The notes beneath the pieces were generated by a model, which saw only the letters and a list, made by a program, of their open reading frames with translations, had not been told where the DNA came from and did not search any database. From assembly GCA_025201805.1 (NCBI GenBank), contig MU619256.1, positions 34,911 to 98,910 on the forward strand: DNA of 64,000 bases. The letters run 5' to 3'. Positions 1 to 64,000 of the stretch are shown here, piece after piece. The DNA comes from Parasitella parasitica NRRL 2501 (Eukaryota; Fungi; Mucoromycota). Made by a program: the position numbers and the translations under genes. Position 1 is the stretch's first letter; each line of letters starts with the position of its first letter.

Positions 1-1259
1 TGCTTTTATCCAGCTTGCATTTCTCTACCTTTCTACAGCATTCTTTGATACCCACAGTAAAGGGCTTAAATGATATTAGATTTTTCGAATCATCTACTTA
101 AGGTTTTCCATTTTCATAAATCTCTTGCCTCAGTGACTGAAGCCTTTCCTTTGTATCTCGAATACTTGACTTTTTGCTTCTTTTCATCAGAAAACAGCTT
201 TCGTCTTCCATTTCTTCTTGCCTTACTATACTTCAGATGTTGAAGATTACACTCGTGCTATTTTCATAATTTTTCGATTTTGTTTTACATGATTAATTTG
301 ATGAAATACCTCAGTTCAATCTATTGCGGGTAACATTTATAAAACAATCGGTTACCACTATTTCAATTCAGTTGTCGTGGCAACCGTTCCTGATCGGATC
401 TAAGGTTAAATTTCGTCGGTTACTATTCTATCTAAATAGAAGTAATCAAACGAATGTCTTGTATAAAAAGTCCCTCGCTATACGGGTTCTACTTGTTATA
501 ATCTAAATTGCGAAGCTCAACTTATCGATGAATGATTCACATTCAGAATGATTAGCTGATTAAATATAGAAATAGGTCTTGCTCTGACTTTACTAGTGTG
601 CTATAATCTTGTTTAACAATTATAATGACAAACATAATCTGATTGTATTTTGTAAATTGTTTCATATAGATTATTTATTCTAATAAAATAAATAGTGCTG
701 TGCCAGTGTCAAAGGGCGCAGCGGAATGTTATGTAGATATGATTTGTATAAAGTAATAAAGACTTTTCTGAATAAAACCAGATACAAAACTGAAGACTTT
801 TATTGACATAAGATATGATCTCTATCTATCTATACTAAAATATATCCCAATCAATGTCTATCCACATAACATCTGATGTTTGACAAGAAGTGTCAAACCT
901 CATTAAATCACAGCATTTTCAGGATAGACCTATCTTTTTATTTTATACTAAAGAGAAGATTGGGTAGGATGTCTTCCCGACATCCCGCGATCTGATTTAG
1001 ATGTATTCTTTGAATAAGCCTGGAACCTTGCAAGAGGTCCAATTACAACTTGTAGCTTTTTCCTTGTTTTTAAAAGAATTACCAACAATTAATATCATGA
1101 TCTGTGCATTATGACGAAGTTAGATAAGACATATATGTAGCCTTTATATGGATACAACAAATAGACAGCTCTTTATCAATAAATAAAATCAATAATTTTT
1201 TATGTAGTAAATTGTCTTTATTACTTGCTTAAATTCTTTATCAAATACATAACAACTAC

Positions 1260-1286
1260 CTGCTGCTGCTGCTGCTGCTGCTGCTG
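1260..1286. repeat. (CTG)9 microsatellite
   Basis: Nine perfect CTG units read directly; intergenic. Confidence 0.95.
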
Positions 1287-1877
1287 TGCTCTTGTGGAGA
1301 CCTGCTGGCACAATATCTTAATCAAAGTCTAATCAGCGATTATATAGAAAATGTGTGATATCTGCTGACAATTGCTGTTGACAGATAGCACTAACTCAAC
1401 GCTAGGTTTTCCAAGTTAGATTTCAGTTCAGCAAAAGTTATGCGCGGGTAACTTTTGATGGAAATATCACACAGTAAAGACCAAGTTTTACTCAGATAGC
1501 AATGATTATGCCTGATTTTATGGCACATAAGACAGACTATATTTTGCTTTTTATCGAAGACTGTCAGCGATTAATTATACGTAACTTTACTATAAAAATT
1601 AGTGTTATCATCTGGTAACTTGATAGATACCAATAACAACATGGACACAAATATTGTTGCCAAATAGTCCCAAATCAACGCTTATATGGCATTAAAATGG
1701 TTATCCTCACATCACTTTCCTCAGCTCATACAGTATAAAGTGTATAAACCCAACCAGAACGTTTATTTATTACTTGGTGGTTAATTTTTGAGAAGTTTTG
1801 ATAAAGCATCATAGACAGAACAAACTAGCCTTTTCATGCTTTTGATACTACAAATATGTTACTACAAGGATTATAAA

Positions 1878-4800
1878 TCAACCAAGTGGATCAAATGCAT
1901 GTAAATCTAGTTTTTTTGTTGCAGGTGTAATGCTATTATTTTGAAGTGGTGTAAGAGATGGTTGCAATAAGCCATTTCCAGAAGACAATGGCATCATCGC
2001 TGTTGCTGGTTGATTTGCAAGTTTTGAAGTTACGGGCCTTAATGCGCTATAATTTGGATTATTGCTGCTATTGTTATTTAACGACATTTGATTCGTTGCA
2101 AAAGAAGGAGGCATTGTTTGTTGTTGAAGCGACGAAGCAGTTGGTTTTAATGAAGATGACCAAGTATTGTGTTGTGGTTGTTGTTGAGTATTCCAATTTA
2201 TCGATGATACAATGGTAGGTGCAGCTGGCGTAGTTGTCGCAGGGACTAGCGGTTTGCTCCAAGCAGTATCCAATGATGGCTGCATTGTAGATGATGTCTT
2301 CGCTGGCCAAGCCTTGTTTGAAGAAGAATGTTTCTGTTGCTGTAGAGGCAATGGAGTAGTAGTAAAAGGTTGACCAGGCGAAGAAGACCACGAGGTTTGA
2401 TGGACAATATCAGGTCTTTGCTGAGGAGTCATTACTTTAGTACCTGGAGTACGCTTATTTACTAAAGCTCCAAACATGTCATCATCTGAATTAGCATGGT
2501 TATTAATTGCTTCGTTTCCTTGAACTAAATTTTCAAACGAAATGTTGCTATCAGCACCAATATTTGATTGGTTAATCAATTGAGGTGAAGATATAGAGGG
2601 TGTGTTGACACTTTTAGTTTGCTCTTCCAACGATTTCACTTCTTTAAGATGTCTGGTATGTGCCTCTTCTACTCTATTTGTAAGATCACGGATTGTTTTC
2701 ATAAACTTTTGAAATTGTTCTAGATTCAGTAATGATCCAAAACTCATTCTCCAAAGCTGTGGCAATATTTCTGTTGCAATAATCTCCTTGTCAGCGAGTT
2801 TACCCACCTCATCATACACCGCAAGAGTGGCCAACTGGAGGAGTGTATGTTCATTTGTTAGTCAAATGTGGACCAAGCCAGGTTTGACATTTCTATGTTA
2901 CATACCATCACTGCAGGTTCTTTTGTTTTTATATTTTTCAAGAGGGGTACCAGCTTTTCTTGAACTGTAAATTTATCCAGGACTTTGATCATGGAATAGA
3001 AGCAGATCAGTGTGCTCACTTTGACCGACAAGATTGTAGTTTGTACAAATACGGTTTGAACTCTTGGGAATAAAGAGCTTTTGACAGCTGCATAATCTAA
3101 CGATTCGGCTAAAGATGGTACGATTCGTAATGCTTTTTCTTGAACAGCGGTTGTTGGCGTTTCCAAAGCAGCATAAACAAGAGGCATCACCTCTACATAA
3201 TTGATATATTTTAGTTTAGAAATTACTCTGAAATTTACAAATTACCATCACGAAACACTTCTCTGGGTGTCTTTTGCTGTAATACGTCTAGCTTTTCAAG
3301 CAAAACAATCATATTTTGGGGAGGATCTCGAACATTAAATATGGGCTTCAATGAAGGCAGTACAAGATCGCAAAACTCTTCTTGTGAGAGTTTTTGAGTA
3401 ACGACAAAAATATTGGGAATAGTGTAGGGTAACAGCTGATTATCCTTTAATTCCTCCAGTAATGCCGGTAAAATCTATGCGCCATGTTTATATATCTTGA
3501 CAAAATTACGCAGTGTTTTATACGTATACCTTTCTCTTCAAAACACGCTCGGGAAACTGACCTAATACTCGAGCTAATCCCTTCATAAACTGGCCCTTTT
3601 CTTCTCTGGTCTTTTCCGGAAAAGACTCCAAAAACTTCATGGTTGAAACCAACAAGTTGTCAAAGTATTTTGAATTTTGAAAGCTGACTGGGTCCATTCT
3701 CTGGGTAGGGTGTCTAGTAAGAAGAGACCGAATAACATCTTGAAGGTGAGTAGGAATATTTGAGTATGATTGGGAAAGAATGGTCTTGATTTGTCGTTCA
3801 TAAGTATGAAAACTGTTGAAGGTCTTTAATATCGAAGCACCTTTGTTGTGTACAGCATAGGCTAAACATCCCAATGAAAACATATCGTTTGCTTGACACA
3901 AGTTGTTATCCAAAACTGATTCAGGGGCTATTTTCAATTTGTCAACATTCCACTCTGTAATTTTGTTCCTGATTGATGCCCAACTACCTGCATAATCCAA
4001 ATTAATCTGACATGCTTCTGGCATGAACTCGTTGTTATCATGTCCCACATTTTCACTAGCATTTCCTGTATTTAAAAAGACACTGAAACCTAAGCTAAGA
4101 TAATCAGATGTATATAAGATTGTTTGCTTCTCCATTGTATATTTTTACTATTACCCGCCAATTTTCCAATCGCCCTGTTAATTGCTCAAAGAATTTAGTA
4201 AATCTCGTGTAAAATTCACAGTTAGACACGACCCACCTTGGCATTTACAAAAATAGCATCTGTTGTAAGATTGTGATGCACAACCTTGGCATCATTTAGG
4301 AATTGAAGGCCTTTACCAACCTGCAATAGGCCTTTTTGTATCTATCTTGAGGCTAAGCACATGATCTATGTCGCTCAAGTCCAACGAACCTCTAATTCAT
4401 CCAGATCAAGACTTGGCGCATGGGATTCGGACGAATAATTGTCATTGCTTTTTACAAGATGGGTCAAGGAGCCCATGAGAGGCTCAGTGACAAATACAAT
4501 AGAACTGCGCGACTCGCTCACTGGTTCTACGACTTCTAAAATTGAGGGATGTCGCAATCTTGCTAAATGCCCTGCCTCTTTTTTTAATAGCTCGTATACA
4601 AGTTCTGTATCATGTCGAGAAGAGCCACGTTCTCGCTTAAAGAACGAGTCCATCAGCTTCTTTTCGAATATCTATTGGCGAATGAAGCGCATTAGTTAAT
4701 GTATAGATGGCTAAATAAATGTTGGTTACTATAGTTTACAAACAATGCTACTTTCTTTCCTGTAGTCTTTCTTTCGCCCTGATAGATCTTCCACAATCCT

Positions 4801-4886
4801 GAAGACGATATTTGGTGTTTAATGTCATATTTTGATGTCAATGAATTTGTGATTGAGCTTATGAACGAGTAAAATGCTGAGCTCAT
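1878..4886 (-). CDS. SCY1: SCY1/SCYL2-like protein (pseudo)kinase with HEAT repeats and low-complexity C-terminus; multi-exon
   Basis: Exons include SGLWKIYQG, LARLRHPSILEVVEP, DMFSLGCLAYAVH, FMKGLARVLGQFPERVLKRK, VQEKALRIVPSLAESLDY, EKLVPLLKNIKTKEPAVM; GT-AG introns link ORFs 4692-4985, 4375-4653, 3518-4135, 2858-3190 and 1878-2834; ATG at 4886. Confidence 0.9.
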
Positions 4887-5053
4887 GTTTTTCTTTTTGC
4901 TGGAGAAAGGAGAAGTGCACCATCTTGTAACAATGCAGCTATTGTGGTTGTTTAGACGTGACCATTTCTGGTAAATTGTTTGCAATGAATAGCCGAGAGC
5001 AAGAGAACGAGAGGTTCTGGTATCAATAGAACTTTTCTTTCATCAAAACCAAA

Positions 5054-6504
5054 ATGAGTGATTTCGATATCGCAAGTGCACAAAATGGACCATCTTTCCT
5101 AGAGTCATTAAAAAGACGTAAACAAAGACGCATTAATATTCAAGACATCTTCATTAACTAATCATGTGGATTGTATAGGCAAAGCTCTAGGCTTGGATGA
5201 ATCAGACCAAGAAGACGAAATCATCCTCAAAAAGACAAAAGCAAGATCCAAGAAGCAAAAGAAGAAATCGCCCAAACTGAAGTCTAATAGTCAACAAGAC
5301 AGCAAAGCAAATAATACAGCATCCAGTATGCCTTCCTTATCAACGCCGCCATCACCGTCATTAGAAGCATCCACAAACAACGTAAATCCATATTTACCAA
5401 CAGACAATGATTTAGATATGACAACCTTTATTCCACCAAAAATCACACCCAATGTCTCTCAAAATACAAAAAAAAGCACTCGATCTACCATAGATGACGG
5501 CGTAATGTAAATTGGTTACATTTCCAACAGTGCAATAAACAAAGGCAACTAACAAATTTATAGTGACTTATCAGACGGAGACGATGGTGATCTTGCAGCT
5601 GATCTAGTTATAGAAGATCTGGATCCTGATCTTGCTGCACTATCTTATTCGCATGTTAGATTGTTAGCTCAACCTAAAAAAATTGTTGTTAAACTGCAAT
5701 ATATTCACAATTTCAATTTCGAAAATCTCTCAAATTCCTCTAAAGAAACAATGCAGTTCTTGGAAAAACCTGTTAAATTTAAAGTGATGGATGTAAGTAT
5801 GTTTGTGCATTGTGTTGCAGTAACCCACTAGCTAATGCTTTCGTTTAAAAGAATACCGAGTTTCGCATTCTTTTATCAAACTTCTGTACCAACAAACAGT
5901 ACCTTCGGATGCAAGATATGTATCTGACATTCAATGGCGATATTGTATTCCTGAGTGGAACTCCTGCAAGCGTTGATATGAGTCCAATTGGTACCAACAA
6001 AATGGGTATGTTGAATGTATATTCCTACGCAATAAACAAACAAATCTAATTTAACTATATGCAGAGGTTTATGTGAAGAAATGTTATGATAATATGTTAG
6101 CTGAGAGGGAAGAACAAAGGCAAAAGGAGAGAATGAAACATCTGCAGACAGCAGAGAACGAAGATGAGGATGATTTTATTTTAAATACAGCCGAATCCCC
6201 ATCGCCTGGTACTGATGCTGTGGCCGAAGAAAAACGGATTCGACTCAACTTGAGAACTGGCAATAGCAAAGTGGTTCCTTTCCGTGCCAAGCACGTAAGT
6301 TTAGTGTAAGCTTAAATGGCCCATTTACTAAACGCTTTTCCTCAGACGACTAAATTGAGAGAATTGATGGAAGCATTCAAACAGAAAGCAGAGGTTTCTG
6401 GAGACGTGCAGCTATCATTTGAAGGAGAGACGTTGGATCTTGACCAAGCAATAGAAGATACTGACTTGGAGGATCAAGATATTGTAGAGGTTATCACCAA
6501 ATAA
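5054..6504 (+). CDS. Rad60/Esc2/NIP45-type protein with C-terminal SUMO-like domain(s); multi-exon
   Basis: Low-complexity acidic/basic N-terminus; C-terminal VVPFRAKH|TTKLRELMEAFKQKAEVSGDVQLSFEGETLDLDQAIEDTDLEDQDIVEVITK fits a SUMO-like fold lacking a terminal GG; a second ubiquitin-like segment lies in exons at ~5760-6005. Confidence 0.7.
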
Positions 6505-6691
6505 TTCATGTTACATCTATTTTTCCAATAAAGCCATTAAATACAAAGAATTTTGTTTTGCTTTTCTGGAAGCCTACAGAAAAAATGTTGTTTATTGTTA
6601 TTGCGCCAACATTTCTTGCCTCAAAAATTCATATAAATACCATCATAATTGCGGTAGTGTCCATTTTCTTGGATTATACAGCATAAACATC

Positions 6692-8942
6692 ATGGTTAAT
6701 CTCACTACATTTATGGTAATGGCAACCGCCATGCTTTTGGGTGTTGATGCTCTTGATAAAACCACAGCATATGAAATCAGACAAGAGCTTATCAAGGCAA
6801 AAATCATCCCTGATGCCATTGAAGAATTTGAGCCGTTAACAAAGCTAAAAATCACATATGACGAACATAATGATTTGGAAAACGGTGAGCATTTGAAGCC
6901 TGAAGAAACCCTAGTTGCTCCTTCAATCTGGTTTGATCCGCCTAAAAAAGAGGCTGAATACACATTAGCCATGGTAAAAATAGGCAATCAAGCTTCAAAA
7001 AGTATATACGTACTCACAGTAAACTTAGGTTAATTTGGATTCAAATGGTCCTATGATCCGTCACTGGATAGCCACCAATGTCAAAGGGGGCGATGAAAAA
7101 GGTACCGCTTTTTTGAGTCAATTGCCTAATCGCCAATACACGTCCTACAAAGGCCCTACTCCTCCTTCTGGATCCGTTAATCACCGTGTTGCCTTTATCC
7201 TGTTTCAACAGGAGGCTCTCAATCAAACTTTTGTTCCTGAGATTGATGGTAGCACCACAAGAGACCGTGCATTTTTCAACCTCACTCAATTTGCGCAAGA
7301 AAACAAACTTAAGCCTGTCTCTGCAGCCTACTTTTACACTGAATACCAAGAAGGATTCTCTCAGCAGTACCCTCCCGTGGACGATGATATCTCTGAAGAG
7401 ATTCACGAAGCAGGCCTCGTCCATGATATATTGGATGATGTTGGAAATATTCTTGATCTTGATGGCATCCTTGGTATAACTATCGGTATTGGTAATAATG
7501 GTGATGACGATGACAATGACGATGATAATGATAATGACAATGATGACAATAAAAAAGGCAACAACAAAGCGAAAACTGGCGAGGATGAAAATGATGGCAA
7601 GACACCAATCCAAGTCAAGCCATCTAAACCGTCAGCATCTATTGACCCTGACATTAAACCAAAGCCAACTACCAAGCCCAAGAAGGGCGGTTTGCTTCAT
7701 GGTATTCTTGATGACGTTCAAGATCTTTTACATGACATTTTGGGTAATGATGATGAAGATGATGACGATGACGATGATGACGATAAAACACCATCCAAGA
7801 AGCCAAAGCATGGCGGTGGTGATGATGACGATGACGGTGATGTCGACAGTGATGGTATCAACATTGACTTGAGTGTATTGCGTGTTGCCTCTGCCTCCGC
7901 CTCTGCCTCCGCCTCTGCCTCTGCCTCATCTTTTAGACCTAGTGCTGACATCAAACAAGCGGGTTTGCTCGGTGATCTACTTGATGATCTTGATGATATT
8001 CTTGACATTGATCTCAACATTGGCCATCGTATTGACGACGATAACGATAGAGAACCTCCTAGAAGAAGACCTGAGAATGGTCGTAATGATAATGACGATG
8101 AAGATGATGACAGTATCAACATTAATTTGGATCTATTGCGTGTTGCCTCAGCCTCAGCCTCTGCTTTGGCTGCTAAACCTAGCTCTGATCTAAAACAAGC
8201 TGGTCTCCTTGATGGTTTACTTGATGATCTTGGTAATATTCTTGATATTGATATTAATATCGGTGATGACAATGATGACGATGATACCGATAAGGGAACT
8301 TTCAGAAAAACACCAAAGGACAGAAAAGACAGCGGCGATGATGATGGTATCAATATTGATTTAAATTTAGCGCGAGCTGCCTCTGCTTCGGTCTCTTCTG
8401 CTGCCGAACCCAGTGGTGACCTCGAATCTCCCGGCCTATTAAGTAATCTACTTGGCGACCATAACCTTGGTGATGATATTGTTGTTGTTAAAGTTGAATC
8501 CGATTTAAACAGACCTTACCCACCGCTTCTTGCTGCACATGTTTCTTCATCTGCTGCTACCGCTGTTACTAAACCCAGCGCTGAATTGAAACAGGCAGGA
8601 ATTCTTGGTAATTTGGTGAATAGCATTGATTATTTGCTCGGTAGACACCATGACACTGAAGGTGATATCGTTGCCGGTGATCTTGTTATTGAAGAAAATG
8701 GAAGCTCTGTTCAAGAGGCTCATGCCTCTCCTTCGCCCTTCATTGAGATTATAGATCTCACAAATGATTTACTCGCTGAATTACGGAACGGAGAATATGA
8801 TGTGCAAATTGATGCTGAAAACCATAGTTTGATTGAAAATGACGCTGCTTTGCAGTCTCTCGTTGATGGTGCTCGATACGTCTCTGTTGCTTCTGTTGAG
8901 TATGAAGACGTGAATCAGTCGGCAATTTCTGCTTCTATTTAA
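6692..8942 (+). CDS. Secreted PEBP (phosphatidylethanolamine-binding protein) family protein with long Asp-rich repetitive C-terminal extension; intron 6974-7028
   Basis: Hydrophobic signal peptide; PEBP motifs KIIPDAIEEF, YTLAMV, IRHW, YKGPTPPSGSVNHRVAFILFQQ, RAFFNLTQFAQENKL; followed by ~500 aa of D-rich repeats. Confidence 0.85.
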
Positions 8943-9379
8943 TCTGTGTATCAATGTCAAGCGTGTTACTAATACTCGTACTGAACAAACTAATTCTAAT
9001 TCCTTATCCTCAACTCAATAAAACATTATCCATATTGAAACGAATCAAGCTGTGTCTCGAAATTAAGCAATACTGCCACTGAAAATTACATCCGTATCCC
9101 ACATATTTGCATATGACTTTTGTTTTTTTTTTTTTTTGAGAAAAGGTAAACATGTATGCACACATTGGGAATGTTTTTTTCCAAATAAATCAATTGAATA
9201 ACATTCAAGGACTCTAAATGTTTAATCTTGCATTAAGGCGCTAGTGATGCACTGTGTATAGTAAATCAAATATATTAATTATTATGTAAGTTTGTAATTG
9301 AGGTTTGGCTGCGGATTTTGAGACCCACAAGAGATGTTAGGGACTACAAGAACAAAGACGGGGTATAAAGTTTCATTGG

Positions 9380-10349
9380 CTATTCGTAAACGTTGATCTC
9401 AATCTATAAAGCTATTGTTAAATATAATTCATTGAAACATTGGTCCGACTTACAAATAGAAAAGCTGATTTTACAGGATTTGATATGGATAGCGTTTGTG
9501 GATAATAAATTGTGGTGTTTTCGGATTCAATAAATGCTAATAATCGTTTCACAACCTAGCGAAAAAGTAGAAAATTAGTAAACAAATACTAAAAAAAAAG
9601 TGTCTTAACAATTTACTCTTTGGTAATGTGTGGAAAATAGAATAGGCCATAGGTAAATTGTAAGCGTTTCGATGATGTTTTCAAGAACAATCCTCCAAGA
9701 TAGTCTATCAGCGTACTCCATTATGTTGTTGATTTCGTTTATCGTGTGAAGAAATTGTTCGGCTGAAATCTATGTCTACTTGTTAAATATAGAAAATCAA
9801 CACCTGCTTTAGTTACACTTTACTTTTCCTTCCAATTCAGCTGGATAGTCTGTACTGAACCGAGTGATTCCATCTCCCAAAGAATAGTCTCGCTCAACTC
9901 TAATTGATTTGACTGGTACTTGGCTTTTTATAGAGATTATTTCATGTGATTTTAGCATGGCATCCTTATTAATACAGTGTTGTGCTTCTTTCGTATTTGT
10001 AGAATCTATGAAAGAAAAGGATAAAAAAGAAAAAGGTAAATAAAAATAGGAGAAAAATAAAGTACATTTTATAAATAAAAAGCCCTGTTTCTTTTTTGGC
10101 TTAATCTTTTGTAAATTGCGTCATGGTAAAAACCATTTTGCTTATAAAATAGGTACCTGCTATGATTGTGCTTGATACATGAGTAGAAGCAACTTCTGCT
10201 ACATCATCAGTACTTGCAGAACTATTATTGTCAAACATTGCCGTAGTATCAACTTGTTTAAAGGATTGTCGTTCGGATATTATGGATGGTGGATCCCGGC
10301 TTTTTTGATGAGCTGGGATTGGTAATGATGGCTCACCAGATCTAAGCAT
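9380..10349 (-). CDS. ERF4: Golgin A7/ERF4 family palmitoyltransferase accessory subunit; 5 exons
   Basis: Manual splicing gives IRVERDYSLGDGITRFSTDYPAELEGK|ISAEQFLHTINEINNIMEYADRLSWRIVLENIIETLTIYLWPILFSTHYQR|VVKRLLAFIESEN...NPVKSAFLF|IEINVYE*; all introns GT-AG; only exon 1 appears in the ORF track. Confidence 0.85.
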
Positions 10350-12068
10350 GATTTATCACAGGAAAAGAAGAAAGAATGAAAAAAGCAAAGTATACGTATG
10401 CGAGAGAAGAGAGAGGAGGTTCTGAATTCTTTCAAAGAACCCACATTATCATGGCTTTCAGGGGCCGCCTTTTTCACATTAAGAAACGTGTCAGCATAAA
10501 AACATTCATCAAAGCTCCTACAGCCAGGTGAATCTGTCTGATATTCATTTTAGATTCAAAGTTTGCACAAATAAGCTAGATATTCCTTAAATTCAGTGTA
10601 TGCAAGCAATGGAATGCATATACCTTTAGTGCTCAGGTTCTAGTCTACTTATTCTTAAATTATACAGACATACGAAACAAACAGAAGGCTATTATATTTG
10701 TGTATATGGCTACGATATAATACAAAAAAATAATGAAGCAGGAAACTTTGAAGTATTTGCACGAGATCAATGCCAGAACTATGAAACTTACGTATTATGT
10801 GTTCCTGTAATATACGACATACATCCAGATAAACGTATTGCAGTATGCATGTACCAGCACAAGAAACTTTAGTTAGTGTTATAGTATTATATGAGAATTA
10901 GCTTGCAAACTCATTTATACTGATATATTTCACGATTTGTTCGCCTACAAATGCGTTTTTAGTATATCATTGTATTTTTTATCAAAAATTGTATAGAAGT
11001 TCGTCTAAAAGATGGAATGTTATGACGGATTATGTCACACCAGGTTCATTTGCTTTGTTTTTAACCTTACGCTTAAAAAAGTTTTGATTTTCAGTTATAT
11101 TAAGACTTGAAAGCTATATTAGTTTTTGCACAATTACAAAAAAAAAAATGGTCAAATATAATATGAGATACATCGAGTATTGAATGCGCTAACTACACTA
11201 AATCATCTGTTTTAGTATTCGCAAGCTAAACGCAAATAACTTGAACATTTTAATGTATTGAAGAATATCTGCAAAGTATAATGGTACAGCGTCATTTTAA
11301 TTATTCACATGCGCATAATGAGATCTTTTTCGATAATATCAAATGATATTTGTCTGTAATTTGTAATGAATGAACACTTTTAATACTTTTTGGTGCGTCA
11401 TTTAAGTATGCACAAACAATAGAAATGTTCAATTAGAACATGAGAGCTACCATAAAAACTAATTATGCACTGCTCTGAAGATTCAACAGCAAGTAATTTA
11501 ATCTTGTCTAGTTTCAGTCCTGCGGTACCATACCTTTTTTATTGTTGATCTAATCATTCGTTACAAACTAAATATAATCTGAATCGTTTGCCTTCTTTTC
11601 ACACTCGGGTATATGCGCAGTATTATATCAGTGTCCAAACCATTTTCGTGTCCATCTTTTTATACTTCTCGTAAATAGGATAGGCACCCAGTACAATTCC
11701 CTAATGCCTCACAGTACGCTTATCAGTGCTTTTGAATGTTATTGGACGTTGAACGTTCAATGTAAGTAACTTTCTCATGCTACCCAGGCTTTATCCTTGA
11801 GCTTGCGACATTTCGAACATCTGATCGCTTTGACCTGATTATCACAACGTCTTTAGTTTTTATAGACTTACAAGAATGAATTTACTTATTACACCTTGAA
11901 TATTTTTTTGTTTTAACTTATTTTTTTTTAATTTTTTATTTAACAAAGCAAATAATTTTTGTTGATTACATAATTTTCAGCTATTTACATTATCACTGAG
12001 AGTAATTTACCTGACTTTATCAACTTCGAGTCCTGCTTTAGATTGATAAAGTCAAGTTTTTTGACTTT

Positions 12069-13401
12069 TTACTTCAAATTCTTTTGAATGGCTTTCATTA
12101 AATCACCTTCTTCTGAATCTTGACTGAGCTCCCAGACCATAACACCAGAGATGCCCCTCTTCATAGCAGATCGAACTTTGGCACCAATAGAATGGGGATC
12201 ATCATAAGAAATAAAGGCCTTTGTTTTAGGATTAAAGAGCCAAGGCGTAGCGGATTTTTTATCCCAGGTTCTGACCCAAGGTTTGGCAGCAGTCAAAGGG
12301 GTAGTAAGAACACCATCAGTTAGCAATTTGCGGAACTTCCAGTTACCGCTCACACCGGTGGGCGCCTTGTCACAATTAGGATTTGGCCATGGAGCATCAT
12401 CAGAGTCACCTTTGGGAGGTGTACCTTGCACTTGCTTTTGGAAAAGAGAGCCGGTCTTAGTCATGTCAACGGTAGCAGTTGTTGATCTACCATAGAATCC
12501 TAAACCACCAGTCAACTTGCTAGCAGGAACGCCTTGAGAAATCCAAAAATCAATGCCAGAGTTGAAACTCATTCCGTTTTTGGGAGCCTTTAAAGGAGCA
12601 TTAGGGCCAGTAAGAGGGTTCCATGCACCGTTGATATCGTAAGCCATAATGTTTACACGATCAAGTTCCTTTCCAATGGCAGCAGTGAGTTCCTTTGAGC
12701 CGCCTGATTCGGCTGAGAACCCTTGAACATAACCTGCAATTGTGAGTTCCTTGTGTGTCTTGAATGATTTGTCAAAGGCTGTGCGCATTTCTTTAAGAAG
12801 AACAAGGAAATTCTTGACATCATTATCTTTATCGAAATTATTACATCCTTCACCCTCACGTCCTGGATATTCCCAGTCAATATCAACACCATCAGTCTTG
12901 AATGTTTTAATCTGCTCAATATTCCAATCAATGAATGCCTTTCTTGTAGCGGGAGTCTTAGCCATATCACTGATAAAATATGGTCAGTATTACTTGAACT
13001 TTATGCCATTGTGTATAACATATGCTTACCTAAAGGTCTGACTTCCAGTCCAGCCACCAACGGAAATAAGAACCTTGGTATTGGCTTTGTGAGCAGCATC
13101 AACTAATTTGGGCAATTGAACAGGAGGAACAGCAGGGTCAGTCCATGTAGGAATATTTCCATTCTTTTTAATCATAACAGCAAAGGCATAGTGGATATGA
13201 GTGTAAGACTTGAAGTCAATTTTCGACACATCATACTTGTCATACAGCCCTAAAGCAGCAATGTTAGAAATATGACGTTGGATGATCCAAATGTTACTTA
13301 CAATTTGGAAAATAGCCAATAACAGTGCTGTTTTTGGCCATTGTGGTTGTAATCATTAGAGCCAACATAAGAGTTGAGGCGAATAGCTTGTTTAGAATCA
13401 T
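12069..13401 (-). CDS. Secreted GH18 chitinase; 3 exons
   Basis: Signal peptide MILNKLFASTLMLALMITTTMA; VIGYFPNW, THIHYAFA, KVLISVGGW, catalytic DGVDIDWEYPG, MAYD, ISYDDPHS, GVMVWELSQD. Confidence 0.95.
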
Positions 13402-14142
13402 ATTTCTTTTGTTTTCTTTGATAGTTTTTAATGAAAAGGAGGTATCCGTAAATGCAGATTGTATTTATACATTTTCAAGGATGAGCGTGTCCATTATTTG
13501 ACATTAATGTTGCCAGTTACTGAACTAATTGGCTTTTAATTCTATCAGTTGATTGCCCAGCAACTCTTTGTTTTCACATGTGAGCCCAACTCATTATAGC
13601 AAATGTTGCCATTATAAGTTATATAACCATATAATAAACTCGGGTAAATAATAGGCAGTTTAAAAAACAGCAATTTGCTGTATGGATTTTCGATTTAGCG
13701 ACCATTTAACTCAAGGTAACAAAGAGCCGAATTTCAGGAACCATTGTCATGGCAATCGAACCCCATATGCAAGAGATATCATGCCTGTAAATTATGAAGC
13801 CCGATCCGAACAGTTGCCTTAAAACGCGAGTCGGAATACGTCTCCAAAATCATTTGTAATGTGGCGGCTGAGAAAAGCAGCGGAAGGTCAACATTTCACA
13901 TACAAGGAAACAATCTCCAGATGTGTAGTGCTCCTTCTCTATTAATTATTGTCTAAAAGGTGAGCTTTCATACCGCATCAATCCATCCATTCTGCAACAT
14001 AAACATCAAGTTGGTTTAATCAATTACAAATGGATGATTGCATATTATGCAAATTGGGATATTGGAAAGCAAAAAAAGATGGATGGATAATTTATTATTT
14101 TGTGTCAAATGCTTATTGCCCTATTGTCTAGAATCGCTTACT

Positions 14143-14657
<515 letters not shown>

Positions 14658-15069
14658 ACTATTCGCTTATGTTTATTACGCTATTTCATTCTATCGGTTT
14701 ATAATTTGACGCAATAAAGTTATGATAGTGTGGGTTTATTAAAGCACGTTTTGTTTTGAGTTCATTGATTCCGGTGCAGTCGATCGATCAAGCTCATTGA
14801 ATTCCATAGAATATCACGTGGATTTCTCAAGCGTACACCATTTCGTGGTGCGCTTTTGTTGTTACTCACAATGTGTCTCGCTTATTAAGTGATATCACAT
14901 GGAATGTACAACAAGTAATCATAAATGACAAAGAAACAAATGTGTCGCAGCCAAACAATATACGGCATTTGATGAACTAAGCACAGCTTACTGGCGTGTG
15001 CCAAAATGGATTGTGTTTTTATGTTTATACGCCAATATATTTTTACGATATCACTTGGATTTATCAAAT

Positions 15070-18000
15070 CTAATGAACAGTGCCAAAACTTCGAATGCTA
15101 CCAGCGGTTGGTGATTGTGGGCTTCTTTTGGCCCCTCTTTTTTGTGTCTTCATGCGATTCACAAATGCGTTACCACCAGCTGCCTGTTCTCTGCACAATG
15201 GACAAGCCATATTATGTGTGGATTTCAATAACGCCGATTGATTGACTTTGCTGGTTAAGCTTCCCGGGTTGTTATCTTGTTGAAGTTGCTCAGTTGAGCC
15301 TTGATTGTTCAAGCATTGTTGATGATAAGCATGTCGACAAAAGAAAATGATTGAATTGGGTATATCTTCGACATTAATTTCATCAAAAACAGGTTCGTCA
15401 CATATATTACAGACCATATTCTCGGCTAGAAAATAACATGATGAGTGTTGATGCATAACAGGTTGAATTTCAAACTTACGATTGCAGTTGATACCACGTT
15501 TTTGAGCCTTGTACATTTTGTCTGCTAGAAACACACTATCAGTTACCAAAATTTTTTCGCAACCTTCGTGTAATGACATTTGGAGGTTATAATCTTGCAA
15601 AATCTTCAGTAAAGCGTCTTTTAAGCCAGGGATTTGCAGTTGATCCGGGATCCGTTTGATTAATCTCAATGGCTCAATATCAGTACCAACATTTTCTAAA
15701 AGTCCACGAATAAAGTCTTAGAGGAAAAATGAAAAGAAGAGTTAGTCAATATATAGCACACGTCTACAATTTCAGCTTACTGGGCTTGTCCATTGAATAT
15801 GTTAACAGATCCTCCCAAAGATCATCATCTTTTTGCTCTTTGGCAAAATCAATGGCCTAATACCAGAAAAAAAAAACAATAAGCAAAGTTTCTTTTGTAG
15901 TTGCAGGTTGTCGTTTTACCCTTTGCACATCGTCAAGTCTTTCGATAATCAACATTAATGCTTTTTTGTTATTGCCCATACGACCAAGAATAAAGACCAT
16001 CTCAGGCACCAGATCCTTTTTCTCGCAGACCTTGAACGCCTTTTCCAGCGATATGTAATGACTTGCTCGCAGGAATTCCAGCAGTTTCGGATAATCAAAT
16101 TCTGCATACAATTCAACCTGAAGATCATGGAATTCATAACCAAGTTGGTGATCACGATCAAAAAGCGCATCCAAGTAGATATGTAGAAATTGGCGATGTC
16201 GCCAGAGCTGCTTTACTACTTTTTCGGGCTATATAAAATCGCAAGGTTAGTGCTTTGGCTTGTCTGCTTGTTTGCTTATTAACAGAAAATAAAAATAAGA
16301 AAAAAAACTTACAGGAATGGCATCAGTATTCTTCACCAACAATTGAACAGCAGGCATCTTGCTAGGCTTGCTCTTGATCTCTTCTTTCTCAAGTAAATGC
16401 TGATCGAATTCCATGAGGAGCACAGCTTTGTCTTTGACTGCATCAAACATGTTGTATTCTTGAATAAGTTCAAACGCATTGGGTCTACGCAGACGAAGGT
16501 TGTATTCAATGGCCTTATCTGGTTGATTGTTGTAGGTATACCTAAGAGAAAAATGGTATTAGCGTCCTGCTGTGCGCCCTGAATGCATATTAAACCCTTA
16601 CAGATCAGCAAGGCACTCCAACAACACCTCGTTCTGTTTGTCTTTCTTCATTACATCCTCTACAGCGACAATGACGTTGGAGAGGTTATACAATGTTCGG
16701 GGCCATTTACGAATTGTATTTCTCAATGCTGCATAGTCGCTCTTCAAGAACCAGGCCAGAGCAATTTCATATACCGTGCTGCTCAATTGGGGGTCTTTGA
16801 TGGGTATATAGGGCGTAATGGCCTTCAGTTCTCCAACTTCTGTAAATTTGAATACCCAATCTTCCCAAAGCGATTGATCGTTTTTGAGGATATCGTTACA
16901 CTCCTTGGCTGCCTCGTCAAATCTTTTCTCGGCCATAAGCCAGTTGAGATAGGTTTGGCCAATTTCATCTGCATTGAATTTTTTGCTGGCAGTAGTTGCT
17001 CGTACAGCTTGCAATGCTTCACCAAATCTTTCATGCTCCAACAACCATTCAATATGATCATCTTGGTCTCGAGACCGCGCCGCAATCAAATCTTTAGGCC
17101 CCATGACATAAAACATATCTTCTTCCATCAAGAAATCAAGCACATAATCATTAGCCTGATAATGCTCAAAGCCATGGAGTGCAAGAACATCTGCAGATAT
17201 CTCTTCGTTATCTCCATTGATGATATGAAGTTCAGGTTTGGAGGCGAGCCTTCTACGCTGAAATGTTGTGTTGTCAGCATCTTTTTCCTTGTCCTCTTCT
17301 TCTAAAAGATAGGATAAAAGCATCAATGTGTCATTGAATGGCGCGATGCCACTGATAATGTAATCTGTTTGGAACATGGCTGTAATTTCTACGTAATGCG
17401 TCGGTTGTCCTTGTGTAGGGTTAACATTGGGCTTAACAACAGCCACCTTGACCGTGTCGGCCCAACCTATAAGCAATGTCGTATCGTTTTTCCAGCACAT
17501 CCTACATTTGTAGAGGTCTGCTCTTGGGCTTCCTTCAGGCCGATCAATATAAGTAATACGAATATTTGTAGCTGTATCATAAATCTTAACACCTGTATCA
17601 TTTGCCCAGGCAATGAAATTGTTTTTCCAGCGAATTGCGTATATGGGTCCTTCATTTGCATGAAGGACGATGTCTTTGTGCCCTAGCCAGCCTTTTTCGT
17701 TCATGATGAGTTGTTCTGCCATACCACCAGATACAAATTGTCGGGTTGACTTCCGAGCATAATCTGGATCCAAGGCAACTGCTTTAACAGGTCTCTTGTA
17801 ATCAAATGACTGGATCTCGGGTGTGTAAAGCGCATAAATGAGAACCTTGCCTGCAAAGAGCCAAAGGAAGTCAGAATGTGAGCGCCGTTGGGGCATGAAA
17901 AACTACAAACCATCATCAGAAGCACTGGCTACAAATTCGTCCATTTTATCGATAGAGATATCATTTACAGTGGCAGAGTGCTTTCTAAAACTCTTGATTA

Positions 18001-18350
18001 CATTTCCTTCAAAATCAAGGATATGAACAGCGCCCCAGTGAGTGCCTAAAGCCTGTCCATTTAAATTGAGTACATGGTATACGGTAATTGTATTATCAAA
18101 AATTTACCACAAATCTATCAGATACACGAAGTGTAGACGCTGTATCCTTATCCAACAGCTCTTTAATACTAGCACCTACTCTGCGATATCTTAATTTAGG
18201 TTCGTCTAGGTTATCGTCATCATCGTCTGTTGTTTCTTCTTCTTCATCATCATCATCATATCCGTCTTGGTCGTATTCCTCTTGGTCTGAATTATATTCT
18301 TTATCATCGTCTGATATTAAATGCTCTTCTTTTTTGGAACTAACAGACAT
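15070..18350 (-). CDS. VPS41: Vacuolar protein sorting 41 (HOPS subunit; WD40, clathrin repeat, C-terminal RING-H2); multi-exon
   Basis: EPKLRYRRVG, RPVKAVALDPDY, EGPIYAIRW, LLIGWADTVKVA, DLQVELYAEFDYPKLLEFLR, LVPEMVFILGRMGNNKKALMLII, LLKILQDYNLQMSLHEGC, FCRHAYHQQCL. Confidence 0.95.
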
Positions 18351-18558
18351 TGTTAATCTCGTTTAGAAATGAAAGAACCACGAAAATCAAGGAGTCTACT
18401 ATGAAACTTTACTTCTGCATTGCTCTGAAATGCTCACAATCTCTCTGTTCCTCTCTGTACGTCACAACGGACTGCCACCCATCGATGATTTGCAAAAAAT
18501 TATTTTCCCAAATGAATGATTTACCATCTCTTTTGTTGCCTTAAAGAATTATTACAAA

Positions 18559-19245
18559 ATGGCTGGACGTCTCCCTTCTGCTGACGAGCTCGAGCAACTC
18601 GAAGATATTGGTAAATAGTACATTTGACTTTTTTTTTTCAACCGAGAGATCTTTTATTGACATTTTGCATGTCATGATAGAAAAGCAATGGGCTGTCAAG
18701 GTAAAGTTTTTTTTTGTATAACGTGTACATTTCAAACCGACCCAAGATATTAAATAAAACGTACGTTTAGGCTATGCATCATGCCGAGACCTATTTCAAA
18801 TTGATTTCTTCTATCGATCCTGCAAAGCTTCGTTTAACAAAGTAAGGAAGCAGCATCGTTATTTTTTTTACTAAATTAAAACGATAATGTCATTTTTAGA
18901 ATTGATGATGAGATCCTTGAAGATTTTGAAGAGACTTTTCCTTATATCAATGTTGAGCACTTGGACGAAAACGATTTTAAATCCGCTGCCGCCAAGGAGA
19001 AATGGAGAAATTTTATGAACAAGTACGAAAAAAGAGTCAACGAATACAATTTTGGGTCCTTGATTCGTATTGATTGTAAAGAAGATTACACTGAGAAGAA
19101 CACTATGTTTGGTATCCGCATGCAGGTAACGGTGCTATGTTTATCCATTTGGGAATTACTAAATACAATTCAAAATTATTAGTTTTATGCCGTTGAAATT
19201 GCTAGAAACAAGAAAGGATTAAATGATTCATTGCGTAAAAAATAG
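18559..19245 (+). CDS. PBDC1: PBDC1/YPL225W family protein; 5 exons including a ~20-nt micro-exon (18681-18700)
   Basis: Spliced: MAGRLPSADELEQLEDIEKQWAVKAMHHAETYFKLI...LRLTKIDDEI...KEKWRNFMNKYEKRVNEYNFGSLIRIDCKEDYTEKNTMFGIRMQFYAVEIARNKKGLND. Confidence 0.9.
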
Positions 19246-19603
19246 ATCAAGAAAAACTATAATAAACAAACCTTGGCATAAATTAGGCAGGGACTAGGGG
19301 CTGATAGATAATATAATGTGATAAGTTGTAGGTCCTCTCCTTAAGTTCTACATCTTGCATGCCTCGGGGGCAGCCTCAAAAAAAGATATTCTTACAGGAG
19401 AGTCCCAAACAAAAACAAAAAAGCAGAAAAAAAGTGGCAAATCAATCTTGACAACATGCAAAAGATTAAGGAGATAGTTCCGGAGAAGTTTCCCTACATA
19501 TTCATTAAATTTTTAATATAAAAAGACAAAGGACTTATCCATCATTTACAACCTTTACCTTTCTTTTCTATAATCCTTCAGAAAAAAAACAAAACAAAAA
19601 ATA

Positions 19604-21328
19604 ATGCTTGGTAGATCTGCTTTCAAACTCTTGAACCGCCGCAATGTCATTGCTTTAGGTGCCATGGCAACTACTGGCGGCGCCTTATTCTTAAATTCTG
19701 ATAAGAAAGTACATGCTGAATCAAACAAACTCAAATTCTGGCAGAGTTTGCCTGGTGAAAATACGCCTGAAAACCCAGGTTTCGCTAAATTAAGAGGAAT
19801 GGCCGCTGAGGAAAGATTCAGAACTTCCCTGGCTCAAAACAATGGCAAGACTGATTTTGATGTTGTTATTGGTAAGTGCAAACATTATCGGATAGGAATG
19901 CACACACTAAATGGCTTATAGTGGGTGGTGGTATCATTGGTTTGGCTACTGCCAGAGAGTTGTTGAAGCGTTTCCCAGACATGACAGTCGCTGTATTGGA
20001 AAAGGAACGTGAGGTGGCTGCTCATCAAACAGGCCATAATAGTGGTGTCATCCATGCTGGTATCTATTACAAGCCAGGTTCTCGTATGGCCAAGACATGT
20101 GTGAGAGGTGCAGACTTGATGTATGAATACTGCAAACAAAACCAACTCCCTGTCGAACGTTGTGGTAAATTGATTGTCGCTGTGGATGCCAAGGAACATA
20201 AGCAAGTGGAAAGATTGATGGAGATCGCCACACTAAATGGTGTGAAAGATCTTCAAATTCTCAATAGCGAGGAGGTAAGGTCATCTACCTAGCAACCCCT
20301 TTTCTTTTAATTAACGACGATCATTCAGATTCAAAACTTAGAGCCAAATGTGGTTGCTTATTCTGCCCTGTACTCCCCTAACACCGGTATCACCGATTTT
20401 GGTCTTGTTGCTCAATGTATTGCGAGCGAGATTGTGCAGACAGGGTAAATATCAGTCTTCATATCAAAACATAGCACATATTTATTTATTTGTTTTTCCT
20501 AGTCGTGCTGAAATTAAACTTGCCTTTGAGGCCAAGAAGTTTGAGTCTAGACAAGATGGAAGAGTTGAGATCTGGGGTGGTGAGCCCAATCAAAGAGGCC
20601 CTACTCTTAAGGTTACTGCCAAAAATGTAATCACCTGTGCTGGTTTCTATTCTGATAGAGTAGCTGGTCTTGCAGGCGGTGATGCTGGTCGTGCAAAGGT
20701 CGTTACCTTCCGAGGAACCTACTATCAACTGAAACCCGAATATCGTGGTATTTGTCGTATGAATGTCTACCCTGTCCCCAGTGGTGGCGGAATTCCTGTT
20801 GGCGTTCACTTTACCCCCACTGTCAACACCAGAAGAGGTATTCAAATGATTGTGGGCCCCGGTGCTTGTTTGACTTTCTCTCGTGAAGGTTACACATTCA
20901 CTGACTTCAAGATGGAAGACATCTTTGGTTCTTTAACCAACATGAACCTCTGGATGTTTGCACTCAAAAATCCTAGTCTCTCTCTTGGTGAGCTCTACAA
21001 AGATATGAATAAGCGTGCTTTCTTGCGTGCTGCTCAAGCTTATGTTCCTGGATTAACTGAAGATATGGTCGAGGAGAGCTTTGCTGGTGTCATGTCTCAA
21101 GTGTTTGAAGAGGGTGGTATTGCTGCTAATGATTATATTCTTGAGCGTAAAGTCATGGATGGTAAAATCCTTTGTGTCCGTAATGCACCTACTCCTGCAT
21201 GTACTGCTTCTTTGGCTATTGCCGAAATGTTGATTGATACAGCAACTGAAGATTTCGAATGGGAACAATCAGAAAAACCCATTGAAGGATCTACAAAGAC
21301 TCAACAACTTACTGCCATTGCTGCTTAG
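19604..21328 (+). CDS. L2HGDH: Mitochondrial L-2-hydroxyglutarate dehydrogenase (FAD-dependent); multi-exon
   Basis: Mitochondrial-type presequence; DVVIVGGGIIGLATAREL, LEKEREVAAHQTGHNSGVIHAGIYYKPGS, VYPVP, GVHFTPT, VRNAPTPACTASLAIAEM. Confidence 0.92.
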
Positions 21329-21786
21329 ATTTCTCTCGCCTTTTAACAATATACTTTGCATTCATTTATTCTTATTCCACAATCATATTATTATTATTTT
21401 CTTTTTTTATGGCTTGAATTACTACCTGTCCTCTTGTGTATATCTCATAAAGTATTACTACATCTATTTTTTGTTATTTTAATTAATAAAAGAGGAAAAT
21501 CAGTATATGCATGAAGGCTGATCTAAAGTATGCACAAGAGAGTACATTGCATTGCATTCCGCTACACAAAATAAGAGATAAAATAGACAATCCAGGATAC
21601 GTAGTACATTCAACGGCGTACATTTATATATATCTTGGAATCAAAATACACTATTTTCGCCTAATATTGTCTGAAAAAAATATGCCGCCTGTTTAGTCGT
21701 CGCATTGATAGAATAAAGCTTGGTGCATTTCAAGTACGAGAGGTCTTGCTAGACTTTTTTTTTCTAAAAAAATTGAATGGCCTCAT

Positions 21787-22680
21787 GCAAGGAAATTTTT
21801 ATTATGATGAAGGCATGGCAGTTGCAATAGTGGAGCTGGAGGTAGACAAGGATATGTATTTCATTGAGATAGTGACGAATTTCGGCATGTACCTTGACCT
21901 CGATCCGCCTGAGAAGCTAAACAAAAGAAGTGCACGACAATCCGTGGATAGAGATATCGAGATGGAGGAGGACATAAGAACTTCTGATATCCGCAAACAC
22001 TGCAAGGATTCGGGAAAAGAGCGGCTGTTTGCCTTGATTTACAAAATGAGCATGAGCGCCAGAGCTGCTGGGCAGAAACTCCAAATCAACCCACGCACTT
22101 GCTCAGCGATGGTATGCAGACAATCAGGCAAATCCTCAGACACATATTGCCAGAAAAAAAGGTAGTGGAAGGCCAATGGGGTAGACCAGCATTACTTGAT
22201 TATGAACACAAGAAGTTTCTACTCAACCAACTTTCACTAGTCCTGGACCAAATGATAGAGAATTTGACAACGTCCTTTATCGATTTAGAAACATCCAAGA
22301 CGGCTCTCTACAATTTTGTCGCTAATAATTGCAGAATTAGTCTAAAGAGAGCTCAATTTTATTTAGTTGACCGTAACAGCCCTGGAAGGATCAAAAATAG
22401 AAAGGAGAAGGTAGAAAAATGGACTAGAAGCAAACGTTTGTTTGGTCAAAAGTACGGACTCGTGCGACAGTGAAAGTACCAAAAACGAGAACAAAACAAC
22501 AACCATCTTGGGAGCAACGTATGCTCATGGCGTTGCTAACATAAAAGTAAGACGGCCTCGAAGGTTGCCTGCTTCAAAAAAAAGAGAAAAACTGTTGGAT
22601 TTAATGGATCTTCCCAGAAACAAAACAAAGGCACTGTTAACATTTTTAGATGCTCAACACAACTATTATGGATGAGTATT
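21787..22680 (+). mobile_element. Degenerate IS630/Tc1-mariner transposase relic (frameshifted, internally deleted)
   Basis: HTH-like KERLFALIYKMSMSARAAGQKLQINPRT, then GRPALLDYEHKKFL...SKTALYNFVANNCRISLKRAQF...RNSP...RKEKVEKW and TTILGA, split over three frames; catalytic DDE residues not found. Confidence 0.75.
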
Positions 22681-23229
22681 GGCCGACAACCCAAAGATAA
22701 ATCAATGAAATATCGACGCTCAAAAAAAAAAAAAGCAGAATATATTTCTCGTTTCTTGCTGATAAAACGAAAATGATATTTGTATGTGGTTTTCACTGAT
22801 AAATTATGTTTTCATCTATGGAAGTAGTCCACTGTCAAGCATCCAGCAGGCAAGTAAAAAGAAATTCTGAACCATAATATAGGAGGGACCCTCTGGCCAA
22901 AGCAACACAATTAAATGGAAAAACACAAAAAGTTTATCTTCATCAATTGAGCTTTTGACCCTGAAGAGCGAGCAAGTAGCCTCTTTCAAAGAAATTTCTA
23001 ATGACGATGAACGTGACATTACAAAGTGTATTATTTTGTTCATCTTCTTGAAGACTGATTTTGTATATAGGTTTATATCAATAAAAAAGATAATAAATCT
23101 CTTATTTACAATTGAATTATATTACTGAAGACCTTTACTTTTCAATTTATTAACACATAAATAGGTATTTTTAACGCCCCTTTTCGAGATGAACATTGCT
23201 TAATATACCGTATGCTAATAATTTATCAG

Positions 23230-23710
23230 AGTTAAAGACCACCTAATCAACGAATCCAAACTGTATGAGGATGATGATCTTAGTGAAAAGGATTTAGATG
23301 TCTTGCTCTATGGGAGTTTATTCAGTTTATTTTTCTCAAACCGAAATGATCTTAGGGTTGTTAGGTAATAAGCTTAAATTTACTTTTCGTGAAGAATTAC
23401 TATGACACGAAATTTCAAAATTTCAAATTTAATTATTGTGTTTGCTTTATATATGTATCAAAATTTATGATACTTTGCACATCGAGCTCGGTATGGTCCC
23501 TACTGCTATAAAAAATCAAAGACGATCATGCCAAGATTCTTCTTGAATCAGAACCAATCATCAAATATATTACCATTCTTTTCTCATTTATTCTACCAAG
23601 CTATCTCAAGGCTCATTGTATACAGCTCTGTGGGCTCAGTGGTAATATCATCAGATTGACAATGAACAATAAAGAATCCTTGATTTTAATAATCAACAGA
23701 TCAATGTGAT
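23230..23710 (+). pseudogene. Fragments of a Mucorales multicopy hypothetical gene family (possibly PD-(D/E)xK-like)
   Basis: Short frames DDDLSEKDLDVLLYGSLFSLFFSNRNDLRVV and KIKDDHAKILLESEPII...CIQLCGLSGNIIRLTM resemble recurrent Mucorales repeat-associated proteins as I recall them; no intact ORF. Confidence 0.35.
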
Positions 23711-24538
23711 AGTACTTTATGATGAACGAATAGAAAATACACAGCAGATAGACTTGAGCGACGGTTAAGAGTCCCTCTGAATAGTAGATATTCTGCTCGT
23801 TTCTTTCAACAACTTTTACATTATAATATGAAGTAATTAAAGCTGTAAACAAGATTAAAGATGACATTCGAGAAAATGATGATCGACGCAGATCTTTGGA
23901 AAGAATCTTTGGTTGCAACAAAAAAAATTAGAAGTATTATACAAAGATTGGGTACTATAGACAAGAATATCGAGTTTCTCACTTTTATGCAATTACTTGA
24001 ATTAGCTTCTCTCGCATTTTGATATTTTCATATTACGAGCCCACATTCACTTTTCTTTATAATACACTTTTTTCACGAGACTTACCACAACGAGCGATCC
24101 AAAGGTGTTACATTGCTAAAAATGCCTTTTGTCTTCCCCCCAGTAGATCATGCATCTCTCCTAATAAAGAATCTGGTTTGTTACACAGATGATAATATAA
24201 TGTTGAATGTGCCAGATAAGAATACACAATGATGACTGTGCGAACCGTAAGTTGGTTCTGCAGATGTAAACAATAACAACAGTTGTATAATTTAAGAATT
24301 GAAATACGCCACTAGACTTTAATTTTTTTTTTCATCTCTCTTTCTTTCACTTTACTTTGCTTTACATATATTTGTATGGTCTTGACCACACAATACTCAT
24401 TTTTATTATTTTGAATCACTGGAACATAATATGTATACACAATGAAGTAAGAAATATGCATATAGTAGCTCTGCGAGTTCGAAATCTAACGATATTCAAT
24501 TTGGCAGCTCAAGTAAAAACATCGATTACAGCAGCCAA

Positions 24539-25282
24539 ATGCCAGGACAACCTTATGGGAATATGATTCTGGTACATCAAACAGCTACAACGACGGGATC
24601 GCCATCTTCGTTAAATGAACAGTTTGTATATCAAAATCAAATACAGCAAAACAATCAGGGAGCAGAAGCAGCAAAAAAATCAAAACCTCCATCATCGCTG
24701 ACTTCAACGATTTGTGCGTATTTCGATAAATTATTGCATAAAAGGAACAATCACCCCAACGATCAATTTGACAACGATTGGGGGAGCGATACATCTAATA
24801 ATCCACGGCAATCCGCATGGTGGAGCAATTTCAAATCATCAGTAAAGAAAAGAAGAGAGCAGAGAAGAAGAAAACAAAAGTTTGTGTGGTGTTTTCGGCC
24901 TGTTGGCATTGCTGCTGATGCTGCACTTAAAAGAAACAAGGATCCAACACTTTGGACTAAATTTGACAAAAACAATCAGTTGATATTAAAAGAGCAATTT
25001 AAAAAGCTTAGAACTATAACAGGAACTACTGATTGCTGTGAAATTGAAGACAAGAATATCGATGAAGGCAGAGTCGTAGTAACTGTTATGCTAGACGAAA
25101 GCATTGCATTTGCTATGTATCCAGAATGGCCTGAACCAATGCAATACGAAATCCAAATGCTACCAAAAATGACATTTTACCAAAGAATACGAGCAAGACA
25201 TGAGTACAAGCGATGGCTGAAGAAGCAACAGCAACGGCAACAGCAGCAGCAACATCTGTATGATCCAGATAGGCTGATTTAG
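24539..25282 (+). CDS. Hypothetical protein, intronless, possible WWE-like domain
   Basis: 247-aa ORF with AATAAA after the stop; FVWCF...LWTKFDKNNQLILKEQF has WWE-like W...W-x-x-F/Y spacing; Q-rich ends. Confidence 0.6.
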   Translation: MPGQPYGNMILVHQTATTTGSPSSLNEQFVYQNQIQQNNQGAEAAKKSKPPSSLTSTICAYFDKLLHKRNNHPNDQFDNDWGSDTSNNPRQSAWWSNFKSSVKKRREQRRRKQKFVWCFRPVGIAADAALKRNKDPTLWTKFDKNNQLILKEQFKKLRTITGTTDCCEIEDKNIDEGRVVVTVMLDESIAFAMYPEWPEPMQYEIQMLPKMTFYQRIRARHEYKRWLKKQQQRQQQQQHLYDPDRLI

Positions 25283-25787
25283 ACTTATAATATTACAATA
25301 AATAAATTATTTTGACGGCTTTAAGAAAAAAGTGGTATGATTAGAACACTTTTGTGGAGCCTAAAATATGGCTATTATTTTTCGGATGAGGTTACAGACT
25401 TCAACGTAAGTTATTTTGATGGATATAGGTTGACACACCATCCAAACAAAACAATGATATTTAAAGCAGAGGTATTATTGGTGTATCTTGAGAGAAGGTT
25501 ATATGTTTATTAATTCACCTATTTCCTTCTTGAGAGTTTATGAACAGAAAATTTTGCGTTTTGGATAAAATACAGCTGCAATCCGCTATTTTGGTCGATA
25601 AAGAACAATAATGAGGCAGTTCCCTGATAACGTAGAACAAAAATTAGTGCTACTCATGCGAGACACTTTTTTTTGGTTTAAAAAGCGCCATCGTCTATAT
25701 AAATGTCATGGAGACTAACATCTATTGTTTCTCGCTCTCCCACTCTCATATTTATCTTGTATTTATTTCAATTGCATTATTAGCAAA

Positions 25788-27450
25788 ATGAACAAGTAAA
25801 CATTTTAAAGATTGCTATACGAATCATGCGATAATAACATAGCCCAATTGTAATAGTAATTTGACTAGAATTGCTTCTGAACAATTAAAGAAGGAGAAGC
25901 TTGGTCTGTCACCCTTGGCTCTGGCTGTTACCATTATCTTGGGTTTACTCGTATGGGAGCAGATTGATTACTTGAGAAAGAAGAAGCATTTACCTGGACC
26001 TGCGTTTAAATTTCCTCTTATCGGCTCTATGATGGATTCCATGGCTCCCACATTTGATAAATACAATGCCAAATGGAAGAGTGGAGATTTATCCTGTGTC
26101 AGCGTATTCAACAGGTAACACGGATTTTTTATTTATCGAACCATAAATTCTTCATTTGAATAATTAATCCTCAATGACATTAAAAATAGGTTCATTGTGA
26201 TTGCCTCCAACTGCGAGTTCAGTCGCAAGATTCTCAACTCTCCAGCCTATGTACAGCCTGCTGTTGTGGATTCCATGAGATACATCCTTGCCAATGATAA
26301 CTGGGTCTTTATGGACGGCAAGAAGCACAATCAATACCGAAGAGGTCTCAATGTTCTTTTCAAAAGAAAAGCTCTTGGCAGTTATCTCCCCATTATGGAT
26401 AAATGCTATCAAAGATTCTTTGATGAATGGCTTTCGCATGACGGAGAGATGCGAAGATACCAATGGGATTTCAGAGAGTTGAATATGCAATCTTCACTTC
26501 GCGTCTTTATGGGTTGGTTTATGCCTGAAGAAGCTGCAAAAAAGTGCTCTGACGAATATTTCAACATTACTGCTGCTCTTGAGCTCGTAAATTTCCCCAT
26601 TCCCCTTCCTGGCACCAAGGTTTACAAGGCAATCAAATCTCGCGAATACATTTACGATAGGTTCATTGAATCTATTGTCGATGCGCGTGCTCGTATCGGC
26701 AATGGCGGCGAGCCCACATGTCTTTTGGACAACTGGCTGATTGCCATGAAGCAAAACGAGCAAGAATGTGCTCTGAAAGGCAAACCTACTCCTCATGAAT
26801 TCACTGATCGGGAGATTGCTCTCACAATTTTAACGTTTTTGTTTGCTTCTCAAGATGCTACTTCATCTGGTCTCACCTGGACTTTTCAGCTTTTGGCTGA
26901 CCATCCTGATGTAATGAAGAAAGTCTACGATGAACAAGACCAACTTCGTGCTGATATTCCAGACCAGCCTATTTCGCTTGAGTTGATGGAGAAATCTGTC
27001 TACTTGCGCCAAGTCATTAAGGAGTCTCTTCGCCTTAAGCCTCCAGTCCTGATGGTTCCATACCAAACACATAAAGACTTTCCTATTTCTGCAGAGTATA
27101 CAGTCCCTGCAAATTCTATGGTTATACCTACCACCTATCCTGCTCTTCATGATCCTGTTGCATATCCCAGTCCTGAATCTTTTGACCCTGATCGTTGGGG
27201 ACCTGAGGGTTGTGCTGAAAATTTCCCCAAGAACTTTATGGTATTCGGTAATGGGCCACACCACTGTCTTGGCAAAGAATATGCCATCCTTCATCTAATG
27301 TCTACGGTTGCTCAAGCTACTCAAAGACTTGAGTTTAAACATTATCACACCGATGAATCTGACACTATTTCTCTCTTTGCCACCACTTATCCACTCGATC
27401 AGTGTCATATGAGTTTCCATCCCCGTACCCACAAACCTTTTACTATTTAA
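25788..27450 (+). CDS. ERG5: C-22 sterol desaturase, cytochrome P450 CYP61; 3 exons, first coding exon only 8 nt
   Basis: WEQIDYLRKKKHLPGP, SCVSVFNR, NWVFMDGKKH, TFLFASQDATSS, KESLRLKPPVLMVPY, FGNGPHHCLG; ATGAACAA|gt (25788-25795) spliced to ag|T at 25857 restores the frame. Confidence 0.95.
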
Positions 27451-27785
27451 AGCATTATTGTGCATGCATGAATCAAGACATCTCCATCTTCACCACTACA
27501 TCTTTAATTAATAAACCTGGCCTTGAAAAAAAAATAAGCTATCTGCTGTAAGCAGCGTAACAGGTGAAGACACTATATTTGACATTTGTAAGCGATTAAC
27601 AGTAGAGTTGGCTGTCGCAATCAGTCTTCTCTATTTTGGACGTCTACCAAACAGGTTTCTCAATTGGAAAAAAGCTTTTTCTACGTCACTTGTAACTGAA
27701 CTTTTTCAAACGAAAACCAAAAAAGGATCAACGTTGTTCCCTTTATACTCTTTTTATTTGGATATTTTTGTTTGTCAAGTTTGCA

Positions 27786-28622
27786 ATGCCTCGTCCACTA
27801 AGTGATTCATGGCAATATTTTGAGTTATTATCGTCAGAAAACGGAAGAAAAAAAAAGGCAAAATGCTCATTTTGTGGCCATGAACAGGCAGCGGGTATAA
27901 CAAGACTGCACCACCATTTGCTGTATCGTTGCTCGATGATTTCGCCAGAGATGCGTGATCAATTAAGACAAAAACAAGACGACCGCAACGGCATGCTTCT
28001 ACCGCAACCATTGACACCCGCAAACTGCCACGCTGATTCTACCATGCAAAATATCCTCAATCCGTCTCCAGCTTCTTCTATATTAAATCCACACTCAAAC
28101 TATTTTGATGCTGCCTTGTCACCTACTACATCTTCAGGTTTTTCCGGACCTAATCCTATTGCATTTACACCTAGCATTGATAATTCAAACCAACGCAATC
28201 AGCAACAGCGACAGGATCATAGTCAAGAACAACAGCAAATTGAGAGGTCTCAGGCAATGTTGGATTGGCACTTGGCTCGTGCCTTGTTTTCAGCCAATAT
28301 TTCATACGAAAAAATAGAAAATCCCCATGTTATTGAATTTTTAAAACGCTTGCAACCTAATTACGTTATTCCAAAAGCAAAGCGATTACAACAATTCTTG
28401 CTTAAAGAACAACATTGGGATCTTATTCCGTGTATTAAATCTGACACCTCACGCCAAATTCCATCACTGGCGACACCTCCATATGCGATGCAGCAGCAGC
28501 CTCGAGCTACTAATGAGCATATGGTACTACCTGCTGACAACTATGCCGTATCACCCAATAGTAAGAGCCATGCAATGGAAGATAGGTTGTTCTCACAATC
28601 CGAACTTGAAGGGAGCTTATAA
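27786..28622 (+). CDS. BED zinc-finger protein with hAT-type dimerisation/DNA-binding segment and no catalytic transposase domain
   Basis: SWQYF...KAKCSFCG...GITRLHHHLLYRC (zf-BED); LARALFSANISYEKIENPHVIEFLKRLQPNYVIPKAKRL resembles the hAT segment after the BED finger; intact, intronless ORF. Confidence 0.8.
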   Translation: MPRPLSDSWQYFELLSSENGRKKKAKCSFCGHEQAAGITRLHHHLLYRCSMISPEMRDQLRQKQDDRNGMLLPQPLTPANCHADSTMQNILNPSPASSILNPHSNYFDAALSPTTSSGFSGPNPIAFTPSIDNSNQRNQQQRQDHSQEQQQIERSQAMLDWHLARALFSANISYEKIENPHVIEFLKRLQPNYVIPKAKRLQQFLLKEQHWDLIPCIKSDTSRQIPSLATPPYAMQQQPRATNEHMVLPADNYAVSPNSKSHAMEDRLFSQSELEGSL

Positions 28623-29910
28623 AATCAAACACTGCTACAAACCCATACTATCCGAAACATTCTAGTTTGTAAAAAACAGCCATCTTAGGATAGATAAAAC
28701 TTTTCTCGGGGAGTTTGGGAAAACTCGATTTGACAGATATTCATTCATATTCATAGCTTTGATTTGAAATAAAACATAGTTTCAGCCACTATGGCAAGTA
28801 ATCTTTTAATAAAACATCTCAACAAAATAAGCTCCTTCTGCATCAAAAGGTGATTTTCTGTTAATATGATTGGTAACGACACGTTTCATGCAATTGACCG
28901 GTTCATTGTTGTTTTAGGCGTTACATTGCGGAGTGTATTATAACTCTCTCAAATAGAATGTTGTTACAGCAGCTATGAAACATGGTAGACTTGTGTACTC
29001 CAAAATAAATCCAAGGTACTTCTATACGCACCATCCCAAACAATATTTAGTGAAAACAAAATTTAATAAATCAACTAAAAGCAATGAAAAATTTGGCATG
29101 TCGGAAGGCTGACTATCAAATGTGAGGTATTTGAGTTCGCTTTACAAATTAAACCCTACTGAACCGAATCCATGGTCAATTTTAGTCGTAGCAAGTACCA
29201 TTATTGCGTGTGTTAAAACTCATACTAAATGAATGTGGTCATTTGCTCGTTACCAAGATGCCGTTTGCTTGACGTTGAAGTTTCTATAGGATTGAATACA
29301 TCAGAGCTTCAATATCAAATCACAATGGGAAGTAGTGCACTGAATATATGACACACGAATCAAGATATTGAAGCTGTACACATACAATTACATAAAATTC
29401 TTTGTATAGGTATATGTATAAAGGTCCAATTACTAAAGAACTCAGATATTATATTAATGAACCGTTAAACGACTGAAAGTACGTTTAATTGAATTCTATG
29501 CACTTGTCTCGAAAAAGTGTCTTATATCGTTTCAGAACTTCAAAATTTGTGGTGAGAAGTCTCTGTGCATATAGCCAACTTTTTTCAAGTCTTAAAGAAC
29601 TTGGAATCAGATAATATCAAGAAGGTATAATTCGACTGATCATGTTTTTATCCATTTTTCATGAGGAGACGCACATGATAACTTGTCGAAAATCAGTGAT
29701 TTGTTTATAACCTAATTTTTGAGTGGAAATGCATCATACAGCAACTCTGAGCTTTGGAAAATCGTTTGATGTGGTTTCAAGCAATTGCATAGGTTGAGTA
29801 GAGTCTAAATTCCAATGAAATTGTGAAAATCAAGTACATCGGTGGTGTGAAGTGCACTTCGTACTACATTGAATAGTGCCCTCATGATATATTTACTGTC
29901 ATTTTGCAGT

Positions 29911-32377
29911 TTCTGGGAAAAAAAAAAGTTCAAGTAAATGATAAAGGCAATAATGATTGTGGTAATATATATTAGGGTTTCTGGTAATAAACCTTCATTT
30001 CTGATAAAAGCTAAGAATTTTCTGAGAGAAGAGAAATGTCTTGAAAAATTTTAAGGGTAATTGCTTTAATTTTTTTCATTCGTAGTGAAAATACTAAGAG
30101 AATGTGATGTAAAATAAACTATCTGCATCATATATTTAAGCTCAAAGTAGTCTTAAAAAAGGTTACGGTTGCCTATTGACAAACGTCTGTGATTGTGGGT
30201 CTAAGTATGTCTGTTGACTTTGGATCAAAAACCTTTAAATGGATTCAGGAACGGACAGCAAGATTCATTTATGAGTTTGGAATTTCATGAATTTCTTTAC
30301 AGACAATCTTTTATGAATGGTTGCGTTATCCTGGTGGTAGGTTGTTTCATTTTCTCTGCAACCTTCAGTTGATTTGGCGTCTTTTAGTGTAGAAGGTCTT
30401 GTCAGACAGGCACCACCAAGCTGGGCTCTCTATATCCAGTTGTACAATAGAACAACTGGTCCATTTTTTTCATAGTACTGGAATGGTTTAAAAGTGTAGA
30501 TTTTAGGTTCCTGGTTTTCTTTTATCTACGCGAATTTCAGCGTGTTATTGTCAGAAAAAAGACAAAAACTGTAAGGAAACGATGTTTAACGATCTCAAAA
30601 ACAAAAAAAAATAATTTAAAATGATGCATTAGGCTATAATACGCCTTTTGATAACACATTTACATAGTTAGAGCAAGTTTTTGTACTTTTTAAGCTGATA
30701 TCAGATGAAGCCAGCGACTTTTCTGACTTTTTTCGGAAAGAGTATTTTTCAAAATCGGGGCGTGAGATCGTCATGCCAAGAACAAACACGCAAATACTAC
30801 CATTAGAAAGCCAAGAAGCACAATATTTAAATAAATTAGTTTAAAAAAAATTCTTTTGAATTGGGTAAGCTATGGCTCCTCAAAGCTAATGCTTTCTTTC
30901 AAAAAAAAACACCATTTCTCTTTAATAGCGGAGATTAAACGCATCCATAATCAGGAAGTTAAAATTCTTTCAGAAACTCCATTTGTACAATTAGAAAACT
31001 ATATTACTTTTTAAGGCAAGATATCATCCCCTGGTACTATGCATACCACGGCTGTCGGTCTATGATAATGGCTATATTTTTGGACGCTCTACCCGATGGT
31101 CTTATTTTCATAATCCCCGTATGCTTCTGGAAGGAATTATGTCGGGAAAACCTCAAAACAGATCAAGAGAGAAAAGTCAATATTTTGCTTAATCAGAGCG
31201 CATTTCCAGTCTTTCAGATCAAGGAATGGTCTTTTACGATCATTTTCCTCTAATGTATGGTATAGTAAAAAGTTGCATTTTTGAGGTCGAAATCGAGGAT
31301 AATGCATAATCGATGATTTTGGATGTGTGGATACAAGGAAAAAATCGAAAAAATCCATGATTTTGCATCGAAAAAAAAATCATGCTCAAATTGCACCAAA
31401 ATCATATATAATATAGTTTTTTCCCAATGGATACTATTTCCGGCGTTTTCAGGGCACTTTTAATTATAAAAATCAGTCAAAAAATGACACATGAAGCTAA
31501 AGTTCTTGCTTTTAAGCTGTAAGAAACATCCATGTATAGATGATATCACGTCAATATCAAGTCTAGTGCATGACCTAGCTCTATAAAGCAAGTATTTTTG
31601 ATGACATAAGTATACCTTTCTTCTAGTAAAATGATAATGCGAAGTTATAAAAATAGAAATTGTCATTTGCTTGAATATGTTATGATTTTTGAAACGACAA
31701 ATAATTAAAGGAGAAAACAGAATTAAATGATTAGTTTAGACTTGGGTTTAGGGATAAACTGCCATTGTCCAAATGCATAATTTGACGAATACGTACAACT
31801 TGATGCCTTACTAGTATATGCACTTTGATAGTTTGATACTTTATTACTTTGAAGGTTTTGCAATTTAGTTTAACTACCTTTGCAGTTCTATAGACTTGTC
31901 TAAATATTTGAGCTTATTTAGAGGTCTGATATCTAACGGTTATACTTCAAATAATTTACCAACATCTAAACATTATGAAATTCAAACAATTTTGTATTGT
32001 GGCCCGTTGATGATTGTTCAGTTTCCGATTCTGAAGTACATGTCGATAATGTTGATAGAGAATTTTCATTGCATTAAAAAATGGGATAATAAAAAACCCA
32101 AATAGTCATTCATTTAAAAAATACCAATTGCTCCTGCACAATGGCTGTTTGATTGACAATACAATAATTATGGCGTCGCAATTTCGCATATTATTATAAA
32201 ATGTTCTCATTTTTAATCTAAAATAGAAATGTAAATATTCTTAGGGAGACACTTCTCTTCTCTCAGAAACTTCTCAGCTTTTTATCAGAAATAGAAGGTT
32301 TGCTATCAGAAACTCTAATATGTGTTATCACAAATACCGTGACATTTTATCATTTATTTGGATTTTTTTTTCAGACC
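29911..32377 (-). mobile_element. Decayed IS630/Tc1-type DNA transposon bounded by ~140-bp imperfect inverted repeats
   Basis: 29911-30050 aligns by eye with the reverse complement of 32235-32377 (shared blocks TAAATGATAAA, TATTAG.GTTTCTG, AAACCTTC, TTTCTGATAAAAGCT, TTTCTGAGAGAAGAGAA.TGTCT); minus strand 30333-30215 encodes QDNATIH and, after a frameshift, CPFLNPFKGF*SKV, resembling DNA..H and YSPxLNPIExxWSK motifs. Confidence 0.75.
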
Positions 32378-32624
32378 ATAAAAAGACGCAAAAAAGCTAG
32401 CTCTAAAATGTGAAAAACTCAATCTTTGCTTGGCTTTACTGATGTAATTCCCTACAAAATGGGATGATTTGAAGGCAATCAACGCAAAAATTTTAGCAGT
32501 GATAGATTATTTTTGTTCATTTTCATGTACGGACGTAATGTTTTCACATTCATTTAAGTAAATGGTTCCTCAAACTGTCAACAGCAGCTGTAATACTCTA
32601 CGTTGCACTCTACCCGTCATTTGA

Positions 32625-32795
32625 AAAATGTGGACAATTGAGCAGATATTTGGAGGGCACCCAGGCAGGTGGGAGGCAAGGAGTACCGTATATGCGTGTG
32701 GACGGATAACCAACCCTGTGTACGACTCATACACTTGGTCCCCCCGCCTTTCCCAAAGCAATCCATTCGTCGACCCTGGGGATAAAGGTTCCTTT
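32625..32795 (-). ncRNA. Candidate structured non-coding RNA of unknown family
   Basis: 76/130 G+C over 32651-32780 within AT-rich intergenic DNA; nested stems; a GGGGGG/CUCCUU helix pairs only on the minus strand via G-U; a T5 run follows on the minus strand. No known family motif matched. Confidence 0.45.
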
Positions 32796-32898
32796 TTTTT
32801 TCAGTGACTTGTGGGGTAATCGTTAAGGTTTTGATTCCTCTTCCCTTAAGGCCATCTCTCTCTCTCTTCTTTTCTCTTATTAACAATTCTCGTAAAAA

Positions 32899-33592
32899 AT
32901 GCCTCGCCAAGTAATGACAGAACTATGTATACGTAGATGTTAATGCATTAACGGATAAATTGAATAGACTAGACGTTCCGCCCCTGCTCAACAGACCCGC
33001 CAAGCATCTACTATGCCTGTCCGTCAAACACCTCCTCCCTCTGCGCCTAGACCCACCGCTCCCCCTGCTCCTCAGCAGCATGCTATGGCTCCCGCACCTG
33101 CTGCTGCTCCACCTGCTCTTGCTCAAGCCGCTCCTCAGCAACCAGGCATGTTTGCCCAAAGTAAGATTTAAAAAAAAAGAAAAAAAAATATTCAGGGGTG
33201 TAAGAGATATTGACATGCGTTTAAATCTAGTGGCCACTACTGCTGCTGGTGTAGCTGTTGGCTCTGCGGTTGGTCACACTTTGGTAAAATTAGTTGAATG
33301 CGGAAATAATTAAGAGGCTGACTTGTACATATATTAGGCTAATGGTGTCTCTTCAATCTTTAGCGGCGGATCTTCGTCTGAACCCGCTGCTGCTGCTGCT
33401 GCTGAACAACCTCAGCAACATCAATATCAACCTCAACATTTCCAAGCAGCTCCTCAATCCTCTGGAAATGCTTGTGAGGCTGATGCCAAGGCCTTTATTA
33501 ACTGTCTTGAAGCTAGTAACAACGACTTTGCTTCATGTCAATGGTACCTTGATGCCCTCAAGTCTTGCCAACAAATGGCTTCCCACTATTAA
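32899..33592 (+). CDS. MIX17: Mitochondrial intermembrane-space twin CX9C protein Mix17/CHCHD2; 4 exons
   Basis: Spliced: MPRQ|TRRSAPAQQ...[26 protein letters not shown]|ANG...CEADAKAFINCLEASNNDFASCQWYLDALKSCQQMASHY*. Confidence 0.92.
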
Positions 33593-33734
33593 ATCATGTA
33601 TACACACACACTCATAGAATAGATCTCTCAATAAACAAAAATCAACAAATGATGTCTATTTAGTATGAGTTAAATGTTGAGTGGAAAATACTGAAACACA
33701 ATGACAGCACCTACTATAAAAACGGAGAGCCTGA

Positions 33735-34034
33735 CGTCTTGGGTGCTTTTCATCCATTTTTCCTTTTCCCCATCAGTTGCACACGAATACTTGCAAATTA
33801 AATGGTGAGAAAGTCTTTAATAAGCGCGAGGAGGCTGCTGAAGGTGTTTGGGCGCGTCAAATGTTTGGGAAAGACACAGCAGAGAGCCAATTTGACGATT
33901 GATACTCTAAATACAAAAACAGTATTAGGGCGATTAGGGCGATCAGGAGCTTGGCAGGCTCTGTCATCGATTTAAAGGAGCAGCAAAAGACATTGCAGAA
34001 CACTCAGAGCTCAGAAACGCTAAAAATGAAATAA
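33735..34034 (+). pseudogene. Possible degenerate mitochondrial ATPase inhibitor (IF1/INH1-like) gene
   Basis: Frame LHTNTCKLNGEKVFNKREEAAEGVWARQ resembles the IF1 F-x-K-R-E-x-A-x-E motif; downstream DQELGRL../LKEQQKTL coiled-coil-like piece needs a frameshift; no in-frame ATG found. Confidence 0.3.
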
Positions 34035-34219
34035 ACACAAGCACATGACATTTATGCCAATTTCAAATGAAAAACGTCGATCTGGCTATGACTCAATGCA
34101 AGCATCGGTGAAAATAATAAAACTGAAGCTTTTTTTTTTATCTTCTTTTTCTTCTCTCTTTCTCTTTCTTTTAAACTTTTTTACAGATTGTTATATACCA
34201 ATTTTGTAGGAAACCGGCA

Positions 34220-35883
34220 ATGGCGTTTAAAAGAGTATTCTCCCATCAGGTTCACTTGAACTGTAAACGCCCATTCAGCAGCAGCCTCTACAGAAATATC
34301 ATCAATAAATCCCCTATCTCAACAACCACATCACCTAAAATCGAAGTTCCTCGAGCTGCAAGGCTGGACGCTGTGCAATCCACCAATTCAGCGTCGCATT
34401 TTTACCAAAACAAAGTACTAGAAGAATACACTGCGCAGCCTGTAAACGCAAGCACACTACGCCAATTCATCTTTTTCGGCAGACAAATGAACACAGACCG
34501 CTTGCTTAAATCTGCTAATTGGGTCCGTAACGAGCTACTGGTTCGTTTGGCTCATCGCATCCGTGATTTCCAGCAGCTGCCATTCTTTGTTGGCACCAAT
34601 CCACACATCGAATACGTCTACAAGCTGTACTGGGGGGCTTTTGAATCTATACGTGCCTGCCCTCCTATCGAGGAAGATCAAGATAACGACCGCTTTTGCA
34701 AGCTGCTGCAGAATCTGCTAGAAGACGGATTGCTGGTGCTACCTAGACTGGCCCAGGGTCTCAGTGAAAGTGCAGCATATTACCCTCCTGAGCAAAAGGA
34801 TTTGGACTTGTTTCTTAATCGCATGCTTAGATCAAGGATATCCAGACGTGTGCTGGCCGAGCAGCATCTGGCTTTGACCGAAGCATGTGAACATCAGTGG
34901 GATCAACAAACTGGATTTGGTGATGGTTACGTGGGAATCATATTTGTGCATTGCTCTGCTAGTGAAATATTGGAAAGGTCGAAACAGCTGGTATTCCAAC
35001 ATGTGAGTCGGTACCACTCACTCGTCAGAAAGCAGGGTCAAGGACTGCCTGTGCCACATATCGATGTAAAAATACAGCACAACGGCTTAACGTCGAGTGA
35101 TAGAAAAAACGAAATTTTGTTTGCCTATGTAAGTCAATACGGGTGTGACCATACAGATGTTCGTCATGCTTAATTCTACAATAGGTACCCGAGCAGCTGG
35201 AGCATATTCTATACGAATTACTAGATAATGCTGTTCGATTTACTATGCGTAAACATCCAGATGGGGATTATCCACCTATACAAGTGACGGTGAGCGCAAC
35301 CGATACCGATGTCTATTTTAGAGTATCTGATCAAGGTGGAGGGATGACCAAGGAAAGATACGATTGTCTATGGTCCTATCAATCACGGGCACAAACAGGC
35401 GATTTTGGAGACTTTAAACAAATACAAAAAATACCAGCTTCGATCGACGGTAGAGCAACCCAAGCGTCTGAGATGGGACATCGCCATTTAGGAATTGGAC
35501 TGACTATGAGCAGGATCTACGCTGAATATTGGGGAGGTGAGCTGCAAGTGATTACAATGGATGGTTTCGGTACAGATGCCTACGTTCGTATTCCAAGATT
35601 AGGCACAAACACGGAAAATTTGGGCATAGAGAGGCAAGCACACCCTGTATTTCACAACACTGTTAAATCAGGGCCTACTGTAACAGGGCCAACCCACAAA
35701 AGGAAAAAGACGGGCAAAACCTTTAGAAAAGACAAAGAACTCCATCTTCAGTCGAATCCAAACGCACCACCTTCGGCTACGCTTCGGTTACTATCACCCG
35801 AGCAGCAATTATTGGACACAACTCTAACTACAGACTCGTTCAGTGGCAATGGCTGGAGTGAGAGCCATATGATTCAATCTTGA
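34220..35883 (+). CDS. Mitochondrial pyruvate/branched-chain alpha-ketoacid dehydrogenase kinase; intron ~35129-35184
   Basis: ELLVRLAHRIRDFQQLPF, FLNRMLRSRISRRVLAEQHLAL, ILYELLDNAVR, FRVSDQGGG, HLGIGLTMSRIYAEYWGGEL, GFGTDAYV (GHKL ATPase boxes). Confidence 0.9.
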
Positions 35884-36027
35884 ATGTGTATAAACTTTGT
35901 ATATTTATAGATTGGTGGCAAATGTGTACATAAAATACATATATCTTTTAAACCAAATTTTTCCTTTATTTTTTTTCATTATACTATAATAACGTCATGT
36001 TTAGCAGCATCACCATCATCCTTTACA

Positions 36028-37556
36028 CTAGAGCTTTTCAGATGATTCCCAGCTTTCATCAAAACCAACTCCAGAAAAATCCCAGTGGCCATCCTTGTCG
36101 ACAGCCATCTGAGCTACTTGAAGCCAGACAGCGTTCAAACGACCATCCTCATGAGGTCCGTATATGACTTGAGCGACGGCACAGGATCGAACAGTCTTTA
36201 TGACATGGGGCTCTTTGCAGGTGAGGGCCTTATCAAATACAGAAAGCCAATTATTGTTGCTTGAGGCGACATTGCTGGGTGATTCATATGCTAATAAAGC
36301 GTCGATATTAAAATTGGGTCTGCCTCTTGTGATGTAATAGAAAATAGTGATTGCAAGATGGGCATGTAATAGTGCAGCGGATTCAGATGGCGTAATCCTC
36401 GAAATGTACTGGTGCAGGAATTCAGACGAAGTGAGTGCGTGCATCAAAAAGAAATCCAATCTCAATGTGCCAGGATGATCATCGCGAAGACCAGTAGAGC
36501 CTACAGCCAACGAAACACATGTATAGAGCTCCTTAAATTTGGCTTGAATGTCCTTTGAGTTGTCATCGATTGTCCATTGACCAACATAGTGATTGATTCT
36601 ATCTAGTGCCTCCTTGTTCTTGAGCAAAGTCTGCATTTTATTCTCGTCGTTGAAATCAGCTGCATGGTCGAAAACGGGATCCTTTCGAATGCTATTTAAG
36701 ATTAAAAACAGCGAATTTTCTTTCAGGAAATCTGGGATATCAACTCCTTTAGGATTCGCCGCATCATTGACATCACGGCCGCCTTGCTCAGGTTGGTCTT
36801 TGTCAGAAATACCGAATCGAGTATTTATTTGATTTGCAAGCTGATCAACAAATGAAGTGACATAGCCTCTGGCCGAAGATGTTGCATTTTCAGCGTACGA
36901 TCGTGCTTGAGCTGGAACCATGGAAGATGTGTTTAAAGGAGGTTGGTCGGGTACAATCTGGACAAAATTAGGCTCCGTGCAACATGCCATTGCTAAACCT
37001 TCAGCTACGATTCCAGGTATACCAAATTCAAGACCATATCCAATATGGATGACAGGATGATAAGCTCCACCAACTGTGCGCGCCAATAAGTCACCACTCC
37101 AAACCCAACGACGAACAGTGTCAATAGAACCATGTTTTTCCACTTCAGATTGGAAAAAAGTAAGGAAGCTTGTGTACGCATCAGCTTGGCCAAGGTACTT
37201 TGAATAGTTTTCTCGAGTAATTGCGCCAACAGATGGAGGCAATGGACGTTGATCTTTGGCGTGGTCATCGAAAATCTCTTGCAGTTTCTCTTTGCTTGCA
37301 CCCAGGGAATAAGCAGCCAAAAGATGATGCATTAAATGGCTATAACATAGAATTAGCTAATTCAAGTCTTTCATTGCAAAGTAAATTTTATATCAATTTA
37401 CTTGTGAAATTTCTTGTCGTTGAAAAAGCAATGAAATTCCTTGTTGTTCTTTGTCAACAACTGCTCAGATAATAATGCAGCTTCAGGTGTGATTCCGGGA
37501 ACAATGATTGAGAAGGTCTCAGGTTTGTTGGGGACTTCTGGTTTAAACGAGGTCAT
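36028..37556 (-). CDS. Questin oxidase-like / AflY-HypA (DUF4243) oxidoreductase; 2 exons
   Basis: FHCFFNDKKFH, HHLLAAYSLGAS, GGAYHPVIHIGYGLEF, AEGLAMAC, LDFFLMHALTSS, EPHVIKTVRS. Confidence 0.85.
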
Positions 37557-38061
37557 TTTGTTTCTTTTCAGTGTAAGATAGTTTATACAGAAGAAAAGCA
37601 ACTTGGTACATGAGAATCCAAGGATTATTTATATGCAAATTATGCCATCATACATGTATCAATGTTTTGTCGTCATTTTTCTTTTTTTTTCTTTTTTTTT
37701 TTACGATAGCCGACATTGGCTGATTCCTAAACCCAGATTCATGCCTAGTTTGTACGACATGCAGCAAATGCTAGTATCCTCACTATTATATGAGTAAGCA
37801 TTTCATAATTGGCTAATAACTTGATGTTGCCTGGACACTTCGTATCATACCATTCTAATCTTCGACATGCATGCATGAGTTATCCAATAGAAGTAATCAT
37901 TTGTAACATGGCAAATAATCGTATGATTGGATTAAGCATCAAAAACGTGATGGAATCTCGTTTCAAATGACTTCAAAGATATATATAAATTCAGTTTATT
38001 GCATTGATTTTGGAGAAATTACTCAGACTTGGACATAGAATAAAATAAAAAACTATTGAAA

Positions 38062-39959
38062 TCATACAATTAATCTATTGTCTCGCTCAATGAATTGAAG
38101 TCTAAAAGGTCCTGGCACCACTGCAGCTCCTCTGCTTCTAATATCCTTCAGATTTGGGTATACATGTTGTCCGTTAGGTAAATTAGCAGGCTTGATAGTA
38201 CACCGAGCCATTACTCTTGTCACAATGTTAAACATCTCGTGTTCAGCCTATAAATGTTACGTGTTAGCATATTGAGAACAGCGATAGGCGCGTGTCACTT
38301 ACTAATGCTATACCTGGGCAAACTCGATTATTCCAGCCAAATGCATGGTGATCTCTGTTTTCCAGTTTTCCGTTTGCTCGAGCATGCATTGTACTTTTGT
38401 CATGTAGAAACCGCTCTGGTATAAACTTCTCTGGCTCAGTAAATGCATATTCATCGTTGTGTAAAGCATGGATATTGCTAACAATTATGCTTCCTTTCGG
38501 TATCAGGTAATTTCGATAAACAACTAAATAGAAAATAGTGATTAGTATTTAGCATTGCTATAGGTGCACATGCCAGATCAAGTATTACCATCTTCAATTG
38601 CTCTGCGTGGAATTCCAAAATAAACAGGAGGTCGAATACGCAAACACTCTTTTTGGACCGCATTGTAGTAAGGAAGCTCAAGACGATCATCAAATGTAGG
38701 AATACGGTAATGCTTTCTGATGAAGTTGTCTATCTCCTCGGCTAGCTTCCGTTGTACATCTGGATAATGGCATAGGGTAGCAAACGTCCATGCAGTGGAA
38801 CTGGATACTGCATCTGTTCCTGCAACGAGTAGTTCACCTATATAATATATATATAATGCACCATTAGAAAGTGAATATTGGACACTTGTCGAAACCTACT
38901 CATCATAACTGTGATATAATGCTCATCAATGTCGTCATTTTTGCTCATGAGATCAATTTTTTTAACCAAGTTATCACTTTTACTTTCTCTCGCCTTTTGT
39001 ATCAGCTTTTGTACCTGAGAATAGCCCACAGGGTTGACAAACCTTTTCGTCTGATGTCCATTTCTAAAAAATCTATCTATATACGATAGTATTGGAAAAG
39101 ATCTCCAGTAGCTACCGTGCTCCAATCTTGCTCCACTTACATCCATGATGCACTTGTAAAGAGGATCATAGGGTGACCTTACACCAGGGTGACTAAAAGC
39201 CATGGATAATATAACATTGATAGAGGTGCATTGAATAATCGATAAAGGATCTACGCTGCCATGGTGCTGCGTTCGTTTAATCAATTGATTGACCATTCGT
39301 TGTGCTTCATCTTGTAAGCCTTGGCTGAACTCCTTTACCGAACTAGGCGACAGCATATGAAGGACAGCAGAACGAGCATCTTTCCATCTTGAGCCATCGT
39401 CTGCGAGAGCGACATGTCTATTTTAAATGTTGGGTCAATTTCTAAACATAAATTGAAGTCAAATATGTGCATTTACCTTTGACCGTTACGGCTGATGGGG
39501 TTTCCAAATATAAAATGCGGTTTATCGGAGGTCAGACTTGGGTCCATGGAATAGATATCGTGGACCATACTAGAGTCGCCTACAAATATCCAGTCTTGAG
39601 CGCCCATCTTGACCTTTATAATTGGCCCTAATTCCTTTTGCCATTCAGTGATCTTGTGTGCTGGTACGTCTCCCATTGCTAACTTATGACCTAAATAAAA
39701 ACATAATGTATTAGTGCTTGTTTATGGATACATCCGACGTATATCTTAACTTACCAAAGTAGAATAAAGAGCCTGGTGGCGTAGGAATCACTCTATATCT
39801 CTTGTAATCGCCTTTTCTGTTATTTTTATTGCTGAAAATCATCTTGATGCTGCACAGTGTTACGGTAACAGCAATTATTGCACCTGTGAACGGTAAAAAC
39901 TTGTCAGATTTCTCTATTCTCTTGAATTTCTCGAGTAGACTTGAGTAATAAAGCTCCAT
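38062..39959 (-). CDS. Cytochrome P450 with non-canonical I-helix and haem-loop residues; ~6 exons
   Basis: N-terminal TM anchor and IPTPPG; WQKELGPIIKVKMG; I-helix LVAGTDAV; K-helix KECLR; FIPERF; haem loop FGWNNRVCPG; the exons I translated are open, stop at 38062. Confidence 0.88.
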
Positions 39960-40140
39960 TTTTTTATGGCGATGAAGTGAAAAAAAAAGATACGACACCA
40001 TGCTACATGTATTTATATATATCTTTGAATATGTGTTTACAGTGAATGGATTCATTGTGCCTGAATTAGCATACATATATTTTAATGTGAAAGTATTCAC
40101 GCTTTTATGACATTTTATTGGGTATTTTTGATAACAAACA

Positions 40141-41987
40141 TTAAACATTGTATGTGTATATGTACAGAGCGTCTTTAGATAATGTCGCCAAAAACTCATT
40201 AAATCCATTATTTGTGTGCTTGATGTCGATTATCGGCTCATTAGTGGCGAAAGCCTGTATTTGCTTGTCTTTAGTTTGTATTTTCACCTATTTTGGTGTT
40301 TCCATCAATAATAAATAAATTTATATCATGTCATGAACTTACAAAACCTTGTTCGGCATAGCAAAGAAACACGCTATCATCTCTGGTAAAATGTGTATTT
40401 CTGCATACTAATGGTATTTCGTGCTTGATCGCAAACGACCAGTCATCTCTCATGGTCAATGCTTCGTCGCCACCAACAAACGTCTTGATATCATGCTCTA
40501 TCGTCCCGTTATACTCTTTCGATATACAGAGAAAATTTTCAGTCATACTTGAAGAGTAGATTGCCGGTTGCTGACTCTCTGCCAGCTCTTCGCTGTTATT
40601 TTGACCTGTTATATTATGCAAAGGTTGTGATATATATTCCTTTTTTGCTTCATTCAAAGTCCAAACATAAGAACACATTTGGTCAGTGCAAATAATATAA
40701 TCGTCTTTTGGCATAACTGTTATTATGGGTGATTTCCTTTCTCTATCAATCAGCATGGATAAATAACTTCTAGTGTTTCTAATATCATAGATCATCAGGG
40801 CGCCCGTTGTCAATCCACAATAGAGTAAATTCGAGTTTTTGTCATCAAACGAACAAGCCATCGAAGGAGCGCTGAGCTGATAGCTGTAAAATTATGAGTA
40901 TTTGTGCTAATTGGCACCTCTGTTTCTTTCTCCAATAACTCTTACTTACGATTGAATCACTAGATTCTTTGTGGCAGAGGTCAGCTTGAGCGTTCTGTCA
41001 TCACCTGTACTGAGAATAATGCTATTTGTTGAATGTTTTATATCTCTTATTGTGTTTTGGTGATTTGTGGGTATAAATTCTGTTACTGAAGAATCGTACA
41101 TGTTGATCTTTCTAAAGCCATGCTGTCTTTTTGAATTTTGGTATGTAGACACAACAGCCATGTCCTCCAAAGGGTTCAGATCCACCACATTATACAACTA
41201 AATACACACATGACAGTATCAACAAATTATGCATTCGGAGCGCATGATTTTTATAAACATATTCACCTCTCCTTCCACAGCGGTCTTATTTTGAAAGCAA
41301 AATTGAATGTCTTGAAATGCTGAAATCACTGGTTGGATCTGTTCTGATGTGGGTGGTTTCATATCGATCCTTTCACTAAAACTATCCAAAACAGTTTTTT
41401 TTTCCTGCAACTCTCTCTGTACTTTTGCGTTTTGTATTGCTAGCTGCTCTAACTTTTTATCCAGCTCATCCAATTCTGATTGCAAGGCACCGATATATTC
41501 ATCTTTCTCAGGAAACAATCTTGTCGACCATATCTTTCTGATATCTCGCTTTGTTGAAACTTGTCTATAGCAAAGAGTAAGTATGCATCACCTAAAGGGA
41601 TTTATAAATGGATTTGACCCACTTACCCGCAAATGGGACAATTGATTTTGAAATTTTTTGAATTATCTCGCTTATACAAAAAGACACAACTGAAAGGTAA
41701 TAAATAAATCGACTTGTCATGTACATTGAATTCAGCCAAACGTACGCTTTTCCAAAACAGTGTCCACACTTCATTTGGGCTATGCAATGCATCCCATTAT
41801 TGGTCCACTCTTTTTGACATATGCCACATACGGCGATATCCTCTTCTTCTTCTTCACTGTCTACGTCGTCAATTTTACGCTTACTGTTATCATCTGGTAG
41901 AATTATGGGTGCCTGGAAATCAGAATAATCGACTCCCAAAACCTCTGCATTATCTTGTATTTCGTCAGGTCCCAATTCTGCATCCAT
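40141..41987 (-). CDS. RFWD3: RING finger + coiled-coil + WD40 E3 ligase, RFWD3-like; multi-exon
   Basis: CGICQKEWTNNGMHCIAQMKCGHCFG RING, coiled coil, then HQNTIRDIK, ILSTGDDRTLKLTS and LYCGLTTGALMIYDIRNT WD40 segments. Confidence 0.75.
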
Positions 41988-43379
41988 GAATTGATCTTCT
42001 TTACAAAAAATATTAAAAGGAGCCAAAAAGGAAAGTGCGCAACAATCCTTTCTTTATGTGCAGTCCCGCGATTTGAGTTGCACTGGTGTTGACGTTATAA
42101 TTATAAAGTACAGTGGTTTTCGATCCATGGTTTATTTAGAAAAAAAAGCTGTAGAAATACACTGGTTGCTAGTAGCTTCGGAAAAATGTCTGTAAAAAAA
42201 TTGAAATATTAGTATGGTGAAACAACTAAAACTTGTTTGTTATAATAAATGTTATAAATTAAAGCCTGAATTTTTTCCCTACCTTTTATATTCGATGAAA
42301 TCGATAAAAATAATGTCTTTCTATGGCAAAATGATATAACATGAAGTAATTATATATTAAGTTTATCGTATATGAGATAAAAAGATACTTTATTATATTA
42401 AGATACAAGTAATATTTATATCAATTAAAAGGAGAAGTACAAAGTCTTCGTGTACTTAACAACAGCATAACAATATATTAACGCTCTCAGACCAATTATC
42501 ATGTGCCAGAAGACACTAGATGCACTACAATATGTATTTACAAAATAAAGAGCTCCTGGAGACGAAGCACTGTCATTTCCACTGAAAGTAAAAAGTCCAA
42601 CCGTAAAGCTAGTTGATTGATCATCCGCACGTGATCAGAATCTGAGCCAATGGAAGCTACGTTCCTGAATCTGATGTTGAATTCTGGGAACGTCTCATCT
42701 TATATATATATATGGAATTATGCTTCATACTTGAAATAAATCGAACTTTCTTACGTTTAAAATTCTGTCATATATACTTGTTTGCTATTCTATCGCTGAG
42801 ATACCATACCACTCTAGTTATTTAACATAATATACACTTAAACAACAGCAAAACATTCTAATTAGTCTCGGGATTGACCTGTTTACTGCAAGATCTTTCC
42901 AAAACATCGCTACAAATTTCACAAAACCCGCACCGCAGAGTATCGTACATCAGATACAAATATAAAAATTTAGTATCTAAAAAATGTCCTGTATGTGGAA
43001 TCGGTATAAATTGTTATATGATTCACAGAAAAAAATTATAATAAAAATCAATAACTGTATAAAAGCTCCCGTTCATCTACTGCTGGCCAGGTAGATAAAC
43101 TTTTATATACTTAAACTGTGGATAAATGTTCTACTCTCGCAATTTAACATGTACGACAATTCTGCATAACTCGCATCTTAACTTTGTGCTAACCAACATA
43201 TCAGCAGACTCAAGATAACTTAAATCTATTTGAGCGAGGAGATAGACTTTACCCGAGGTACCCTAATCAATCTTCTATACGAAGATTATTAATATCGATC
43301 CATAAGCGTATATCATTTCTTGTATAGTCTTATCCAGTCTATATTAATAGTACTTGTCTGAGTGTATATCACTTGGTAT

Positions 43380-43700
43380 TCATCTTAGCATATATCGGTA
43401 TATGTAGCATGTCTATAGCATGTCATAATAAGCATATCTATAGCATTGCACATATTGTACAAGTCTGTAGTACATAAAGTATCTGTAGCTAGTATCATGG
43501 ATATAAGTATATGTCTTATAGTGCGTATCTAGAAACTGGGAATACGCATCTGAAGCATAAATCTTTTATAGCATAAGCTCGTAGCATACACTAGATTAGT
43601 AAATGTCTAAGGCTCGTGTCGAAATATAAATATCAGTCTATAGCTTCATCCATCCTAATGGTGCCATCTCTAGCTTATATCTATAGTATATAAATCTGTA
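43380..43700. repeat. Degenerate short-period repeat tract (TCTRTAGCAT-like units)
   Basis: Recurring TAGCAT / TCTATAG / TCTGTAG words at irregular spacing; no ORF. Confidence 0.45.
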
Positions 43701-44481
43701 TTTCACATCTTATTATCTGTGCGCATATGTAGTCAATATCAATTTAAGGTAACTGGATGAATCTAGAAGTGGAATGCTGATTTTCATAGTGAATGTATTT
43801 CACAGATACTAATCGATAAGAGTAATTTGCAAGCAACATCATACCCTTGACAGGGTATGATGTATTATTACACCACTACACAGGGCTATTGATCTTTGAT
43901 CTGACAGTACTCTTCTTGTTTGTCAATCATACAGATCTGTGTTACAGATAACCTTCTTGATTTGAAACAAAGACTTTATTGTCCTGTTTCGACAAGTATA
44001 ACAACACATCATTGGAAAATCTTCAATTTTTAATTGAAGTACATTAGCATGATGATTTCCTACCCTACATTATGGCAGAGCATTAGCGAAACAAAAACTA
44101 TTCGAAAGCTATTTGGAATCGATATGGTGTTTAAACGGCGCTTTAATTTTTGGGTATTGAAAATGAGAAAAAGCTAATTTTTGTTCATAAAACAATAAAA
44201 CCAACTCAAAAATTGCAGCGCCAGGTCTTGAAAAGTGCACGGCAGATGGTTGTTTATAATAGGATGGGAAAGCAATTGAGACTACTAATTTATTAGGTAC
44301 AAAACTTATGCTTTTATTGAAATTCACTAAACAGCGAAGCGAAGGTCGACTTTTTTTTTCACTGTAGTTCGGAGGGTAGAGACAGCTAGTAGCTCATTTA
44401 AATTTCAAATTGGTTGGTATTTAATCACATTTAATCCAAGAGAGGGTATAAGGATTATAAATGGTATGTAATAAGTGCTAA

Positions 44482-47400
44482 TCAATGCTTGTAATTAAGC
44501 CACACACTTACGCTATCAGGCCCAACAAGATCACGAATTGTAGCGATCAATAGTTCCAATTCTACAGCAAGCTGTTCAGAATTCATCAAGTAAGTGCTAA
44601 AATAGGTATATTCTCGATCTCCTAAATGCTGATATCGGAGTGCAAGTGATTTGCGAGCCTTATTAGTTAGCTCTCTTCTTGCTTTGGTAGGTCGTATAAC
44701 GTATGGAGGTAATGGCGCTTTACTTGTTAGGGCGTTGGAACCCAAGTGCAGGGTAGTTAGAAAAGAAGCAATCTATTATAGATGTTAAAGTCCGGCCAAT
44801 CTCATTCACCAATTCACACAGTTACCATTGCTTTTCTTTCCTTCCATGTGTCTCTTACAATCATCATTCGCCATTTATAGGGTATCTTTTCAAATGCAAA
44901 CTCCATTTGGAGCATTAAACTTAGGATATTGTCTAGAATTTGTAGTATGTGGAGATATTTATCTTCAGGGAATATGCCGCGCAAAGCAGGCTCAAACCGA
45001 CTTTGTTCCAGCAATACTCTTTCGCCTTTGATCTGCCTTCGGATCGACCCTGCAACAGAGCGAAACATCTTCTTGTTTGCTTCCAGTATATTGACATCTT
45101 CTACTTTGTTCTTCAATAGCAAAGCTAAAAATGAAGAGTACAATGCACCAATTTCACTCAGTGTCTGCGATATGCGATGTCGAAGGACTACTCGGCCTGT
45201 GCGGGGAAATGGAAATACACTAATGATAAGCGCCGCAAAGACACCAACCAAGACATCAACAGTTCTCTACAGATTTTTTTTTTTTTTTAGAATTCCTATG
45301 CACAAATATATGCTTGCTCGAACAATCAACTGCATTACCTCCCATGTTATCACAAAAACAGACACCGGATGTCCATTCGGTGTGTAGCTATAAGTATATC
45401 CAACGACTAAATTCATTTTTCCACAGTGTTAAATCAAGCACCAAAAAACTTGGATGGATATACATACTAAGTGATATTGTGATCATTGAAAAGAGACCAG
45501 TAGCCTTCCAGAATTTACCATTGATATAAATCATCCACCATGGAAGATTGCATATAAACGTCAGAATAATCAAACCAGGCACACTGCCTCTACTGATTTC
45601 CCATATGATCATGGCTTCTATAGCCCCAATAAAAGTACCCAAGGTTCTTGTCATTGTACTATATACCATAGGGTATGATGCAATGTCATTCAAATGTCGT
45701 ACGTATGTTAAACATAATGTAGTCTTACCCGAAAAAGTTGCTGCCCACAGACGGGCCCATCCAAATCAGGGCAACAACAACGGCCCACTGTCCACGAGCC
45801 TCGTTATACCATCTTACAGAATCCTCCAAAAAGCCAGGCAGTGATAGAAGTGCAACAACAATAGCTGCTCGGAACGAAAACGCCGCATCAGCAGTGTATA
45901 AGTATTTGACAAAGAACAGGTATACAGAGTAAAAAAACCTCTGTGTTGAAGTTGTGGGATAAGCAACATCAGGATCATGATACTCTAGGGGATCCAGCGT
46001 GTTCTGTCGCCATGGATTGGTGTTTTGGGAAGTTCGTTTCTTTTCTGAAAAATCATAAGGGTGTTGCTTATGGTGTTCTGATGGCGAGTGAGCTTGACCA
46101 CGATGAGGAGTGTCCAGTTTATACAGCACATTTTGTGCTTCAAGATCAAGATCGGGTGCGGGTGGCGGAATCGTTGCTGCTGTAATGAGTGTGGCTCTCC
46201 TCGACATGCTTCTCTGCAAAGAAGTTGGGTTGATGGTGTCAGCCATGGAATTAGGCGAGTCAATTGCGTCTTCAGTAGCATGTCCTTCAAAAAACCACTT
46301 TTTAAGCGGTATATGAGGCATCCAAAACCGGCGTTTGGTTCGAATCTGGTCCAATTCATAGATAAGCGAGGTCAACGTGTAGATATTTTCTGCATACGAA
46401 TGCAAATTGAACTGAAACGTCAGCAACAGAAACAGAATTCGTCGTGGCACACCTGATTTTGTGTACAGTCGCTCCAATCCCACTAGTCGGTGCTTGTGAA
46501 ATCTTGCAATCGCTGCAAATAGAGGCACAGAAGGGTCGTGCATACGGCTGTACTCGTTGGCCAGTGCTTCTTCTGATGCTTGTTTAGCACCTACCTTCCA
46601 CTGATAATACCATTTGTAAAAAAAAGGTCTGTCTTGATATCTTGGATCCAAGTTTTGCATCCGCCGTAATCTTTTAACCGATTCCTGTACTGCAAGCGAG
46701 CATGCGTCTGTTAATTCGAGGTAGGTTGGCTTTACAATGTCCAAAACGTCATCGTAATCCTGTCGCCAGTAGCTCATTACTTTCATATGATCATTCCAGC
46801 GAATTTTTCTTCTGCGCGGCATTGCCGTATTGTCGCTCACTAATGAGGTTGTTGATGTATTTGCTGTCGATGGGGATTGCGAAGCTGAATACGTAGAAGC
46901 ATCGTCGTCTGTTGTGGCGGCGGAATTGTCGTTAGAGCTGTCCTCTTCTTCGTCGTCTGTGCCACCATAATAGCTTCGAGGTCGAGCAAATGGAGGAGGC
47001 AAATTCTGCGCTTCTTCATCTGTTGCTAGTGGATCATCTTCTCCCTCGTGATTCGGTGTCTCTAAAGGTGCAGCTTCAAATAAGCTCTTTTCTGCTTGAC
47101 GCATATTCGCTTCCATAGCTCTGCTAAGGCCAAGGCCTTGCAAGGGAACCCTCAGTTTTTTTATCAGTGAAGTCATTTCGCTGACATCAGTCGGCGCGAT
47201 GGCATTAAACGAAGGCTCCCTCCTTACCATGCGTTTTTTTTGGATCAAATTTGTAATTAAGGCGTCCACAGTTTGATGGATTGTGGCTAATGACTCGGCT
47301 TGATCTGCTGACGTGCTAGGGCCACGATTCACTCGAATAAAGGCGACTATCTGATGCTGAACAATGCCGTCAAATGACTCGAACACCTTGATTAAATCTT

Positions 47401-47531
47401 GCACGAATACTCGAGTGCTGTTTTCAGGAAACACCACAAGGAATATTGTAAAAATAAGCAGGAACCCAACAAGGGTGGGCACCAAGACTTGCAACTACAT
47501 ACATGACAGTTGCATTATTATTCTTTCTGGC

Positions 47532-47568
<37 letters not shown>

Positions 47569-48180
47569 GAAACTTACAGTGGTGGTAGCAGTGAATTCTG
47601 TATGCATTACTGCCGAAGTCAAACTAATAACCATGATCGAAGCCGACAGCATTCCACCCACATTAGCTTGTTCCACCCTGACTCGAAACATACTAAGAAA
47701 AAAGCAGCCAATTACCAGAAAGCAGGACAGAATAGCACACACTTTGGGCTGGGCCAATGTGGGATCATTAGGGTTTCTGACAAGCGATGCAAGAAAGGTG
47801 CCCAAAATTGCCCATGATCCAGAGATGCAGCACATTACAGTGCCCAACAGAATATCCTCGGCCAGAAATCCATATGATTTAGCCGGATGCACAAACTCCA
47901 CAGCAACAGAGGCTAATATGCCACCAGTTGACGACACACTACGAACAGGATCGATCAATAACATGGCTAGTGCAATCGTTACAGCAATGTTTGCTTTCAA
48001 AATTTTAACACAAATGGGCCAGGTCAAAGATTGCCATATTCCTATAATTCGCTGTCGAATGGTTTGAAGAGGAATCAAATGACCTGAAGTCGCTGAAAGT
48101 CGAAACTTTTGAGTCTTGTCCCTTGGTTTCCTGTCTTTTCTCCTGCTCAACTTTTTTCTTGATTTCTTTACTTTTGCCAT
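44482..48180 (-). CDS. FUSC/aromatic-acid-exporter-like (ArAE_2, BRE4-like) membrane protein; multi-exon
   Basis: N-terminal TM block (KILKANIAVTIALAMLL, FVHPAKSYG), long soluble loop, C-terminal FUSC block (FSFRAAIVVALLSLPGFL, RGQWAVVVALIWMGPSVG, RTLGTFIGA, FPFPRTGRVVLR, EPALRGIFP). Confidence 0.8.
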
Positions 48181-48227
48181 GATCGAATAGTGAAGAGATC
48201 GTCCAAGGTAGAAATGTTAACTAGAAG

Positions 48228-48267
48228 ACTGAGAAACTGAGAACTGAGAGACTGAGAAACTGAAGAA
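48228..48267. repeat. Imperfect (ACTGAGA[A/G])x5 tandem repeat just upstream of the FUSC-like gene
   Basis: actgagaa actgaga actgagag actgagaa actgaaga read directly. Confidence 0.8.
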
Positions 48268-48654
48268 ACAAGAAGAAAAAAAACGAAGAGGGTTTCAGTT
48301 TTATAAACAGAAATCGGGTAAGCCGGACATGCCTTTTTTTTGACATGAAAGCGAATACGCTAATGCGAGTTGCAAGGAAAAGTGATACTCCGTATACGCA
48401 AATGCAGTATTACAAATAAACTCATAATTGCATCCGATAACAACGGGAATTTTATTACCTCTGTTCTGTATAGGGTTCTTTGCTACCGAGATATTTATTA
48501 AAGAAAAGAAAAAAGCTTGAAAAAAAGAAAATAAATGCTTTGGAGGATTCTATTCAATATGATGAGAGACGATTAACAGTAATGGGCGGGTTTGTCGTTG
48601 TATTTGTGGAGATTTGTGGGTTGTGAAATTTGAGTGTAGTGCGTACAAAAGTGT

Positions 48655-50024
48655 TTATGGTTTTCCATGATCCTTGACCGCATCAGCGTTGCTTTGACTA
48701 GAAGAGGACATGGGGATGATATCTTTGTTGTTTGCTGGCGATTTATTGGACACAGTCTTGGCAACCGAGTAGACTAAACCAGCTATAAAGCCTAATAAAA
48801 GTAGTGTGTTGATATAATTTCAAATCGTATCTGCGCAAAACACTTACCAACAACAATAGCTGTAACATTACCAAAGGTAGCTGGATCGCCAAAGAACATG
48901 ATACCCGACGCAGCAATTGGAAGCTTATTTAGTGCCCCCACCATGGAATAGGTTGTAGATGAAGTGGTACGAACACACCAAGCAGACGCATAAGACATGG
49001 CAAAAGCAGAAGCGCCAGAAAATATCATGGCAATAAGCATAGCTTGACGCACATCAGGAGGACTAAATTAAATTAGTACACTCGTAGCACTTCAACTAAC
49101 CCCGTTATGATATACTTACAAATTCTTGCTCAAACTTTCAGCGCTCCAATCTTCAAAGATGAAACTGGGAATAATCAAAAGAGGGATCGAGAGGAGGTTG
49201 TTGTAGTAAACAGTGTCGAAATCTTTGAAATTGGTGAGCTTGATTCTTTTCCGCATGTAAAGCACAAATGCTGCAGAAGCAAGACAATTCGTAGCCATCC
49301 AAAAATAGCCCAAAAATGTTGTATCAAGATCAGCAATCTGAGTCAAGGTATCGTTGATGTCTGCCCAGCCAGCAATAACCGAAGAAAAAACCTAGTGTAT
49401 TTTTTTTTGCTCGTAAACACATCTAGAACAAAACTCTAAACACATGCACACCCACAAATACTTACCATCAAGCCAAATGAAATCAACATCATGTGAGTGA
49501 CGCTTCCACCAAACCAGAGCACCTCGCCATAGGCAATAAGAATAATAGTTAGATTCTTAAAGATAGTATATATAGGAATACGGAGGAATTGAAGCGCCTT
49601 TGAGCCCGTGTAAATCATAGCAACCAGTGAGGCAGCAATAGGCATCCATTTACGAGCTTCATCTTTTTCAAAATCACGGAACTTGATAAGGTTGAGAAAC
49701 TTGAATGACTGCAGTAATAAAACTGTAACCAAATTCTGCGATACAACATAAATACGTCTGGACGTCTGTATATAAAGCAGCAAGACTTACCTGTATGGTT
49801 AGCAGCAGGAAATTCATGTTGAAATCGTATCCACTAAGCACGTATTTATTTGTCACAGTCATCAAAATCGAAGCACCACAGTAGCTGGCGATGGGAAGAA
49901 TTGCTCTCATGCCAGGAGATAGCTTGAAGCCAGAGGGTGCGACTACTGTGTTTTGTTGCTGGCTTTGTTTATTCTCTGGTTCTTGGTCAATGACCACTGT
50001 ATAATCTGGCTTGCCTTCCCCCAT
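48655..50024 (-). CDS. VRG4: Golgi GDP-mannose transporter; multi-exon
   Basis: [89 protein letters not shown] (GALNK motif). Confidence 0.95.
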
Positions 50025-51382
50025 GTTTTTCAATTTTTATTCCAGAAATGAGAAAGAGAGAGAAGAAGAGACTTGAAAACCTTGAGTCAAACAACCCAAA
50101 AAATTCTTTTTTAGTGTAATCGGAGTCGCATCCACTGTGATGGGCAACAGGCAGAAGTTGTAATGTTTTTAATCCTTGGGTGGATGACGATCATCATCTT
50201 CCCCTTTAACCTCCCAGCCTTTTTTCTTTGGGTCTCCTTTATCGCTCTTTCTAGGCCAACACAAAAAAAGAAAGACCTATACAGATCAACATACCATGAG
50301 TGACCAGATCGGAGACAAGCGACTCGAATTACAAATATAAAAAAGAAGAGGCGATCTTTTTCTTTGTGCCACCTCCCAATTAAAGCTTGCCAAAGATTTA
50401 AAAGTGAAGATCACTTGGCCAAGCAGCATTTTAATTGACATTTTAAAGTCTGGACAATAACGAGTGTATATCTCCTTGTTTATGTGCGTGTATTTGCTCA
50501 TTTTATCAAATATCATACATTTAAACTAATTAATTGAACTATTCAAGCATACAATGTCTTGTAAGATTGTCATGCAACCGTATGTGCACTTGTAGAGCCA
50601 AACAAAAATCTTTATCATATGTTTTTATGTGTAGATGTACAGAGCATGCAATCCAAAAAACATGCGGTTACTGATGATCTCGAAGCTGGTTTCTCAAATA
50701 GTTTTGCGCCATTTGTTTTTTAAATGTCAGTGTTTGGTATTAGCACACAAATGGTTTCATTTCAACTTTTTGAGCAAAAAGAAGCTACTGATGTAGAGCA
50801 TAATTTATTTCACCACTTGCCGAGTGCATGGTAATTGCGCTCCGTTTTGATTTTCCTTGCATATTGATTTACTTTTTATTGTGAAGGCGATAGACCCTGT
50901 ATACCGCGCATCTTGTGTTTGTATTTTCAACAAATTAGATCATTTTATATTACCCACTTGTCGTCTTTGTATAGAATAAATGCTGCTCTGCTTAAAATTG
51001 TAATCAAATGTATTGATGTCAAGAGGAGGATAACAGCTGTCATGCGCATCTTTCAAAATTGTGCATTGAGGACAAGACAAGAGGGGTGCTCAGTTCTATG
51101 AATTATGGGCACTGATTTTAAATATGCATCTGGTTTATTTTTATATCCATGTGGGTATCTTTGCTGACAGATTGATCTTATGTTACATGGATCAACGACA
51201 AATATTACATATTAAAATCAAACGAGATTATACAATAAATTATACTCCATTTATCCGGGTCTTGCATTGCACATTCTTTTTCATATTTTGCATATAATTA
51301 ATGCTTTTTTTTCAAACGAAAAAAGAAAGCTATAACCCTATCTGACCGGCTTACCAAAAACAATATCTTCCCAAGAAGACAC

Positions 51383-51900
51383 TTATTGTTTATTAGCCTT
51401 TTCGGCAAGCAACATAAAGTTGCTCTCAATGCTTTCCATTATCCTCAACTTTTTTTCGTCTTCTTCCCAATCCAGTTCCACGAACGAAGATGATGAGTTT
51501 GTGTTGGCGATGTTTCTCTCTTCTGATATAAGAAAATCCTCTTTGTAGCAGATCTTTGAAGTAGCTGGCTTCGCCAAACATGTCGTATTGTCTTTCTCTG
51601 CAGTTTTTATCATCAATTGGATGGCTTCAAAGCTCCTAGTAACCATTCTCTGTAGAAAAATAACCACTTGCTAGTACGGTATATTATAAATGAATTAAAC
51701 AAATATTTTTTACTTACAACCAAAGAAATGACGGCGATCAAGCACTCAGCGATCTCAGCACCATTGCTTTCGGCTAGAGGAATTGCTTCTCTTTGAGGCA
51801 TGCAGGGATTATAATTCCATTTACAAGCCTAACACCCATTATTCGCAAACTATCTGAACTAGCCCAGTTTTCAAACGTTGACCGGAAGTGCATGTAGAAA
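51383..51900 (-). pseudogene. Probable fragment of a multicopy hypothetical gene
   Basis: Two short ORFs joined by a GT-AG intron (AEIAECLIAVISLV|RMVTRSFEAIQLMIK...); upstream coding-like sequence (FENWASSDSLRIMGVRLVNG) is out of frame. Confidence 0.35.
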
Positions 51901-53826
51901 GGAATGTTGCGGCCGTGTTAAATGGTTGTGTTAACGAATGAGTTTTGCAATTTGTTGCTGAATTAATTGGAGAAAGGCAGACCGAGTGAGAAAATTGGTT
52001 GATGTTTAGAAGGTCAAATGATGATTTTTTTTTTTACTATTTTACCATGTAAGCACGATATAATGGGGTTGATGAATAAATCTATTCATCTTTTGATTCA
52101 TATCAGAGCTCGAATTATGCTTTTTTGAGTTGATATTTATTCATCACATCACATCACACACTCCTCCTTAGCATGTTGATTAGGTACTTAATCTGCTTAA
52201 AAGGAAAAACTACACTGCTTAAATAAAAAGCTATCAACTTACGAGATAGCTTACGATAACATAGTCAATTGACTTTTAGGTCAATGTTGAAATCTGTGCC
52301 ACAGAAATAGCTGCTTAGCATATCATTATTTAAGAATAATAGCAAAACATTGTTTCAACCCTAAACTGTTAAAGAGGGTGTGTTATTTTATTATTCACTG
52401 TGCAATTTTTTAATTCTCATATAACAGATATTCAAAAAAGTTATCAATGTATATCGTTCATAGAGAAGAGAGAGAGAGGTCATAGTGGAAGGACTCATTC
52501 AGAATGTGCCACCATGATAAAATCAACATTGTAAAAAAGGCACAGCAGATGAGTGATATGATAAAAAAAAGGAGGACGTGAGGGAAATAATAAAGACTAT
52601 TAACTTACCAGATATACAACTAAGGATTTTCATTGATTGATAGAAGTTATCTATTTATATTGACCAAATCTACAGGAATCGATCTATGAATATTAACAGA
52701 TCATGTCTGACATTTAGTAGACATTCAATAGTAATTATCAGATTATCAGACATTTGGTTATAACTCTTGCTAAATGAACCCTAGAGCCAAGATCGAACTT
52801 GCAAAAAACAGCTAGTACTATCTAATAAAAATATTTTTATCCATGAAAAAGTCGATACATACAAAGTAATCAGCAGGAAACAGCGATTTTCATACGAGTA
52901 TTGCATATAACTGTTTTAAGCCTGATTAAACAGGCATGATCAAGACTGCCGTATTCGAGCATTATTTGATTTCCACTAGGCGATGTGTATATTAAAAGTT
53001 ATGCACAATAGTAGTTTTGTTTTTATAGTTGCAAAGAATTGCTCATAAATTCTGCTTTAGGAACCGTAGAATTGAGTTTGCACCTGGACTTCATAGCGAA
53101 AGATCAATGATTTCTGATTGGAACATTTGTATTGAATAAAAAACGCAAAGATGTTTTGCCAGGTCTTGAAATAGGCACAGCAGATGATTGTGTATTCAAA
53201 ACTCCTTAATATGATCAGGTAGTTATTTTACAATCTCAGGGCTCAAAATCCTTTGTGCTGGAAGCTGATCGTAGAGAACGAGCCTTGAATATTGTGGACC
53301 TGTTTCGAATAACCAACCTAGTTCATCCAGAGATGTCCCAATCATGTTCTCGGTACTAGATTTAGCAGAGACTGAGTCGCTCATCTTCAAAAATTGGGAT
53401 AGACTGTACAGACAAGAAGATATATTAGACAACTCTCAAAATTCGAAATCAATGGAAAAGAATAATACAGAGTTACACACCGCAAAGTCCCTCTACCTTC
53501 CTTTGCAAATTAGTTATTGTATTGGTAGTAGCGCAAAGCATATACTGCATATAGATTGAGAGTAATTCAACATTTGCCTATGTAGATATATACATGCAGA
53601 ATTAATTAATTAACAAAATAATACCACTAGCATTTTAGCATATCATTATATGCTACGTTTCACAGGTCCAAACATACATATATTGCAACACTTTTCTTCT
53701 TTAGTTTCTACTGTAACAGTGTTATTTAATGAATGAAATGAAACAAATTTTCTTTTCTTCTTTGCACCCATACATACTTTAATCTCTTTCCCTTCCTTTC
53801 TATCCTTACAACATCATTCAATCATT

Positions 53827-55418
53827 ATGAAATTGGTCAGCTGTTTCGTTTATGCAGCCATTATTTTTTCTTTAAACTCGGAAGCAGCAAAAAGTGACTC
53901 TAAACTACTAAGAATACCTATTAGACACAGAGATGTCTTCTCTGCAACCAGCAGAAAAAGAGCTATTAATGATATTTCTTTGTACAATGCAAATGGAAAA
54001 GAGTACTTGATTGAGATTGGCATTGGATCGCCTCCTCAGTTCTTCAACGTCACCTTAGATACAGGAAGGTATGTTTGCGTGTGTCGGGTATATATAACTT
54101 ATATGCATCAAACAATTAAGTGATTTTAACGCATAATAGTGCTGATTGCTGGGTTCCTGTTCAGTCATGTCCTACTTCCATGTGTCCCCATGCTCGTTTC
54201 AATTACCAAAAATCGAGCTCGTTCAAAGCCTTACCTCAGCAACTTGACATTAACTATGGTCTCGGCTCTGCAAAGGGCTCGTATGGTTCAGATACTTTGA
54301 CATTAGGTTCTGTGGATGGTGTGTCGTTGTCAAATTTCACTGTGGGATTGGTATCAAACACCAACAACATCTTGATGATATCTCAAACAGAGGAGGACGC
54401 ACCGTCCAACGGCATTTTTGGTTTAGGTTATCCTAATCTTAGCTTAAAGACAGGAGATAAGCCCGGCCATTTTGTTATGGGCTTGTACCAAGTCAAGGCC
54501 ATCAGCGAGCCTATTTTTTCTATCTTCTTGAATGCTCAATCTGCCTATGGAAACACCGGAGAGATGCTTCTAGGCGGTATTGATAAAAGTAGATACACTG
54601 GCCAGCTGCAGTATGCTCCTATTGTCAGTTACGATGTATCTACTTTTATGGTAACACCCAATTTGGGAACTAACATGACTAATAAAGAAGCAAATAGCCG
54701 GGAATCATATCTTTACTGGGCGGTACCTGGCCAGGGAGTTGAAACCTCCAGTGGCTACAAACATGAGAGCAAGACGCTGCAAGGATACATTCTGGACACG
54801 GGCACAACATTGACATATGTACCTCGATCTGTGGCTAAATCCATCGTCATGTCTGTTACGCAAAATGCGAAAACGACACAACTAGATGCAATTGATGATG
54901 TCTTTCGGGTCAGCTGCTCAACAGCCAAGCTAGAAGGCGCTGTCTCCTTTTTAGTGTCGCCTTCTCCAACAACTGCATCCACTAGTCCAATCTCAATTCG
55001 AGTTCCAATTTCTGATTTGGTCATACCACTGGATGATGCGCGCACAGCCGATTCTTCTAAATCATGCATGTTTGGTATTGCACCATCTCCAGCAGGATTG
55101 GATTTAACATCGGGAGAAACATGGATTTTGGGTGAGTCCACGCTGCGGTCACTCTATACTGTATTTGATTTGAAAGAGAATCGAATTGGGCTAGCCAAGT
55201 TAGCCAGCAGTGGGGGAGGATATAATAGCAACACAACTGCTCATGGAAGAAGCAATAATAGCAGCAGCAGCATTGCCGCCAATGAGTCCAATTCCAAGTC
55301 TAAGTCTGCGCCTTCTGCTGCATCATCAGCAGCAGCGTCAGCGTCAATTCTCATTTGCTCTTTATTACCTGCAATCTCTATGATGATGCTAGTCATTGTG
55401 ATGTGTTTCATATTGTGA
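53827..55418 (+). CDS. Secreted A1 (pepsin-like) aspartic protease, probably GPI/membrane-anchored; intron 54069-54139
   Basis: Signal peptide, RKR propeptide end, EYLIEIGIGSPPQ, DTGS and DTGT catalytic motifs, Ser-rich linker plus hydrophobic C-terminus. Confidence 0.93.
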
Positions 55419-55649
55419 TACTTCTTAATTCGGCGGATAAAAAAACATGAATGCACCTAGTTTTCATGACGTTTTCCCCCACCAGGCTTCTCTTCCCCCA
55501 ATGGTGAAGCCTTTTTCGATGTGGTTTTTGTCTCGGGACTAGAATCGGTGTATATTGAAAATTATAGAAAATGATAAAATGCAATAAAATAATCCCTCGT
55601 TCATCTATTCTGTTTGTTTGTTTGTTTCTCTCTCGCAACAAAGCAGAAA

Positions 55650-57194
55650 ATGAAAATTACCTTTGCAATTCTGGCTCTGGCGGCAGTCGTTAATGCGGAA
55701 GCAGCATCAGCAGCACCAGAAGACGGAATTCTTCGCTCAACAATTATCAAAAACCCTCGTCAGTCAAATCCATTACAGGTCGCACGAAGACGATACCAAC
55801 TCCTCAACAAGCGAAATTTCGATAAAAGAGACCCGTTCAATGCCGCCTTGTACAATGACCAAGGCTCTCAGTATCTCATTGAAGTTGGCATCGGAACTCC
55901 CCCTCAGCATTTCGCTGTGACTCTGGATACTGGTAGTGCAGACCTTTGGGTGCCTTCCACCAAATGCCCTACTAGCTCATGCCCGTTCTACCGATTTGAC
56001 ACTTCAAATTCATCGACATTCAAGGCTCTCGACAAGCCCTTTGGCATCCAATACGGCATTGGAAGCGTCAATGGCACCTACGCAACGGATACGGTCTCAG
56101 TTGGCGGTGCATCCATCCCGAATCAGCAGTTTGGTCTTGCTTCAATAACCCAGGACATTATGCAACCTAATCCCTCGGCTGGTGGTGTAGGTTCCAACAC
56201 GCCAGAGCCATTCAATACATCGAGCTCAAACACTGTGGAGGCAAACGGCATTCTGGGCCTCGGCTTTCCTTCATTAACGCAAGCTAACAGTCAAGGCGAA
56301 GGGGCTTACAATCCATTTGTCTTTAATCTGGCCTCGCAAAACGTCATCAAGGAGCCCATTTTTTCCATCTTTCTAAACAGCATCTCAGAGCCGAATTGGT
56401 CCGGTGAGATCATCTTTGGCGGCATTGATCAAACAAAGTTCGAGGGCGAATTAACCTATCTGCCCGTTGCCAGCTTGACAGCCAGGTCTTCATCAGGGAG
56501 TTCTTCTTCATCTAGTAGTCGCAATGCTGGCTACTACTACTGGATGGTGTATGGTCAAGGTTTGGGTGTCAAGAACTCTAATACTGGGTCTAACCCAAGT
56601 TGGAGATTGCGTGAAGTCGGCGCATTTATCTTGGACACTGGTACCACATTAACGTATCTACCAACCTCGGTTGCCACTGACATTGTTACTGCGTTTGCTG
56701 GTGAGGACAACTACGCTTTGGATCGTCAATCGGGCGTCTTTATCGTCGACTGCGCTACTGCCAAGAGCCCTGCCGTTTTCCAGCTGCAAATGTCTCAATC
56801 GAGCTCAGCCAGCGACAGTCCTTTGACGCTTAGCGTGCCTGCTTCGGAACTGGTTATCCCTATCGACGGAACGTCTGCTGATAATGCACGGGTATGTATG
56901 TTTGGCATTGCTCCTTTGGGAGGCGCAGGAGGTATCGGATCAAATATGTACCTTGTTGGTGATTCTGTACTGCGCTCTGCCTACATGGTGTTTGATATGG
57001 GCCAAAATCGTATTGGTCTTGCGGCAAATAAGAACATTGGCGGTTCCATCACAGTTGGTAATGGCACAGCCAATTCTTCTCCTGGTGCCTCGAGCACTGA
57101 AAGCTCTTCTGGTGGTGATCAATCTATGAAGTCTTCCATTGCAATCACTGTTGGTGCTTTAGTGATTACTTCGCTTATTATGGCTGCCCATTAG
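55650..57194 (+). CDS. Secreted A1 aspartic protease, probably GPI-anchored; intronless
   Basis: MKITFAILALAAVVNA signal; KR sites; LDTGSADLWVPS and ILDTGTTLTY; VGDSVLRSAYMVFD; Ser/Gly linker plus hydrophobic tail. Confidence 0.95.
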   Translation: MKITFAILALAAVVNAEAASAAPEDGILRSTIIKNPRQSNPLQVARRRYQLLNKRNFDKRDPFNAALYNDQGSQYLIEVGIGTPPQHFAVTLDTGSADLWVPSTKCPTSSCPFYRFDTSNSSTFKALDKPFGIQYGIGSVNGTYATDTVSVGGASIPNQQFGLASITQDIMQPNPSAGGVGSNTPEPFNTSSSNTVEANGILGLGFPSLTQANSQGEGAYNPFVFNLASQNVIKEPIFSIFLNSISEPNWSGEIIFGGIDQTKFEGELTYLPVASLTARSSSGSSSSSSSRNAGYYYWMVYGQGLGVKNSNTGSNPSWRLREVGAFILDTGTTLTYLPTSVATDIVTAFAGEDNYALDRQSGVFIVDCATAKSPAVFQLQMSQSSSASDSPLTLSVPASELVIPIDGTSADNARVCMFGIAPLGGAGGIGSNMYLVGDSVLRSAYMVFDMGQNRIGLAANKNIGGSITVGNGTANSSPGASSTESSSGGDQSMKSSIAITVGALVITSLIMAAH

Positions 57195-58251
57195 GCAAAA
57201 AATCTTGTATTATACATGTCGGTGTGAATGGCTGCATAAACAACGACTAATCTTTCTTTCGTGTAATATCTGCTACCTTTGTAATTAACACCCTATTCAA
57301 ATATATAAAATGTAAAATGAAATAATAAAACTCATAACAAACAAAAATCAACCTACGTTCCGAAAACGAAGATAGCTATAGCATGTCATGATAAAAATAT
57401 AGACGTATAGATATTACTGTATGTAGTAGAAACCCAGGCATAAAACATTAGCTGGCCATAAACAGGCAAACCTTTCATCTGACTTTATATTGTTTATAAG
57501 CTCAGGAATTCGATTTGAATAGAGAATATATCTACATAAAAACTTCTTGTACGGTATGTTGTTACTTACTACACTCAAATTTCTTGTCTTTTGCATGGCT
57601 ATTGTGTTTGTTGAGAGTGTCATCTTTAGGGAAGCGAGGAGTAATATGTGGAATAGAATTCCACTATTTCAAAAAGCTTTTCAAATAAATGATGTCCTAT
57701 TTTATTATTGCTTTATCGCTTTGATTTTAATTTTTTGTTCTGCTGAAAGGATCGACCGAATAAAAAGTAACGTAATGTTTTGCTAATGATGTATTTAGCC
57801 ACTGTACACAGAGGAAAATTGATTTTAGAACGACAATATATGTATACATTAAGGTATCGCTATTTTTGCCGTCCTATACATTTGCAAGTGGTAGCAGACT
57901 ATAATCGCAATGGATAATTGTCTAGTTAAACCTTCGGACCATGTATACTTCTGAACTATAGCAATACAATATTATGCTGAAACATCAGCTATCTCGTAAA
58001 TTTGGGAGGAAATGACCTCATTGTCATTGATTCACTTGGACTAAACGGGGGTCTCAACATCGCACGTGCAATAAGCAAACTTGCTTGATACCTAAAAGCA
58101 ACCGAGAAAAACATCACTTAATGAGATCACTTACTTATTTGTGATCTCATAACTTTAATCGAGGGGTTTGACTTTTCATCTCACGAATATGCATTAAAAC
58201 CTATACGAAAGTGTTTTTAGATGATATTGACTTTGTATGCACTGTTCCACG

Positions 58252-59520
58252 ATGATTAAAATTGTGATTCTATTCATCTATCTGTTTATTGTTACTCCAG
58301 CGCAGACTAATGGAAAAACCATATCTTTACCAATAGAAAAAAAGTATCATTATTATCAAGAAAAAATACAAAGGAGAGCACCTACACATAATATCCAGTT
58401 GTATAACAATGAAGGAGCCGAATATCTAATCAGTATTGGTATCGGAACACCCGTACAGAACTTTACTGTTTCTGTAGACACCGGAAGGTAGCATATAACA
58501 GCATGATATTTATTCATGCATTGACATTTGCCTATTTACACATCTAGCTCTGACCTATGGGTACCTAGCATTTCTTGTTCTGAACAAGAATGTCCATATA
58601 ATCGATTTGATCCTTCAAAATCCTCTACGTTTTCAACTGTCAACGATACACCCTCTTTTTACATTGCGTATGGTATTGGATCAGTAAATGGCACGTTTGC
58701 AAAAGATAGTGTACATTTAGGAGACGCATACCTTTCTCAGCAAATATTTGGCATGGCCTCATCAACAAAAGATTTAATATTCATGTCGAGTTCGCCTTCC
58801 AATGGCATTCTGGGACTAGGCTATCCTGCTTTGACTACCGGAGATACCAAGTATGATCCATTTGTTTTCCGACTGCAAAAGGAAGGCCTCATTGAAAAGC
58901 CTGTGTTTTCCATAAGCATGGGTTCTGTGAATGATCACGGCTGGGTAGGTGAGATTTTATTAGGTGGTAAAAATCCAGAAAAATACGTGGGAGACATAGC
59001 ATACGAGCCTGTATGGGGCGATAATATATATTGGATGGTTGCTGGAAAGTCGATTCAAGTCGTCAAGGAGACGACGCAAAGTGAGGTTATTCTCAATGAT
59101 ACATTTGAATCTGTACGAGGCTTAATTATTGATACTGGTACTACCTTGACATATATGGACCATGTCCTTGCGGATGAGATTGTCCGCATGGTGGCGGATA
59201 AAGTTGTATTCGATCAAGCGTCAGGAACCTATATAATTGATTGTGGGGTCAAAGGAGACGCAACCACTGATTATTTTCTGGAATTTATCATGCAGAAAAC
59301 AAAAATTTCCATTCCTATTCAGGATCTTATTTTACCCCTAGGAGGGGAAGAAGGCCAACAAGGTGGTCTCTGCATGTTTGGTATCGCACCATGGATGACC
59401 ACAGGCACAAGCCAGAAAATGAATGAAAAGGGTTGGATATTGATCGGTGACTCTGTACTGAGATCTACCTACTTGGTGTTTGATATGAGAGATCATCGGA
59501 TCGGGTTTGCCAAAGTATAA
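58252..59520 (+). CDS. Secreted A1 aspartic protease without C-terminal anchor; intron 58488-58547 (alternative ATG at 58237)
   Basis: Signal peptide; EYLISIGIGTPVQNF, VDTGSSDLWVPS, IIDTGTTLTY, IGDSVLRSTYLVFD; ends at RIGFAKV. Confidence 0.93.
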
Positions 59521-59949
59521 ACCTTAAAAGCTTGATGAAATGCGTGCCACAAACACTCATTCATGTTATTTTAGACTTCTATACGTGACACCAAAAAGGC
59601 ATCATTGTCCTCCATCGGTAGTGGCACTCAATCTCCGAACATGTGTTTGCATAAACTAAAGGTTATCTTTAGTGTAGCACTTGCAGCCACATTAATTCTT
59701 TAGTTATTAAATGGTCTGTGCAATTTTGGATAGCTTATTATGCATGTATTATAAAATTCTAAAAAAAAAAAAAGTCGTCGGATTGATTCATGATAACTGT
59801 TTATATAATGAGGATGTATCGATCCTTTTTCAACGAGTGAATATGATGCAGTTTCTGATGTTGAAACAGAGAGGCAACAATACAATTCGGCGTAAGCAAA
59901 ACAGAGTTTTACAGTTAGACTATCAGAATGGCTGCTTTGACATCTACGT

Positions 59950-60530
59950 GCCGTCTTTCGTCTTTTCTGCTTATTCTTTTTTGCATTCTTCCTTTTATTT
60001 TTTTGGGCCGTTGATGAAGATGTTGACAGCATTCTCAATTTACACCATCTTAGTCTTGCATCTTGGAAGCCATAAGAATTAGACAGTGTTTGGAAATGCT
60101 GTAACATATATTATATGTATAATATATGTAGTATGTAACGTTGTATGCTTGCAGCCTTTAATCTTCTCTTCCGATCTTGCACTAGTTTTTGCCAATTAAC
60201 ATTCCCACTCATATCACAGTATTCAGCGGATGATAAGCGTCTTTAAAATGTAGTAGTTGACAAACAGTTGTACTACTAACACAACCTTCTGCAAGAAAAT
60301 AGACTTTTTCAAGAGCGTTATTAAACAAATGTTTGTCTGGTGCTCATATGAACGATTTAAGAGGCGATGATACTGCGTATCTTTCTTATAGAGCATCAAC
60401 GTTTTGTTCGATCAACTCAGGCAAAGTGAAAAATTGTAGCTGATGCACTGCTTGCTTCTGGCCGAAGAGTGCCCACTCACACCACACAATTTACATAGAG
60501 CTTCCTAGGTTACAGGTACTGCATTGCGTA

Positions 60531-60580
<50 letters not shown>

Positions 60581-60727
60581 TTTTTTTCTTCGACATGTCT
60601 CTGCGCTTGATGTCTTCTAAAAGTGTAAGTTTTTCTGCTTCATTTAATAACTTACATTACTTCTTTTTAATAGGCTGTCTGTTTGAGATATCGGACCCTG
60701 TGGCCGTTTCTTCTTGCTATTTCTCAT
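59950..60727 (-). pseudogene. Fanzor1-like nuclease relic, N-terminal and middle portions (internally deleted)
   Basis: CKLCGVSGHSSARSKQC (60495-60445), ERYAVSSPLKSF, FLQKVVLVVQLFVNYYILK (to 60241), RLSSAEYCDMSG, LQHFQTLSNSYGFQDARLRW, IENAVNIFINGPK, then a K/R-rich stretch; order matches Mucorales Fanzor1-type proteins as I recall them; stops and frameshifts present. Confidence 0.6.
60534..60577. repeat. Poly(T)44 homopolymer
   Basis: 44 consecutive T, inside the 5' part of the Fanzor-like relic. Confidence 0.95.
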
Positions 60728-60809
60728 ACTTCTGTTGTTTTTTTTAATTAAAGCTTCAATATTTGGATAAATCGGTATATACATATTTGATTAATCAATT
60801 CAAATAAAA

Positions 60810-61216
60810 TTATATTCAGAGGGGAAAGACAAAAAAAAACACCTTGTAAGGCTTTTAAAGAATTTACAGACATCTTAATTTATATTATGCATCAAAAACT
60901 CTGGTATGGACGGTGTCATATACTATAATGAACTCAACAGAAATCTCTAAAATCATAGCTGATCGCTTTTTTAGGCTTAAGGGACGCATCTATTGTTCTT
61001 TATTGTGCATTTTTTTTATTTTCTATTTCACACATTGTAGACATCAGTGTACAATGCAAAGTTTATGACTTGATTCAGCAGCGTCGAAGACTCCACCCTC
61101 ACTTCCAATGGTACCATCTGTTCAATCCAGTGGAACCGAGGCGTGAATAGCTGTAACAACATGGCAAAAACATCTATGGCTTTTTGGAATGGTCATAAAC
61201 GTCCTCTATTTTTTAA
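60810..61216 (+). pseudogene. Fanzor1/TnpB-like relic, C-terminal RuvC-II / zinc-finger / RuvC-III portion
   Basis: RIYRHLNL (60859-60882), NELN..ISK (~60927-60951), QCKVYDL...RRLHPHFQ[C, 1-nt frameshift]TICSIQWNRGVNSCNNMAKTSMAFWNGHKRPLFFK, matching the TnpB/Fanzor CxxC-x3-WNRD-x-N-A-x-x-N signature with D changed to G. Confidence 0.65.
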
Positions 61217-62395
61217 AACTAAGGAGAATTGCTTAGAGAACACGGAAAAGTTTTGTAAATGCATATGTAAAGTTCTTTATAGGTAAGCCTACACCTACAA
61301 CGCATAATTTCCAACATAATTTCCTTATTTGATTTATTCCAAAAAAGGTAAGCAAATCGTCTAAACTTAAGATTTGATTTGCCCAGAAAAAACCAAGATC
61401 GTCTGAATTCGAAATAATAGTTCCTGAATCAGGGTAGATCGTTTTAAACGATTGCAGATATAAAGATCAATATTTTACAATAAAATCTCGATATATTTTT
61501 TTTCCGCTATTTCGGTTACTTAAGCCCCTATTAAATACATCAACTTTAATAGGTCTCAACAATTATATTCAGCATTGATAATCAGTAACCGAAACTTTTT
61601 CACAAAGTTTGGTAATACGAAGTATTAATATTCTGGATCCATCAATTGGATTCCTTGCATATTTTTCTTGGATTTAAATCAATCTTTTTCGATAGTATTT
61701 AATAAAGGTAAGTCAGATAGAATAAAGTATGATTTATCGTCATGGTGACATTTCGAATATTTTTCATCCTGATTGTCAAAATATAATTGGAGTAACTTTA
61801 TGTATATGTTTTTGATTTCGTATAAAAAATTATCAGAAATGAGGAAGTGTTTGGGATTATAGGAATCAATCGTATATCGTATATAGAACTCGTTTTTTGA
61901 TCGTTTACACGTTTTTGTAGTTATATGCCAGTTTTTGCGTTCTACTGAATTTTCCATAAAAATCTACCGTATATAGGGCAGTTTTTAGTTTAATGTTGTG
62001 CATAGCTTTAATACAAAATGTTTTGTTGCACAAACCTATGATGAGGCGCATCATAAACCAAGTACTACCATGTACCCCCTTCCTGTATTCTTTATCATCT
62101 ATTAATAATATAAAATAGAGCGGGGAATATATGAAAAAAGTATGATCCCTGGAATAATAACATCATAATGATTGAACATATCTAACATGTATGGAAAAAG
62201 TCATCAACAAGAATTAAGTTTGGTCATCAATGGCAAATCTTACCTTTTGCTACTAATTGAGTCTATTGATTGTTCATCTCCGCGCATCATTCAAATGGCC
62301 ATTGGTTCATTTCAGTTTTCAAATGGTTTATTTTTGGTATTTTTCATTTTTCTTTTTCTCCTTTTTTTTTTTTTTTTTTTTTTCTTTATATTATA

Positions 62396-62965
62396 ATGGA
62401 CATTGTAAATCAGCAACAACAGCATCATTATGAAAATACAAAAGAAATGTTAATGAAACGATTAGCAGATGCTAGCCAATATAAGATATACCCATCGATT
62501 ATTCCAAGAAATGAGTTACCTTTAAGAAAGATTTTACTCACCACGAGGTAACAAGCTACGATAATAATAATAATTCCCACACAATGACTTAAACTACAAC
62601 ACTCTAGGTTGTGGAATCATGTACGTAGACAGCAAGCCATGCTAGCCATGTCATCAACACCAGATGAATGGCTATTCGAGCAAGAAATTAGTAATGAAAT
62701 TATACCCGCTAAAGAAGAAGAGAAACAAATGGAAGAAATACAAGACAAAATAGAAAATTATAGCCGCAAAAGAAGAATTGAGGACGAGCCTGAACAGTTA
62801 CAAATAAAAAAACCAAAATCATCATCAAACACCAACAACTTGCACCAACATTTCATCGACTCCCCGGCTTCACCGGCTGGCCCGGCTTCTCTATCATCTA
62901 CTGCACCCTCTTCTTTACCTCCTCCAACAACGAGCAATAGCCCTGCAGTCCTGTTGAGCGCATGA
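62396..62965 (+). CDS. Small hypothetical protein; intron ~62548-62607
   Basis: MDIVNQQQQ...ELPLRKILLTTR|LWNHVRRQQ...; frame-preserving GT-AG intron; basic NLS-like RKRR...KKPK; AATAAA after the stop. Confidence 0.65.
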
Positions 62966-63327
62966 AAATACTGAATAAAAAAATCTCGTATATATTTTTA
63001 AACATATACTTACTCGCTACGTTATTAAGAAAAAAACTGGTTGAAATAAAATAAAAAATATATAAATACCACAAAGTCTTGTAAATAAAGCCTATAAATA
63101 GCTTTTAATGGCGGATAAATAAAGAGAATATAGTGATGCATAGAATTATAGTTGTAAATGATCTGTTTCGCCCATCAATTAAATTAATAGAGATTCATCT
63201 ATACATCAGTATAGCTTATGTAAGTAATAATTGTACAACATGTATAACAGGGACATACTTATAAAAGAAGACATTTTGGTATTGATACTTTCTTTATCTT
63301 TTTTTTTCCTCTTTAAAATAATCAATC

Positions 63328-63636
63328 ATGGTTAAATATATACAAGTTCTGACCTTCTTGGCTGTAGTCACTCAGGCTTCTCTCGGTCAATTACTGGCAC
63401 CCAATGCTTCCAATAACTGTACGGCCGAGCTCTGGGAATTGTGCGATCAATTCTTGTTGAATGGAGGTCTGCAGTGCCATCGTAACGCCCAAATCATTTG
63501 CCATCATGAAAATCAAGAAATGAATGATAAAGAATATTGTGCACAAAATGCAACTTACAGTTGCCGAACGTTCAGATCAAGATATGGCTATACCTGCAAT
63601 TCCACCTCTTGCGTATTGTCGAAAAATCTCATATAA
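63328..63636 (+). CDS. Small secreted cysteine-rich protein (102 aa, 8 Cys)
   Basis: TATAAAA ~65 nt upstream; signal peptide; Cys spacing C7C10C7C12C7C10C4C; four N-x-S/T sequons. Confidence 0.75.
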   Translation: MVKYIQVLTFLAVVTQASLGQLLAPNASNNCTAELWELCDQFLLNGGLQCHRNAQIICHHENQEMNDKEYCAQNATYSCRTFRSRYGYTCNSTSCVLSKNLI

Positions 63637-64000
63637 TTTTTTAGTAGCATGAAAATAGGACCCTTCATTTGACCCTTTTTTTTTTTTTTTCTTTATTGAA
63701 AAATTATTCTCCCTCCCCTCCCCCCAAACGCTCACATTGCAAGTGCAATAAACAAATAAATAAGACTTATCTGACCCCATTAAGCCGAGGACATGCCCGA
63801 GGACTCCTGCTTAAAAGTGTCCCGATGACAATAAATAACTCCTACAAATAAGGCTATTTAATTGGCCATGATCCATCTTTACTGTCCTGAGTGTGTTTGT
63901 TGTGAGTGTTTGTTTAATTTTTGGCATTTTGTGATTCAAAGTATACATTTCACATTCAAGCTATTAGATATAAGACAAACCTTTGAGTAAGACATCCTTG

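Follow-up and report, generated by a model that had tools for sequence, protein, structure and literature searches.

What lies in the apparently empty intergenic DNA of Parasitella parasitica that, when translated, yields fragments resembling Fanzor1, the eukaryotic TnpB-like RNA-guided nuclease? Fanzor1 was reported in 2013 in Mucor circinelloides (10 families), Rhizopus and Phycomyces, including copies carried in Mariner-type elements with terminal inverted repeats (TIRs); elements that carry Fanzor1 alone and have Mariner TIRs and TA duplications are also on record (PMC3627910). The structure of PpFz1, a Mucorales Fanzor1 of P. parasitica, has been solved (PMC11423790). We analysed the locus in the window, by which we mean the whole 64-kb stretch of DNA under study (C20:34911-98910), and against the genome (32.8 Mb, 450 contigs). 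Our data indicate that positions 59921 to ~61426, a longer span than the 59950-61216 outlined in a first-pass annotation, are very probably what is left, in rearranged form, of a long-dead DNA transposon that carried Fanzor1 and had Tc1/mariner-like ends (TA/CAGT...), a relic without present function.

The profile and tblastn searches proposed in the first-pass annotation were run, and they returned significant Fanzor1 matches that bear out its naming of the stretch as a Fanzor1 relic. As the reference we used P0001, a 720-aa Mucor flavus Fanzor1 that carries PF07282. It matches the solved structure of Spizellomyces punctatus Fanzor1 (SpuFz1; 8gkh, E 1e-6), and the reference family is therefore Fanzor1. 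In a tblastn search of window 57001-63000, P0001 aa 20-147 matched the minus strand at 60639-60241 (E 1.8e-5) and aa 681-717 matched the plus strand at 61119-61229 (E 7.9e-6; 41% over 37 aa). Between these, aa 487-560 gave a weak match to the minus strand at 60239-60045 (E 1.7) and aa 571-583 were aligned at 60036-59998 on the same strand; this middle part (aa 487-583) is the stretch that aligns with SpuFz1. The control query, reversed P0001, reached a best E of 0.2. We also made an HMM from 11 Mucorales Fanzor1 proteins and searched it against the 4101 six-frame pieces that make up the whole window. The top three of these pieces were the knuckle, C-terminal and FVNYY pieces of the relic, all within 1.1 kb and at the correct profile positions (85-108 and 148-171 for the N-terminal part), with marginal individual E-values of 0.02-0.09. 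A whole-genome search with P0001 aa 596-720 recovered the C-terminal piece (C20:96029-96139, E 0.006). A genome search with PF07282 gave 41 matches, none of them at the relic (C20:94.6-96.4 kb), because its zinc ribbon is too decayed. That AT-rich intergenic DNA should resemble Fanzor motifs by chance, with a CCHC knuckle taken from a retroelement Gag, is scarcely credible and was rejected: single HMM E-values are marginal and such knuckles are frequent in Gag proteins, but the window's three best HMM matches cluster as described, tblastn E-values of 1e-5 to 1e-6 stand against 0.2 for the reversed query, the knuckle and FVNYY have the order and spacing seen in intact Fanzor N-termini of the genome, and a matching transposon TIR follows the C-terminal piece.

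The relic consists of two pieces, A and B, on opposite strands. Its features, some of which are delimited by homology to a paralogue on contig C9, are as follows:

60650-59921, minus strand: piece A, the 5' two thirds of a Fanzor gene (P0001 aa 1-147, then aa 487-583)
60241-60650, minus strand: Fanzor N-terminal part, P0001 aa ~1/20-147 (tblastn E 1.8e-5, HMM)
60239-60241, minus strand: deletion junction, with adjacent HSPs (aa 147 ends at 60241, aa 487 begins at 60239)
59998-60239, minus strand: Fanzor middle part, P0001 aa 487-583 (RLSSAEYCDMSGN..., YMLQHFQTLSNSYGFQDARLRW, IENAVNIFING)
59921-59997, minus strand: lysine-rich linker and end of the detectable relic (C9 homology ends at 59921)
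60651-60854, no strand: spacer between the opposite pieces, conserved with C9 only
~60855-61426, plus strand: piece B, the right end of an element, with the last ~100 Fanzor codons, the 3' subterminal region and the TIR
60855-60951, plus strand: probable RuvC-II-region remnant, P0001 ~aa 622-653 (KLFRTL...IDEFKTSK), read as IYRHL...NELN/EISK with a frameshift
61116-61229, plus strand: Fanzor C-terminal tail, P0001 aa 681-717 (tblastn E 7.9e-6; matches Fanzor C-termini of the genome)
61230-61334, plus strand: 3' untranslated subterminal region, from the stop codon to the TIR
61335-61426, plus strand: Tc1/mariner-like TIR, homologous to other Fanzor element ends

Piece A begins with an N-terminal part that has a K-rich, NLS-like stretch, a CCHC knuckle (CKLCGVSGH...C, 60495-60445) and an LFVNYY motif (60270-60241); the knuckle and FVNYY are also present in the visible N-parts of intact genome copies. 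At 60528-60585, the lysine-rich (AAA/AAG) coding stretch has grown into poly(T/A), with a run of 46 nt, and the C9 counterpart of this run (C9:16057-16157) includes a 10-N assembly gap (16057-16066). At 60239/60241, P0001 aa 148-486 (~340 codons) are missing by tblastn, which agrees with the internal deletion that had been proposed between NYYILK and RLSSAEY. The deleted interval includes the RuvC-I sequence LDPGRTS, and with it the catalytic Asp of the LDPG motif. The middle part is homologous at the DNA level to C9 17523-17761, a stretch that itself matches P0001 aa 536-586 (E 1.9e-5). In the linker beyond it, we discounted a tblastn match of KTARRCQSSHSDSLTV to the zinc finger (E 3) as fortuitous, since in the alignment with C9 KTARRCQSSHSDSLTV falls in the K-rich linker. 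Piece A is without the last third of the gene and without a transposon end of its own. The spacer on its other side (60651-60854) has no protein match and is presumably the upstream DNA of piece A.

Piece B begins with 60855-60951, probably a remnant, containing a frameshift, of the region before and at RuvC-II. This segment has no significant score of its own and is colinear with the tail by eye; its IY..L is common to element A of C9 (KIYQQL...GEYKTSK), and its NE.N..K to an arm of a derivative on contig C48 (VAVNEYNTLK). The RuvC-II Glu and the [TS][TS] motif (IDEFKTSK) would correspond to NELN/EISK at 60927-60951, a reading that requires a frameshift and carries no significant score. In the tail, RuvC-III reads WNRGVN, so that RG replaces RD and the catalytic Asp has become Gly; the codon, 61140-61142, is where the mutation had been placed before. 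In the zinc finger, the final CxxC has been disrupted (GTIC).

Downstream of the stop codon, the relic continues as the end of a transposon. Positions 61275-61416 align to the right end of the element on C77 (L028 5231-5370), 70 bp further inward than they do to its left end, and the subterminal DNA is conserved with C9 up to 61315. In live Fanzors the omegaRNA scaffold lies in the 3' subterminal region of the element, and by analogy 61230-61334 would occupy the equivalent position. At 78-81% identity, the TIR (61335-61426) resembles the termini of Fanzor elements on C77, C22 and C16 and both termini of one on C44; it also matches the end of the element on C46. For positions 61318-61409, the C77 counterpart lies just downstream of a Fanzor C-terminus, and the C44 counterparts flank a fragment on both sides in inverted orientation. 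Complete elements have TIRs of 56-120 nt and termini of the form TA/CAGT...ACTG/TA. The outer terminus of the relic, at ~61426, is CCTG/AA, a decayed form of ACTG/TA; the other end is missing and no target-site duplication is readable. An inverted-repeat search found no second TIR in window 57000-63000.

The first-pass annotation had listed its peptides as one ordered series and had read them as a single dead gene. By exact six-frame search we located all but one of these peptides, at the following positions:

60495-60469, minus strand: CKLCGVSGH knuckle
60270-60241, minus strand: QLFVNYYILK
60233-60219, minus strand: SSAEY
60104-60045, minus strand: LQHFQTLSNSYGFQDARLRW
60039-60007, minus strand: IENAVNIFING
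60862-60876, plus strand: IYRHL
60927-60938, plus strand: NELN, then EISK at 60940-60951 in a different frame
61116-61163, plus strand: ICSIQWNRGVNSCNNM
61185-61205, plus strand: WNGHKRP

The exception, 'CTIC', is GTIC in the DNA (aat ggt acc atc tgt). Taken singly, SSAEY, NELN/EISK and IYRHL do not score significantly, and their placement rests on colinearity and on the C9 copy. The series does not run along one strand: the minus strand carries five of the peptides and the plus strand four. We therefore consider it very unlikely that the span holds a single colinear, internally deleted Fanzor gene read through on one strand, and this model was rejected on the strand assignments. The fragments are all Fanzor-derived and jointly cover the N-terminus, the middle and the C-terminus in protein order, as the model would have it, but aa 1-583 run along the minus strand (60650 down to 59998) and aa ~622-717 along the plus strand (60855 up to 61229), and C9 has an antisense C-terminal piece in addition to its own sense C-terminus.

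Stops and frameshifts interrupt all reading frames, the longest open stretches being 62-70 aa, and of the four catalytic or zinc motifs three have been lost or mutated, so the earlier view that the copy is dead holds for the rearranged relic. RNA evidence came from one spliced (RNA-like) run, X1, available as contigs, in which rare transcripts can be missed and silence is weak negative evidence; no X1 contig lies over 59606-61481, save a 40-nt piece that belongs to another copy. This piece is part of a 166-nt X1 contig that matches the knuckle region at 60449-60488, and because its overhang (CCATACAATTAACATACAGC...) fits C9, the C9 relic may be transcribed. An Rfam scan of the relic gave no family match. 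Two convergent genes flank the relic, their 3' ends towards it, and spliced X1 contigs cover both (GT..AG and CT..AC introns). One, on the plus strand at 58400-59520, is a pepsin-like aspartic protease gene, named from its ORF translation; its ORF ends at 59520, and a spliced X1 contig confirms that it has a 60-nt intron (58486-58545, GT..AG). The other is a minus-strand spliced gene at 61771-62333 with introns at 61964-62035 and 62182-62243 (CT..AC on the plus strand) and its 3' end toward the relic.

The right end of the relic, that is the tail and TIR, is its better preserved part, as might be expected of a domesticated or still useful remnant that gives rise, for example, to a regulatory or omegaRNA-like transcript. 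The lack of X1 contigs from this copy and of an Rfam match, the stops in all frames, the divergence of 18-24% from the sole paralogue and the location between the 3' ends of convergent genes all speak against such a role, and we regard it as most improbable.

How the two pieces came to lie on opposite strands is best approached through the paralogue. The genome-wide DNA comparison that had been proposed earlier was fruitful in part: it found one DNA paralogue, on C9, and TIR-bearing ends of other elements. C9 15305-17761 is homologous to window 59921-61315, with 76% identity by one scoring scheme and 82% over piece B by another. Window 60408-61315 and C9 16270-15305 form one continuous alignment across the A/B junction, which indicates that the A/B arrangement predates the duplication. 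C9 retains ~1 kb that the window has lost at 60239/60241, with HMM matches at profile positions 352-390, and it has further HMM matches at profile positions 579-610 and 617-682. It also keeps its own sense C-terminus, with P0001 aa 601-653 and 694-707 aligned (homology spans aa 601-707). The C9 copy is without the outer TIR. Leaving the relic aside, the ORFs of window 46000-64000 have no match in C9:1-29999; over about 15 kb no flanking ORFs are shared, and the two copies are thus not in a recognisable duplicated block.

Two further features of C9 were observed. A 185-bp segment, C9:16299-16483 (Fanzor aa ~85-147), is inverted relative to both the window copy and protein order, and is either a local inversion or a misassembly. 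In addition, the C-terminus of element A is followed by a TIR core of 26 nt (C9:18283-18308; 96% identity to window 61368-61393); it is oriented as a left end, the reverse of what is expected, and fits no model proposed here. It may belong to a third nested element.

Pieces A and B face away from each other, ~200 bp apart. A single inversion was rejected as the cause, because C9 holds two C-termini. Most likely, the right end of an element was duplicated in inverted orientation and took the place of its left end. We favour this origin because right-end inverted duplications are found in derivatives on C48 and C44, and because piece B and element A of C9 share IY..L and WNGH. The C48 derivative (C48:115098-116307) is a perfect inverted repeat of two Fanzor right ends, with 408-nt arms, 100% complementary, around a 394-nt spacer; each arm contains ...NEYNTLK..., WDRGMNANKNMA and the element end, and its RuvC-III has RG. 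The C44 derivative (C44:71039-72143) is a 1.1-kb palindrome with 124-nt TIR arms (88%); its left arm region encloses a C-terminal fragment in antisense, and a sense fragment of aa 598-720 precedes the right arm. Like these palindromic (foldback/MITE-like) derivatives, the relic has an outward-facing right end, made up of the last Fanzor codons and the TIR, that is inverted with respect to the rest. The RG change and an 'NMA' signature are shared with the C48 derivative and occur only there, in the window and in piece B of C9; other subfamilies in the genome keep RD. Unlike C48 and C44, the window and C9 join the inverted right end to a Fanzor N-terminus and not to a second right end, and a DNA comparison of piece B with the C48 arm found nothing significant.

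The A/B junction was in place before the duplication that put a second copy on C9 amid unrelated flanks. The C20 and C9 copies share the junction but no recognisable duplicated block, from which we infer that the composite, with two outward-facing TIRs, moved as one non-autonomous unit. Each copy would then have decayed independently at its site: in the window, 1 kb was deleted and the 3' part cut off, and on C9 the outer TIR was lost and the 185-bp inversion arose.

The main alternative is that two independent Fanzor elements were inserted or truncated head to head, one contributing its 3' end on the plus strand and the other its 5' part on the minus strand, and were later duplicated together. 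Transposable elements often nest, and two further observations are consistent with this account and count against an inverted duplication. Piece B and the tail of piece A in C9 have no detectable DNA similarity, sharing only the short signatures IY..L and WNGH. Moreover, among the Fanzor C- and N-terminal matches, at no other locus of the genome does an antisense C-terminus immediately precede a sense N-terminus, and no other copy has a long inverted terminal duplication joined to an N-terminus; for the same reason, we rejected a long-TIR subfamily as a general rule. However, no left TIR of piece A was found between 60650 and 60855, the shared signatures are absent from other subfamilies, and the inverted duplication of right ends recurs in the genome, on C48 and C44. 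We consider two independent insertions a tenable but less likely explanation than the inverted duplication.

The relic belongs to a large family. The genome contains at least 83 Fanzor C-terminal and 24 N-terminal matches, and, as had been anticipated, some copies appear intact (on C45, C46, C188, C8, C21, C4, C64 and C155), among them those at C21:249.8-252.1 kb and C8:394.4-396.9 kb. The interiors of these copies are N runs of 1.3-3.4 kb; their 'open frames' of 650-1190 aa are partly an artefact of translating N, and our comparison with the long copies covers their visible N- and C-parts, with Mucor flavus proteins used for the middle. The visible N-parts have the CCHC knuckle (CSKCKQRGHRSARSPLC) followed by AKLFVNYYVLE, and the C-parts have IDEFKTSK, CNLC...CCHHC and a terminal WQRDINASNNM. 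A protein search with the visible N-part retrieved 720-aa Mucor flavus proteins, annotated with a Cas12f1-like TNB domain, at 93-96% identity, and the visible N- and C-parts of the apparently intact copies are 93-97% identical to Mucor flavus PF07282 proteins. The closest proteins are 'Cas12f1-like TNB domain' proteins of Mucor flavus, Parasitella and Mucor plumbeus.

The relic derives from the same TnpB-like type as the Mucorales Fanzor1 proteins (the MCi, ROr and PBl families, Bao & Jurka 2013, PMC3627910; PpFz1, PMC11423790). In these, the C-terminal half has the order RuvC-I D, [TS][TS], C4 zinc finger, RD, and the carrier is a TIR transposon without a transposase. In contrast, the relic has RuvC-I deleted, the zinc finger broken, RG for RD, its frames shattered, the 3' third of one piece lost and its pieces opposed. 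The present family also resembles Fanzor1-only Mariner-type elements such as PUl-4 (PMC3627910), with TA/CAGT...ACTG/TA ends, TIRs of 56-120 bp and no transposase gene inside, whereas the relic retains a single decayed terminus (~61426, CCTG/AA) and no readable target-site duplication. The RuvC and zinc-ribbon core is the same as in bacterial TnpB of IS200/IS605 and IS607, and in both cases the 3' end of the element encodes the guide RNA. Fanzor1 differs from bacterial TnpB in that it forms a eukaryotic clade and has introns, a K-rich stretch and CCHC knuckle at the N-terminus, and a carrier with cut-and-paste TIRs in place of TnpA-type ends.

The relic is thus an ordinary fossil of a kind already known, the Mucor family having been described in 2013, and it adds one fossil to the more than 80 Fanzor-derived stretches in this genome. 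It does illustrate that a badly decayed gene for an RNA-guided nuclease can be detected by reading sequence alone, and a worked map of its deletion, dead RuvC-III, TIR end and old paralogue can aid the masking of relics in gene annotation. The only point of mild interest is that right ends of Fanzor elements have repeatedly been duplicated in inverted orientation. A broader proposition, improbable on present evidence, is that Fanzor1 elements in this lineage repeatedly yield derivatives in which the left end is replaced by an inverted right end (C48, C44 and the C20/C9 ancestor), and that such double-right-end units would still be mobilisable in trans and could in principle emit guide RNAs into both flanks, the right end being where the omegaRNA is encoded in live Fanzors.
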